From positions 11,346,001 through 11,410,000 of the forward strand of contig JAWMAR010000034.1 of the NCBI GenBank assembly GCA_036785375.1: DNA of 64,000 nucleotides, given 5' to 3'. Below are positions 1 to 64,000 of this stretch, one piece after another. The number at the start of each line of letters is the position of its first letter. Position 1 is the first letter of the stretch. Under the pieces are notes generated by a model. It saw only the letters and a list, made by a program, of their open reading frames with translations. It was not told where the DNA came from and did not search any database. The stretch comes from Leucoraja ocellata (Eukaryota). The translations under genes were made by a program, and so were the position numbers.

Positions 1-83
1 GGACTGTGATGCTGCAAGCTCTCTTCCTTGCGCTGGATGTCACCTGACCCGAGATGCATGTTGTTTTTGCTCTTTCCTTTCAG

Positions 84-193
84 GTAACAATATTCTGATT
101 GTAGCACACGCCTCCTCACTAGAAGCATGCACTCGGCAACTACAGGGGCTCTCCGCACGCAACTCCAAGGACTTTGTGCAAGTGGTTCGAAAG
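84..193 (+). CDS. UBASH3B: UBASH3B/STS-1-like histidine phosphatase, penultimate coding exon
   Basis: Polypyrimidine tract plus CAG acceptor (81-83) and GTTAGT donor (194). Translates (G)NNILIVAHASSLEACTRQLQGLSARNSKDFVQVVRK, matching the C-terminal PGM domain of STS-1 (NNILIVAHASSLEACTCQLQGLSPQNSKDFVQMVRK). Exact orthology (B versus another paralogue) is unresolved. Confidence 0.9.
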
Positions 194-985
194 GTTAGTG
201 CGATTGTGCCTTACAGCTGAGTGAGATAATGCTATTATAATAGTGTGGTAATAAGGCGATGACAACCACACTGGCATATCCACCTTTTGTTCAGTCTAAG
301 CCCTTAATGTTTCTAATTATGTGAGGTGTCTGGAGGGGCTGAAAGCTTAACTGGGAGTGGGATTTAAGTAAATGAGAGGTGCAGCATTACAGCATTCTGG
401 TTAATTATGGTTTCATCATCAGGTCAAAATCATAGGGTTTGGACACAGTCTGCTTGTACACAGGGCTGAGGGACATTGGGGCTATTTTGAGGGAAATAGA
501 AAGACAATTTAAATCTGAACCCACATCAACAAAGAATACTCCATGTGGAGTATTGTGGATTATTGTTGTCATTGCTGGTTGTCATTGTTTTCCGGGAGAC
601 CTGGTATTTTAGGAGAGATAAGGTTCAGTTCTCCCCAGCACATTTCTTGCGTGCCGATCCTGTTAGTAAGAAAATAAGAAAATGACAATTCTTTAACGAT
701 TCGGCACTGATGTGGTTTTTACAGCACCACATTCCCAGATAGTTTAGTTTGTTACAACTAGCGATTTATTTGTGACTGACGCGGGATGTGTAGCAAATGT
801 GCAAGGGGGAATGTGAAAAAGCAATTAAACAAAAATGGCATAGAAACGAAGACACATTCAGAGCGGGAACAAGAAAAATATTTGATTGATGCCTGAATTG
901 TTCTGCCTTGTTTTATGGAAGTAGAATATATACCACTTTCAAAATACAATAGCTAAATGTTGAACCTGATTCTTCATTTAGTAAA

Positions 986-1312
986 GCAGCACGGTGGCGC
1001 AGCGGTAGAGTTACTGCCTCCCAGCGCTTGCTGCGCCAGAAACCCAGGTTCGATCCTGACTACGGGCGCTGTCTGTACGGAGTTTGTACGTTTGCCACGT
1101 GACCACATGGGTTTTCTCTGAGATCTTCGGTTTCCTTCCACACTCCAAAGACAAACAGATTTGTAGGTTAATTGGCTTGGTGTAAGTGTAAATTGTCCCA
1201 CGTGTGTGTGTGTGTGTGTGTGGTAATGTTAATGTGCGGGGATCGCTGGTCTGTGTGGACTCGGTGGGCCGAAGGGCCTGTTTCTGTGCTGTATCTCTAA
1301 AACTAAAAGCTA
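986..1312 (+). mobile_element. tRNA-derived V-SINE (HE1-like)
   Basis: A box TGGCGCAGCGG (995-1005), B box GGTTCGATCC (1047-1056), V-domain-like GAGTTTGTACGTT...GGTTTCCTTCCACACTCCAAAGAC, and CR1-type 3' tail GGGCCGAAGGGCCTGTTTCTGTGCTGTATCTCTAAA. Confidence 0.8.
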
Positions 1313-1327
1313 AAGTTTCGAATTAGC

Positions 1328-2270
1328 CATAGAGTGATAAGGCATGGAAATGGGCCCATCACGCATAATGGGCCCATCAGCCCAAGTTGTCTATGCCAAC
1401 CAAGATACCCATCCAAGCTAGTCCCTTTTGTCACTGCCTGCCCAATATCTCTCTAAACCATTCATATCCATATACTTCTCCAAATGTCTTTTAAATGTTG
1501 ACTACTTCCTCTGGCACTCCCTGAATGAAAAGGTTGTGCCTCAGGTTCCTGTTCAATCTTTCCCCACCCTCACCTTAAACCTATATTGCCAGTTTCTTGA
1601 TTCCCCACTCCTGGGAAAAAGACTCTGCAATCACTCTGTCAATTCTCCTAAAAAATGTGTACACCTCCTTAAGAACACCCTTTCGCCTTGTGTGCTCCAA
1701 GGGCTAAAGTCTTTGCCTGCCCAGTCTCTCCTTGTAGCTCAGGCCCTTTAGTTTGGGCAATATGCTGGTAAATATTGCTCAGCATCGCCAAGGACTGCTC
1801 TCACCCCAACCATGGACTGTTTACCCTCCTACCATCCGGGAGGCGCTACAGGTCTCTCCGTTGCCGAACCAGCAGGTCGAGGAACAGCTTCTTTCCGGTG
1901 GCTGTCACTCTACTAAACAACGTACCTCGGTGACTGCCAATCACCCCCCCCCCCCCGGACACTTATTATTTATTTTTTATTCAAATCATTTGCTATGTCG
2001 CTCTTCAAGGGAGATGCTAAATGCATTTCGTTGTCTCTGTACTGTACACTGACAATGACAATTAAAATTGAATCTGAATCTGAATCTGAAATCATCTCTG
2101 CACACTGTTCAGCTTGGTGGCATCTTTCCTACAAGCAGGGTGACAAAAACTAAACACAATTCTCCAAGTGTGGTCTGACCAATGTCTTGTGCATCATGTC
2201 TCAACTTTTACACTCAATTCCCTGACTGATGTAGGCCAGTGTGCCAAAATCCTTCTACACTGCCCCTATG
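1328..2270 (-). mobile_element. Degraded CR1-type LINE 3' fragment interrupted by a Rex1/Babar insertion
   Basis: Reverse-complement similarity to the CR1 3' ends elsewhere in the window; the sequence resumes after 2090. Confidence 0.6.
1773..2090 (+). mobile_element. Rex1/Babar LINE 3' end
   Basis: Encodes PSGRRYRSLRCRTSRSRNSFFPVAVTLLN, a typical Rex1/Babar ORF2 C-terminus, and ends in (TGAATC)n. The same tail recurs at 4441-4608 (-) and 14506-14565 (+). Confidence 0.75.
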
Positions 2271-2422
2271 TTATGGAAGAAAGGGGAGAAACCAATTACA
2301 AAGGTGTTCTAGACCAACGTTAGGATGCAGAGGCAGGTTGCAGGTTTCAGAATTGTTGGGCCAATTGGCTCTGAATGCACCTGAAATTCAGGCACCTCAC
2401 ATATTTTCCTTTCTTCCTATAG

Positions 2423-2560
2423 ATTCCATATTTGGGATTTTGTGCCTGCGAGGAGCTGGAAGACGCGGGGATATGGCAGCTGGTCGATCCGCCCATCCTA
2501 CCACTCACCCATGGGCCCAATCATAGTTTTAGCTGGAGGGATATCTTGTTCCAAGACTAA
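2423..2560 (+). CDS. UBASH3B: UBASH3B/STS-1-like, final coding exon
   Basis: TTCTTCCTATAG acceptor, in phase with the previous exon. Translates IPYLGFCACEELEDAGIWQLVDPPILPLTHGPNHSFSWRDILFQD*, with TAA at 2558-2560; matches the STS-1 C-terminus IPYLGFCSCEELGETGIWQLTDPPILPLTHG. Confidence 0.9.
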   Translation: MPYLGFCACEELEDAGIWQLVDPPILPLTHGPNHSFSWRDILFQD

Positions 2561-2672
2561 TGAAGAGATCCACCATCACTGGAAGATAGAGCCATTACTA
2601 GCATGTGCTTCCACTTACTTCACCTCCTTTCCCCTTTCCTCCATACTTTGTATGAGCAAGTCCATTTCACTA

Positions 2673-2783
2673 CCCTGCTTGGTATACTCTCTGCAGTGCC
2701 CTGCTTGGTATACTCTCTGCAGTGCCCTGCTTGGTATACTCTCTGCAGAGCCCTGCAGCAGAGTATTCTCTGCAGTGCCCTGT
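2673..2783. repeat. 26-bp minisatellite in the UBASH3-like 3' UTR region
   Basis: CCCTGCTTGGTATACTCTCTGCAGTG occurs in 3 near-perfect copies plus one degenerate copy. Confidence 0.85.
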
Positions 2784-4270
2784 AGCATTAATTATTTGAT
2801 TGTTGTGTTATATGCAAGTTCAGTACCTTGTTGTGAAGGACTTGTATTTATTTCATCTGATATCTTTAATTATGAATGAGTTGATGTGATTACAGGACTA
2901 ATTGATGTTTAGGTCAGAGTAAGATACAGTTCTGAGGTTAGGTTTGGTTAGAAATTGAGTTGATTTAAGAGGACCTAAAAATGGTTAAGAACTTCAGTCT
3001 GCTAATTTATTTTTGAATCGTGTTTGACACAGTTTCCCTCAGACCTGTGGTTTACTGGAGCAATAACTGGGGCATGGGAATCTATATAAAGTGTTTCAGA
3101 AGCAGCAGTAGCTGACTTGAAATGCATTTACTGGAGCAGTGATAACTCCTACTCCTGTGCCATCTACCTAGAATTGTGGGACCTTGCCTTCTGGTCCGAA
3201 TACATACAACAGGAGGACCTTGCTTATCTCCAATCCTCTGGAATGTCAAGAGATTTTAATTTATTTATCCATGTTATATTTAATGGAAGCCAAATAGCAA
3301 ACAGATTTGCAATTGTAAACCAAAGGAATTGCATGCGAGGCAATCTTGACATGAGCTCCAGCTCAACGTAGTTACAAAATGCTGTACTTCCACCCCAGTT
3401 AGTAGAACCGGGTTTATTTATTGTGCATTTTATGAGTGATTTTGTGAGTGCCCTTTTCCGTATAAAAACTCCTAATCTAATTATATGGATGTATTTGTAT
3501 TGCAGTCGAAAACCACCAAATCCACAGTCCACATCCAGAGAGTCTGCTCTCACAAGGAGAGAGTTTAGACTTGAGCCAACAATATTCCACCACTGATTCC
3601 ACAATCACCTCCATACTTACAGTAATTCACAATGGGATTGTGGAATTAATCTGAATTGTTTTAACTGAGGTCTCTCAATGGGGCACTGAAATGATGGAGA
3701 GGGGCGGTGAAAGTTGTGTGATCACATGTGTCCCAATGTGTCTTCAGAGTCAGTTCCTTGATATTTTCCAGCAACATAGGCTTGTTGCCAAACTTGAATA
3801 GCAGAGGCCTTTAACCTTCACCTATCTTACATATGGTGTAATCTAACGGGTGGAATGTTTGAGCTGAGAGCTTTGAGAGTGTTATGTAAGCTAAGTTTTA
3901 TTTAAATATGGGTCTGCTTTATCCCTCAAAGGGAATTATGTAACTCCTCTGGTTCCCCATTTTCCTTTTTGGCTAAATATTTGAAAGTTCACATTCTTGA
4001 AAGATAAATCGCAACAAAACCTTAACATTCAAACTCACAAATGTGTGATGGTTTGTGTGTGTGTGTGAGGTGAACCGGGGTTTTTTTCGTCACCAGAACA
4101 GACATAACATTCTTCCGAGAGGTTTTAACAGGATGAAGGTTTGACTATCCTGGTGGTAAATTTGAATATTGCCACACGTGCTTCTTGTTAAATTATTGAC
4201 AAGGTATTAATTGGTAGTGTTGTGTTTGGTGGATGTTAGTTCAAGGTGACAGGAAGGCAGTTGGAGACGT

Positions 4271-4735
4271 GTAAAGTCCCTGTCCCACTTTCCCGAGTCC
4301 CTCACGAATTCACCCGAGTTTTCCCCTTGATTCAAACTCGGAGATGCCAGCCGTTGGCACTCGGGGTTATTTCTTTTACTCGTGGATATTTTTCAACATG
4401 CTGAAAAAACGTCCCGACTTACCTGATGCCCTGAGTACCTCAGATTCAGATTCAGATTCAGATTCAATTTTAATTGTCATTGTCAGTGTACAGTACAGAG
4501 ACAACAAAATGCATTTAGCATCTCCCTGGAAGAGCGACATAGCAAATGATTTGAATAAATAATAATAAGTGTCCGGGGGGGGTGGTGATTGGCAGTCACA
4601 CGAGGTACCTCCGGCTGGCATAACGAGCCGCTGCGAAATATCTACGGACTCCTACGGACATTCCCCGAGGTTGAATCAAGGGGAAAACTCGGGAGAATTC
4701 GTGAGTAACTCGGGAAAGTGGGACACGGGCTTTAC
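4271..4735. mobile_element. Non-autonomous TIR DNA transposon (MITE-like, possibly PIF/Harbinger) with nested Rex1 tail
   Basis: About 70-bp terminal inverted repeats (AGTCCCTGTCCCACTTTCCCGAGT... / ...ACTCGGGAAAGTGGGACACGGGCT). Internal 4441-4608 is the reverse complement of the Rex1 3' end at 1922-2090. Confidence 0.75.
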
Positions 4736-5322
4736 GAGATGGAGATGAGGGATCTTTTTGATATCTCTGTACAAAACTGGAAATGTATAACTTTACATCT
4801 CAGAAGAAGTTAGGTCATCATGCTTGGGTATTTGCAGAATTTGGACCAAGGCATTTATATTTAGTAATGAGAACTTTAAATAGCGAGTGGATTGAGAGTT
4901 GATATCCATCACAGTAATTTGTTATCATTGGTCTGCAAGATACCCATTTTCAGGCACAAGTTAAATAATGTTAAACCATTTATTTATTATTCTCAGAACT
5001 ATCCCTTGGAGGTTCTTCAAAGTATTCTGTTTGAGAATGACAGACCAAAAAGCAGAGTTTACTTTTCTTTTTATAATATGTTTTACTGTGTGTTTTCAAG
5101 TATCTAGCAAAAGGAAATGTTGAAATTAAGTCGACCACAGTGAGTGATTTGAAAAAAAGAACTTCCTGTGGATGACTATAGAAATATGTTGATTATTGGA
5201 AGTCAAATTAACTGAACCCTTGTCATGTTGACCATGAATTGCATTTAATTTTCTAACTTGTAAGCAACGATATTTGAGGTTTTCCTCGCTCAGTTTGCAT
5301 GACAGCTACAGGGAGTACTCGG

Positions 5323-5434
5323 CACGAAACGTTGCCTATTTCCTTCGCTCCATAGATGCTGCCTCACCCGCTGAGTTTCTCCAGCACTTTTGTCTACCTT
5401 CCATTTTCCAGCATCTGCAGTTCCTTCTTAAACA
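5323..5434 (+). mobile_element. Penelope-like element terminal-repeat fragment
   Basis: GAAACGTTGCCTATTTCCTTCGCTCCATAGATGCTGCC...CAGCATCTGCAGTTCCTTCTTAAACA; same family as 47107-47293 and 59790-59918. Confidence 0.65.
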
Positions 5435-6997
5435 CAATGGTGGACATCTCGTCCGCAAAAGATCACCTTTCCCTTAAATCCCTTTCTGTCTCGCAGGTAT
5501 TACGACTGTCACATTGTATATATTATCTTTCCTCTATTTCCCACTTCCAGTAAAGACATGCCCTCAATGAAAAGATTTCAGTGTACCCCAGAAGTCATAA
5601 ATGTGCTGTTCGCAAATATTTGTGATCTTGTTGTATGGATTGCAGAAAATATGCCACCCCTCAATGTGATTTTATTTCAATGTGCCCAACAGAAAATGAC
5701 AATGACTAGCCCCAAATGTTGTCCTTCAGTGATTTTAATCACCATTGAAGGCAATGGGGAATAATATCAGTCAGTGTGTAAAATTGTAAAGTCCTGTGGG
5801 AATCCCTTTGCTCATTTAAGACATTATCCTTTCTCCCATTACGTAAATTCCAATACAGTGGTGTATGAGGTTTCCTCACCTCCAGGGTTGATGGGGATCA
5901 TTTTGCTGAGTGTCCAGTTAGCATGAGTTTATTGAAGGCCTCTTCTAATCTGTGAAGCCCAGTGCAGTCATCAAACTTTTATTTAAATGCCGTACATCAT
6001 ACTTACAGCTGTACCATTGATCATGATTTAAAAACTAGGTTGACGTAATTCAAAGAATAATGAATTGCACAGGATCATGTTTCAGGAGTGTCCATTGTTG
6101 CAGCCCAGTGGCAAAGACTGTTTTATCATCACAAATATTTTGGCTTCACTCAATGCATATTTGTCACATTTCTATATGTTTTGGTGCTTATTCGTATATC
6201 AGCATGCTCTAGAAAATGAGCAGACATGCAGGCTCTTTCTTAATTACTGCGGCCACTTGCCTCCGTTGCTCACAGCTCCAAGCTTGATCCTTCTGCAGAC
6301 CATTTCCTGATTTTCACAAGTCCTGAGAATACTATCGTTTGTAAATCCCAAATAAGGTCCAGAAGAAACTGCAAAGGGACGCATGCTTGTGAGCCAGGGA
6401 TCTGTGCTTGTGAGCAGTATAAAACAAAATGATGTATGATCGATCTTCTTAGGCCTTTCATTTGGTGTCTAGCATTTTCTTTCTGTTGGTACATCCACTG
6501 ACAAATGGGGCAGGTAATGTCGCATGATAATTCATAGAATAAAATGAGCTGGTCCATTAATATAAATGTCCCTCCTTTATGCTAGAGGATCATTACCCAG
6601 AATCACACTACATTTGTCATTAACAGGAAAAGGGAAAATGCAAAGAGATGCCTACTTTAAACAGTAGTAATTTTACATAACTGGGAACAGACATTTGGCA
6701 GCATTGCAGGTTCTATTTTTGATTTGATTTTCAATTCTGTTGGGCAGAATATTAGGAAGGATCTATAAATGGTGACACACAACAACTTGGCCACATTGCT
6801 TCCAGATCAACTTGAATTTTACACCAGAATATTAGAACAAGAGTGAAACGTCCTGTCAACTACTACTAGAGTATCTGGCATATATAGAGTATAGACCCTA
6901 TGCTATATTCAGCACATTATAAAAAGTGGAATCAAATATCAAGCCCGAAAAACAATTAATTAGAAATGCAATGCTACCCATTTTCAGTTCCTGCCTA

Positions 6998-7104
6998 AGT
7001 CACCCATCCCTTCCCTCCAGAGATGCTGCCTGTCCCGCTGAGTTACTCCAGCACTTTGTGTCTATCTTTGGTGTAAACCAGTATCTGCAGTTCCTTCCTA
7101 CACA
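6998..7104 (+). mobile_element. Penelope-like element terminal-repeat fragment
   Basis: GTCACCCATCCCTTC...GCTGAGTTACTCCAGCAC...CTGCAGTTCCTTCCTACACA; same family as the copies at 21662, 27182 and 58175. Confidence 0.65.
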
Positions 7105-10100
7105 ATTGTAGCAGTCATTTCAGAATTGCTTGCAGTTGATCATGTTTACTGTGAATATTCTGCGGTGTTATATAGTTCAACCCAAATATAGTGAAATTAA
7201 AAGTCAAATATTTAACACATTGAGCAATCAGTCAGTATCTGAAAAATAAATATGTGTAAGCCCAAAATTAGAAAAATCAAGACAGGTATCCATTTATCAC
7301 CTCATCACTTGACATGTTCATCACTCTGAAATATCTTGCAGTCAAAATATTTTGAGGCACAGTGTTTTGCTTTGCCAATAGAATTTGTGGGTAATTTGAC
7401 CAAACTCCGAGTTTGACTTGGGGAGCATTGGAGCATTTTCCATGGTGCAGCGGTGACTTGCAACTGTCCCCTCCCTCAAGGTGTGTACATAGCAGCGAGC
7501 CGCATTTGTCAAGGAGATTTATGAAAGTGACAATCAGCTTGTTCATTATAGCAGATGGATTTATCATAGTTTAGATCCTGTGTGCAAAATATCAGTGTAC
7601 TAAAGAAAGACTTCTGTACAGTTTAAGATTAAAACATATTAAAACCCTATTTATATATTTATCAGAATGATTTGGTGCAAATAAATGACAGGAATGATGG
7701 TGAAACCAAAAATCCATATGATGCCAATGTTGTTTACATCTGCATTCAAAATGCATTTTGATTTAACTGAGCTCTAATCTTTGTGTCTGTCATATTCAAT
7801 CTGCATTGTACTCAAACTGCTTTCTGCAGATACATTTTGAGTCAAAGCCCGCCATATCGGTTGAATTGCCATGGACACTGTCTAATTCTGTCATAGATCT
7901 GCAATGCAGAGGGATGGGATGAATTATGTGGGTCAAAGAACACTTGTTTCCTGGCTGGTTTGGTACTTCCATGCCTCCTTCAGCTCCGTCTCCCCTCAGG
8001 TGTCAGAGGTTGTGGAGAGAAGGCAGGATGGGATTAGGACGGAGAGATAGAACAGCCATGATTGAATGGCAAAATAGACTTGATGGGCCGAATGGCCTAT
8101 TTGTGCTCCTTATCACATGACCTTATGTTGACTCTGACTAACTCTCTTCTTTCAACAACCCTGAGAGTGAAACACCAGTTCATTGACTTTGAAAGAAAAG
8201 TTGTTTGTTCATGTAACATTAGGGAAGGAATTACAGATAAAATAACAGGAAGGTTAAGTCTTCATGCTTTCTTATGAATTCGGCATAAAGGTAATCCACA
8301 ATTAACAAAGTCAAATATTTAGGATTCCAATCTTCAGCACATCTTAAGAGGCACTATAGTTTTCAATTAGATTTTTTTTTTAATATAAATTTGCCAAATC
8401 AAACAAAGATGTTGCTTAAAAGTTGTCAGCTTATTGCAACCATCTATATATCCTTAAGTATACTTCAAATTTTACGTATTGGTAAGAAGGAAAAATTGTC
8501 CTTGAGATGACTTTGTCCTATCAATACCAGTTGGTTTTCATTTTGGGTTTTTTTTTTGGCACATGTGTGCAGAATTGGTGACAAACTTTGGCTTGTATGC
8601 TATCCAGTCAAATGATACCATACATGAGTACTATCAAAGCAGACCCATGTACAACGTGGTGTGCAAAGCGAAAAATACCAGAATGTGGTGTTAGTGCATT
8701 ACAGATACAGAGAAAGTGATGAGAAAAAAAAGATAATTTTCAGAGCTCCATCTTCTCCTATTTTCCCATTCTTAATGATCCTGAAATCATCAGTCTGCCT
8801 TCTCCACAAATATTGATCCAGTATGTGACGAATAAACTTGACTTGACTTGACTTTAAAAAAAAGACTTCTGCCGATCAGTCATCTAACAGTCTGTTCCAG
8901 ATGCATTGTTCTGTGAAGAAGAAGAGTGGAGATCTTTTCTGGGATTATTTCCCGGGTTAAAGAATTTGTTTACATCATTGCATCTTTCATTAAGTCCAAG
9001 GTCTTTGCCTGGAGCCCCACTGTTTAGTTTCAACATTTTTACAGCTATGCTGGATGATAAATAGATGCCAGTTGCATAGTGAGGGTTTATGTATAGTACA
9101 ACTTTGTGATAGATAGTTTGGGTGAAACGCCAGCCAGGATTTATTGCAGAAAGTAGATCAATACTTGGAATCGATTGTTAGAATGAACGATGAGCACTTG
9201 ATTCATTGAAGTAATAGAGAAACAACAAGGTTAGATAAAACTGAATGATGAAATTCCTAACTGGATATTGTCCACGTCTAGTCAAAGATTGTAAAGGAGA
9301 AACGCAATCACAGGAATATTTTAGAGGTGTGTGCATATTTCACAAAACCCAGAATATAGAGGTGTTAGGAAGGTATTTGATCAACCTTTCTGAAAGAATA
9401 ATTTGTCAATTTTGGAGATGCTTTCTTTTTTAATTATTAACAAATTCCAAAGAATGTTAAAAGTAAAATCCCTCCGTAAAGGAATTCTTGTAGCTTAAAG
9501 CATTCCAGATTTTTTTTTTAATTTGTAAGACTTATTGTGTTCTTTTGCTCGTGGTAGTATTAGATTTAGTGAATGGCAACAACAGAAGTGGATTCTGCAA
9601 TTGTCACACTTGTTGTTCTGGTTTTGTGATAAACTTCTATGCAATCTAAAGAACGATTTGTTGCATGCAGCACAAGTTTTGAGATATCAATGGTGTTGTA
9701 CCTGTCCAAAGAATCACAGGCTGACCTCAGCAATGTTTCATATACATTGAAGTAAGGATTAAACTACGGATAAATCTCTTGGGTATAAAGGCATTTTTCA
9801 GTACTTTTTTCTGATCCGAACCATGGTCTTTGGATCTGCTTGCAGTATCAGGAAATGAAAATTGCCTTTTGTCTTTGAGAACGATGAGCTTTTTTGTTGA
9901 ACCATGTCAGATGAAGCAATCAGAGCTGATTAATTCCTTTGGTCTCCCCTTGATAAACTGGCAGATCTTTGAAACCAAGCTTGGGGTCAACAAGCTACTG
10001 CTTTGTGAGATGTATAGTCTTCTCTTCTTTTAAACTTCTCCCTGTGCTCTGTACCACGAGCCTCGTTCTCCCATTTAAGAAGATATTTTACTTCGATTGC

Positions 10101-13100
10101 ATTTTACTTCTGCAGATCTGTTCATTTTGCCATCACTAGAAATGGACATTAAAACAATGAGTTGAATTGTTGCTGACGTACATACTTTAACACTCAAGAT
10201 GAGTGTCATTGTAAATGTTATGTGACAAAGCCGACAATCTATCAATTGCACACCATTTACTTTATAGTTTACTGTCCATTGCACATTTATCTTAGTACGT
10301 TAGTACTTCAACGTCCTCTCCCTTTATTGTTATACCTTCCCTCAGTGTAATCTTGCTAAGATTCTATAGCATTGAGGTAGTACTGACTAGATGATTGTGA
10401 TTAGTTAGCAGTTCTGTTCTTGCCTGTACTTTGGGCACCTGTTGTTGTTTTGAACATTTGTTCAGACCTTCAGTGTAGTTAAAGCAATTCTTGGCTACAA
10501 GAGCTTTGAGTATATTTGAGCTAAGTATGTACATCAGACTAGCAGTAACTATGGGGTTTTTATTAAGACTACGCCAGTAGGATTATTCCAATTTTCAAGT
10601 ATTAGCTGATAAAATTGGCCTAGATGTTTCAGAGGAACATGAGGAAGTATTTGCCTCTCCAACTCAGGCTTGAAAAAAAGAATTGTTTAGTTCCTTATTG
10701 TCACGTGTACAGAGATACTGCAAAAAGCTATCAGGCCATACATCAGTACAATAGATTCCCTTCAGAGAGTCACCATATTCTGAAATTCACCACATCTTGC
10801 AAATTCCAAGTGTCTAAAAAATCTGATCTTGACCTTTTTTCTTATGGGCGGTTATTCCTTTTTAACCAGTCAACAACTCGATGTGAAATGCAGAAATGCA
10901 TTGACAGGAAATGTGGTGGAGGCAAAGGACGCTGGATAAGTATCTGAAAGCAAATAAATTATATGACTATGGGGGAGGAGGCAAGAGAAGTAGAACCAAA
11001 TTGATTGCTTCTACATGGAGGCGACAATGACTAGAATTACCTCTTTAATTGGTGTAACTATTTTATGATTTGGATACCATTATCTCTGTAAGAGTCCTGT
11101 ACAAGGTGAGCTCCATTTCCTCATTTCCCGGCCTTGTATTGTCCTACAAAGTCATGGTTAATTCAAACCTCTTGCTACTTCCCATGCAAGCGGCAAGAGC
11201 TGTATCTTCACCGTGCATATCTCACATATCTGCCTATCTTTCATTGGAGCAATGACCCTTAGTCCAGTGTGGTGGACGTGGAATGCAGCCATTGGCACTC
11301 ATTGAATGTAGCTGTTCGAAACAAAACATGCTCTTCCAGTTCTTGTAAAAGGCGAGTGATAAAATTCTGTGTTCAGCTCACCCACCTACCCTTTCATTGG
11401 TTGATGTGAGGAGAAAGATAAATTTTTTTTAAAAGTTTACACCTTGTGTAAAATGCTACCTTGGATGGGCCACATTTTGAAAACGGATTCTCCGGTTAAG
11501 GAACTTATTTTTTGAATGGCACATGTGCTAACTGCTCTAGAATTTGTGGCCAATTTATATCACATAGCAAAGAATGAGAAGTTGGAAGAATTTGGTGCGA
11601 AGAAACAAATTGAATATTGGCTTGAAAATAACTTAGAAACTTTGTAAACAGCACTTCCTACGCAAGTGGGTTTAGTTAGTGTCAGTTAAGCACCATGTTG
11701 CATTTCCTCTTGATAGAAGCCTACACACAATATATTTTCCACGTTAGTTCTGTATTTAAATTGTGTCTTGATAGTGAGTTGACCCCTGTGTGTCTTGGTG
11801 TTCTCTATTTTCTCAAGTTTGTAGACAATATACATATGTGGATCATAAATAAATAAGTGACGACTTTAGTGTATATAGTGTACACACACTATTAAAAAGC
11901 CTGGCGCTTTTGTGATTATACGTCAGAAGGTGGTGTGGGGAAAGGGAGCTATTTCTTAGCATGTTATTGAGTGGTAATTTTGTTTGCAAATCTAAAAGGC
12001 AGGCCTCAATTCACATGTCAAGTTTCTTGTATTTCAAACAAATGCTTTATGTATTTAAATTATTGTTTCATTTTTATGTATTCAAAAATGTTTCTCAAGA
12101 ATGTGCAATTTTTTTTGTTACAAACAACTGCCTCTAATTATTTACTGCTTCCTACTGTAAATTATGTTGCCAAATAAATGTTTTATTAGTGTTAAATATC
12201 TTTGTTCTGAGTATATTTTGGGGTCAAATTAATTGGTTTAATGTTTAATTATTCTGAGTCAGCGTGCCTTTAAGGAATTAATGAAGGTTAAAGCATGAGA
12301 CGTGGTGTTGCTGGGATTTCAATAAAACGTGATACTGAATGTCTACAAACTTCACCCTAATCCCAGTTGGGTGGTCATGGTTTGTGACCCTCCAAACTTG
12401 TGTACAGAATTTGTGTGAAGTTCATTAACTGAGCAACACTGCTGGAAATGTGTCTGGTGCTGGTGATCTAAGATTGTAAACTATAACCTGCACCCAACAT
12501 AACATTGTATAGACGATATATTTTTGTCAGACAATTCATCTCAATCCATGAATGCAACTTGTGGCCACTCAGATTACACTTCTTGTTATTGGTCTTTGGT
12601 CTCTCCTTACTGTCTATGAAGCACAGTGTAAAATGGGAGCATTGAACCAATTTGTGTAGACCAAATTCCTTCAAACACCAAGAAGTAGTCAATCATTACA
12701 GCCTAAGAGGCCTGTTGGCCTACATGTCTGTGAAGCAATTCGACCAGCCACACTACCAACTTTATTTCTGTGGCTCTGCAACTTATTTTTCCAATTTCCT
12801 TTTAGTCATTGTCTTTACTTCCACTACTCTCATAAACAGAGTTCCAGGTCATTAGTACTTATGATGTAGAATATATCAGACCATTTTTCCCATATCTCCG
12901 GTATCTCTTGTCGAACGCTTTAAATCTGTGACTCCCAGTCCTTGTACCATCAGCTAATGGGGATCGTGTTTCTTTGTCTACGTTTTCTAAATCTGGCATT
13001 TAAATGAAGAGTGATAGTAGTCAAGAGAAAATGACTTGTTGAATAATGCTCCAGAAGATATTATACCTACTTGGGATGCTTCTTTGAACTACAGCAGTCA

Positions 13101-13129
13101 CCAGTTTGGAAATGTTTCATAGGCTGCAG

Positions 13130-13402
13130 CATCATCATCGCTGAAAACATCAACGGGCACGGTGCCTTACAATGCCGTGTACGACAGTGATCGCAACTTC
13201 TACTGAAGTGTGGATGGCCGTTGGCTTGCTAGCTCATCCACCCTTTGACAGGTCTTTCTTGGTCCTGCTGGGGGTCCACAGCCCCCTCCTCACCTGGTTA
13301 ACCAGGTGGGGGAGACGGTTTAGTCGGTGACTATCCGACCATGGAACAGGTAGCGCAGGATTACATGGTACCCATGGTGGGGGAAACTCCCACCGACCTG
13401 AC
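13130..13402 (-). mobile_element. Short structured non-autonomous retroposon with (GAT)n tail, possibly RTE-related
   Basis: (CAT)3 at the left end, flanking CTGCAG direct repeats (13124-13129, 13403-13408), GC-rich with several adjacent hairpins. Family assignment is an inference. Confidence 0.45.
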
Positions 13403-14129
13403 CTGCAGGGTTTTGGAATAAAAACACAATATGCCTCACTAGATCGAGCAGAATTTGTGTTGAAAGAAACAAAGAAGCTTTGAGGTCAATAACCACTCAA
13501 AAGAAAATAATCAGTGGATCAATGGAAAGTATGGTAAGGAAACTCAGACATGCATGACAGAAATGCCTGAGTTGTCTGGTCTGACCTTGGTCAGGACACT
13601 AATAAGGCCATTGGAGGCGGTACAATGGCAGATGGTACAGAGGTCTCACAGCTCCAGTGACTGGCTTTGATTCTGATCCCTTTGGTGTTTGCATTTTCCA
13701 TGTTTCCTCCCACACTTCAATGATGGTGCTGGCAGGCAGGTTAATCAGCAACCATAGATAAACTGCCCCTGGTCTGGGTGAGTGGTGGGACAATCTGAGG
13801 GGTATTAATGGCCATGTATTGGAGGACAGGTTACAGGTGTGATGGAATTGCTCCAAGAAGCAGCATAGACAGACAGGTTGGCCTGAACACACCAATCCTA
13901 CAGTAAAAAAAGAAGAATAAGAAGAGTACTTTTTTTCCCCTTTCTCAAAACCCAGGACTTCATGAATGGGAAAAGTCCACTTCTAGGTGAGGAAACTGTA
14001 ACAGTTGTTGATAGTACAGGACATAAAAATGTTATCAATTCATCTGCATTTTCCCCATTCCTTGAATGAATGCAACACACTGACTGCAGTATGGTTTTTA
14101 TGCTGGCAGAAGTGGAGCTTATTGCTGAA

Positions 14130-14291
14130 CTCGCCGGCCTCAGTGTGTCCTCAGAAAGCCCAAGCGCGTCCCCGGTCAGTGTCGACGGGAACGAGCGAGA
14201 TGCACGCGTGCACGCGCTTCCAACCGTCCCCCCCCCCCCCCCCCCCATCCAGTCGGGAACGCGCACGGGGCGGTTGGAGCGAAAACCAAAG
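14130..14291 (+). promoter_or_regulatory. CpG-rich candidate promoter / non-coding first exon of the HAS1-like gene
   Basis: Local CpG cluster in an AT-rich background, GC box GGGGCGG (~14267) and donor AAG|GTAACG at 14292. A matching acceptor TTTTACTCTTCAG ends at 14985, 36 nt before the HAS ATG. Confidence 0.5.
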
Positions 14292-15021
14292 GTAACGTCC
14301 CTCAACTCAAGGGTTGATACTTTCTGTCCAGAAACTCAATCCAACAACTGCGAGAATAATCCACATGCAACTGTAGCCGCGTGAAATACATCTCTCCCAT
14401 CAATTGCAAGTAGTGTCATTGTTTAAAGTGCAGAAATATTTCTATTATTTGTTGATTATATAAACTTAAAATTGGCAAATCTAGTGGATGTTTGCGTCTA
14501 AAAACGTTGTCTCTGTACTGTACACTGACAATGACAATTAAAATTGAATCTGAATCTGAATCTGAAAAACATAAACACCGGGAAACTAATATTTTATTAT
14601 TTATAATTCGATTATTGATGATATTGGGAGAATAAAATGTTTAAAATCTTGGCAGGGTTGATGGTGTGAAATGGTCAAAAACAGAGAGGAAATAGAATGA
14701 AAATGACTGGCAAAAGAAACGAGAAAAAACAGAGTTATGCAATGAGTCATTACAGTCTGGAATAGACCACTGACTGAGGTAGTAATCATGGCAAAGTCAA
14801 AAACGAATTGAAAAGGAAACTGGATAAATATCTGAAAGGAAATATCCTGGGCCAAGGGCAGTAGAGTGGGTCTAACTGGTTTGTCATATATAGAATTAGT
14901 TGGACTTAATAGGGCAATATATCTCCAAATTGCTGTTGCCTGCCTGCATGTTAACAGAAATCTTTGGTTTTCTTTTACTCTTCAGTCAATAGGAATTGAT
15001 CGACTTTGACCTTACCCGGCC

Positions 15022-15720
15022 ATGATTAACAAAGACACTTTGGTTTCAATAGCTCATCAAATTTATACCATAGGCTTTGCCATGATCTTATTTTTTGGTA
15101 TGTCTTGGGCATATGTCGCAGGATTTCAACTCCTAATCGGGGAAAAATTAATTTTGCTTGGTATTTACGGAACCCTGGTCATTGGACACTTCTTATTGCA
15201 AACAATCTTTGCTCTGGTTGAGCACTACAAGATGAAAAATATTATTCCACCATGCTGCAACACTAAATCTGTGGCGATAACCATATCAGCTTATCAAGAG
15301 GACCCTTCATATCTAGCACAGTGCCTCAATTCTGTGAAGAGCATTCAGTACCCTATCCACAAGTTGAAAATTATCATGGTTATTGATGGGAACTCAAAAG
15401 AAGATCAATACATGATGGACATATTCAAGGATATTTTCTGCGAGGAAGATATCGGAACATTTTTATGGGAGGGAAACTATCATTCTAGAAATTTTAATAG
15501 AATTGTGTGGAATCAGGAAGATGATAACAGCAAAATGTCGCAGAGAAATCCTGTCAATCTGTTTTATGGGGAGGCGTGTATCGGAAATCCAGAAAGACTG
15601 GAGGTGGAGTCGCTAATCCACACAAAGCGTTGCATTTGCATTATGCAGAAAAAGGGAGGAAAGAGAGAAGGGTTGTACACAGCCTTCAAAGCTATTGGCG
15701 ATTCGGTGGATTACATTCAG
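15022..15720 (+). CDS. HAS1: Hyaluronan synthase, HAS1-type (divergent), coding exon 1
   Basis: GCCATG start with an upstream in-frame TGA; two TM helices; HAS1-diagnostic TISAYQEDP; VIDGN; WEGNYH; GGKRE; ends DYIQ|GTATGA. 699 nt, phase 0. Confidence 0.93.
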
Positions 15721-16349
15721 GTATGACCAATACAATTAACTGTTTTCTTAGATTTTGCCCTTTCATTGATATAAATCTATCCTGGGTATCAAACAAAAAT
15801 GCAGTATCTTCTGATATTCTGCAACTGGAAGCTGAAGAAAGTTTCCATTTGACCCACATGACTCATTATTCCTTTTCATTCCTACTAGTTGTTACTTCAG
15901 AGAATATTGAACCATCATCTGCAAATGATTCTGATCTGACCCGAAATAATAACGATTTTTCCACCACAAATGCAGCTTGACATACCTGCAATTTCTATTT
16001 TAATTTTACTGAACCATCCTATTTTGTAATTAGAGGAACATGGTGATTTTGTGCCCATCCTAGTCTCTTGGAAAGTGGTGGCCTCCTTTAGCAGTTTAAT
16101 ACAAGTAAACAGCTTTTGGGACATTACAGGCACAATTTAAAAATTGTCTTGAGAATCTATGCCACATTGTCAAGTGAAAAGCTACCCAATTACAAACATG
16201 GGTCTTATGGGAAATAAGGCAGATGAAAATGCCGTTTTGGCAAGGTTTTCATCAAAACAATCCAGCTGATTTTTCTCTATGAATCCTCAATGTTTAAATG
16301 TAGTATGATTCTTTAATCATATCAGATGCAAAGTTTCATTCTCACCTGT

Positions 16350-16728
16350 GATACTTACAAAATTCTTAAGGGATTGGACAGGCTAGATGCAGGAAGATTG
16401 GTCCCGATGTTGGGGAAGTCCAGAACAAGGGGTCACAGTTTAAGGATAAGGGGGAAATCTTTTAGGACTGAGATGAGAAAAACATTTTTCACACAGAGAG
16501 TGGTAAATCTGTGGAATTCTCTGCCACAGAAGTCAGTTGAGGCCAGTACATTGGCTATATTTAAGAGTGAGTTAGATGTGGCCCTTGTGGCTAAAGGGAT
16601 CAGGGGGTATGGAGAGAAGGCAGGTACAGGATACTGAGTTGGATGATCAGCCATGATCATATTGAATGGCGGTGCAGGCTCGAAGGGCCGAATAGCCTAC
16701 TCCTCCACCTATTTTCTATGTTTCTATG
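16350..16728 (+). mobile_element. CR1-type LINE 3' end (HER1-like)
   Basis: TYKILKGLDRLDAGRL...RTRGHSLRI...FFTQRVVNLWNSLP, followed by the 3' UTR and a (TTTCTATG)n tail. Confidence 0.85.
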
Positions 16729-17081
16729 TGAAGGACCCTATAGCAGAGCTGAGTTTGCATTCTGGCTTTTGATTGGTCTTACACTGTCATAACTACTCCA
16801 GGAAGTATTTAATTGTTATTGATATATCATGCAACACATTGGTGCAGTTCCTGTATTCTTTACATCTTGATTGTAGTTCTGCTTGGTCATTATAAAGTAT
16901 ATTAATTACAGATGTTTAGAATGTAACTTCTCATCTACTCATATAACCTAGATATGGCATTGTAATTATATGGGTATACTGATACAGCAGGCATAGCCAT
17001 TTAACCCGACTAATACTCCATTGCTTAATATACTTCTGCGTATGCGCTGACTACTGCTCAGATAAAGTTAATTTTACTGGA

Positions 17082-17808
17082 GACACACGGACTGCAGATG
17101 CTGGAATCTGGAGCTTCTCGCATACCACCATCCAGGATAGTATAAATCCATTGACTCTCACAGTTCCCTTGACTACGTCTCATCCAATCCAGTACTTTGT
17201 CGGACTTTGACCGTTTTTCTTATTTTCTCTGCCTCCATTGCATCTGTTCTCAAGACATATAAAATGGCATGCTCTTCTGAACACATCAACCCAATAGTAT
17301 CAACAGTGAATTTTCCAACTGCAGGTAACCCAATCTTCCTGTGATTCTCTTTCTCTCACCTTCTGGTTCAGTACCCCCTACCCCCCCCCCCCCCCCCCCC
17401 CCAGATTCTACTTATCATCTTATTTATCAGATGCCAGATTGGCTGCCTCTTGTTTCCACTTATTTCCTTCCAGCCTGTCTCTACTTCTACCCTTTCATCC
17501 GTATGCCTGCTCCATCCGCCCCTTTCTTTAGTTATCTCTCCCTATCACGCACCAACCACCATCTCCTGACCCCATCCCTCCTCTTACCCCACCTGGCTGC
17601 ATCTGCCCATCATCACTCACCTTACCTGGCTCCACCTATCGCCTGGTCAGCCCTTGCCTCGCCCCCTCATTCTCACTTGAACTGGCTATCACACCTCTGT
17701 TCTTTCAGTCCAGATGCAGGATCTGGATCTGAAACGTCCTCGGTCCCTTTGCCTCCACAGTCGATGCCTGACCTACTGAGTTCCTCCAGCAGGTTATTTT
17801 TTGCTAGG
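17082..17808 (+). mobile_element. Degraded Penelope-like element: RT/GIY-YIG remnants, terminal repeat and short inverted 5' piece
   Basis: YKSIDSHSSLDYVSSNP (17141-17191; cf. KPTDSHSYLDYTSSHP) and THQPNSINSEFSNCR* (17281-17328; cf. the GIY-YIG end TLQPNGMNIEFSNFR), then a C/T-rich tract and a degenerate hammerhead-like terminus at ~17707-17738. Confidence 0.65.
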
Positions 17809-18084
17809 CTAATTTAATTGAGCTGCTGGAACTTGACTTGATACCAATGCTTATTTGCAAATCTGTATCCATGACCCATCATTTTCTAATTGAATAATTA
17901 CAAGATTAGAAAATCATGAACATACAGATTTTTGTGGTTTTCCTTATTAATTGAATGCTTTTGTATTGTGATCTCATATAGATTATGTATATTCAATATG
18001 TGAATAGATTATGTATATTCAAAAATGAATTGCATAAAATTAAGAATGACCTGGATATTTTTATGAAGGATTATATACTTTTAG

Positions 18085-18310
18085 GTCTGTGATTCTGATA
18101 CAAAACTTGACTCGCAAGCAACTGGAGAACTGGTTAAAGTCTTGGATTCAAATGAAAGCTGCGGAGCAGTCGGAGGTGAAGTGCGAATTCTCAATGTCAA
18201 TGATTCCTTCATTAGCTTCATCAGCAGCCTGCATTATTGGACTGTGTTCAATTTGGGACGAGCTTGCCAGTCTTATTTTAATTGTGTCTCCTGCATCAGT
18301 GGACCTTTAG
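18085..18310 (+). CDS. HAS1: HAS1-type hyaluronan synthase, coding exon 2
   Basis: TTTTAG acceptor; VCDSDTKLD (DxD motif)...[11 protein letters not shown]...[17 protein letters not shown]; donor G|GTAAGG. 226 nt, HAS1-type intron position. Confidence 0.93.
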
Positions 18311-18824
18311 GTAAGGAATGGAGGGGAAAGTAAAATAACTTAATTGAGAATGTCATGATCCTCAAGAGTTATTAAAAACTATCACCTGGTATACATGAAA
18401 CTTCCACAAAATAGCTCAGGATAAAGCATTTTACAGATAGAAAACTTACCAGCTGCATAGACTTTTTGCAGATTAGACCAAGCCTGAACAAGAGTCAAAG
18501 AGAAGATAAATTACAATTACAAATGTCATGTTTTGATTTCAAAAGCAAATTAAATTCAGTACAAAAGCCATTGGCTAGAATAAGAGATTTTATGATGTTT
18601 CATTGCACCATGAAAGCAGTATTTCAAATTAGGAATAACAAAGGGGAAAGATCATACGAGAAGCTGGTTGTAGTTGTATCAGAGTGTTAGAATGAGAAGG
18701 TCAATAAATACACGTGAGCTCAACTGACTTTAACCTGTTTCAATGTTCACTTATAATCCTGGTTTATCACAAAGCGATCTGTCCATGATCTATATTCATT
18801 TCTAACAATTACTCTTTGTTTCAG

Positions 18825-18957
18825 GGATGTACAGGAATAATTTGATCCAACAATTATTGGAGCCCTGGTACAATCAGAGATTCCTAGGAGTCCGGTGCAC
18901 ATTTGGGGATGATCGTCATTTAACTAACAGGGTACTCAGTCTGGGCTATTCCACTAA
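18825..18957 (+). CDS. HAS1: HAS1-type hyaluronan synthase, coding exon 3 (absent from the ORF track)
   Basis: TTTGTTTCAG acceptor; (G)[43 protein letters not shown](K) with the catalytic GDD at 18905-18913; donor AA|GTAAGA. 133 nt; phases join correctly. Confidence 0.93.
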
Positions 18958-19650
18958 GTAAGAACTAAATCCAGCTTTTGCTTATTAGTGTAATACGATA
19001 ACATGATTTGTGTTTTAAACAGTGATGTTAAATGTCAGCTTTTTGTTTCTGCTTAGTTAAATTAGGTTCATCTTAGGCAGTATTTTTAGAAAAAGAACCT
19101 TAATATTCTGCCATGATTATTTTTTTTAATTTTCTTTTCTTCTTGTAAGTCAGTTCTCCTCGCTGAGGTTTAGTTTTATTGGCATTTGACATCTGATCAC
19201 AAATGCTGGCAGACTATATTGGCATTCTTTCAAATTGGCATTATTGGCATTCTTTCAAATTGGCATCACTAGACAGTAATTTGAGCAGGAAGTCTTGAAT
19301 CATCACCTTGATTTTTTAAAATCTCATATCCACTCTTGTAGCCAATTTAACAAGGTCATAATGTTATCAAATATCCTTGTTTATATAGCATTACCATATT
19401 GAGCACTAAATCAGTGCTCTTCAAAGTAATCTAACTTTTAAATTGGTTCAAATTATTTTTGTCACTGTTCAACCATGAACCTCTTCCGCTTGCAGAGATT
19501 AGTACAAGTTGGATTGGAATGCAAGACATGGCAATATCCATGGTCAACTGGCTTATTGGACTGGAGAAAACATTTGCTAGATTTTATTATTGTTAAATTA
19601 AAGTTAATTCTGGAAAACCAATAACTAAACTGCAATTTTGCTTCACTCAG

Positions 19651-20326
19651 ATACATGCCCAAGGCTTGGTGCTATACAGAAACTCCAGCTCAATATCTCC
19701 GCTGGCTCAATCAACAAATACGTTGGACTAAGTCATCTATCATAGAATGGATCTACAGTTCCCGCTTCTGGCACAAGCATAGTCTATGGATGACATATGA
19801 AGCAGTAACTATGGGGATTTTGCCATTCTACATTTCCGTGTCTGTCATTAAGCTATTCTACTACGGCTGTCTCTGGGACATTCTATGGATGCTCCTATTC
19901 TTCCATGGCTTTGGACTCATTAAAGCGATCAATGCTTCTTCTCTAAAGAGAAGTCCACTGATGATCTACCTATCCCTGTTTCCAACCTTCTACCTGTGGG
20001 GGTTACTGCCCATCAAATGCTTTTCTCTTATTACCATTACCAATACTGGCTGGGGAACATCTGGACGCAGAGAGAGAGTCAAGAACTACATCCCACTTTT
20101 TCCTCTCTTAGTTTGGGGCATTATTCTCCTTGTGGGTTTAATTGAGACACTCTTCACAGAGTTTGAAGGTGCATGGACCCATCAGCAGCAGTTGTCAGAA
20201 AAAGATTATATTCTTTCCAGTTCAGTGACATTATTTTTATTTTATACAATTCTAATATCAACCTACCATCTGTGGTCTTGGCACCGACATAGAAGAAACA
20301 CTGCAATGTATTGTGTTGAAGTGTAG
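19651..20326 (+). CDS. HAS1: HAS1-type hyaluronan synthase, final coding exon
   Basis: CTTCACTCAG acceptor; ETP, QQIRW (QxxRW), WMTYE, GWGTSGRR and several TM helices; ends YCVEV*. Spliced CDS is 699+226+133+676=1734 nt (577 aa). AATAAA at 20674 and 20707. Confidence 0.93.
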
Positions 20327-21199
20327 AGAGTGCAAATTTGTTCATGATTACCAAAACTATAATTAACATCTTGAAGAATATTTTACATCTCATGTTTACT
20401 GATTCTGCTTTTTGTTCTTGAGATAATTTTTTCTCTGCAGTCCTTCCTGGGTTGGATAGTCTTCCATAATCAACAAAAAAAGATGCTACCTCCAGCCCAA
20501 CTTTGTGGGGAATTGAAGATACACATTGGCAATGTCCTGCCACAGTGGACCCTAGTTTGCGCAGTATTCTCCAAATTCATGGTTTGGTATTTGTCAGGTT
20601 CAGTAGTGAGGAACGTATAACATTTTTCTAGACTGGATCCTCTCATGCCGATACTGCATGAGAAAGGGATAACAATAAATTTCTGTTGACCATAACCAGT
20701 ATAAGTAATAAATCTCCCAACACATGATTCTCCATCCTGGTGGCATGAGATTGCTGCACAATGGGTAAGTACTCCTCCACAGAAGAAAGAATTGGGTGTT
20801 TTTGTTCCCGGATTTAGTAGTGTGGCAGATCTTGCAGAGGCCTGAAAGTATGTTTATCTGTGGGGAGCAGGGAGTTTGTGGCAACATCCATAATATGCCA
20901 TTTGAACCGTAAGATATTTTTATGTCACTGTGAAAGGTTTCAATTAAATTGAGTAATTTGTAAACATGACAGAGAACATTTGACCAAACAGCAGTGGTTT
21001 TTGATCCTTCGTGGGTTTAGTCGTTTAATGCTCCACATATGTTGATGGTCTATTTGATTGTGAGGACTGTCATTTCATGTTACAATCATTGACTTTGGGT
21101 AATTAGCGGATGTTGAAAAATACTCTTCCCAGATTGTTGTCCAACAATCTTTTCTAGAATGGATCCTCTCATGTGGATACTGCATGAGAATGGGATCTG

Positions 21200-21585
21200 G
21201 ACAGATTAGAAGTTTGTTCCTTGGAGTGCAGGATGCTGGGGGTGATCTTGTCGAGGTGTATAAAATCATGTGGGGAATATGAAGGGTAAATGCAGACTGA
21301 ATGCAGTCTTTTACCCAGAGGAGGAGAATCAAAAAGCTGAGGTCATCAGTTTAAGGTGAGAGGGGGAAGTTTTATTAGGAACGGTTCCACACTGAGGGTA
21401 TATGGAATGAACTGGCAGAGGAGGTAGTTGAGGCAGGTACTATAACAACATATAAACGACATCTGGGCAGGTACATTAACAAAAAATGTTTAGAGGGATA
21501 TAGGCCACACACAGGCAGGTGGTATATTTATTTTGGCATGGACAAGTTGGGCCGAAGGGCCTGCTTCTATGCTGTGTGACTATGA
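21200..21585 (+). mobile_element. Degraded CR1-type LINE 3' end
   Basis: GATCTTGTCGAGGTGTATAAAATCATG...GGGCCGAAGGGCCTG...CTATG. Confidence 0.7.
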
Positions 21586-21661
21586 TAATACGATTTCAAA
21601 ATTGTTGTTTCAGAATGTTGTTATACAGCATGTTCATTAACCAGAATAACATTAGGTGGAT

Positions 21662-21789
21662 GTGTAGGAAGGAACTGCAGGTGCTGGTTTACACTGAAGA
21701 CAGACACAAAATGCTGGAGTCACTCAGCGAGTCAGGCCGCATCTCTGGAGAAAGGGAAGACATAACGTTTCGAGTCGAGACCCTACCGT
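21662..21789 (-). mobile_element. Short Penelope-like insertion with 15-bp TSD
   Basis: Flanked by TAACATTAGGTGGAT at 21647-21661 and 21790-21804. Confidence 0.75.
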
Positions 21790-21882
21790 TAACATTAGGT
21801 GGATACTTGAAAGAACCAAAATAAAGGCAGATTTCACAGCATAAATGTACATAGTAAGCACAGTTTAAACCTGACATGCTAC

Positions 21883-22072
21883 AATACAATCATACAATTA
21901 GTGTTATTTGTCACTTGCACCTAAAGTGCAAGTGAAATGAATTTGCCAGCAGCGGTACTATGAAAAAGAACACACAAAAACACAATAAAAATTGAACACA
22001 AACATCCACCACAGCATTCATCACTGTGGTGGAAGGCACAAAATTTGGCCAGTCCTCCTCCATTTCCCCCCG
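21883..22072 (-). mobile_element. Retroposon 3' end with (TTGTA)n-like tail and conserved stem-loop
   Basis: Shares the TGCCTTCC-hairpin motif and tail layout with 43290-43918, 61425-61700 and 38975-39858. Confidence 0.55.
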
Positions 22073-22964
22073 TGATAACGTGTTTTTATCACGTTAATGT
22101 TGAGTGACGTGCTAAAATCTCTTTTTGCACCCCCTATCAAATAGCACTTAGGAGATAATGTGGAAAGGAAACCAATATTTAATGGTTTATCACATTAGCT
22201 CCACATTAAGAAATATCAAATGTAAACAGGAATGACAATGTGAGAAAAGCCCAATGTATTGTGTTTAAACAGATTTCTGCCTCCTACCCCTGTCCCAATG
22301 AGATTTTCTAACGTAAAAGCTAAAGCACTCAAGTTGATGATGTGGAAGCAAGCTTATTGCAGTACAATTTTCCTCCACACGAGAGCATCACAGTATCCTG
22401 CAATATTAAATAAAGCTCACATCTGCCACACAGTGTCATTAACTGGCTAGATCATAAAACTCCCAACATCACATCCGTAGAGAGTGCAGCAGCAATAGTG
22501 ACGTTGCCCTAGTTTTTCAGCTCATACTATTGGGAGCAGCACAAGAAACCTATTTCAGGTTCAGTGCAGGAACAGTGTCCCCATTAATTGGAATGGAGAG
22601 CGATCTTGATTTATATTTCAATTAATTTAGTTTTAAATATTCTGAGCTATAGGGGAAGGATATGTCTAAAATATATATATATTTTTAAATTAAACAAATA
22701 CCCTTATGTTTTAACTGAAAATTGACACAAGAAGCTGGATTGACTCAGAAAAGGAATAGCTGACGTTTCGGGTTGAGACCCTAAACCCATTTTTAAGATC
22801 TTCTGAATGTTTCTGAGCATCAGAAACTGTCAAAGTTTGACAGTCTGCAAAAACTACGGGGTGCGGCTCACTGACTGCCAAAACCTTCTCAACAGTTGAA
22901 GTCATGGTTTGTTCTGACATTCTTCCCCTCCCACCTGCACCACCACCTCCATTGAGGCAAGCAA

Positions 22965-24860
22965 AATAAAAACAAACAAGCTGCCAGAGGAACTCAGCAT
23001 GTTAGGCAGAAACTGTGGAGGCAAAGGAATAGTTGATGTTTTTGGTTGAGACCCTACATCAGGCCCGAGAACATACAGGGGAGATAACCGGTACAAAGAG
23101 GTGTTGGGGGAAGGGTAAGGCAGTATAGTGGTTCCAGGTGAGGAAGAGTAGAGGCAGATGTAGTGTGAGAAAAGAAGGAGTCGAGACAGCAATATCGATG
23201 GGAGGTGATAGTGGAGAAATCAAAGGTTGCACATTATGGAATCTGTTAAGGAAGGGAGGTGATGAGTGGCACCAGATATGGGAATGGGTGGTGTGCAAAA
23301 GGGGAACGGAGGGAGGAAGGGAGAGGGTAGAAGATCAAGTGGGTATGGTGTGTGGATGATAAGCATTTGGAACCGGGTGGAGAGGGGAAAGAAACTGAGG
23401 ACGTTCGCAGGAGTTCAGAGTCATTCCTTGAGCTGTGAAGCATGGGACACCTTGTCCATGCCAACCAAGTTGATATACTGGCCTGGTCCCATTTGTCTGT
23501 ATTTGATCCATATTGTTCTAAACCCTCCTTATCCATATATCTGTCCAAATTTATTTAAAAAGTTTTGGAACTTTATTTACCCCTCTGGTCAGCCTTACAT
23601 CTCTCCCGTCTCACCTGAAGCTTATGTTCATAAGTGATGGGAGCAGAATTAGGCCATACTGCCCATCAAGTCGATTTCACCATTCAATCATGGCTGATCT
23701 ATTTCTCCCCCCTAACCCCATCTCTTGCCTTCGCCCCATAACCCCAGACACCCGTTCGAATCAAGAACAGTACATGCCCTGTACTTTTAGAATTCTCCAC
23801 CCTGGGCAAAAGTCTGTGAGCGTTCACTCAAGCCTGCAAGTTCAGGTAGCACCCTGGTGAATCTCTTTTGCAACCTTTCTAACTTGATGACATCCTTCCT
23901 ACAGCTGGGCTACTGGATTGCATGCAGCATTTCAAGTGTGGTCTCATCAATGATTGAAAAGAAGGGGGTATATGAAAGGACCTGGCTGGATAAGGAGGAG
24001 GACGTAGAATGGGACAGAGGCTGTGAAATTGGAGAATTCATTGTTCATGCATGCGCTGCAGACTACCCAGTGTTGTTCCTTTAATTGTCCCCAACCTGGC
24101 AGTGTTGGAGGCTGAGGGCAGATGGCACATGTGGGAACGTTAATGAGACAGCTAACAATCGGGAGCTGAAGATGGCTATTGCAGATAGAGCACTGATACT
24201 CAACAAAGCATTTGGTATCATAAGATCATGTGATAGGAGCAGAATTAGGCCATTCGACCCATCTAGTCCACTCCGCCATTCAATCATGGCTGATCTATCT
24301 CTCCCTCCTTACCCCATTCTCCTGCCTTCTCCCGATAACTTCTGACACCTATACTAATCAAGAATCCATCCATCTCTGCCTTAAATATATCCACTGACTT
24401 GGCCTCCACAGCCTTCTGTGGCAAAGAGTTCCACAGATTCACCACCCTCTGACTAAAGAAATTCCTCCTCATCTCCTTCCTAAAAGAACCTTCTTTAATT
24501 CTGAGGCTATGACCTCTAGTCCTAGACACTCCCACGAGTGGAAACATCCTCTCCACATTCACTCTACCCAAGCAGGATATCTTGTGGGGTAGGGGAGGCA
24601 ACCACAAGAGCCCTGAATGCAGTAGACAAAGTTGGAGGAGGTACATCAGCCCATCGACAACTCTTCACCTAGATCTACCTGTCACTTGCCATCTCCTGCC
24701 CCTCGCACCTTTTTATACTGGCGACCATCCCATTACACCCACGGTTCTGATGTAGGGTCTTGACCCAAAACTTCAATCTGCCTCCACATATTCTGCCTGG
24801 CCAACCGAGTTACTCCAGCAGATTGTTCTTTGTTGCTTCAGATTCCCAGCATCTGTGGGG
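22965..24860. mobile_element. Nest of Penelope-like and CR1 fragments
   Basis: PLE terminal repeat on - (22965-23400); GIY-YIG-end remnant LKEQH..MNNEFSNF on - (~24015-24090); CR1 3' ends on - (23625-23770, 24220-24572); PLE terminus on + (24650-24860). Confidence 0.6.
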
Positions 24861-26094
24861 AATTGAACAGTTTCAGTCAGGAGTTTAAATAGTACTTGAA
24901 ATAGTAATTTAAACTTCATACTTACTTTATAGATCAGCACAAAACTCAGGAGGCTTGTCCCTGGCATGAACATGGGTGCTTTAACTTTTATATTTTCATT
25001 TTAATAGGCAAACCCACAGAATTTTGGGCAACACAGAAACAGACTTAGTTGAAACTTAGAAATGTCTTTAAGGTGCAGATCACAAAGATGTGAGGCATAA
25101 AAAAGTGCAAATAGCAAAAGATCATGTGACAAGTGTGCACAGATAAGCTCATTATAAAAATGTATGAATGCCCTGAATGGTATTATTATTTACCAAGGCT
25201 GAGGCTAATAGCAGAAAGCCAGCAACATTTGAAAAGATTATTGAGGGGAAAATAAAGCATTTGTGTGTAGGCAGCACAAGGCTTGCATTTGAAGTCGATA
25301 GATTATAGAATGAGATGTGGATTTGAGGGCAAGGAGGTACATGGACTTGTGCCAGTCTGCAATAAATCTTTAATTCAACTCTGCTGACAAATAGTTCCTG
25401 TGGTGATGCGATGTTTAATTTATCATTCTTGGAATTGAAGTCAAGAATAAGATTAAGTCAGATAGCAGAAACACTTCACATTTTTCATTTCTCCAAGTAA
25501 TATTTGAGTAATCATGCTGCACTATAAGGATGACTCATTCAGTAGACTCCAAGGTGAAGGTCTAGCAATGAATAAATACATATATTCTAGATTAAAATAT
25601 TCAGATATTAAAATATTCAGATCAGTGTTCTATTTCTTTAGATTATTTTTGAGAAAGAAATCGCTGTAACGTTTTTTTAACAAATTGCTTTGCTCAAGCA
25701 AAGCTGTCAATCATGGCACACCAACGTAGGATTGTTGGGTCTCAGTAATGATGGAATAAAATTGTCACATAATCATAGACTGAACACCTATAAGTACCTT
25801 TCATACTGAATAGTCTTGCTGGCAAAACCCAAAAGAGTAAATGACATTTTAGTATTATTAATTAAGTAAGATGACCGAGTCCTATTGTCATATTCATAAT
25901 GCCCTTGGAGATGTACTTCAAGATAGTGCTTCTCACTGTCCTAGGGTATTATAGGAAGAAAAAACAAAAAATGCACTTTTTTTTTGTCCATCTCATTCAA
26001 CAAATTTTCCCCATTTAATATTTCGCCTAAAAGGTTTAAAATGACTTTACTAGCCTTTGTGGCATAATCATTAAAAAAATAACCCAGGCAATAA

Positions 26095-26752
26095 AAACAT
26101 AGAAAATAGGTGCAGGAGTAGGGCATTTGGAGTTTCGAGCCAGCACTGCCATTCAATATGATCATGGCTGATCATTCAAAATCAGTACCCCTTTCCAGCT
26201 TTCTCCCCATATCCCTTGCTTCCGTTAGCCCAAAGAGAAATATTTAACTCTCTCTTGAATACATTCTGTGAATTGGCCTCAACTACCTTCTGTGGCAGAG
26301 AATTCCAAAGATTCACAACTCTCTGGGTAAAAAAGTTTTTCCTCATCTCAGTCCTAAATGGCCTACCACTTATTCTTAAAACGTGACCCCTGTTTCTGGA
26401 CTCCTCCAACATCGGGAACATTTTTCCTGCATCTAGCCTGTCCAATCCCTTAAGAATTTTATATGTTTCAATAAGATTCACTCTCATCCTTCTAAATTCC
26501 AGTGAATACAAGCCCAGTCAATCCATTCTTTCATCATATGTCAGTCCCGCCATCCCAGGAATTAACCTGGTGAACCTATGCTATACTCTCTCAATAGCAA
26601 GATTGTCCTTCCTCCTATTAGGAGACCAAAACTGCACACAATACTCCAGGTGTGGTCTCATTGGGGCCCTGTACAACTGCAGTAGGACCTCAAATCCTCT
26701 TGCTAAAAAGGCCAACATGCCATTTGCTTTCTTCATTGCCTGCTGTACCTGC
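26095..26752 (-). mobile_element. CR1-type LINE 3' fragment
   Basis: KKANGMLAF...RPHLEYCVQFWSP...ETYKILKGLDRLDAG...FFTQRVVNLWNSLP across frameshifts, with the 3' tail at ~26095. Confidence 0.88.
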
Positions 26753-27181
26753 AATGGCCTCTCTATTGTTTTTGGTATTTGTTTGTGGCATGGATCAAGT
26801 GCTGTAGAACCTAACCCCACCATTTGGCATCTGGTGTGTACCCCTGCAGGACATGTCTCCTCATGTACACATCCAGGCTCTCTCCGAGGTTGCTGCCTCT
26901 ACTATATTTCACAGTTTCTACAGATCCTTACCACTTTATTCTTTATCTTCCCTGATCCTTCTATCAATTCAAAGCTAAGCTCCCTGGTTTAAGACCCTCA
27001 ATTAAGGGAAATTAAGGCTTTTATTTAAACATATAGGCCTATAATTTTTTTTAATTAAAAATTCTCACTGCAAAACGCTGTCATCAGAAGCCATGAAATG
27101 CCTTGCCGTCAATAATCATGGCAGAATGGCACATCTCTGACAGCATGTTTTTGGTTTCTCACCCATACTAACTCATTAATA

Positions 27182-27290
27182 TGTAGGAAGGAACTGCAGA
27201 TGCTGTTTTGGGTCGAGACCCAAAACGTCACCATCCCTTCTCTCCAGAGATGCTGCCTGTCCCGCTGAGTTACTCCAGCTTTTTTTTGTA
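27182..27290. mobile_element. Short inverted Penelope-like insertion with 13-bp TSD
   Basis: TAACTCATTAATA at 27169-27181 and 27291-27303; orientation switches at TTTTGGGTCGAGACCCAAAA. Confidence 0.75.
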
Positions 27291-28269
27291 TAACTCATTA
27301 ATAGACCGATTAGTATTAACGATCATGTTGCCTTTATATTGTTATCTCAAAATGTTATTATTGATTAAGTAAGCTGACCAAGTCCTACTGTCATACTTAT
27401 AATGCCCTTGGAGAGGTACTTCAAGATAGTGGGACAAAATAGTTCTCACTCTCCCTATTACTTCCCAATTACAGGAAGTAATCAAAAAATCCATGGTTTT
27501 TTTCCTCTCCTTGTTAACAAAAAATACATTTTTAACAAAGCCATCAAAATCTGCCTGCAATATGGCTTCTTCAGGCCTGCACTAAATATCTGCCTGATTT
27601 TATTCTCTCAGAGAGAATATCGATGTGGCATGTTGTGTGTTTTTTTGTGAGTCTGACCACCATGCTGTGTAACAGTATTTCTTCATAACAACAGACATTG
27701 AGTAAATGGCGGACCACCAGTATGTGGCGTATTTAATTTTTAAAGCAGCTAAGTTTTAAGATTGTCAGGAAGATCAATGCACTAAACACAGATCCTTCTG
27801 ACAGACAAATAACCTGGGTGATTTTCAGAGGCAATTAATTGTGTTATGATGCAAGGAAAAAAATTAATGTAACAAACAATTGTTTACAAATTTGCAACCA
27901 ATTATATTTTCAGGCACTATTACATTTATCAAACAACAATTACAAAATTTGGATCAACAGATGGCGAAATACTGTGCTGCTATCTGTGATACAGAATTTA
28001 TCAATTTCACCATTTATCCCAGTATGTTATAATGCTTGCAAAATAACTGCACATACAGATACCATCATTACATGCTCATTATGCTAATTCATCTGCCTGA
28101 GAACTGAGTTTGGAAACTTATTATTTTCCCTTTGTTTCTATTTGCCATTTGCCCTTGGCAATGATGCCTTATTCCACTTGTCAAAGACTGCTAAAGAGTT
28201 GTGAAGTGTAAAAACGGTTCTAAGGACTTTCAGCATGGCCTCCTTCCTATTTTATAATTCAATGGCGTC

Positions 28270-29415
28270 AATTATACGGAGTCAATTATAAAAGATGAAA
28301 TAGCGGCACATTTGGATAGCAGTAGCAGGATTTAGCATCGATTTATGAAGAGGAAATCATGCTTGACTAATCTTCTGTAATTTTTTGAGGATGTAACTAG
28401 GAAAATGGACAAGGGACAGCCATTGGATGTTGTGTACCTGGACTTTCAGAAAGCATTTGATAAGATCGCACATGGGAGATTAGTGGTCAAAATTAGAACA
28501 CATGGGTGGCAGTGTGAACTGTGAGGAGGATGCTATGAGGATGCAGGGTGACTTGGACAGGTTGAATGAGTGGGCAGATGCATGGCAGATGCAGTTTAAT
28601 GTGGATAAATGTGAGGTTATCCACTTTGGTGGCAAAAACAGGAAGGCAGATTATTATCTGGATGGTGTCAAGTTGGGAAAAGGGGAAGTACAATGAGATC
28701 TGGGGGTCCTTGTTCATCAGTCACTGAAAGTAAGCATGCAGGTACACAAGGTAGTGAAGAAAGCGAATGGCATGTTGGCCTTCATAACAAGAGGAGTTGA
28801 GTATGAGAGCAACAAGGCCCTTCTGCAGTTGAACAGGGCCCTAGTGAGACCACACCTGGAGTATTGTGTGCAGTTTTTGGCCTCCAAATTTGAGGAAGAA
28901 CATTCTTGCTATTGAGGGAGTGCAGCGTAGGTTTACAAGGTTAATTCCCAGGATGACGGGACTGTCATATGTTGATAGAATGGAGCGGCTGGGCTTGTAT
29001 ACTCTGGAATTTAGAAGGATGAGAGTGAATCTCATTGAAACATATAAGATTATTAAGGGTTTAAACACGGTAGACCCAAAAAACCTGTTCCCGATGTTGG
29101 GGGAGTCCAGAACCAGGGGCCACAGTTTACGGTAATAAGGGGTAAGCAATTTAGAACAGAGATGAGAAACAACTTTTTCACACAGAGGGTTGTGAATATG
29201 TGGAATTTTCTGCCTCAGGAGGCAGTGGGGGCCAATTCTCTGTATGCTTTCAAGGGAGAGTTGGATAGAGCTCTTAAAGATAGCGTAGTCAGGGCATAAG
29301 GGGAAAAGGCAGGAACCGGGTACTGACTGTGGATGATCAGCCACGATCGCAATGAATGGCGGTGCTGACTCGAAGGGCCGAATAGCCAACTCCTGCACCC
29401 ATTGTCTATTGTCTA
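28270..29415 (+). mobile_element. CR1-type LINE ORF2 fragment with internal deletions
   Basis: KSCLTNLL*FFEDVT...VVYLDFQKAFDK, WQMQFNVDKCEVIHFG, RPHLEYCV, RTRGHSL; contains stops and frameshifts; (CTATTGT)n tail. Confidence 0.9.
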
Positions 29416-31299
29416 TAATGGCATGTTATCACATTGATAAAATGAACATTATGTGAAGTAAGACTCATCAGACCTGTTTTACCGTTGTTGGCAAAAAAAC
29501 TGGGTTCGAAAGGCTTACAAAAGGGAATATTCTAAACATATTTATAGAACTTTATAAAAATCAATGGCTAGTTTCATTGTGACATGTATGTATCATCCAT
29601 GCCACTGGCACTGCAAGGATGAAAGTTAGTTGATTCATTTATAATCCACCAAAATCTCTGTTTGGGAACACAACAAATATAAATTGGACCAGAACCAAAC
29701 TGTGTTTTCCAATGTGTGACATTTTGTTGACATTTCCAAATATCCAAAGTATTATTATGGGTTTTACTGGATGAAGAATCATTTGGCATTTAGTCAAGGT
29801 TACCCTTGTACTTGACATGTTACATTGTGCAAGCTTTCCAAAGCCTTTCAGCACTGCTAAGCTTACATTTGAGGATTCAATAATTCTAGATTTCATGTGC
29901 ACCGATTAGTTTTGTTTGATTAATTCATCTTCCAAAAAGTTTTATGCAAGGAACATACTAGTAAAAGAACAATGACAACAAGATAGAGTTTCAACCCTTC
30001 TGTTAGTTCCTCAAATGGAGACATTTTTGATGAAATTATTGAATTAGTGACAGTCAACTATCAATAAGTTACTGATTTCACATGTTCTCACTGAGTCCAA
30101 TAGAGTCATACATTAATAATTAGCCTAACTTGAGGAGCATGAAGTATTCTCATCCAAATCTTTAAGCAATGATTAATTTGATGGCCAACATACCTTTTCT
30201 GGTATAAACCAGATGGAAAGCTGCTTAGGTGTGGCACAGAAAGATGTTTGACATCTCAAAGCCGCGAGGCAACAGGAGTCTTCAAAAGAGGCAGGAGAAA
30301 ATATATACATTCTCTGCAAATAACAAAAATAAAATAAAGAAAAGTAACTATTGTTTTAGAGGATGGATGCAGGGAGACAGATCAAACTGTCTTGCTTCCC
30401 CAAATGCTACCATAAAACATGAAGTTCTGTGCAAGAGGATAGCACTATGGTAAAATTTGGGACTACGGATCAATTATGACCAAAAAGTTACCGTGCAACT
30501 TGACCATAACTGATGATGGTGTGCAATTCAAATTAAAATGTAAAACATAGCAACTCGTCTGAATTCAAAAGGTCCAGATGCTCCCTTATGAACATGATGT
30601 TAAAATGCCCATCGCACTATAGGATTACTATTGCTGAATCTCAATTACAGTTTTAAATCCAAGAGAATGTTTCCAATGGGTTGTTGAATTTATATCTAAT
30701 ATAACTTTAATAACCATTAGGACAGCATATTTAACCACAAGAAAAAGCCACAAATAGAATGTCTCTTAATGGAGTAGTTGCATCTGCCATACATTTTAAT
30801 TAGTGTCAGAGCATATTAGCAAAAGGAAATGTAACCTGCCTCTGTTAGTATTCTTGAATGACTCTGAGGTTAACCTGTTCATTGTCCTACAAAGTCAAAC
30901 CACGCCACATTACTTGTGTGTGCTGGAATAATATTGTAAAATTGTGTAAAAAAACACATTGCTCATAACCTCCCAAAATTCCTCACAATGGCAAATTGAC
31001 CACAGCAAGTGAACAATCCAACCAGTCCCATTACACTCTGGCTATACTATCAATATTAAGCAAAGTAAGGAAATATGTTGAAAGAAGCCCCCGCAAGTTG
31101 CATTTACTCACAAATAGCTTATGTAACTTATATATCAAGAATGCTTAAGCATTCTTTGAGTAAATGAGGCATTAGGAGCCATAATAAAACTGGTCAATAC
31201 AATCATAGGATTTTTTTAATTAATTGGAATCACGCCCAGTATAAAGCTGTAGTTGTTAAGATGCCAATTGTTCAAATTACAGGACATTACAGTTACAAT

Positions 31300-31405
31300 T
31301 ATGGCAGTATCGTAAGCCCAATCATTTTTACCTACATCAATGATTTGCCTTCCTCCAAATGGCAAGGAATCTGGATCTTCACTGACGAATGTGCCATATG
31401 GCCTC
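31300..31405 (+). mobile_element. Ancient LINE reverse-transcriptase remnant
   Basis: Reads GSIVSPIIFTYINDLPSSKWQGIWIFTDECAIW, resembling RT motifs QGSVLSPLLF..YINDLP...FADD. Confidence 0.5.
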
Positions 31406-33675
31406 ATTGAGAACTCCATTTGGTTGGCATGGCCAAATTGCACCAAAGCACCTGTCTCTGTGCTCGATTGATCTAAGTAACAATGCAATGGAGCAAAACC
31501 GCACAACATTCAGGTTTGGTCTGCTAACAAGAAACATTTGCACCATTGCAACCAGTTACTGATTGTCTCCATCTAGTAGTCTAAACATCTCCCTTGATAT
31601 TCAAGAACATTGTGCAAATTTGAAGTCAGCGCCAAAGCACATTTTCTTACATTTAAAACGATCAACTTGACATCAGTTCCCATCCATTCATGTCAAGGGG
31701 AATAGGCCAGTTGCATTTTTGTTTGCAATGTAGTGACAGGCCAGCCAATGTTCATAAGTTATGTAGCAGAATTTGGACTTTCTGCGCAAATGAATGGTTA
31801 ATGCGAAGAACACAAAAGTGGACTATGAGCCGGATCTTGTTTGCTTATGCTCGTAGCTCCTAATTGAAATTTCCCGAATTAAATACATTAAGACTGGGTT
31901 TAAATCAGTCTTCTTTATTCTTCTCAGTCTTGAAAAAATTCCCGATATCTGCAGAATTGTGCAGAACTAGATCAGAAACAGGATGCAAATTTCCATAGAT
32001 GTCAATGGGGATTGGAAGGCAGCTGATCAGGAAGCAAAGATGGAAAAAATATTTCCTTAAAAGTTTTGGTTTAGTTTGATGTATTTAACTATATCTTGGT
32101 GTTTTCAGATTTCATTTATTTAACCTTTTCTTATATATGATATATGTAAGAAAAAATATAAAATTCCTTACAACTTTGACTGTCAATAAAGCTGAGGATA
32201 TGTCTGCCGTCAACACTTTTTAGAGGCTTTTGGGGGCTGGACATTACCGTAGGCAGGCTGTCATTTGGGTCATGTTGGTGCTCATTTTGTTTTGCACCAG
32301 CCAGATACGCCTTCCGAGTCAGATAAGTATAGTTGGGGATTTATGTGGTGAGAATTTCATTATGGGGGTGGGGTATGGATTCAGGCCAGCAAGTCAGGCA
32401 CAAAGGCTTGGAGGAGGAGTTTGGTAGAGACATTATGAAGAAAACCCCATAAGATATACAGTGCCTAAATTAAGGACTTAGATTTGGAATTTTAAACAGC
32501 TCTCGTTGAGGTATGGCAATGAAAATTGAACAAAATTGTTATTGGATGCCACAGTGTTGGAAACAAGTATGCATTCAGGGTTCTGAAGACTGAAAATAGA
32601 ATCTGAGAAAACAAAGCGTTGAGATGAAGTTGCACAATAATGAGATTAACCGGTTGGGTCAGATATTTCACAACCAGCTTTATGTGTCGGCTATTCATAT
32701 AAACATCAAGCAAACTACCCTTTACATTGGTAGAACAAGTAAAGGTCTGAAAGCAACTGAAAGAGACTGGAATGACAGCATCGTAAATTAATTGCTTAAA
32801 AAAATTACTAAATGTTTTCCATCTTTCCCTTTTTAAGGTATAGACATGAATCATTCAGTTCAACCATGGTTCAATGAAATCTTCTAACAAATCTCTGCTG
32901 ACAAGTGTTGGTTTATGCATGCTTTTATAAATGCTGTTTTACACTGTCCCTCAAATTTATTCCATTAACTTTCCTTACTCCGATGTTCTAGTTAATATTT
33001 GATGAGATCAATTCTAATGCTACATTTTCTGATCCCATTGATAAACAAAGGCAATGCATGAGATAAAACAAGGGGATTTAAAGGCTCGGCAACATACTAG
33101 GTGGTTTCCTTATCTATTCTGCCATCAAGGAAATTGAAAAGACAACAAATACTAACTTATATTATAATTCTCTTCCTGGTTACTGTATCACAGATATTAC
33201 AAAGACAGCTCATTCCTCTCGAATGTTATTGCTTCATTAAAAGAATTATATTTACATTCATAAAATAAAGTTAAATAACACCAGAATGTTGAGACTGTAA
33301 GGAAGTGAGGATGAATTTACTGTGCTGTGTTGTTGACAATATATTAATTTTCTCAGTTATTTGAGTAAAATTACCAGCACTTGTTAATACATTGAATGGG
33401 GTTAAAGGAATTGTATTCAGAATATCGAGATATATATAGGCAAAATTGACACCATTGCTTTTCGTAACATGCGTAAATGATTTGGACACGAGTGCATAGA
33501 GCAGAAGTTCCAAGTTTGCAAATTAAGCATAATTTGGAGATTATGTAAACTGTGAGGAGAAAGGAAATATAAACAGGCTAATGGAATTGGCTAAGTGGCA
33601 AATGAAATTTAAGAGTGAGAAATGTGGTGCTACATGATGCTTGAGGGAGTAAGAAGTAACAATATGAATAAGAGG

Positions 33676-33936
33676 TAGACAAAAATGCTGGAGAAACTCA
33701 GTGGGTGAGGCAGCATCAATGGAGAGAAGGAATAGGCGGCGTTTCAGGTCGAGACCCTTTTTCAGACTGATGTCGGGGTGGAGGAGGGGGGGGGGGGGGG
33801 GTGCGGCGGGGGAAAGAAAGGAATAGGCGGAGACAGTCCATTTTCTGTGGAGAGAAGATGCTACCTCACCCGCTGAGTTTCTCCAGCATTTTTGTCTACC
33901 TTCGATTTTTCCAGCATCTGCAGTTCTTTCTTAAAC
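33676..33936. mobile_element. Inverted Penelope-like insertion with 14-bp TSD
   Basis: ATATGAATAAGAGG at 33662-33675 and 33937-33950; the left arm is - strand and the right arm is + strand. Inserted in an old CR1 fragment. Confidence 0.8.
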
Positions 33937-35351
33937 ATATGAATAAGAGGACACAATTCTGAAACTGGGCCAATTAAATTTGGTGTTATATGTACCAAAT
34001 TCATGGCAGGACTGGTAATGGATCTTGGGATTTTAAATGGAGAAGAACAAGAACATGTTGAACTTGATAAAACAGTGGTTCTGCCACAGCTGGTGTTATG
34101 ATTGCTTTGTACTAAGAGAACTGTGAAGGCTTTAGGGAAGGATGGTGTAGAGATTTATTGAAATAATTACTTCATTCAGAAACCTATGTGGATAGATAAG
34201 AGAAGCTGTGATTGTTCTTGGAAAGGCTACAAGAAGATCTCTTCAAGGATTCAAGACATGTAGTGTGTACACAGAATAGATAGAAACTCTTCCCATTGGC
34301 AGAATTACGAAGAACCAGAGGGCACTGAATGATGATGATTGTCAAATGAGTTTTTTTTTTACACAGCAAGTGGGTAGAGTCTGAAAGGTGCTGCTAGGGG
34401 TAGTGGAGGAGTGAGGTACAATTGTAGCTTTTAAGATGGAGCTGAATATGCCTCAAAGGAATGATTCTTTGGGGGTTTAGGGAAAAAGACCAGCTGGATA
34501 AATTTTACATGGAGCCAAGCACTGACTGACTGAATGGTCTTTTTCGATAGAATATAGAACAGTACAGCACAGGAATAGGCTCTTCGGCCCACCATGAGTA
34601 AAACTTAATATAACCATATAACAATTACAGCACGGAAACAGGCCATCTCGGCCCTACAAGTCCGTGCCGAACATCTTTTTTCCCCTTATGATTGCCCTAG
34701 CAGCTCCTTCCGGACTGTGCGTTTAATGTCACCTGAGCATATTTTAAGTCATTTGTGGGCTGGTAGAAGAAAGTCTGATTATAAAACCTGTTGATTATCA
34801 TCAAATACATGATTGTTAATGTTTTGTATGGAAACTCTGGACCACATTATGTGCTCCATTAACTCACTCTCAGAACAGATGGGTAATAATAACACATTTG
34901 CCATTGTCAACAATATCCTGAGAATAAATTGAAAATAGAACTCTCTATTTTTGTAAATACTCACGGATAGCTCCGTTGTGTGACTTGTGAAATGAGGCAT
35001 GGAATTCTATTTAGTGAATTGGTCTGGTGTTATTTTCCTTGTGACTACTAAGTTTGCAGCACACAGTATGATTAGTGAATTCCAAACAAAATAAATGTCA
35101 GCATTAGTGTTTTTGTTACATGGCATTTCCTTGTGAAGAGACAATCACAGATACAATGAACAACAATGTATTGGTGGACATTCGAAAGCTTCAGTTGTTC
35201 GTTGATTAACAACTCAAGTATTCAGTTTAATGACAGTGAATGATTATTCTGAGAGAATCATTCCCTCAATTGTGAACACAATGCACAGGCACAATGGGCA
35301 GAATGGCCTTTTTCTGTAAATTTCTATGATGACCATTTGGACAGAGATACA

Positions 35352-35512
35352 CTATTTCAAGAGAGAGTTAGATTTAGTTCTTAAGGCTAAATGGACCAAG
35401 GGATATAGGGAAAAAGCAGGAACGGGGGATGATTAGCCATGAACATATTGAATGGTGATGCTGGCTCGAGTTGCCGAATGGCCTACTCCTGCACCTATTT
35501 TCTCTGTTTCTA
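35352..35512 (+). mobile_element. CR1-type LINE 3' UTR fragment
   Basis: TTCAAGAGAGAGTTAGAT...GAATGGCCTACTCCTGCACCTATTTTCT. Confidence 0.75.
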
Positions 35513-37285
35513 TTTCATTGAGCCAATTATTCACATAAGTTTAAATAGGTTATTTCACTGGGATGGGAGTAACATAGTTTAACATAATCCTGTTCTAACC
35601 AAGCATGCACTTTCCATCTGGGTCACTGGACATGAGCGAGGAATGGAAACACCCGCTAATTTACCTCACCTTAGGGGCAGGGATTATTTGTAATGTTCCA
35701 AATACCAACTTCACGAAAATCAGCAAACCCAAAACAAGCTGGCAGTCAAACATGGGATCTTCTGGCTCATACTGTCTTTCTCAGTGCCATCTAATAAGTA
35801 TTTTAATGCAAATTACATTTATCCATGAATATGTGATGATAGAGTAGATTAATTTTGATAAATTTAGAATTTGTGCTCACCAATTAAATATAGAAACAAA
35901 CAGATTTTGCAGAATGCAGCAGAGGAGAGAAGCTGCTGTCAGTGTGAATTGGCTGACGTGGGTGCAAACTGCACCTGCTACTCTTATGCCCCTAATGCCA
36001 TAATATCTCCTGGCAGATGCTCTCAGCGGTCCTGTTGAAACTAAACTATCAACATGGGAATATGCTTGCTATTATAAATTTCCACAACACTGAAAAGAAT
36101 ACTGTTTTGTTTTCAAATCCTCTCCCGATGATTTTCTAAATAATATATCCCTACATTAAAAAAAAACTTATCAAAATAATAAAATTGATTCTTAATGAAT
36201 AAAACAATACAATAATATTAATTTCATTACAAACCGAATGAATAAGAATTGAGGAAATGCTTTCATGGTGGGTTAGCCTCTTTGTTATTCTATGTTACCT
36301 GTCAATCTAATCCCTATAAACACCTTTCCTATCCTGTTATGATTTGATCTGTACACTCAATTTTTAAATTCTGATCTTTCTTTGTCTCGACCCTTCATGT
36401 TCCTCTCCAGAAATCTCCCTTTTATGATCAGAATTTATTCTCCTTTTCTGATTGGCACTGTCATTCTGCCCCATGACTTTAAATCTGCAAAATGATCTTC
36501 CTCAGACTTCTTTCTTTCTCTAAATTACATACACTTAAACCAAAGTGTGTCATCACACTAGCACTAAGAAAGAAAATGTTGCCACTTTTCGTAGCACTGC
36601 CTAATGTCTACAATAATTTTTGGTATTAAGAGACATTAAATGTTGCTTTTAAAAAATGTCTGCATTAGTTGAGGACTTTCACGGATGTTTCAAGTTCAAA
36701 TTTTCAGTTAAATTACAAAATTAAGATTATATCTGGTAATGTGTGGGCCAAATCCTAAAAAGTAAACATGATAGACTTTTATTAAAAACTCAACTAACTA
36801 TTCTTACTGACTGTCCTACACTTGACTTCCGATCTACACTGTAGGTTTAATTTTAAACCAAGCTTCCTGTCAAAAATGGTGTCATGATGATGCGTTGGCA
36901 TTTGTGTCAGACTCACTCCTCTCAATATTTAAAATTGCCCTAATTTATTAAACTAATTCTCCCTTTCCCCCCCACACAAAAGCAATGCCTGACATTGGAC
37001 TCTTAGCTACAATGTAAACTCTAAATTTTTCTAATCAAAATATTTAAATTTAGGTTGGGGGTTGAGCAGTTTAAACGCTAATTATGATTCCTATCATATC
37101 CTAATCTATGTTTTCCTTTTCTATTTTAGATAATGCCCTGTCAGCATTTTCTTATTAACTAATAATATTGCTTTTCATTCAAATTCCTTGAAGCCACGAA
37201 GATATTGTGTATGTAAAAAATGAAATCACTTTTAGTTTTGAAACTTGGAACAAAAACAAAGAAAACAAATATATTTTAATTGATA

Positions 37286-37498
37286 AGACACAAAATGCTG
37301 GTGTAACTCAGTGGGACAGGCAGCAACTCTGGAGAGAAGGAATGGATGATGCTGCCTGCCCTGATGAGTTACTCCAGCATTTTGTGTCTTATCAATTAAA
37401 ATATATTTGTTTTCTCTGTTTTTGATCCAAGTTTCAAAACTAAAAGTGATTTCATTGTTCTTCGATTTAAACCAGCATCTGCAGTTCTTTCCTACACA
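37286..37498. mobile_element. Inverted Penelope-like insertion containing an inverted copy of its flank
   Basis: TSD TTTTAATTGATA (37274-37285, 37501-37512); 37390-37456 is the reverse complement of 37219-37285. Confidence 0.75.
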
Positions 37499-38284
37499 TT
37501 TTTTAATTGATAGATGCGTAACAAAAATTCAGACTAGATTTAGGAAATTCTAATCCAAATACAGCAGCGGGGCCAAAATTCGTTGTAAGTTAGAAGCATA
37601 GTTGACATTAGTTAACATTAAATTATCAGGAGGGAATTGGTCTGTGTATAGGGTGTTTAATTTGACAGTACAACTACTGGTCGAGTCACACTATGAAATC
37701 ATAACTGAAACTAAAGCTAAATTTATATCAAATTCATGCAAAACCTAATACATTCCATAACCATAGTGTTACAGTGCAGAAGTAGGCAATTAGGCCCTTG
37801 GTTTCATGGCTGGTGTTTTGCTTACTAGAGACATCCAGTCTGATCCCACTTGTCTTTCAACATGGCCTTACAACATAATATTGGGAGGAATTAAAAGACC
37901 CTGCTTCAACAATACTTTATGACACAGAATTCTTCCATTCTAAAAACTCTTGAACTGTGATTATCACTGTGTAATTTGTTATCATCTCCTTTACTGGTGC
38001 GAAATACTCCAACTGTTTTACTAAGCACAACTGTTCATTATCTAGCAGAACTTTTAAGACAATTTTTACACCAGTTAGTAAGATTAATGTCTCAAGTCTA
38101 TCTCTGAGACCCCTATCCCTTTGTTCCCTTTAACTTTAGAGTGAATATTGTATCTTTCCTATTTCTTTTACTTCCAAATGTGGGGGAAGATGAAATGTCA
38201 AATTATGACCAACTGTGACTGAAACAAGGCATATGCAAACTAAATAGTATCTTCTTGTTTTATATTGCCAGAAGCTTAGATCCG

Positions 38285-38615
38285 TTTCAGTTTAGTTTAG
38301 CTTATTTAGCTAATCAGTCTGCATAAAGGCAGAACATGATAACAGTCGAGCCATTTACAGTGTATAGATACATGATAAGGGAATAACGATTGGCAGTAAA
38401 GTCCAATCAAAGATAATTGAGTGACTCCAATGAGATAGATAGCACTTCTGGACAGCTCTTTGGTTGTAGTAGGATGATTCAGTTGCCTGATAACAGCTGG
38501 GAAGAAACTGTCCCTGAATCTGGAGGTGTGCGTTTTCACACTTCTATACCTTTTGCCCGATGGGAGAGGGGAGAAGAGGGAGTGGCCAGGGTGTGACTCA
38601 TCCTTGATTATGCTG
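38285..38615 (-). mobile_element. Rex1/Babar LINE 3' end (second family)
   Basis: DESHPGHSLFSPLPSGKRYRSVKTHTSRFRDSFFPAVIRQLN with an (AAACT)n-like tail. Confidence 0.8.
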
Positions 38616-38637
38616 CAATAGAACAAATGAATGAAAT

Positions 38638-38920
38638 ACACAAAATGCTAGAGTAACTCAGCAGGACAGGTAGCACCTCTGGAAAAAAAGAATGGGTGAC
38701 GTTTCGATTCGAGACGTTTCTGGGCTGAAGAAGGATCTCGACCCGAAACATCACCCATTCCTTCCGTCCAGAGATGCTGCCTATCCTGCTTTCCTTCCTT
38801 CCTCCCCCCCCCCCAACCCCCCATCAGTCTGAAGAAGGGTTTCGGCTCGAAACGTCGCCTATTTCCTTCGCTCCTTAGATGCTGCTGCACCCGCTGAGTT
38901 TCTCCAGCAATTTTGTGTAC
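38638..38920. mobile_element. Cluster of Penelope-like terminal repeats with two hammerhead-like cores
   Basis: Inverted arm at 38638-38720; CTGAAGA-A-stem-GAAAC cores at 38725-38752 and 38829-38856. Confidence 0.7.
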
Positions 38921-38974
38921 ACATATATACATATACATATACACACAAATATATATACACACATATAATTATAT

Positions 38975-39858
38975 AATAATAATAATAATAATCTTTATTT
39001 ATATAGCACTTTTCAACAAAACCAGTATTTGAACCAAAGTGCTTTACAGAGATTGATTAAATTAATTGAATAGATCAAATGTCAATAAATCCATAAAAAC
39101 AAAAAAAGAGAAAAAAGAAAAAGACACAGAACAGTACACTATAGAAATCAACATGAAACGTCCCCCCACAGCAGAATTCACTGTGAGGGAAGGCACTAAA
39201 AATATCCAGTTCTCCCCCTCATAGTCCACCCGAGGTCGGGGTCTATATGTGGCCTCCTCAGCCAACTCGATGTTCTCAGGCCCTCTGCCGCGAAGCTGGA
39301 TCATCGGCGTCGGGTGAACGTTCTTCAGTGGCCTGGACTGAAGCGGCCGCTTCCTCCCTGAAGACTGCAATGTCCAAAGTTCTCAGGCCGTGCTGGCTGC
39401 ACCTCTGACACTGGCGAACTCGGACACCAGGCCCCGCGGTGTTGAAATCCAGTGCCGCCCGTCCGCGGCTGGACGCTCTGCAGCCGCAGCTCAGCGATGT
39501 TCCCAGTGCCCCGGAGCTTACCAGAAGGCGACCCGGTAAGGCATCGCCCGCTCCGTGTTGGTGTTGGTGTCCCAGCATCTGCACCGCCAGGCAGGAAACG
39601 CCGCTCCAGCGCTGCTCCAGCTCGACGGTAGGCCGCACAGAGAGGACGAAGAAGCGGTTCGGAAGAAAACCGCATCTCCGACCAGGTAGGACTGGGATTT
39701 AAACAGTTTCCCCCTCCGCCCCCCCCGCCCCCCCCCCCCACCACATAAAAGAAGACTTCCAATTAAAATTTCCCACGGACAGGACTAAAAATAAAAATAA
39801 AAAAGGGAGAAAGGACGGACTGCAGGAGGAGCAGCCATACACAACGGCGCATCACCCC
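38975..39858 (-). mobile_element. GC-rich non-coding retroposon with (TTA)n tail, truncated by the gap
   Basis: (TAA)n at the left end, conserved stem-loop at 39161-39195, and a CpG-rich body with no recognisable protein. Confidence 0.5.
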
Positions 39859-40353
39859 NNNNNNNNNNNNNNNNNNNNNNNNNNNNNNNNNNNNNNNNNN
39901 NNNNNNNNNNNNNNNNNNNNNNNNNNNNNNNNNNNNNNNNNNNNNNNNNNNNNNNNNNNNNNNNNNNNNNNNNNNNNNNNNNNNNNNNNNNNNNNNNNNN
40001 NNNNNNNNNNNNNNNNNNNNNNNNNNNNNNNNNNNNNNNNNNNNNNNNNNNNNNNNNNNNNNNNNNNNNNNNNNNNNNNNNNNNNNNNNNNNNNNNNNNN
40101 NNNNNNNNNNNNNNNNNNNNNNNNNNNNNNNNNNNNNNNNNNNNNNNNNNNNNNNNNNNNNNNNNNNNNNNNNNNNNNNNNNNNNNNNNNNNNNNNNNNN
40201 NNNNNNNNNNNNNNNNNNNNNNNNNNNNNNNNNNNNNNNNNNNNNNNNNNNNNNNNNNNNNNNNNNNNNNNNNNNNNNNNNNNNNNNNNNNNNNNNNNNN
40301 NNNNNNNNNNNNNNNNNNNNNNNNNNNNNNNNNNNNNNNNNNNNNNNNNNNNN
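39859..40353. other. Assembly gap (495 N)
   Basis: Run of N. Confidence 1.
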
Positions 40354-40678
40354 GACAGCGAAACTCACCAGCAACTTGAGAGCAATGTTGAGGGAATGTG
40401 CTTGTGATGGACAACTGAGCATCGCGCAGGCGCACTAAACACCTACCCACCCCCCACGACCGTTAGAACCGGTATCTTTGGTTGGAACCGGCGCGCGCTC
40501 AATCGGGCTCGAGCACGCACGCGGGGACGCGCACGGCCGCTGGAGCATCTTGGAGCGGCGTCGCCCACGCCCCGTCCCGCCCCGGGCGTCACGCAATTAA
40601 AGGGGCGGGCAGGCGCTGAGAAATACATCCGCCGACATATACTATCCACCGCTGAGTGTACACAGAACGCAGGCTAAG
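40354..40678 (+). promoter_or_regulatory. CpG-island promoter / 5' UTR of the SORL1-like gene
   Basis: Very high CpG density; NRF1-like GCGCAGGCGCA (~40424); GC boxes CCCGCCC (~40576) and GGGGCGGG (~40601); YY1-like AAGATGGCGG overlapping the ATG. Confidence 0.75.
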
Positions 40679-40927
40679 ATGGCGGGTGGTGGCGACGTCT
40701 GTCGGGGCTTGATCCTCCTGCATACCCTGCTGCTCCTGGCTGCGGCTCGACGGCCCTACTATAAGCCGCACACTCTGCACGTTGACCAGGGACTGGCCGC
40801 CGACCCGCAGGACAGCAGGGTGATGACTTTGGCGGCTGGTTTGTCGGAGGAAGGGCCGCTCCGGAGGGACCAGCATCGGTGGCGCAGGAGCATCGACAGC
40901 CCTCATCTTGTGGACCTGACGGGACAG
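40679..40927 (+). CDS. SORL1: SORL1/SorLA-like receptor exon 1 (signal peptide and propeptide)
   Basis: AAGATGG Kozak context; hydrophobic LILLHTLLLLAAA; PQD motif; furin site RWRR|S; ends LTGQ|GTACAG in phase 0, like the GQ end of SORL1 exon 1. Joins in frame to exon 2. Confidence 0.8.
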
Positions 40928-41625
40928 GTACAGTCGCTGGTCAACCTACCCCTCCCCCCCTACACCCCCACACCACCTCACACCCCCACACCCCGCATCT
41001 TGTGGACCTGACGGGACGGGCAGTCACTGGTCAACCTAACCCCCCCACACACCCCACACCACCTCACACCCCCACACCCCCCCCCCCACACCACCTCATA
41101 CCCCCCAGACCCCGCATCTTATGGACCTGACGGGACAGGTACAGTCGCTGGTCAACCTACCCACCACCCCCCCCCCCCCCACACACCCCACACCCCCTCA
41201 CACCCACACACCCCGCATCTTGTGGACCTGACGGGACAGGTACAGTCACTGGTCAACCTACCCCTCCCCTCACACCCCCCACATCACCTCACCCCCACAC
41301 CCCGCATCTTGTGGACCTGACGGGACGGGTACAGTCACTGGTCAACCTCCCCCTCCCCCCCCTACACCACCTCACCCCTACACCCCCCCCCCCCCCACAC
41401 CACCTCACCCCCCCACACACCCCACACCCCACACCCCGCATCTTGTGGACCTGACGGGACAGGTACAGTCATTGGTCAACCTACCCACCTCACACCCCCC
41501 ACACCACCCCACACCCCCACACCCCGCATCTTGTGGACCTGACGGGACAGGTACAGTCACTGGTCAACCTACCCCCCCCCCCCCCCCACACACACCCCCC
41601 CTCCCCCCCCCCCCACACCCCCCCT
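40904..41625. repeat. Minisatellite: 7 copies of a ~47-bp core containing the exon-1 splice donor, separated by C/A-rich spacers
   Basis: CATCTTGTGGACCTGACGGGACAGGTACAGTCACTGGTCAACCTACC starts at 40904, 40996, 41115, 41216, 41305, 41439 and 41527. Confidence 0.92.
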
Positions 41626-43289
41626 CTGGCCACTTCACATCGCTTAATAACCCACACTGCTGTAAAAAAGAAATTGCTGCAAATTTATGTTTGTGTAAAT
41701 AAATGAACTCCAATTGCACGCGGAAGTTACTGAGCGACTACAGACGGCTGCTGCGGGCTCTCTTGTTTGACCTGATCATAATACAGATTATTGCCTCCTT
41801 TCATCATCACACCTCATGCTGCAGCCTTTTTTTATTTGTTGTTAGCAACCTCTTCAAATCTGCTCTCTCTAATACAGAACAAACAGCCCCCTCCCAGGAG
41901 AACATTGGAAATAAATCCAGATTGCAAATTAAATGTGTTGTTACATGAGCAAAATCTAAGGCAATGAGAAATGTCTGATAGCATAAAGGTCTGCTGCAGG
42001 TGTTGTTTTAAAAGCCACATTGATATATTTCTACAAGTAATCAGGATATCATTTTAACCCCGGAGGGTTGTAATCTCTGTTGATGCGCTTTATCAGATCT
42101 AAATAAAAGCATGATAACAAAACATTGTTTATGACAGAGAAGGCACAAGAGACTGCAGATGCCTGTATCTTGAGCACAAATCTTCAGCAGTCTCATTTGT
42201 TTATGGCACAATGATCAGTTGGGCCAAATAAGCTATTTTTGTACTTTATGCGAATCTACGATTGGACATGCGCTCAAATGAAGCAGTTGAGTAAAGCCGT
42301 GTCCAATGATTATCATCAAAATAAAAATTGGATGATGGAAATGTTTAGAAAATAATCAGCAAGTCAGGCAGCATATGTGGAAGGAAAAACAGTTAACATG
42401 TCAGCTCAGAGACCCTTTGTCAAAACACTTGTGCTTCAAAATTCTGTTTGCTAATGTAGTCTCCTGTTTTGTTCTGATGATTGCACAATAAAAATGTTTA
42501 GAAGCAAATTTAGAGTATTGTCAGCGCAATGGTGCTCTTAACGAGTGCAATAAATTTCCTGTCATAGTTGATCAAACTTCAACACTTCCTTTTAAAAAAA
42601 CAAAAAACGACTGCAGTGGAATATATATTTTAAAAATGTACATGTGATTTTGAAGAATAGGGGTGGCAAAGGCAATAAAAAGAATTGTTTATATTTCGCA
42701 ACAATTTTATTTTTGTACTGTGTCAGTTTCGTAACACCTCTGTAAAAGATGCGTGGACTATTAAGGCCCATTCTGTACAAATAAACCAAGCTGTCAAATC
42801 TCTGGAAGAGAAATTCTCATAGTTAAAATTGATCAAGACCGGGGCAGTTATGTTATCAATAATGTATCTCTAAATTGAAGTTCTGCACTTGCTAGAAATA
42901 AAATGGTTAAATTTGCAATAAATAGATGATAGAATTTTCAGATCAAAAGTGACATTTGTAGCATAGTATTGGGTTATTGTGCACTCTTCTGAAGTGAAAG
43001 ACACTGTGCTTGTAGACCAACAACTGTCTGATATAGAGTAAACAGTTACCCTTCTTTATTTTCTATCTTTGATTTCATTGCTTATGTTACATATTAAATG
43101 TTGCGCTTGCCTTAGGCCCAAACATCTTCAACTGCTTCATCAATGGTTGATTTACCATTAAAAGGTCAGAAGTATGGGGTTGTTCATTTCCTGGGCAATG
43201 AATTAATCCATCACCTGCACCAAATGCTAATTCCTTACCATTTGTGATTATGTGACATTTGTCCTGTTGAGTGTATAGTTTGTGGTGGG

Positions 43290-43918
43290 TTTTTGACTGT
43301 GTATGTGTGGGGGGCGGAGGGTGGGTGGGGAAACTTTTAGATCTCTTCCCTGTACAGGGACCCGACCTTTTCCCTGTCGGGTCTCCATTGCCGTTGGGGC
43401 CTAGCACCGTGAAGCGGCCTTCAACCGGAACGACAGCTCAAGTCACTGAGCCTGCGGAGCTGCGGACCTACCATCGTGGAGCTGGCCGGCTTCCGAGCGT
43501 GGAGAGCTGCAGTGGCACGCTGCTGCGACCCAACTCCGGTGGATGGTGACACCGGGAGCTCGCGGGTCCCCGGTGGGAGATTGCTTTGCAGGGCACCGGC
43601 AACTTCTCCCGCTCGAATTGCGGGGTTGAGAGTGACCTGGAGCGGGGCCTTACATCGCCCGGCGCGGCTTTAAATGGCCGCGGACTTGCTAGCGCCCGCC
43701 GGAGGCTTTGACTTTCACTTCGGGAGAGGAATGGAGAGCAGGGGAGAGACAAGACTTTGCCTTCCATCACAGTGAGGGGGAGATTCACTGTGATGGATGT
43801 TTGTGTAAATTATGTTGGTGTGTGTCTTGGTTCTTTTCTTGTATGACTGCAGAAACCAAATTTTGTTTGAACTTCATGTGAGGTTCAAATGACAAATATA
43901 CGGTATTGTATTGTATTG
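43290..43918 (+). mobile_element. GC-rich non-coding retroposon with (TATTG)n tail
   Basis: CpG-rich body, 12-bp stem at 43764-43796, and GTATTGTATTGTATTG tail. Confidence 0.55.
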
Positions 43919-44799
43919 AAAGATTTGCATGTTGCAGTTACTCACCGAGGCTTTTCTAAGAGTACCCAGGTCCTCCTCTGACAGAAGGGTAGCAGGCATG
44001 TTGGAACATCACCACTTGCAGATTCACCTTGTCACACATCCTGATATGAAAATATAATTTTGCTGATTCTAAATCCTGAATCTCCCTCTCCAACAGCACC
44101 ACAGGCGTACTTTCATAAGGATAGTCACGGTTTGAGGAGATGGCTCAAGAGCAATTAGATGGTGGGAATAAATGGTGGCTTTGCCTTTGACACCCTAAGG
44201 CCGATTAAATTCATTAAACAAAAACTCTGAGATATTAAAACCCATTTCAATTCAACACCATATGGTATCAGTAATTTCCCATTGCCTTATTATTTTGAAA
44301 CCAGAATAAGTGCAGCAGGAAGTTAATGTTTGTGAGTAAGCTCAGTGTCTGGATAGCTATTACTATTTTACAAAAATCTAATGTTAATAAATACTTTGTA
44401 TATGTTTTGATGAGGTTGATCAGAGTGTAATGATGATGTTTATGTTCTAATAAAATGAGTTGTATTTCGGGATAAAAGAACATTTGTATCATTCAAATAT
44501 TATTTCAAAATATGCACATTCCTTTGATTTTTTTTTTTTATTGTTTAACTTTTATTCAAATAAAGGACTTCACTTAAATAATTCTACACAGTTTGCAATG
44601 TCATCTTCCCGCTCTATTTCCTGCTCTATAATCTCTGTCACATTGGTCACACTCTCTTGCTCTGTTCCTCTGAGCTATGTAATTCATCTTTGCTTTCCAC
44701 TGGTTGAGATCAGTATTAATCTTCTTGTTGAAGCTCTAAAAGCGAATCTATGATTCCTAAATATTATTTTCACACTTCCCGACCTCTTCGAGTCACAGA

Positions 44800-46490
44800 C
44801 GAGGTCCCGGAGGACTGGAGAGTTGTTATTGTTGCTCCGTTATTTAAGAAGGGAATTATAGGTCAGTGAGCCTCCCTTACTGGTTGGAAAACTATTGGAG
44901 AGGATTCTTTGAGATAGGATTTAATTCCATTTGGAAGAGAATGGGTTAATTAGGGAAGTCAGAATGGCTTTGTACAGGGCAGGTCGTGTTTTACTAACTT
45001 GATTGAGTTTTTTGAGGAGGTGATTGATGAGAATAGGGCAGTGGATGTTTATATGGATTTTAGTAAGGCATTTGATAAAGTTCCCTGTAGTAAGCTGAAA
45101 CAGAAGATTAAAATGCACTGGATTAATAGTGACTTGGTTGTATATTTTCGGAACTGTTTTGCTGATAGAAAACAAAGGGTGGAAGGACAATATTCAGGCT
45201 GGAGGTTTAAATGACTTGCATGTACACGTGGATGGGTTGGTTAGTGAGTTTACAGTGTATGGGTATCGCTGCTCGGCCTGATTTGGTGGGCTGAAAGGCC
45301 TGTTTCCATTCTGTATCTCTAAACTAAATACTTGGATGACACCTAGATTGCTGAGGTTACAGACTGCGATGAAGGCTGTCAAAGTATACAGTGGGATATA
45401 GATCAGTTACAGAGGAATGACTGATGGAGTTTAATCTAAACATGTCAGACATGTTGCACTTTGGGAGGTCAAATGTAATGGGGGAAATGTACAATTAATG
45501 GCACGACTCTTACCAGCGTTGATGTGCAAGAGGATCTTGGGATCCAAGTCCACAACTCCCTGAAAGTGGCAACACAAGTAGGTAGAGTGGTAAATAAGGG
45601 AATGGAGGGATATGGGATATGCGCGGGTAGATACGTGATGCAAGCACAGACATTGTGGGCTGGCCTGTTCTTGTGCTGTTCTATGTTTAAAAAAAAAAAA
45701 AAAAAATATTTGCAGTTATGAAAATATTGGAATATTTTGCTAGATTAGCAATGTTGTGTAATTACTTCAGTGAGAATGACTGATGCACATGAAGGGAAGT
45801 AACAGCCCTGTCCCACGGTACGAGTTCATTCCAAGAGCTCTCCCGAGTTTAAAAAACAAATCAAACTCGTGGTAAGCACGGAGAATGAATGTAGCGGGTA
45901 CGTCGGAGCTTGGGGACGTCTCTTAGCGCTAACGGCAAGTACTCGGGAAGACTTGCTAACGGCAGGTAAGCATGGGAAGACTCGTGAAGATTTTTCAACA
46001 TGATGAAAAATGTCCACCGAGTACCGACGAGTGGCCATTACCGTAAATCTCCGAGTTCGAATCAGGGCAAACTCGGGAGAACTCTTGGAATGAGCTCATA
46101 CCGTGGGACAGGGCTTTTAATGACAGGGCTCGGAGGAGTATTGAATGGTGGAGTCTTGGGAAGTAAGTCCATGGCTCTCTGAAAGTGGCAACACAGGATG
46201 GAGCAGTAAACAAGGCAAATGGTATACTTGCCTTAATCGATTGAAGCAATGAGTACAAAAGTTGGACTGCATAAAGCTGTTCAGCAACATTTGGAATATT
46301 GTGTGCAGTTCTGTTAGCTGTGTTACAGGAAAGATGTGGATGTCTTGGAAAAGATGCAGAGAGCTTCACCATTATGTTGTTGAACTAGAGATCTGTATGG
46401 AGAGGTTGGACAAACTTGTATTGTTTTATTTTTGGAGCGTGGAGGCTAAGGAGCAATGTGATGCAAGATGAGGGGCACAGACAGGGTAGA
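44800..46490 (+). mobile_element. Fragmented CR1-type LINE with nested elements
   Basis: LTNLIEFFEEV..VDVYMDFSKAFDKVP, DLGIQVHNSLKVATQV and LEYCVQF remnants; interrupted by a SINE tail and a TIR element. Confidence 0.75.
45804..46115. mobile_element. Non-autonomous TIR element related to 4271-4735
   Basis: TIRs AGCCCTGTCCCACGGTACGAGTTCATTCCAAGAGCTCTCCCGAGTTT / AAACTCGGGAGAACTCTTGGAATGAGCTCATACCGTGGGACAGGGCT (~47 bp). Confidence 0.8.
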
Positions 46491-47106
46491 CTCTACCACT
46501 GCACCACCGTGATGCCCCTGTGTTGAACAATTCTGATTTGAGGAATAAAGTTTGATTAAATTTTCACTATTTGTAAAGGTTTCATTTCTTTCATTTTTAA
46601 CGCAGCCTGTGAACTAGGCTGGAACTGGTTTTGACCTTGGAATTGAGGCCTGATCCTCACTGTTTTCCCTCTTGGTTTTTATTTGGGTTAAGATTATTTT
46701 TAAAAAAATTGATAAATGTAAGTTACATTTATAGTTTTTTTTTAAAAATCTAGAATTACTTTTCTAAGTTGCTTTGCATGGAAGGAATACAGTGTCAGGT
46801 GTTTGGGAGATTAGAGAGGGAATACCTCGTACCTTGTGAAGATGGAATCCTGCCAAATGTTTTAAGGTTGGGAGAGACAAGGAAAAAAACAGCTTATTTA
46901 ACTACGTAATAAACAATGTTAATTTGTCAGTCTTCACTGAATGTTCAGACAGCAGAAACTAATTTGATATCTGTTTGTGTTGACTATAGCACCAGCTCAG
47001 TTTGAAATTTGTTGGAACATATGGACTTGTGGCTTCCTTGAGGGAAAGCTGCAGGAGAGATTTGCATATGTATTTTGCATGTCAGTTTGCTTGCACAGTA
47101 CCCTTT

Positions 47107-47293
47107 GGTAGACAAAAGTGCTGGAGAAACTCGGCGGGTGAGGGAGCATCTATGGAGCGAAGGAAATGGGCAACGTTTTGGCCCGAAACGTTGCCTATTT
47201 CCTTCGCTCCATAGATGCTGCCTCACCCGCTGAGTTTCTCTAGCACTTTTGTCTACCTTCAATTTTTCCAGCATCTGCAGTTCGTTCTTAAAC
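47107..47293. mobile_element. Fold-back Penelope-like insertion (~72-bp arms)
   Basis: 47107-47178 is nearly the reverse complement of 47186-47257; TSD ACAGTACYCTTTG at 47095-47107 and 47292-47304. Confidence 0.8.
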
Positions 47294-48169
47294 AGTACTC
47301 TTTGTGTACTTTTGAGAATAGTGAAATTTAATGTTACGTAATTACAGGAGAGAAAATCGCAAGATTTGATGGAGACTAAGGAATGGTAGTTGGAGAATAG
47401 GGCATTATGGAGGCTTTGACACTTTTGCTAATCATGAGATGGAGAAAGTTCATGAAATCAAGGTTTAGTAGGTGTTATTGGCACAAACCATAGGTCTGAT
47501 GAAGATGGGGCAGCACAGTGATGCAGCTAGTCAAACTGCTGATTCACAGACCTTGTGACTCTGGTTCAATCCTGACCTCTAGTGCACATTCACCCCGTGG
47601 CCACATTGATTTCCTCCCATGTCTGTATTTAAATTCGTCATAATTATGCTATTGGTGCCAGAGAGTGACACCTGCAACAAATGGTAAGGCTTAAATAATT
47701 TCAATACAATATATGGCATTTGAAGTAACTTTTCCTTTTGACAAGTTAAAGGTGTTTGTTCCGCAGGTGTTGAAAACCTGCAAATTATCCATTTAAATTT
47801 TGGCAATGAAATGCTCATAAAAATCAGGAATTGAAAACCAGCCAATTCTGGACTTTTGAGTGGACCTCAGTTTTGTGTGGTCTTTAAAATCTCCTGGGTT
47901 ACTTGTGAAATCAATGGAGTTTGCCATTTGACTGGTGGAGGAGGGGGAGATTATTTCATGTTTTAACATTTTATCCATGTCTCCTCTTGCAGTATGCAAC
48001 AACATCAGGCAATGTCTATGAGAGCAGGAACTTGCTGAAAATGTAGCTATATTTACAGATTATAAAAGGGCCAAATTTAGAAAGGTGATAAATGACAACA
48101 GAAGCTGTGTAAATGTCAATGTATAAAAGAACAGCATACCGTGCAAGAGAGCCAAATTAAAAACTTTGG

Positions 48170-48750
48170 TTTGCCATAGATAGGGTACACTCTCAGGATC
48201 TTTCTCCCACAATAGAAATGCCAAAGACTAGCGATTGGGCATAGCTTTGAGGTCAAATGGGGAAAGTTTAAAAGAAGGTGTGCAGGTCAATTAAAATGCA
48301 TTCGAAAAAGCATATGGATGGTAAAAGTTTAGAGCAATATATGGGCCAAATGCAGGCAGGTAGACAGGTAGGACAACCCCTTTTTTCCTTCCACCTCCTC
48401 CCCCCCCCCCCCCCCCCCCCCCCCTGTACCCAGGGTGGCACCCATTTCCCCCCTTCCTGTTCCACTTGTATATGGGCAGATTGGGCCGAAGGGCCTGTTT
48501 CCGTGCTTTGTAACGCTATCAGGTTTATTACACAGAGGGTAGTGGGTGCCTGGAACATGTTGCTGGATGTGTGTGGTGGTGGAAGCAGATACAATAGTGG
48601 CATTTAAAAGGCTTTTAGATAAGCACATAGAAATGCAGGAAGTGGGGTGATAAAGATCATCTGCAGACAGAATTGATTAGTTTCACATCTTGTTTGGCAC
48701 AGATATTGTGGGTTGAAGGGCCTCTTCCTCTGCTGTACTGCTCTATGAAA
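48170..48750 (+). mobile_element. Degraded, nested CR1 3' ends
   Basis: FITQRVVGAWN motif and two GGGCCGAAGGGCCTG-type tails. Confidence 0.6.
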
Positions 48751-51231
48751 CTATTTTGCCTAGCTAACCATATCCCAAGATAAGGCAAATTAGAAATATT
48801 TTTAAAAGATTAAACAGAATTAACTCTTGGAAGAACAATGGCGTAACAAGAGTCTGCATATGCTGGAACAGAACAATTTCTGGTGGAATCCTATGATGCA
48901 ACATTGTTATTACCTGCTGCTGGACATTAGTCTTAACAACTCTGGGTGTTTGATTAACAATAAAAGATATTGAGGATGATTAAAATTCTTATGATTTAAA
49001 TGCAATTAGTGATCTCTATATTAATCAGAATCATGGCAAAGAGAATTGGGCAACATTACAGGAAACTCTAAAGAAGGAATATCCTATACAAAGAATAATG
49101 TGGAGGCAACATGGGATTGTAGAGAGGTGAGCTAGATTTATCAAAGATTAGATAAGATTAATTTAGTGAATGCAATATGAAAGCTTTACAGAATCATTTA
49201 AATGACACATTTTCCAAATGATTTATTCAATTTTCTGTCTACTTCGAAAGTACAATGCGTACAATTACTACAATGCATTTCATTTCCATCCCCATCCCCA
49301 TGTATGTGTTAGAGAGCAGATGGATTTGAAAGGATTAGGAGATGAGATTGAATGACTGATATTTCCTGTGTTAAGTGATTGATTGGCCAAGGTGGGTAAG
49401 CAGTGGGATGTTTAAGATGCATGCTATTAATTTGCTGGGTACTGTAGATGGTTTTTGTGGTTCATTCACTGAAGGTTTCAAAGGAACTTTCAATATCTGT
49501 GAAAATAAAGCAAGTAAGCACTGTGGCCATGCCTTCAGATACAAATCCTAGGGATCTCCTTCATGTAACCAGAAATATCACTTGCATGGCTTCACATGTT
49601 ATTTTTTTTATTGATCAGGTGGTAGACAGAGAATCACCAGTAATGGTTTCCCATCCTGTGCCCACACAGTTACCGTTTCATTTTTATTCCCAGGAATCTA
49701 TAGGGAGTCTCTTGTTTTTCACCTAGATGCTCCTCTGGGCATGATTGAAGGAAACACAGCATCATAATCCTTCTATGCTGTTGTCACCCACCTCTGACCC
49801 TTCCTTTGGCTCTAAGTTATCAGCAAAACAACCTGCATTTGATTAACTAACAGTTTTTCATGCATTAAACCAGATTTTTTAAATTTGCATTTTGTGGAAT
49901 AGCATAAAATCTACCAAGTACTGATCGTATGTTTAAGAAAATATTCCTATTCCTTCGCTCCATAGATGCTGCCTCACCCGCTGAATTATTTATTTTATCC
50001 TGTGATCCATATTACCTTGTACATTATGAGCATGACACCGATTTTACGAGTAAAACTAGCTTTTTCTAAAATTAGGTTATGTCCATAAAATGAATATCCC
50101 CAATTCTTTCAAGTTTGCCATCTTGTTTTGAATGTTTTATTCTTGACAAAGGACATTAGTGAATGTACATAATGCAGATTTTTCCTTTGGCATTCTTGCT
50201 GTGATTTATGAGGAGTGTTGTGATGCTTAAACTGGGAGATATGCTGGGTAAATAATTAAATTTACGTACTCTTCAGCAATACCAATGGTGTTCAGTTTTG
50301 AGTGAAAAGTAAAAATGGAGCTTGCTGGAATTTGTGATAAGAATGGTAAATGTTGTAAAGATCAAATAACATTTGTTGAGAGATACAATTAGCGTTTCAG
50401 GTTAATGTTATTCTTCCAGATTTGGTGAAAGGTCACTGACTTGCAACACCTGACCTGTTTCTCTCTCCACAGCTCTGCCTGACCTCCTGAATATTTTCAG
50501 CATTTACTGTTTTTATGTGCAACGTTAATGTTCTACTTGAGCTTTGTTAATACTCCGCCTGCAGCCTGTCCATTATTATTTCTATTGAAGCCATCTTGTT
50601 CCTGGTGGCAATGAATACCTCCCCGTCTCGCCGACCCTATTTTCGTCATTCTTTTGTCAACCTGCTGAGCCCAGCCCTGTATAATCTCCACATGGGTGTA
50701 TCTGTTACCTGTGGGGTATTTGTAACCTCTTTTAGTCTCCTACATTTACAAACATTTTTAGACATTGCAGTTTCTGTAAGCTTCTCTAGTCTTCTGATTT
50801 TGCTCTGAGCTCAGGCCATCTTTCTAAATTCTGTCTTTTTCTGCTACATCATGTTATGTTGTTTACATTTTTTTTTGTCCAACAAAGAAAATTAATTCAA
50901 AACTAGTGTTAACATAAAGTAATTCATTGATTCTCAAAAGCTATTTCCACTAACTAGTGTATTTAAACCTGGTGGACATTAGTGATTTGATGTTATAATG
51001 ACTGTCTAAAGATAAAGCCAAGGCAAAGATAAATAGCAATTCTAAAACCAGTGCATATTACTTTTAGCTTTGATGTGATCTGCATCATCTGTATTGGATA
51101 TTGGCATTTCTGATCAGAAGGAAAAATGTTCTAATTTAATTTTGCTGGGAGCTAATGACTTGTTTCATCTGCAGATGGTGTTTTGCAGGTGAGGGAGGAT
51201 AGATTTCAACCTTATACTTTCAAATCTTGAA

Positions 51232-51535
51232 GTTTAGTTTTGAGATGCAGCGTGGAAACAGGCCCTTCGGCCCACCAAGCCCACGCTGACCAGCGATCCC
51301 TGCACACTAACACTATCCAACACACACTAGAATCAATTTACAATTTTACCGATGCCAATTGGCATACAAACCTTTACGTCTTGAGTGTGGGAGGAAACCG
51401 GAGCACCCGGAGAAAAGCCACGTAGCTCACACGGAGAACAAACAAACTCCGTACAGACAGCACCCATGGTCAGGATTGAAACTGGGTCTCTGGAACTCTA
51501 AGGTAGCAACTCTCCCGCTGCGCCGCAGTGCCACT
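51232..51535 (-). mobile_element. tRNA-derived V-SINE (HE1-like)
   Basis: Reverse complement of the 986-1312 family (V-domain GTGGGAGGAAACCGGAGCACCCGGAGAAAA on +). Confidence 0.8.
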
Positions 51536-52659
51536 CGTGTAGTTTTTCTTATGGTGAGATTTTAATATTTGATTTGCTCTTGGATGAAAGGTTCTGAGGT
51601 GGTGGCAAGTAGTGTGGTATGGTTCAATGGAAATAGATGCCGTAACTGTTACACTGTTAATGGAGTGTATGAAGTAGACAATATCTTGCATTAAATACAA
51701 GTATATCCATATTTGTGTATACGTTTAATTAAATTCTAATCTTTATTCTTTGCAAGCATTCTTTCACAAAAAGTTGGAATTCTGCCCTGCCTTTAACAGA
51801 CATAGCACATCTTAGTGCTGCTTGTGACTGGTGCTTTCTGACTTCATTAGAGTGATCTGTTCGCAATGTTGATTCCCACAGGACTCCCAAGATTTTCCTT
51901 TATCCCAATGCAGAACATGGTTGGGTGTTCCTTGACCTTTGTCGCAACAAGCAACTCCAATGGGTTTTGTTAATGGTAGAAATGGCTCTCCTCTGCTAGC
52001 CTGGAGCGATCCCCATACAATCTTGCTAATGGTCCCATGGTGCGAACATATGTTATTTTCACTTGCCTTTTGCACAGTTTTATCAGATAACTAGTAAGTG
52101 GAAACAAAGCAAATGTAATGGATGTTAAATAAAGTATTTGCCTACTTTCTGTCTTCCTGTTTAGTCAGCAAGCATAAGGGTAAAATACGTGTGCAGAAAT
52201 TGTGGATATATAGTAGTGATGTGCATTTACAATGAAGACGTTAATTTTATTCATTGTTAATAGAAAATTTCAATTTCTGAACATGCAGCTAATGTGTTGA
52301 ACAACACTGTTTCGTGTTGTACTGTCATGTGGGAATTCATGTAGGCCCACTGACAGAAATGGTTGCTGCTGGTTACTTAATGTGCCATGAAGTGAATTAT
52401 AGATTATCTGAGGTAATTAAAAATATTTAAAACAAAATGTGGTGATCTTCATAAGACTGTTGCCTTTCCTTGTTTCCTCATTTTTGCTTCCCTCTTCTGA
52501 ATTGCATTGTCTTTTCATGAAAGAGAAAATTCTGACACAGAAGATGAATAACAATAACCTATAATAGAAATATGTCTGTCTATAATATTATTTTAAAAAG
52601 ACTTTTGGGGGGGAAAAAAAGTCCCATTTAATTGGGGCCCCACTGTAGTTTAACTATGC

Positions 52660-53720
52660 GGAATGACTGGAAGAAGAGTGAGAGGGCAATGCTGATAAGG
52701 GATTCCTATGTTGCCTTCCTAGTGCTAGGGTAAAGGGTGTCTCAAGGCTGTAGAGTGTCCCACAACGGGATTGTTAAGAAATAAAAGCTGTGGCTCTGTC
52801 TTTTCCAACAACTTGGACAGAAAACGTAATTGGGTCAAGTGGCAAATTTTATGAAGCTAGGAAATAGGTTAAAATGAAAGGCAAATCTTGGGCTTTATCA
52901 CATAATAATAAATAGAAGAATGGATGGATGAAGTACATGAATGAGTGGCTGGAGAGATTGTGTAAGAAGGAGGGCTTCAGATATCTGAAGCATTGATTCA
53001 ATTTCTCAAGGCTGTGCAAAGTTGGTCATAGAGTTAATTTGAACTCCAGATCAATAGATCTCTGGATACTTGGGGAATTCAGGGTCATTGAGGTGTTGCA
53101 GGGAAATGCCAAGTATTAATGATTGGCCCTGCCTCCATTTGTTACACTGCATTTTCCTTACAAAAAAAATAGGTTCTATGAGCATATCCATAGAAAAGTA
53201 ATCCAGCCTTGGCTGACAAGAGAAGTTAACTATCCCATTCCTCTCATCCTTGGGATCCTTGATATTGATTCTTGGCTTCATTACAGTTCTGTGGGTTCTT
53301 CTAACATCAATAAGCCATGAAGTCCCAAGATCTGATGATCTGCATCCTAAGGTTTTGAAAGTGATGTTTATGGCTATTCTGTTTGTTTGTAAAATGGTTT
53401 GCACAGATTGTAAGGTAGCAAGACTAACTCCATCACTAAGAAACGATAAACAGAGTGAGCCAAGTTCCCTATAATTTAGAATGATGTCATCTCATTGAAA
53501 CACTTCTTCAGAAATAAACAGGGCAGATGATGGGATGATGTTTCCATCAGCTGGACCAACCAAATAGTGACTGGTCATTTGATGGTTATTTGATGACTAT
53601 TTTTTGGTGTTTATGTGAATTTTGTAAATAAAGGGCTAGTGCAGGAAAGTGTTGTTGATGTGGATAATTATAATATTTATGAGTAGTTGAAGGACTGAAC
53701 TGCCTACTCCAATTCTAATT
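52660..53720 (+). mobile_element. Highly degraded CR1 remnants (ORF1- and ORF2-like pieces)
   Basis: GDS / CLPSARV-like ORF1 remnant, QPWLTREV, a KSPRSDDLHPKVLK-like ORF2 remnant, and a CCTACTCC tail. Confidence 0.4.
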
Positions 53721-55194
53721 TTACGTATTTCACCGAAAAAAGAAATGTAGCTCATTTTTACAATCCAAGATTAATTCTAAAGATATGTATTCTCCATCAT
53801 GCTTTATCTTCCCCAGCTTCGATATCTATTTTTTCCTTGGATGAACTGTTTGTATTCCTTCAACTCCCACTGTCAAAGTGTTTATTCAATGTTTTCTTAA
53901 TTATGAATATTATCTTATCATTAAAAAAAAAAAATGGTATCAGTTTTCAATTAATGTCCTTTCCACAGAATCTTTCTGTTTTCATCCCATGAAAGTATGT
54001 TTGATTAAACTTTGTGAACAAAGAACTTAGCTGACCTACTTCCCGGGGGTGGAGGGGTGTTCCAGCAATTCAAAACCCAAGGAGTAACTTGACATCCAAA
54101 ATCTAAGCTTTGTGCTTGGTATGACTTTTCATGTAATTTTGGTAATGGACTGCCCAGAACCACAGGCATTACTTCGTAATTTTGGCTTAGTCTTTACTAT
54201 GCATAGTTGTGTCTTTTTTTTTTGATCGATGAAAATTCATGTCATTAATGGTTGTAAAATCCCATTGTAAAGAATGCGTAAAAATGATTTAATTATTTTT
54301 TTTATTGTGAGTATTTTATTTGCTCAAGTGTTTTTAATGTATAGTAATTTAAAGGAGTTTGGAGAGAGTCTGCAGATCTAATTGTGCTTTTTGATTAAGG
54401 CAAATGTATATATGTTCTTTTCAGTGAGCTAAATCTCACTTCTGTGTGAAATACATAAAATCTTATGTATTTCTTATTGAATTTGAAAGGATCCAGAAGC
54501 ATGATCTCAATCGAGGGAGTTGTAGAAGTTAAATTACATGTTACTTGGTTCTGAAACTTGCTGTAATTGGTTTTTGCTGCTCACTCAATTAAGGCAACTT
54601 TATTGAATCTTTTCAAATTAAACGTGCAATTTCATCCACAGTGAGGAGAAAATGAATACATTTGTCTTAAACTAATAAAACTTAACTAGATTTGTCGGCT
54701 CTCTCTAAATAATTTGGTGTGTCCAAAAAAAATTATCATTATTTCAACAATTGTTTTTTGACGTGATAATTTGTTTTCCCTTTGTTGCTAAATTGGATGA
54801 GGAAATTCTAAAATTACAGTCAATTGTGCAATAGGTTTTGACTTGCAGGAACTTGTGGGAGTTCTTCATGCATGTTCCTCATTCTGCCCTCCATTCTCAT
54901 TGGTTCATGAATCAGCTGAGTACAAATGTTGTCTTGCAATTTATTTTAGCTAGGTCATAGAGTCATGTGGTGTGGAAACAGGCCCTTCGGCCCAACTTGC
55001 CTACACTGACCAACTTGTCCCATCTACCATAGTCCTACTTGCTTGCGTTTGACCCATAGTCCTCTAAACCTATCCTATCCATTATATGGTGACTTGATAT
55101 GATATTTATGTTTCACCTTGCATGATTTTGGGACCACCAATACACTGAACAACTAGGAATGTGTGAAATGTATTGTACAGCATCTTTTAAAATT

Positions 55195-56100
55195 TAGAGG
55201 AAGAAACTGCAGATGCAGTTTTACACTGAAGATAGACACAAAATGCTGGAGTAACTCAGCGGGACAGGCAGCACCTCTGGATAGAAGAAATGGGTGATGT
55301 TTCAGGTCGAGACACTTCTTTAAACTGGGTTCTGAGTTCCGTTAATCCAGCATTTTGTGTTGTTTCAATTTCTTTTGGCAGAAGCTCCAATCAAAAGAAA
55401 CAAATTTGAAGTTTGGTGAAAAGAACTAGGTGATTCCCATGTAGATTTCCCCAAACTGCCACATCCTCACATTAAGTACTCATATGATGCTTTGGAATTG
55501 GCTGCCTGAAAGGGTGGGGAAACCAGGTTTAATTTTGCCTGTCCAAGGTTGAGTGGATAGATGCTTAAGTGAGAAAGAACTGGTAGGGTTGCAGGTAACG
55601 AGGCAGAGAATGGGAACCTCTGAATTCTTGTAGAGAGCTGGCATGGGTTTGGTGGACAGAATAGCTAAATATTAATGTTGGGGTAGAATGCTTTGACATT
55701 TGGCATGGAAGGTTATTGCCTTATGTTGATCAATAATGGCTTTGGCAGATCCTTCACTCTGGCATCTGATTGTTTACTGTTAGTTGTGGAGCATGCATTG
55801 GTGACCCTCGCTCCGCCTTCAACACCGTGATATCAACCAAATATCTTCAGACTCAGAACACCAAACACTTACCCCCCCCCCATCTCCCCCACTACCCCTC
55901 ACCAACTATCATCAGTTGCCAGTCCTGCTTCGTTCTGGCCTTTTCTTATGTCCATTTCCCTCCAGTCTACTTTCAGTCTAAGAAGGGTCCCCACCCAAAA
56001 CGTCACCCATAGTTTTTCTCTACCTGACCTGCTGAGTTACTCCAGCACTTTTTGTATCTATCTTCGGTATAGACTAGCATCTGCAGTTACTTTCTGCACA
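55195..56100. mobile_element. Two Penelope-like terminal-repeat fragments (55195-55360 mostly -, 55860-56100 +)
   Basis: GCTGGAGTAACTCAGCGGGACAGGCAGC family; degenerate hammerhead core at ~55978-56004. Confidence 0.6.
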
Positions 56101-58174
56101 TTAAGGCTATGTCCTCTGGTTCTTGGTTCTGTAAATCGGGGAGCATCTGTATCTGAGAATAAACGCTCCTGCTTTGCTGTGATACAGCGCCTTGTCTCTT
56201 ATAAAGGAAAACAAGACCTCTGTGCAATACATAATGTGAAAACAGTGTAGCAGTCCCTTGATGGTGAGTTGGAGCATCAATCTAAAAATTTCTTCTTAAA
56301 ATTCCCGAGAAGATTCCCAGTTTATTCTGACACCGTGAAAATGCTGCCTACCGTGACACAGCAGACGGCGGGAAGCATTTGAACTTCTAAATTTTCTGCA
56401 TGCCATCTAAGCTGTCAGACTAAAAATTGTTGTTCTTCCCTTTGTTAAAGGTTCTTTTTGACTGCAGGGTTTCTAAGTGATCCTTTTTATTTTAAACGCT
56501 GGAATCCTTCACACTAAATGAAAGTAAGCCCTTGCACGTCTGAATACAACACTGAGTTTTTGTAAAGTTTTGGGGAATGTCAATAGTGCTGGGGCAATAT
56601 CTAACTAAATGATTTGTAGCAACTCCATCTTCAAATATCCCTTTCTAGTCTTAAATGTTTCTCTGGGAGTATTGTATTTCACTGCAGATAGGCTATTGCA
56701 CTTAACGAAGATAAATGGATGAAAATACTATTCCTCAAGAGGCCAATTCAGTTTGTGGTTTGTGTCATTAACAGAGAAATAGATTTCAACTGTTTAAGTC
56801 CTGCACAATACAGATGCCAGACAGGTTGTGGGCAGATAGGGTGAGAACAACCATGAGGGGAAAAAAAAAAACTAGCCGTCACTTGTGCACTTGTCCATGG
56901 TTATATTGATGGGTACAATAGTGGTCTGAAACATGCAGCTTGCAGGATTCCAACCTGTATAACAGCCGCAATGTATGGTCTATGACACAATCGTGGAGAG
57001 CCTACTGAACTTCTCAGTGGAGTTTAACAGTCATGCCCTCCAGTGAATCTTGTGCCATGAGATTGGGAGTGGGGTGTCGAGTTTATGTGACCAACATGCT
57101 GCAGATGTCAAGATGCCACAAGTACCAAAAATAGTTTTATCTCCAGGCAAGGCGTGACACTTGATTTCCCTTTATTAAATGGAATATAAGTTGGTCTTCA
57201 ACATGATAGCAGTCTAATTAAATTGACTGAGGCCTCGTAAACTGAAAAACATCTAATTATGTTGTAAAATAAATTTGCATATTTGTGCTCTTCAGTTACC
57301 AAAATCTGATAAAGTACTGCCTCGTAAATTTACAGTATGTTATCACGTTTTAAATACAGTGCTCCTAGATCTTCAGAGTTAAACCACCGTGGAGCATTAC
57401 TACCGAGACTAGTCAAGTCAAGTTTATTCGTCACATACACATACGGGATGTGCAGTGAAATGAAAGTAGCAATAAGATGACTAGGACAAAATGATGCATT
57501 CTGTCAGCAAATAATATATTTTATATTTTTACCTTTTGTAATTGATAGTTTGATGCACCCTCCCTTCAAGTTATGACTATTAGAATTAGCAGACAGTTTG
57601 GAGAGAGGTGGGGCACAAATTGGTTCCTGCTTTACATCACTTTATTCAAAGTTGTCAACAGCTGAGTTTCCCAACAGTTTTATTTTTTTTTTTAAGTTCA
57701 GGTTCCAGTATCTGTGGTGTCTTTTGTCTTCGTCATCAGCTTATCAGTTGTACATACCTGTATTCCAGATCAGTAAGTAGAGTTCAGCTCATTTTGGTTG
57801 AATAACTCTTTCAGCAGAAGTGTTAGATACAAGAAGCTATTTCAAGCGCATCATATACTTAAAAAAATAACACACAGATTTTGTAAGATATAGCTGCAGC
57901 TGTAACATCACTCCCTTGTTTTGCACCACCCCTCTCCCTCGCGTACAACTTGCTCACTCCTTCCCCAAACATTTTTCATCAAACATTTTTCCTCGTCCAG
58001 AGCCCTGAACGGAGCCATTGATACAATTCCTTCCAGGGGTCTTAGTCAGCCTGCAGCTATTCGGCAGTTTAGCTTTGCAGCTAAATTTCACCTTAAGACT
58101 AACTATTGTTGGAGTTTCCACCCATGCAAAGGCTGGAAGATTCCTGCTCCTGAAACCACTAACAGAGTTTACTC

Positions 58175-58367
58175 GTGTAGGAAGGAACTACAGATGCTGG
58201 TTTAAACCGTAGGTAGATGCCACTATGCTGAAGTAATTCAATGGGTCAGACAGCATCTCTGGAGAAAAGGAATAGGTGACGTTTTGGGTTTTGACTCAAA
58301 ACATCACTTTTTTTTTTCTCCAGAGATGTTGTCTGACCTGCTGGGTTACTCCAGCATTTTGTGTCTC
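58175..58367. mobile_element. Fold-back Penelope-like insertion
   Basis: The - arm (58175-58290) and + arm (58293-58367) meet at the hammerhead stem-II sequence. Confidence 0.7.
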
Positions 58368-58544
58368 CCAGATTTAACTTGCCTGGTGAGTGAACGTTTG
58401 CATATTAGTGATCTCTGCTGTGCAGCTCAACTTTCAGTGTGAAATTACAGATAAGTACTAGCATTTAAATCAGTTACCCCAAGCGGGGTGGGGTGGAGCA
58501 GTGTACCATTCTCTTGCTAACAGTAGCCATGGTTGTTCCTCTGC

Positions 58545-59075
58545 TTAGGAAGGGAAAGAGGTATAATCCAGAAAATGATAGACCCGTGTGCCTCACCTAA
58601 ACGGCAGGGAAGCAATTGGGGAGGATTCTTCAGGGTAGGGGTTACTCACTTTTTGAAGAAAATTAGCTAATTGGGTGCAAGGGCAGGTCATATTTTTCAA
58701 ACTTAATTGAGTGTTTTTGAGGAGGTGATGAAGGTGATTAATGAGGGCACGGTAGTTTAATGTTGCCTGCATGGACTTTAGTTAAGCATTTGTCACGGAG
58801 ATTCAGAAGATTGATATGCATGGGATCCACAGTGACTTGGTATTTAGATTCCAAACTTTCTTAACTTTGGAAGGCAGTGGTGGTGGTGGAAAAGTGTTAT
58901 TCCGGGTGAAGGTCTATGACCTTTGGTGTTCCATCAGTGCTGTGACCTCTGGGGTTTGTGGTATACGCATGCATTCATTTAATGGGTTGGTTTAGAAAGT
59001 TTGCAGATGACCAAAAAATATATGTGAGGGTGTGGACAGTATGGAATGCTGTCAAGGGAAGCAACAACATGTAGA
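58545..59075 (+). mobile_element. Degraded CR1 ORF2 fragment
   Basis: NPENDRPVCLT (cf. NYRPVSLT) and KFADDQK (cf. FADDTK). Confidence 0.6.
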
Positions 59076-59789
59076 TCAATGTGATTGAACCAGAGGTCTG
59101 GTAACTGGGTCTGGCGGACAGAGCTTTGATTACCTTGGCTGCTTCTCCGAGGCTGCATGAAGTGTAGACTGAGTCAATATTGGGAAGTCTGGTCTGTGTG
59201 ATGGACTGGACCATATCTACAACTCTTTTGCGTCCAATTCTTGTGGTCTTGGGCACATTGCATTGTTCAGGAACAACTAGGAAGCTTGCTGTTTGCATTT
59301 GCGGTATTTCGATCTTCCTGAAAAATGTTTTGTTCACTCCAGCTCTAAAGGTGTTTGATGTCATGCAACTTTTTGCTTTGTGATTGGAACATGTGTTTTA
59401 CAGTCGAGTGTTCATAGATGAGCCAAACAGCTGGATCGGCATACTAATTTGCAAGTGTTTGATACAGTCAACAAGTATATAGTGAAAACTTGAGATCTTG
59501 CAGAAAAAAATAAAGGATATTAATCATGTAATGCAGGTTTTTTTTTTTGACTATTTGTTGTGTAACTTTAATGATAATCGTTTCTTTCATTGGCTGGCTA
59601 TATCAATTTGGAGATTCACACAGCTGCTGAGGAATTGGATGCTTCTTTTGAGCTTTTAATTTGGAAGCATAAACTGGCAGCTGACTAAGTTTACAATATG
59701 TTTACAGTATGGACAAGGCATGTTATGATGCGACACAAGAGACGGTCGATACTGGAATCTGGAGCAACAAACAATCCGTTAGAAGAAAT

Positions 59790-59918
59790 CTGAAGAAGGG
59801 TTTCGGCCCGAAACGTTGCCTATTTCCTTCGCTCCATAGATGCTGCCGCACCCGCTGAGTTTCTCCAGTATTTTTGTCTACCTTCGATTTTCCAGCCTCT
59901 GCAGTTCCTTCTTGAACA
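59790..59918 (+). mobile_element. Penelope-like terminal repeat with an intact minimal hammerhead core
   Basis: CTGAAGA A GGGT-TTCG-GCCC GAAACGTT at 59790-59817. Confidence 0.7.
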
Positions 59919-61424
59919 TAATTAGAGGGCATAACATCCTGCTTGAGAACTTGTTTCTGGGAATATGCCTGCTGAATAGCTGCCTGATAATTTCACTGCA
60001 TGGCACGGTTCAAAGTGCTTGCAATGAATCATTTATTCACAATCTGCTCAATTCTGATTACTGTGTACACCCAGGTTTTTTTTTGAGCTTCAGTTATTCT
60101 TGTAGATACTATTTGTGATACTACTTTTAGCATAATGAAGAATATAATAATCCTGTGTAGATCATGGAGGAAAATATTGCCCAATGTGAAACTTGGGAAT
60201 GTTCTTCAGACAAAGAAGGTTTTGAGGGATTGAACTCAACGTTGGACAAAATGATCTCGGGGACATTGTGAATATGACCCAATGGGCTTTTACTGAGAAA
60301 TATGGGAGCACATTTGCAGAAGTAGTGGAAGAATGGTTTGATGAAGATGAGAAACCTTTGTTGTTGAGATTGTAGTTGGTGCACAAATAATGCAGTGTCC
60401 TAATAAGATCAAAAAAGCAGAGAATGTTGGCAGAGAAGGAGGCACAAGAAACAACTCAAACATATCCCACTGTGTAAAAAAAAAAGTGAAATGAAAGTGT
60501 ACAAATGCCATTCTATACTCTTGAAAATCTGCTTATCTAGCCCCAAGAAAACTGTGAGCGTGATGTATAATTGCAGGTTTACTGCAGTTGGAACAACATC
60601 CAGTGATTTGGAAAGTCCAAAGGTCTGCCACTGGATTAATGGGTTTTTTTTCTGCCCACATGTCACTAAGCTATTTGTTCATATGTCACCATTGTTTTGT
60701 TTGTGTGTGTGTGTGTGTGTGTATTTGTGAGTGTGTGTGTATATCTACACACTGAACTTTTTTCTCTTGTTTATCATATTGTTTACAGTGTACTATGTTT
60801 ACATGTTGTGCTGCTGCAAGTAAGAATGTCATTGTTCTATCTGAGACGTTTGACAATAAAACACTCTTAACTCTCTCTAAAAGCGATGACACAGGAATAA
60901 TCGAATAAATAGGGTTACAAACATAATTTCTTCCCCCTCTGTCGATCCCTTTATTGATCTAGGCTGTATGTTTCTGGTCCTGTGATGGGGTCTCAGCAGT
61001 TGATGACTGTTCAAATGGCTTGAAGCAATGATGAAAAAATGTGTGCAAAGTTCTGATTGTAGTTCTGTGGTGATACTTTGTTAACCTCGTATCTTTAGAA
61101 TTTTTCATCCTAAATGATGCAGAAAACAAAGCGTAAAAGTTTTTGTTACTGGCAACAATTGCCAAAAAAAAATCATGCGAATAACAGGGGCCATTAGAAG
61201 AGTCTTATTGTGAGTACAGAAAATCTTTTCCAAACAGTTCCTATTGCAGAGGTTCAAATTAGCTGCACATCCTTGAATTATTACCCCTTTTTGCTGAAGG
61301 GTTAAAATTGGTGAATGGGAAGATCTTTTTTTTGTATCTGTTTGTAGAGTGGATACTTAAATGTGATGGGAATTGCTACAGCCAGTGACACTCCCACACC
61401 CGGAAAATTAAAAAAAAAATAGTA

Positions 61425-61700
61425 ACTGTCGGGAGCTTTGATGTCTGGCTGCGGCAGCTTCAATTGTCCCGACTGCGGATGGTTCGACTCCACCGATCGC
61501 GGGGGGAAAAGGGGGAAAGAAGATAAGACTTTATTGCCTTCCATCACATTGGGGAATGTGGAGGAGCCACTGTGGTCAATGTTTATGTCAATTTGTTATG
61601 TAGTTGTGTGTCTTGTTGCTTTTTTGGTATGACTATATGGTAAGCCAAATTCCTCGTATGTCGCAAAACATACATGGCTAATAAATTATGACTATGATTT
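61425..61700 (+). mobile_element. Retroposon 3' end with conserved stem-loop
   Basis: TGCCTTCCATCACATTGG...CCACTGTGG followed by AATAAATTATGACTATGA; similar to 43680-43918. Confidence 0.55.
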
Positions 61701-62562
61701 GCTTTTCTGCAGAACATCTGTGTAATATCCTACTATCTTAAATGCATTGTTTGCATCAAAGTGCATTTTGCAGGGAAGAATGCATTTTGGAGAAGATTAA
61801 GGTCATGTTATTTGCGAATAAGTCGTTTGAGAAACTGCAAAGCAAAGAAATAAGAGTTGTGTCGAATAAATTAGACCATGCTTGATATACTGTGTAGAGA
61901 AGGTCTCCTTAATTAAAAAAGATATATGTGGAGAAAAAAGTGAGCCACAAGAATGTTACCAGAATTAAGAAAGAAAGTATGAACAGGCAGGAGAATATGT
62001 TCTCTGGAAAAGATAAGACTGAGGGATGATCTGACGCCTTGGCTATAGGGACAAAGTTTGATTAGTCATCATTTGAAAGTAAAATCAAAGACTGGTATTT
62101 AAAGGAAAATGGCCACAAATAAATCAAGGTTGACATTCTGAGACTTACTTCGAAATTAATTGGAATTTGAAGCTCATTGCTGCAAGGGATAGTTGAGGTG
62201 ACAAATCTTGAGGTGAAGCTGGATAGACACTTGAGAGTGAAAGCATTAGAGGCATTAATGAGGTTAGATAGACAGTGGGAAGAACACAATATGATGCATA
62301 AATAATGTAGACAAGTAGGCCCAAATAGATATGAAGAAAGATCCCGACCAGCAACATTATATCCTCCACAGATGCTGCCTGACCTGCTGAGTTACTCCAG
62401 GGCTTTGTATTTAATGCTATGTAGATTTGTTCTTTTCTGGACTATTGTGTATCTTCTAGATTTTGCTGAATCTATTTTTAATGGTGTCATGCTGGAACTG
62501 TTTTCAACCGTGAATGATTGATCGGTACTAATTCTACTGCATGGTTTTTTTTTTAACTGCAG

Positions 62563-62679
62563 GTGAACCTCAATGATTCGCATGGTCAATTGGTTGTTCA
62601 TTGGGCTGGAGAGAAAAGCAGGGTGATCGTTGCACTTGCCCGTGATAATCCATTCCTGGATGGGCTTCTCACCAGTTCG
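62563..62679 (+). CDS. SORL1: SORL1/SorLA-like receptor exon 2 (start of the VPS10p domain; absent from the ORF track)
   Basis: T-rich tract plus CTGCAG acceptor and GTAAGT donor; 117 nt. Translates [39 protein letters not shown] versus SORL1 [29 protein letters not shown]. Confidence 0.92.
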
Positions 62680-63242
62680 GTAAGTTGAACATTTAAAAAG
62701 TAAATACTGAAATAAAATAGTGATGTGTCACACTGCTATATAATTTCATTTTCTTCCCAAAATATTCATGTCACATTTAAAAAAAAAAAAAAAAAAAAGT
62801 TTGAATTTGCCTGAAATCTAATGATTTATCTGCTCTGGTAATTTAAATAATTAAGGATTAAAAATAAAATACTGTGTTTAACTAAACAACATGAATAATT
62901 TAACCTTATAACCATAAATACTTGGTTCAAGTAAAACTACACCCCTCTTTTTCCCAGCACCAATCAACACTCTACCTTAAATGGCATGTGACATTTTTCT
63001 GTGAATTAATAACATTTGATAGTAAGCAACAAAGGGGGAAATCAGGTGATAACTAAAACCTGATTGTGTTTAAGATGTCAATTCTCTCTCATAAGGCAGC
63101 ATTCATTGGTGTTGAGGTTTGTCAAATTGTAGCCTTTTTAATTCAGTTGGAAAATGCCTTCAGTGCCTGGAGACTGGGAAAGAAAGGGTAGGTACTTTGA
63201 CTTGTGGCATTTTACATGGATATGTTGAGATATTTGCTGTTT

Positions 63243-63510
63243 AACATAGAAACATAGAACATAGAAAAAATAGGTGTAGAAGTAGGACATTTGGCCCTTC
63301 AAGCCAGCACCGCCATTCAATATGATCATGGCTGATCATCTAAAATCAGTACCCCGTTCCTGCTTTTTCCCCATATCCCTTGATTTCTTTAGCCTTAAGA
63401 GCTAAATCTAACTCTCTCTTGAAACAATCCAGTGAATTGGCCTCCACTGCCTTCTGTGGCAGAGAATTCCACAGATTCACAACTCTCTGGGTGAAGAGGT
63501 TTTTCCTCAC
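63243..63510 (-). mobile_element. CR1-type LINE 3' end
   Basis: FTQRVVNLWNSLPQKAVEANSL and an (AACATAGA)n tail on +. Confidence 0.85.
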
Positions 63511-64000
63511 TTTCACATTTTCATTGATCATGTGAGTCATGGAATAATACAGCATGGAAACATAGCAGTTGGCTCAACTCATCTATGTTGACCAAGATAC
63601 CATTTGAAGCTAGTCCCATTTGCCTGTGTTTGATCCAGTGTATATCCATCTAAACCTTTCTGTTCCATGTACCTATCCTTGGTGATGTGGTGGGGGGGGG
63701 GGGGGGGGGGGTGGCAGTTATCCAAACTGGAGGATGATATGAGAATAGATCTTTTTGTAAACTGCAGAGACAATCTTTAAAAAAAATATATTTCTGCTAA
63801 AGAGATTAAATGAATGAACAACTGCAGGACACGTATTTCGAATTGGAAAGATCATTCATTTTGAGCCTCAAAGAGCAAGACTCTTTTTAAATAGTGGAAA
63901 CACAAGGATATTAGATGGCTCAAATAAACTTAGATCTGTATACATTATTAAAGTGCCCTACTTAAGCAGAGAAAATAACGGGAAATAAAAACGCAAAAAC

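Follow-up and report, generated by a model that had tools for sequence, protein, structure and literature searches.

The window, a stretch of 64,000 nucleotides of Leucoraja ocellata DNA, carries an intact gene that is likely a fourth vertebrate hyaluronan synthase (HAS), which cartilaginous fishes would have retained as a 2R ohnologue of HAS1. Further, we favour, at a probability of roughly 0.45, the reading that this ohnologue acts as a slow, weakly processive synthase which would make little or short hyaluronan (HA). The part of PMC3581078 drawn on here describes the vertebrate HAS family as having three members; a fourth 2R-derived HAS would complete the expected 2R set, and the majority of genes that carry a 'HAS1-like' annotation in sharks and rays would not be HAS1 orthologues. 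Among the literature matches listed there was no paper on a cartilaginous-fish hyaluronan synthase; supplements of genome papers may list the ohnologue.

The gene lies on the forward strand, and its four coding exons encode 577 amino acids and a stop, with all three introns bounded by GT..AG; the open frame and canonical splice sites described in the earlier note were thereby reproduced from the exon map. Exon 1 (15022..15720, aa 1-233) holds TM1-2 and the N-terminal GT domain with E93, DGN, K211 and K214, where E93, K211 and K214 correspond to E109, W215 and K218 of Xenopus laevis HAS1 (XlHAS1). Exon 2 (18085..18310) holds DSD, GGEV, interface helix 1 and C303, exon 3 (18825..18957) the priming loop and GDDR, and exon 4 (19651..20326) ETP, QxxRW, TM3-6, the WGTSGRR gating loop and the stop. 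The products of exons 1 and 4 match PDB 8smm (E 1.6e-53 and 2.8e-52, respectively). A pyrimidine tract closing in AG lies 5' of the ATG (14968..14985, +) and is likely the acceptor of a putative non-coding first exon. Expression support is weak: in a polyA run from a related organism 8 of 7,335,232 reads fell on exons 2-3 and 3' of the stop, none in introns, and all were in sense orientation as expected of a stranded library, with no splice joint listed among them. An Rfam scan of the 64-kb window gave no match, and Pfam on 73 of its 98 ORFs gave a weak GT2 match, one chance match and nothing else. It should be noted that the Leucoraja gene model is flagged 'LOW QUALITY PROTEIN'.

This genome places the gene 20 kb upstream of SORL1, with a mir-100/let-7/mir-125b cluster some 260-280 kb away. 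The exon at 40679..40927 (+), with signal peptide, propeptide and RWRR site, is by SORL1 anatomy likely SORL1 exon 1, and a downstream exon at C34:11,431,912 confirms this neighbour. The miRNAs are found on the same contig at 11,646,714 (mir-100-type), 11,645,338 (let-7) and 11,623,820 (mir-125b), and an SC5D-like exon at C34:11,070,684. According to the part of PMC3384580 drawn on here, clusters A (chr19), C (chr21) and D (mir-100/let-7a-2/mir-125b-1, chr11) stem from 2R, and HAS1 adjoins cluster A (mir-99b/let-7e/mir-125a) in human and teleosts. A HAS1 orthologue would on that description sit at cluster A; the present gene adjoins SORL1 and mir-100/let-7/mir-125b. The shark Heptranchias has both the orthologue (P0003), on a contig of 33.7 Mb, and a canonical HAS1 (P0180), on one of 15.7 Mb, with 56.6% identity between them and departures at 20 versus 2 of 205 invariant columns. 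The two features expected of a 2R ohnologue are thus seen, the paralogous block in this genome and the coexisting HAS1 on another contig in Heptranchias, and because the gene adjoins the sister miRNA cluster and coexists with a separate HAS1 it is likely an ohnologue of HAS1.

A separate canonical HAS1 in the skate genome, raised in the earlier note, was not found by our genome searches, some of which used a stricter first pass. Neither did we detect any HAS1 remnant in the C34 stretches examined, in 300 kb of C113 or in C1390 (285,000 of its 285,613 bases), nor any mir-125a-type match. C113 looks like cluster C as it carries EURL, and C1390 leads into a TG satellite of 151 kb; hence loss of the HAS1 locus and its non-assembly are indistinguishable here. 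Given this negative result, and with P0180 as the sole canonical HAS1 from a chondrichthyan among the 120 of 489 matches listed, the gene may be the sole HAS1-type gene in most chondrichthyan species. HAS2 and HAS3 are both present in the skate genome. A second copy at C34:10.04 Mb is 96-99% identical across more than 60 kb; mirrored duplicates also occur on C297 and C4, and run X1 holds one exon-4 contig with the second copy's four letters. We regard this second copy as a likely haplotype duplicate.

Orthologues were identified in 20 named chondrichthyan species covering sharks, rays and chimaeras, Callorhinchus included. In the protein tree they form one clade (SH-aLRT 100, stem 0.49) within the HAS1 group (SH-aLRT 99), and together with the synteny this backs the earlier proposal that cartilaginous fish have an extra, uncharacterised HAS lineage. 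At its base the HAS1 group is poorly split, and sisterhood of the clade with Heptranchias HAS1 (AU p 0.45) or with the frog DG42 clade (AU p 0.46) was not rejected.

The HAS-invariant columns were 3-7 times more conserved than variable columns in all five pairs tested; between the window protein and the Heptranchias orthologue, 17 of 205 invariant columns differ as against 122 of 347 variable ones (p 2e-13), and the two assembly copies show 5 silent and 2 replacement differences (p 0.008). Judged from these comparisons the gene is not in private decay. Assembly error or private change as the source of the substitutions discussed below was ruled out, the substitutions being common to several species. 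A redundant duplicate in slow decay, kept intact through the slow genome evolution of cartilaginous fishes, might explain the repeated loss of key residues, the catalytic losses in two stingrays, the flagged Leucoraja model and the very few RNA reads; however, frames persist in holocephalans, sharks and rays and the invariant columns are constrained as above, so this explanation seems very unlikely.

The catalytic motifs given in the earlier note are all present as described, on the + strand by sequence and XlHAS1 numbering: DGN at 15385, DSD (the DxD motif) at 18091..18099, GDD at 18905-18913 within the GDDR that holds the catalytic base (18905..18916), QQIRW (QxxRW with R381 and W382) at 19712..19726, and WGTSG at 20051-20065 within the WGTSGRR gating loop (20051..20071). 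In Xenopus numbering, E109, K218, DxD, GDDR, QxxRW and WGTSGR are all retained in the skate protein, as are H72, Y288, F292, R296, C307, S385 and K448. Alanine mutants of K218, R381, W491 and R496 in XlHAS1 are dead (PMC11750622), and these four residues are unchanged in the skate. A model of the Amblyraja orthologue, which is 97% identical to the window protein, superposes on XlHAS1 with a TM of 0.85 (mean pLDDT 68.8), and the predicted fold is that of a class 1-NR HAS, with a GT-A domain, 2+4 TM helices and 3 interface helices.

Of 205 columns with at least 97% invariance across 211 other HAS proteins, a redundant set rich in teleost HAS1 with no mammalian HAS identified by name, the skate protein departs at 30. 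This exceeds chance, since departures among those 211 proteins have a median of 0 (95th percentile 7). We confirmed the substitutions listed earlier at codons 15652 (K211), 15670 (G217), 18178 (E265), 18232 (H283), 18256 (G291), 19655 (M355) and 19736-19744 (S382, I383, I384). The YTxRS segment had been taken as invariant, and this did not hold, as it reads T-H-K-S in XlHAS1, which is active and has a solved structure, and T-P-K-C in X. tropicalis has1. V221G is confined to the window, Leucoraja and both Scyliorhinus.

K211 (15652..15654) replaces W215 in the uracil pocket, the counterpart of CvHAS H174, and H174A inactivates CvHAS (PMC12987647); many distant relatives have His or Asn at this position. 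H283 (18232..18234) replaces R287, which lies near GlcA-2 at the channel entrance; in XlHAS1 R287A reduces turnover to about 15% with a short product, and R287K yields polydisperse HA, i.e. length control is broken (PMC11750622). G291 replaces E295 and is followed by R292, the retained R296 (18256..18261), while S382-I383-I384 replace Y386-F387-R388 (19736..19744). R388 is equated with CvHAS R348 by its offset from QxxRW, seven residues past the QxxRW Arg, and its role is taken from structure only (PMC12987647); 135 of the 136 distant homologues carry Arg at this position, as do 209/209 covering homologues, and the window protein has Ile. The previously claimed loss of conserved arginines therefore applies to R287 and R388, but not to R296, the second arginine at the channel entrance, nor to K448.

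From this pattern, and given ohnologue identity, we give an attenuated synthase an even chance. UDP-sugar binding and transfer should still be possible with DxD, GDDR, QxxRW, K218 and the gating loop kept. Loss of R287 would weaken the grip on the nascent chain at the channel entrance and lead to its early release. Loss of R388 would leave the priming loop less well positioned for UDP-GlcA and reduce turnover still more, and HAS2 and HAS3 would supply the bulk of the HA. Short HA, one of the products proposed earlier, would fit the published mutagenesis of R287 (PMC11750622).

It seems rather improbable that the changes are compensated and that the enzyme makes long HA like HAS1. Such a normal synthase would agree with the retained R296, K448, H72, Y288, F292, C307, S385 and gating loop, with His or Asn at position 215 elsewhere and with R287 being kept in five sharks, but it sits poorly with the near-universal Arg at 388, with R287K alone breaking length control in XlHAS1, and with a skate-Callorhinchus identity of 60% as against 472/532 (89%) for HAS2.

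Within the clade R388 is replaced in 19/19 elasmobranch orthologues and kept in Callorhinchus, and R287, kept in the five sharks, has undergone 5 changes, with three different residues as the outcome; hence, as read from the alignment, no single residue defines the chemistry of the clade. Hypanus and Hemitrygon have Ser for the QxxRW W382 and Tyr for R496 in frames still full-length at 578 aa, and as the QxxRW Trp is lost their enzymes are likely dead. In the window and the other 18 orthologues the tested catalytic residues are kept, the exceptions being an R343H change in Cetorhinus and the Rhincodon model, whose N-terminus is mispredicted.

These data bear on a catalytically silent pseudo-enzyme with a non-catalytic role, for example UDP-sugar binding or modulation of HAS2/HAS3. 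The two stingrays, the loss of XlHAS1 activity in R496A (PMC11750622) and the 30 departures of the skate protein speak for it, and the combined changes at R388, E295 and W215 could leave the skate enzyme inactive. Retention of the catalytic residues nearly throughout is, however, hard to explain without catalysis. The earlier suggestion of a pseudo-enzyme thus probably stands for Hypanus and Hemitrygon, whereas for the skate, which retains the tested residues, we find it unlikely. Chain-length control and the discrimination of two substrates by HAS are open questions (PMC11750622, PMC12987647), and for these the clade amounts to a natural mutant series: white shark with R388 lost and R287 kept, skate with both lost, chimaera with R287 lost and R388 kept, and stingrays without the catalytic Trp.

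A switch to GlcA-free chito-oligosaccharides or another glycan is improbable, even if both lost arginines are at GlcA-related sites and, in a by-eye alignment, a skate chitin synthase is hydrophobic at the F387/R388 positions like the window protein. Where HAS has R287, Glu is found in one skate chitin synthase and one NodC, a residue that might define chitin synthases, but the window protein has His, and NodC has Arg at 388. K218 and R381, the GlcA-carboxylate clamp in CvHAS (PMC12987647), are both retained, dedicated chitin synthase genes exist on C297, and the five changes of R287 to three residues resemble relaxed constraint; the neutral chito-oligosaccharides proposed earlier are disfavoured by the Glu/His difference and these separate genes. 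A fourth 2R-born HAS with a changed product, either short hyaluronan or GlcNAc-rich oligosaccharides, serving as a dedicated signal or matrix component, is also an unlikely account; it would be a natural HAS that does without an arginine which nearly all HAS proteins, viral to vertebrate, share.

Among known systems, the GlcNAc-only GT2 enzymes chitin synthase and NodC share the GT2 core, GDD/GED and QxxRW with the skate gene, and NodC is 27% identical to the Amblyraja orthologue. Xenopus has-rs is probably an extra, faster-evolving HAS1-type gene; a sequence labelled has-rs (P0278) matched has1 at all but the numbering. Sturgeons, amphibians and squamates have second has1 copies that are likewise extra and faster-evolving, but the sampled ones show 3-12 departures at about 205 invariant columns (Anolis 44) versus 30 in the skate gene; in sturgeon and axolotl the accession numbers of each pair are neighbouring or close together on one contig, so these copies look like tandem ones, which would make their origin a different one. 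Canonical HAS1, including Heptranchias XP_067831307, shares with the skate gene the HAS1 side of the tree (SH-aLRT 99) and, by the portion of PMC3384580 used here, a neighbouring mir-100/let-7/mir-125-type cluster, but it lies at cluster A while the skate gene lies at SORL1 and the mir-100 cluster D, and the skate protein is 51% identical to XP_067831307. The class 1-NR XlHAS1 (DG42; PDB 8SMM/8SMN/8SMP) resembles the skate protein in fold (TM 0.85, orthologue model) at 50.3% identity, with E109, K218, DxD, R296, C307, GDDR, QxxRW, K448 and WGTSGR in common; the two differ by W215K, D269E, R287H, A291V, E295G, Y386S, F387I, R388I, F414L, T421S and M472L and fall in separate clades of the tree.

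The gene (window 15022..20326, plus strand; 11,361,022-11,366,326 (+) of contig C34) consists of four coding exons, at 15022-15720, 18085-18310, 18825-18957 and 19651-20326, all on the plus strand, with every intron bounded by GT..AG and a product of 577 aa. Xenopus HAS1 in the PDB was the match for exon 1 (E 1.6e-53) and for exon 4 (E 2.8e-52), and the XlHAS1 fold (Xenopus laevis HAS1, DG42) agrees with the predicted structure of the Amblyraja protein at TM 0.85 (model mean pLDDT 68.8). The 'HAS1-like' models of Leucoraja erinacea and Amblyraja radiata are 99.0% and 97.2% identical to the window protein. The earlier note had described an intact but anomalous HAS1-type synthase with several invariant residues replaced, and after translating the exons and checking the codons we found all the motifs and substitutions it listed at the positions given.

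A second, inverted copy lies at C34:10.04 Mb and is 96-99% identical across more than 60 kb, including the SORL1 and microRNA markers. Run X1 yielded one exon-4 contig only, bearing the letters of this second copy, which is likely a haplotype duplicate. Several parts of the assembly are mirrored or duplicated (C34 9.76-10.11 Mb vs 11.30-11.65 Mb; C297; C4; C388 and C5084), which suggests retained haplotypes.

The orthologues collected for this gene come from 20 named chondrichthyan species (skates, sawfish, stingrays, devil rays, ten galeomorph sharks, Heptranchias and Callorhinchus). A 40-row quick tree unites them in one clade (SH-aLRT 100, stem 0.49), nested in the HAS1 group (SH-aLRT 99) and separate from HAS2 and HAS3; the phylogeny that the earlier note had called for thus supports the extra HAS lineage it had proposed for cartilaginous fish. 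At 205 columns that are at least 97% invariant across 211 other HAS proteins, a redundant set rich in teleost HAS1, the window protein has 30 departures, the 19 scored orthologues 20-36 and other HAS a median of 0 (Rhincodon was excluded because its N-terminus is mispredicted). The gene evolves faster than HAS2, with skate to Callorhinchus identities of 60% and 89% (472/532), respectively. A slow decay is possible. In each of the five pairs compared, the invariant columns are 3-7 times less divergent than the variable ones; between the window protein and the Heptranchias orthologue 17/205 invariant and 122/347 variable columns differ, and the two assembly copies carry 5 silent and 2 replacement differences (p 0.008). 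Judged from these comparisons the gene is still under constraint.

We consider the gene to be the ohnologue of HAS1, the other member of a 2R duplication pair, with a probability of roughly 0.85, and probably not HAS1 itself. Heptranchias perlo carries the window-gene orthologue (XP_067826812, on a 33.7 Mb contig) as well as a canonical HAS1 (XP_067831307, on a separate 15.7 Mb contig, with departures at 2/205 invariant columns), and the two are 56.6% identical. Gene neighbours were read in the skate genome under study. SORL1 probably starts inside the window, where its likely exon 1 (40679-40927, plus strand) is preceded by a GC-rich stretch, and a VPS10 exon is found at C34:11,431,912 (SorLA match, E 2e-34); beyond SORL1 follow mir-125b (C34:11,623,820), let-7 (C34:11,645,338) and mir-100 (C34:11,646,714), all on the minus strand. 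An exon at C34:11,070,684 we take to be SC5D-like from its motifs, and human cluster D is flanked by SORL1 and SC5D. According to PMC3384580, the mixed clusters A (mir-99b/let-7e/mir-125a, chr19), C (chr21) and D (mir-100/let-7a-2/mir-125b-1, chr11) originated in the 2R duplications, and cluster A is flanked by HAS1 in human and teleosts. A HAS1-type gene by cluster D together with HAS1 by cluster A is the signature expected of an ohnologue pair.

The earlier note had also proposed looking for a separate canonical HAS1; searches of this genome found none, and since no cluster-A marker was found there either, loss of HAS1 and non-assembly of its locus are indistinguishable here. The Heptranchias HAS1 (P0180) is the only chondrichthyan canonical HAS1 among the 120 matches listed of 489. 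Sister grouping of the clade was rejected neither with Heptranchias HAS1 (AU p 0.45) nor with the frog DG42 clade (AU p 0.46). Bony vertebrates have extra has1 copies of their own, and the sturgeon and axolotl pairs lie on one contig with adjacent or near accession numbers, which suggests a tandem origin. Xenopus DG42, the structurally solved 'HAS1', is placed by the quick tree outside the slow-evolving HAS1 clade (P0277/P0146 vs P0279/P0166), and a second, more canonical Xenopus has1, 60% identical to DG42, is found on another contig. The second has1 copy of Anolis sagrei (P0112) has 44 departures in 203 invariant columns with the GDD and QxxRW regions broken, and is apparently decaying.

Just inside SORL1 intron 1 (window about 40900-41580) the exon-1 end and its splice donor recur in tandem as some six imperfect copies with C/A-rich spacers between them, and these copies could provide alternative donors. 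Directly downstream of the mir-99/let-7 pair on C1390, a 151-kb degenerate TG satellite (1-151,000; L095-L106, L050-L053) extends to the contig end, and on C113 (6.45-6.66 Mb; L127-L147) EURL and a number of TRIM-type RING/B-box exons come after mir-125b. Three chitin-synthase-like genes are clustered on C297 at 1.47-1.78 Mb and mirrored at 0.23-0.54 Mb (L074).

Aligned to XlHAS1, whose numbering is used here, the window protein keeps H72, E109, K218, D240, D242, Y288, F292, R296, C307, C337, D341-D342-R343, E367, R381, W382, S385, K448, W491, T493 and R496. According to PMC11750622, changing K218, R381, W491 or R496 to Ala abolishes activity, so none of the residues that this paper shows to be essential is lost here. 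It is possible that the enzyme is normal, its substitutions being compensated. R287, which lies beside GlcA-2 at the channel entrance, is replaced by His; in the same paper R287A has a turnover of about 15% and a short product, and R287K makes polydisperse HA. R388 (R348 of CvHAS by offset) is Ile, and W215, at the position of CvHAS H174 in the uracil pocket, is Lys. According to PMC12987647, CvHAS R348 sets the priming loop at UDP-GlcA insertion and is conserved in bacterial and eukaryotic HAS, and H174A is essentially inactive. Among 149 distant representatives, Arg occupies position 388 in 135 of the 136 that cover it, and Arg or Lys occupies position 287 in 133 of the 135 that have a residue at that site. 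Position 215 is variable (His 82, Trp 24, Asn 9).

Within the clade D269E occurs in 20/20 orthologues, E295G in 7/8 batoid ones, and position 388 is Ile or Met in 19/19 elasmobranchs and Arg in Callorhinchus. At position 287, 9 of the 20 carry His, 5 Cys, 1 Ser and 5 Arg, a distribution that takes 5 changes on the tree. In the skate the codon is CAT, and as a single CpG transition would turn a CGY codon into one for His or for Cys, relaxed constraint fits these repeated changes better than one adaptive switch. The Hypanus and Hemitrygon orthologues (P0004, P0128) have full-length frames with W382, the QxxRW Trp, changed to Ser and gating-loop R496 to Tyr, and from these residues are likely inactive, natural dead enzymes.

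A related organism's polyA run, read to about 6%, placed 8 of 7,335,232 reads on exon 2, exon 3 and 3' of the stop and none in introns. They have the sense direction expected in most stranded libraries, no splice joints are listed among them, and no exon 1 read was found in the read search of run X1; the eight reads are weak evidence of low-level transcription. A silent pseudo-enzyme is possible. The nucleotide-sugar and transfer machinery is kept across the clade, from which we infer that catalysis still matters, and the most economical reading would be an attenuated synthase. The residues that grip the acidic chain and position the GlcA donor are relaxed, early chain release and low turnover may follow by analogy with the XlHAS1 mutants, and bulk HA would be supplied by HAS2 and HAS3, both of which are present in this genome (C287 and C388).

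Automatic database annotation calls these genes 'HAS1-like', and literature searches, with subscription papers and genome-paper supplements outside their scope, found no description of a separate lineage. The gene is likely a fourth HAS of vertebrates, and its loss of arginines that are nearly universal in HAS is rare. A dedicated new product seems unlikely to us, and a switch to chitin, in line with the chito-oligosaccharides suggested earlier, is less likely than an attenuated synthase. K218 and R381, which clamp the GlcA carboxylate, are kept, chitin synthase genes exist on C297, and NodC retains Arg at 388. At the R287 position skate chitin synthase and NodC both have Glu, whereas the window protein has His.
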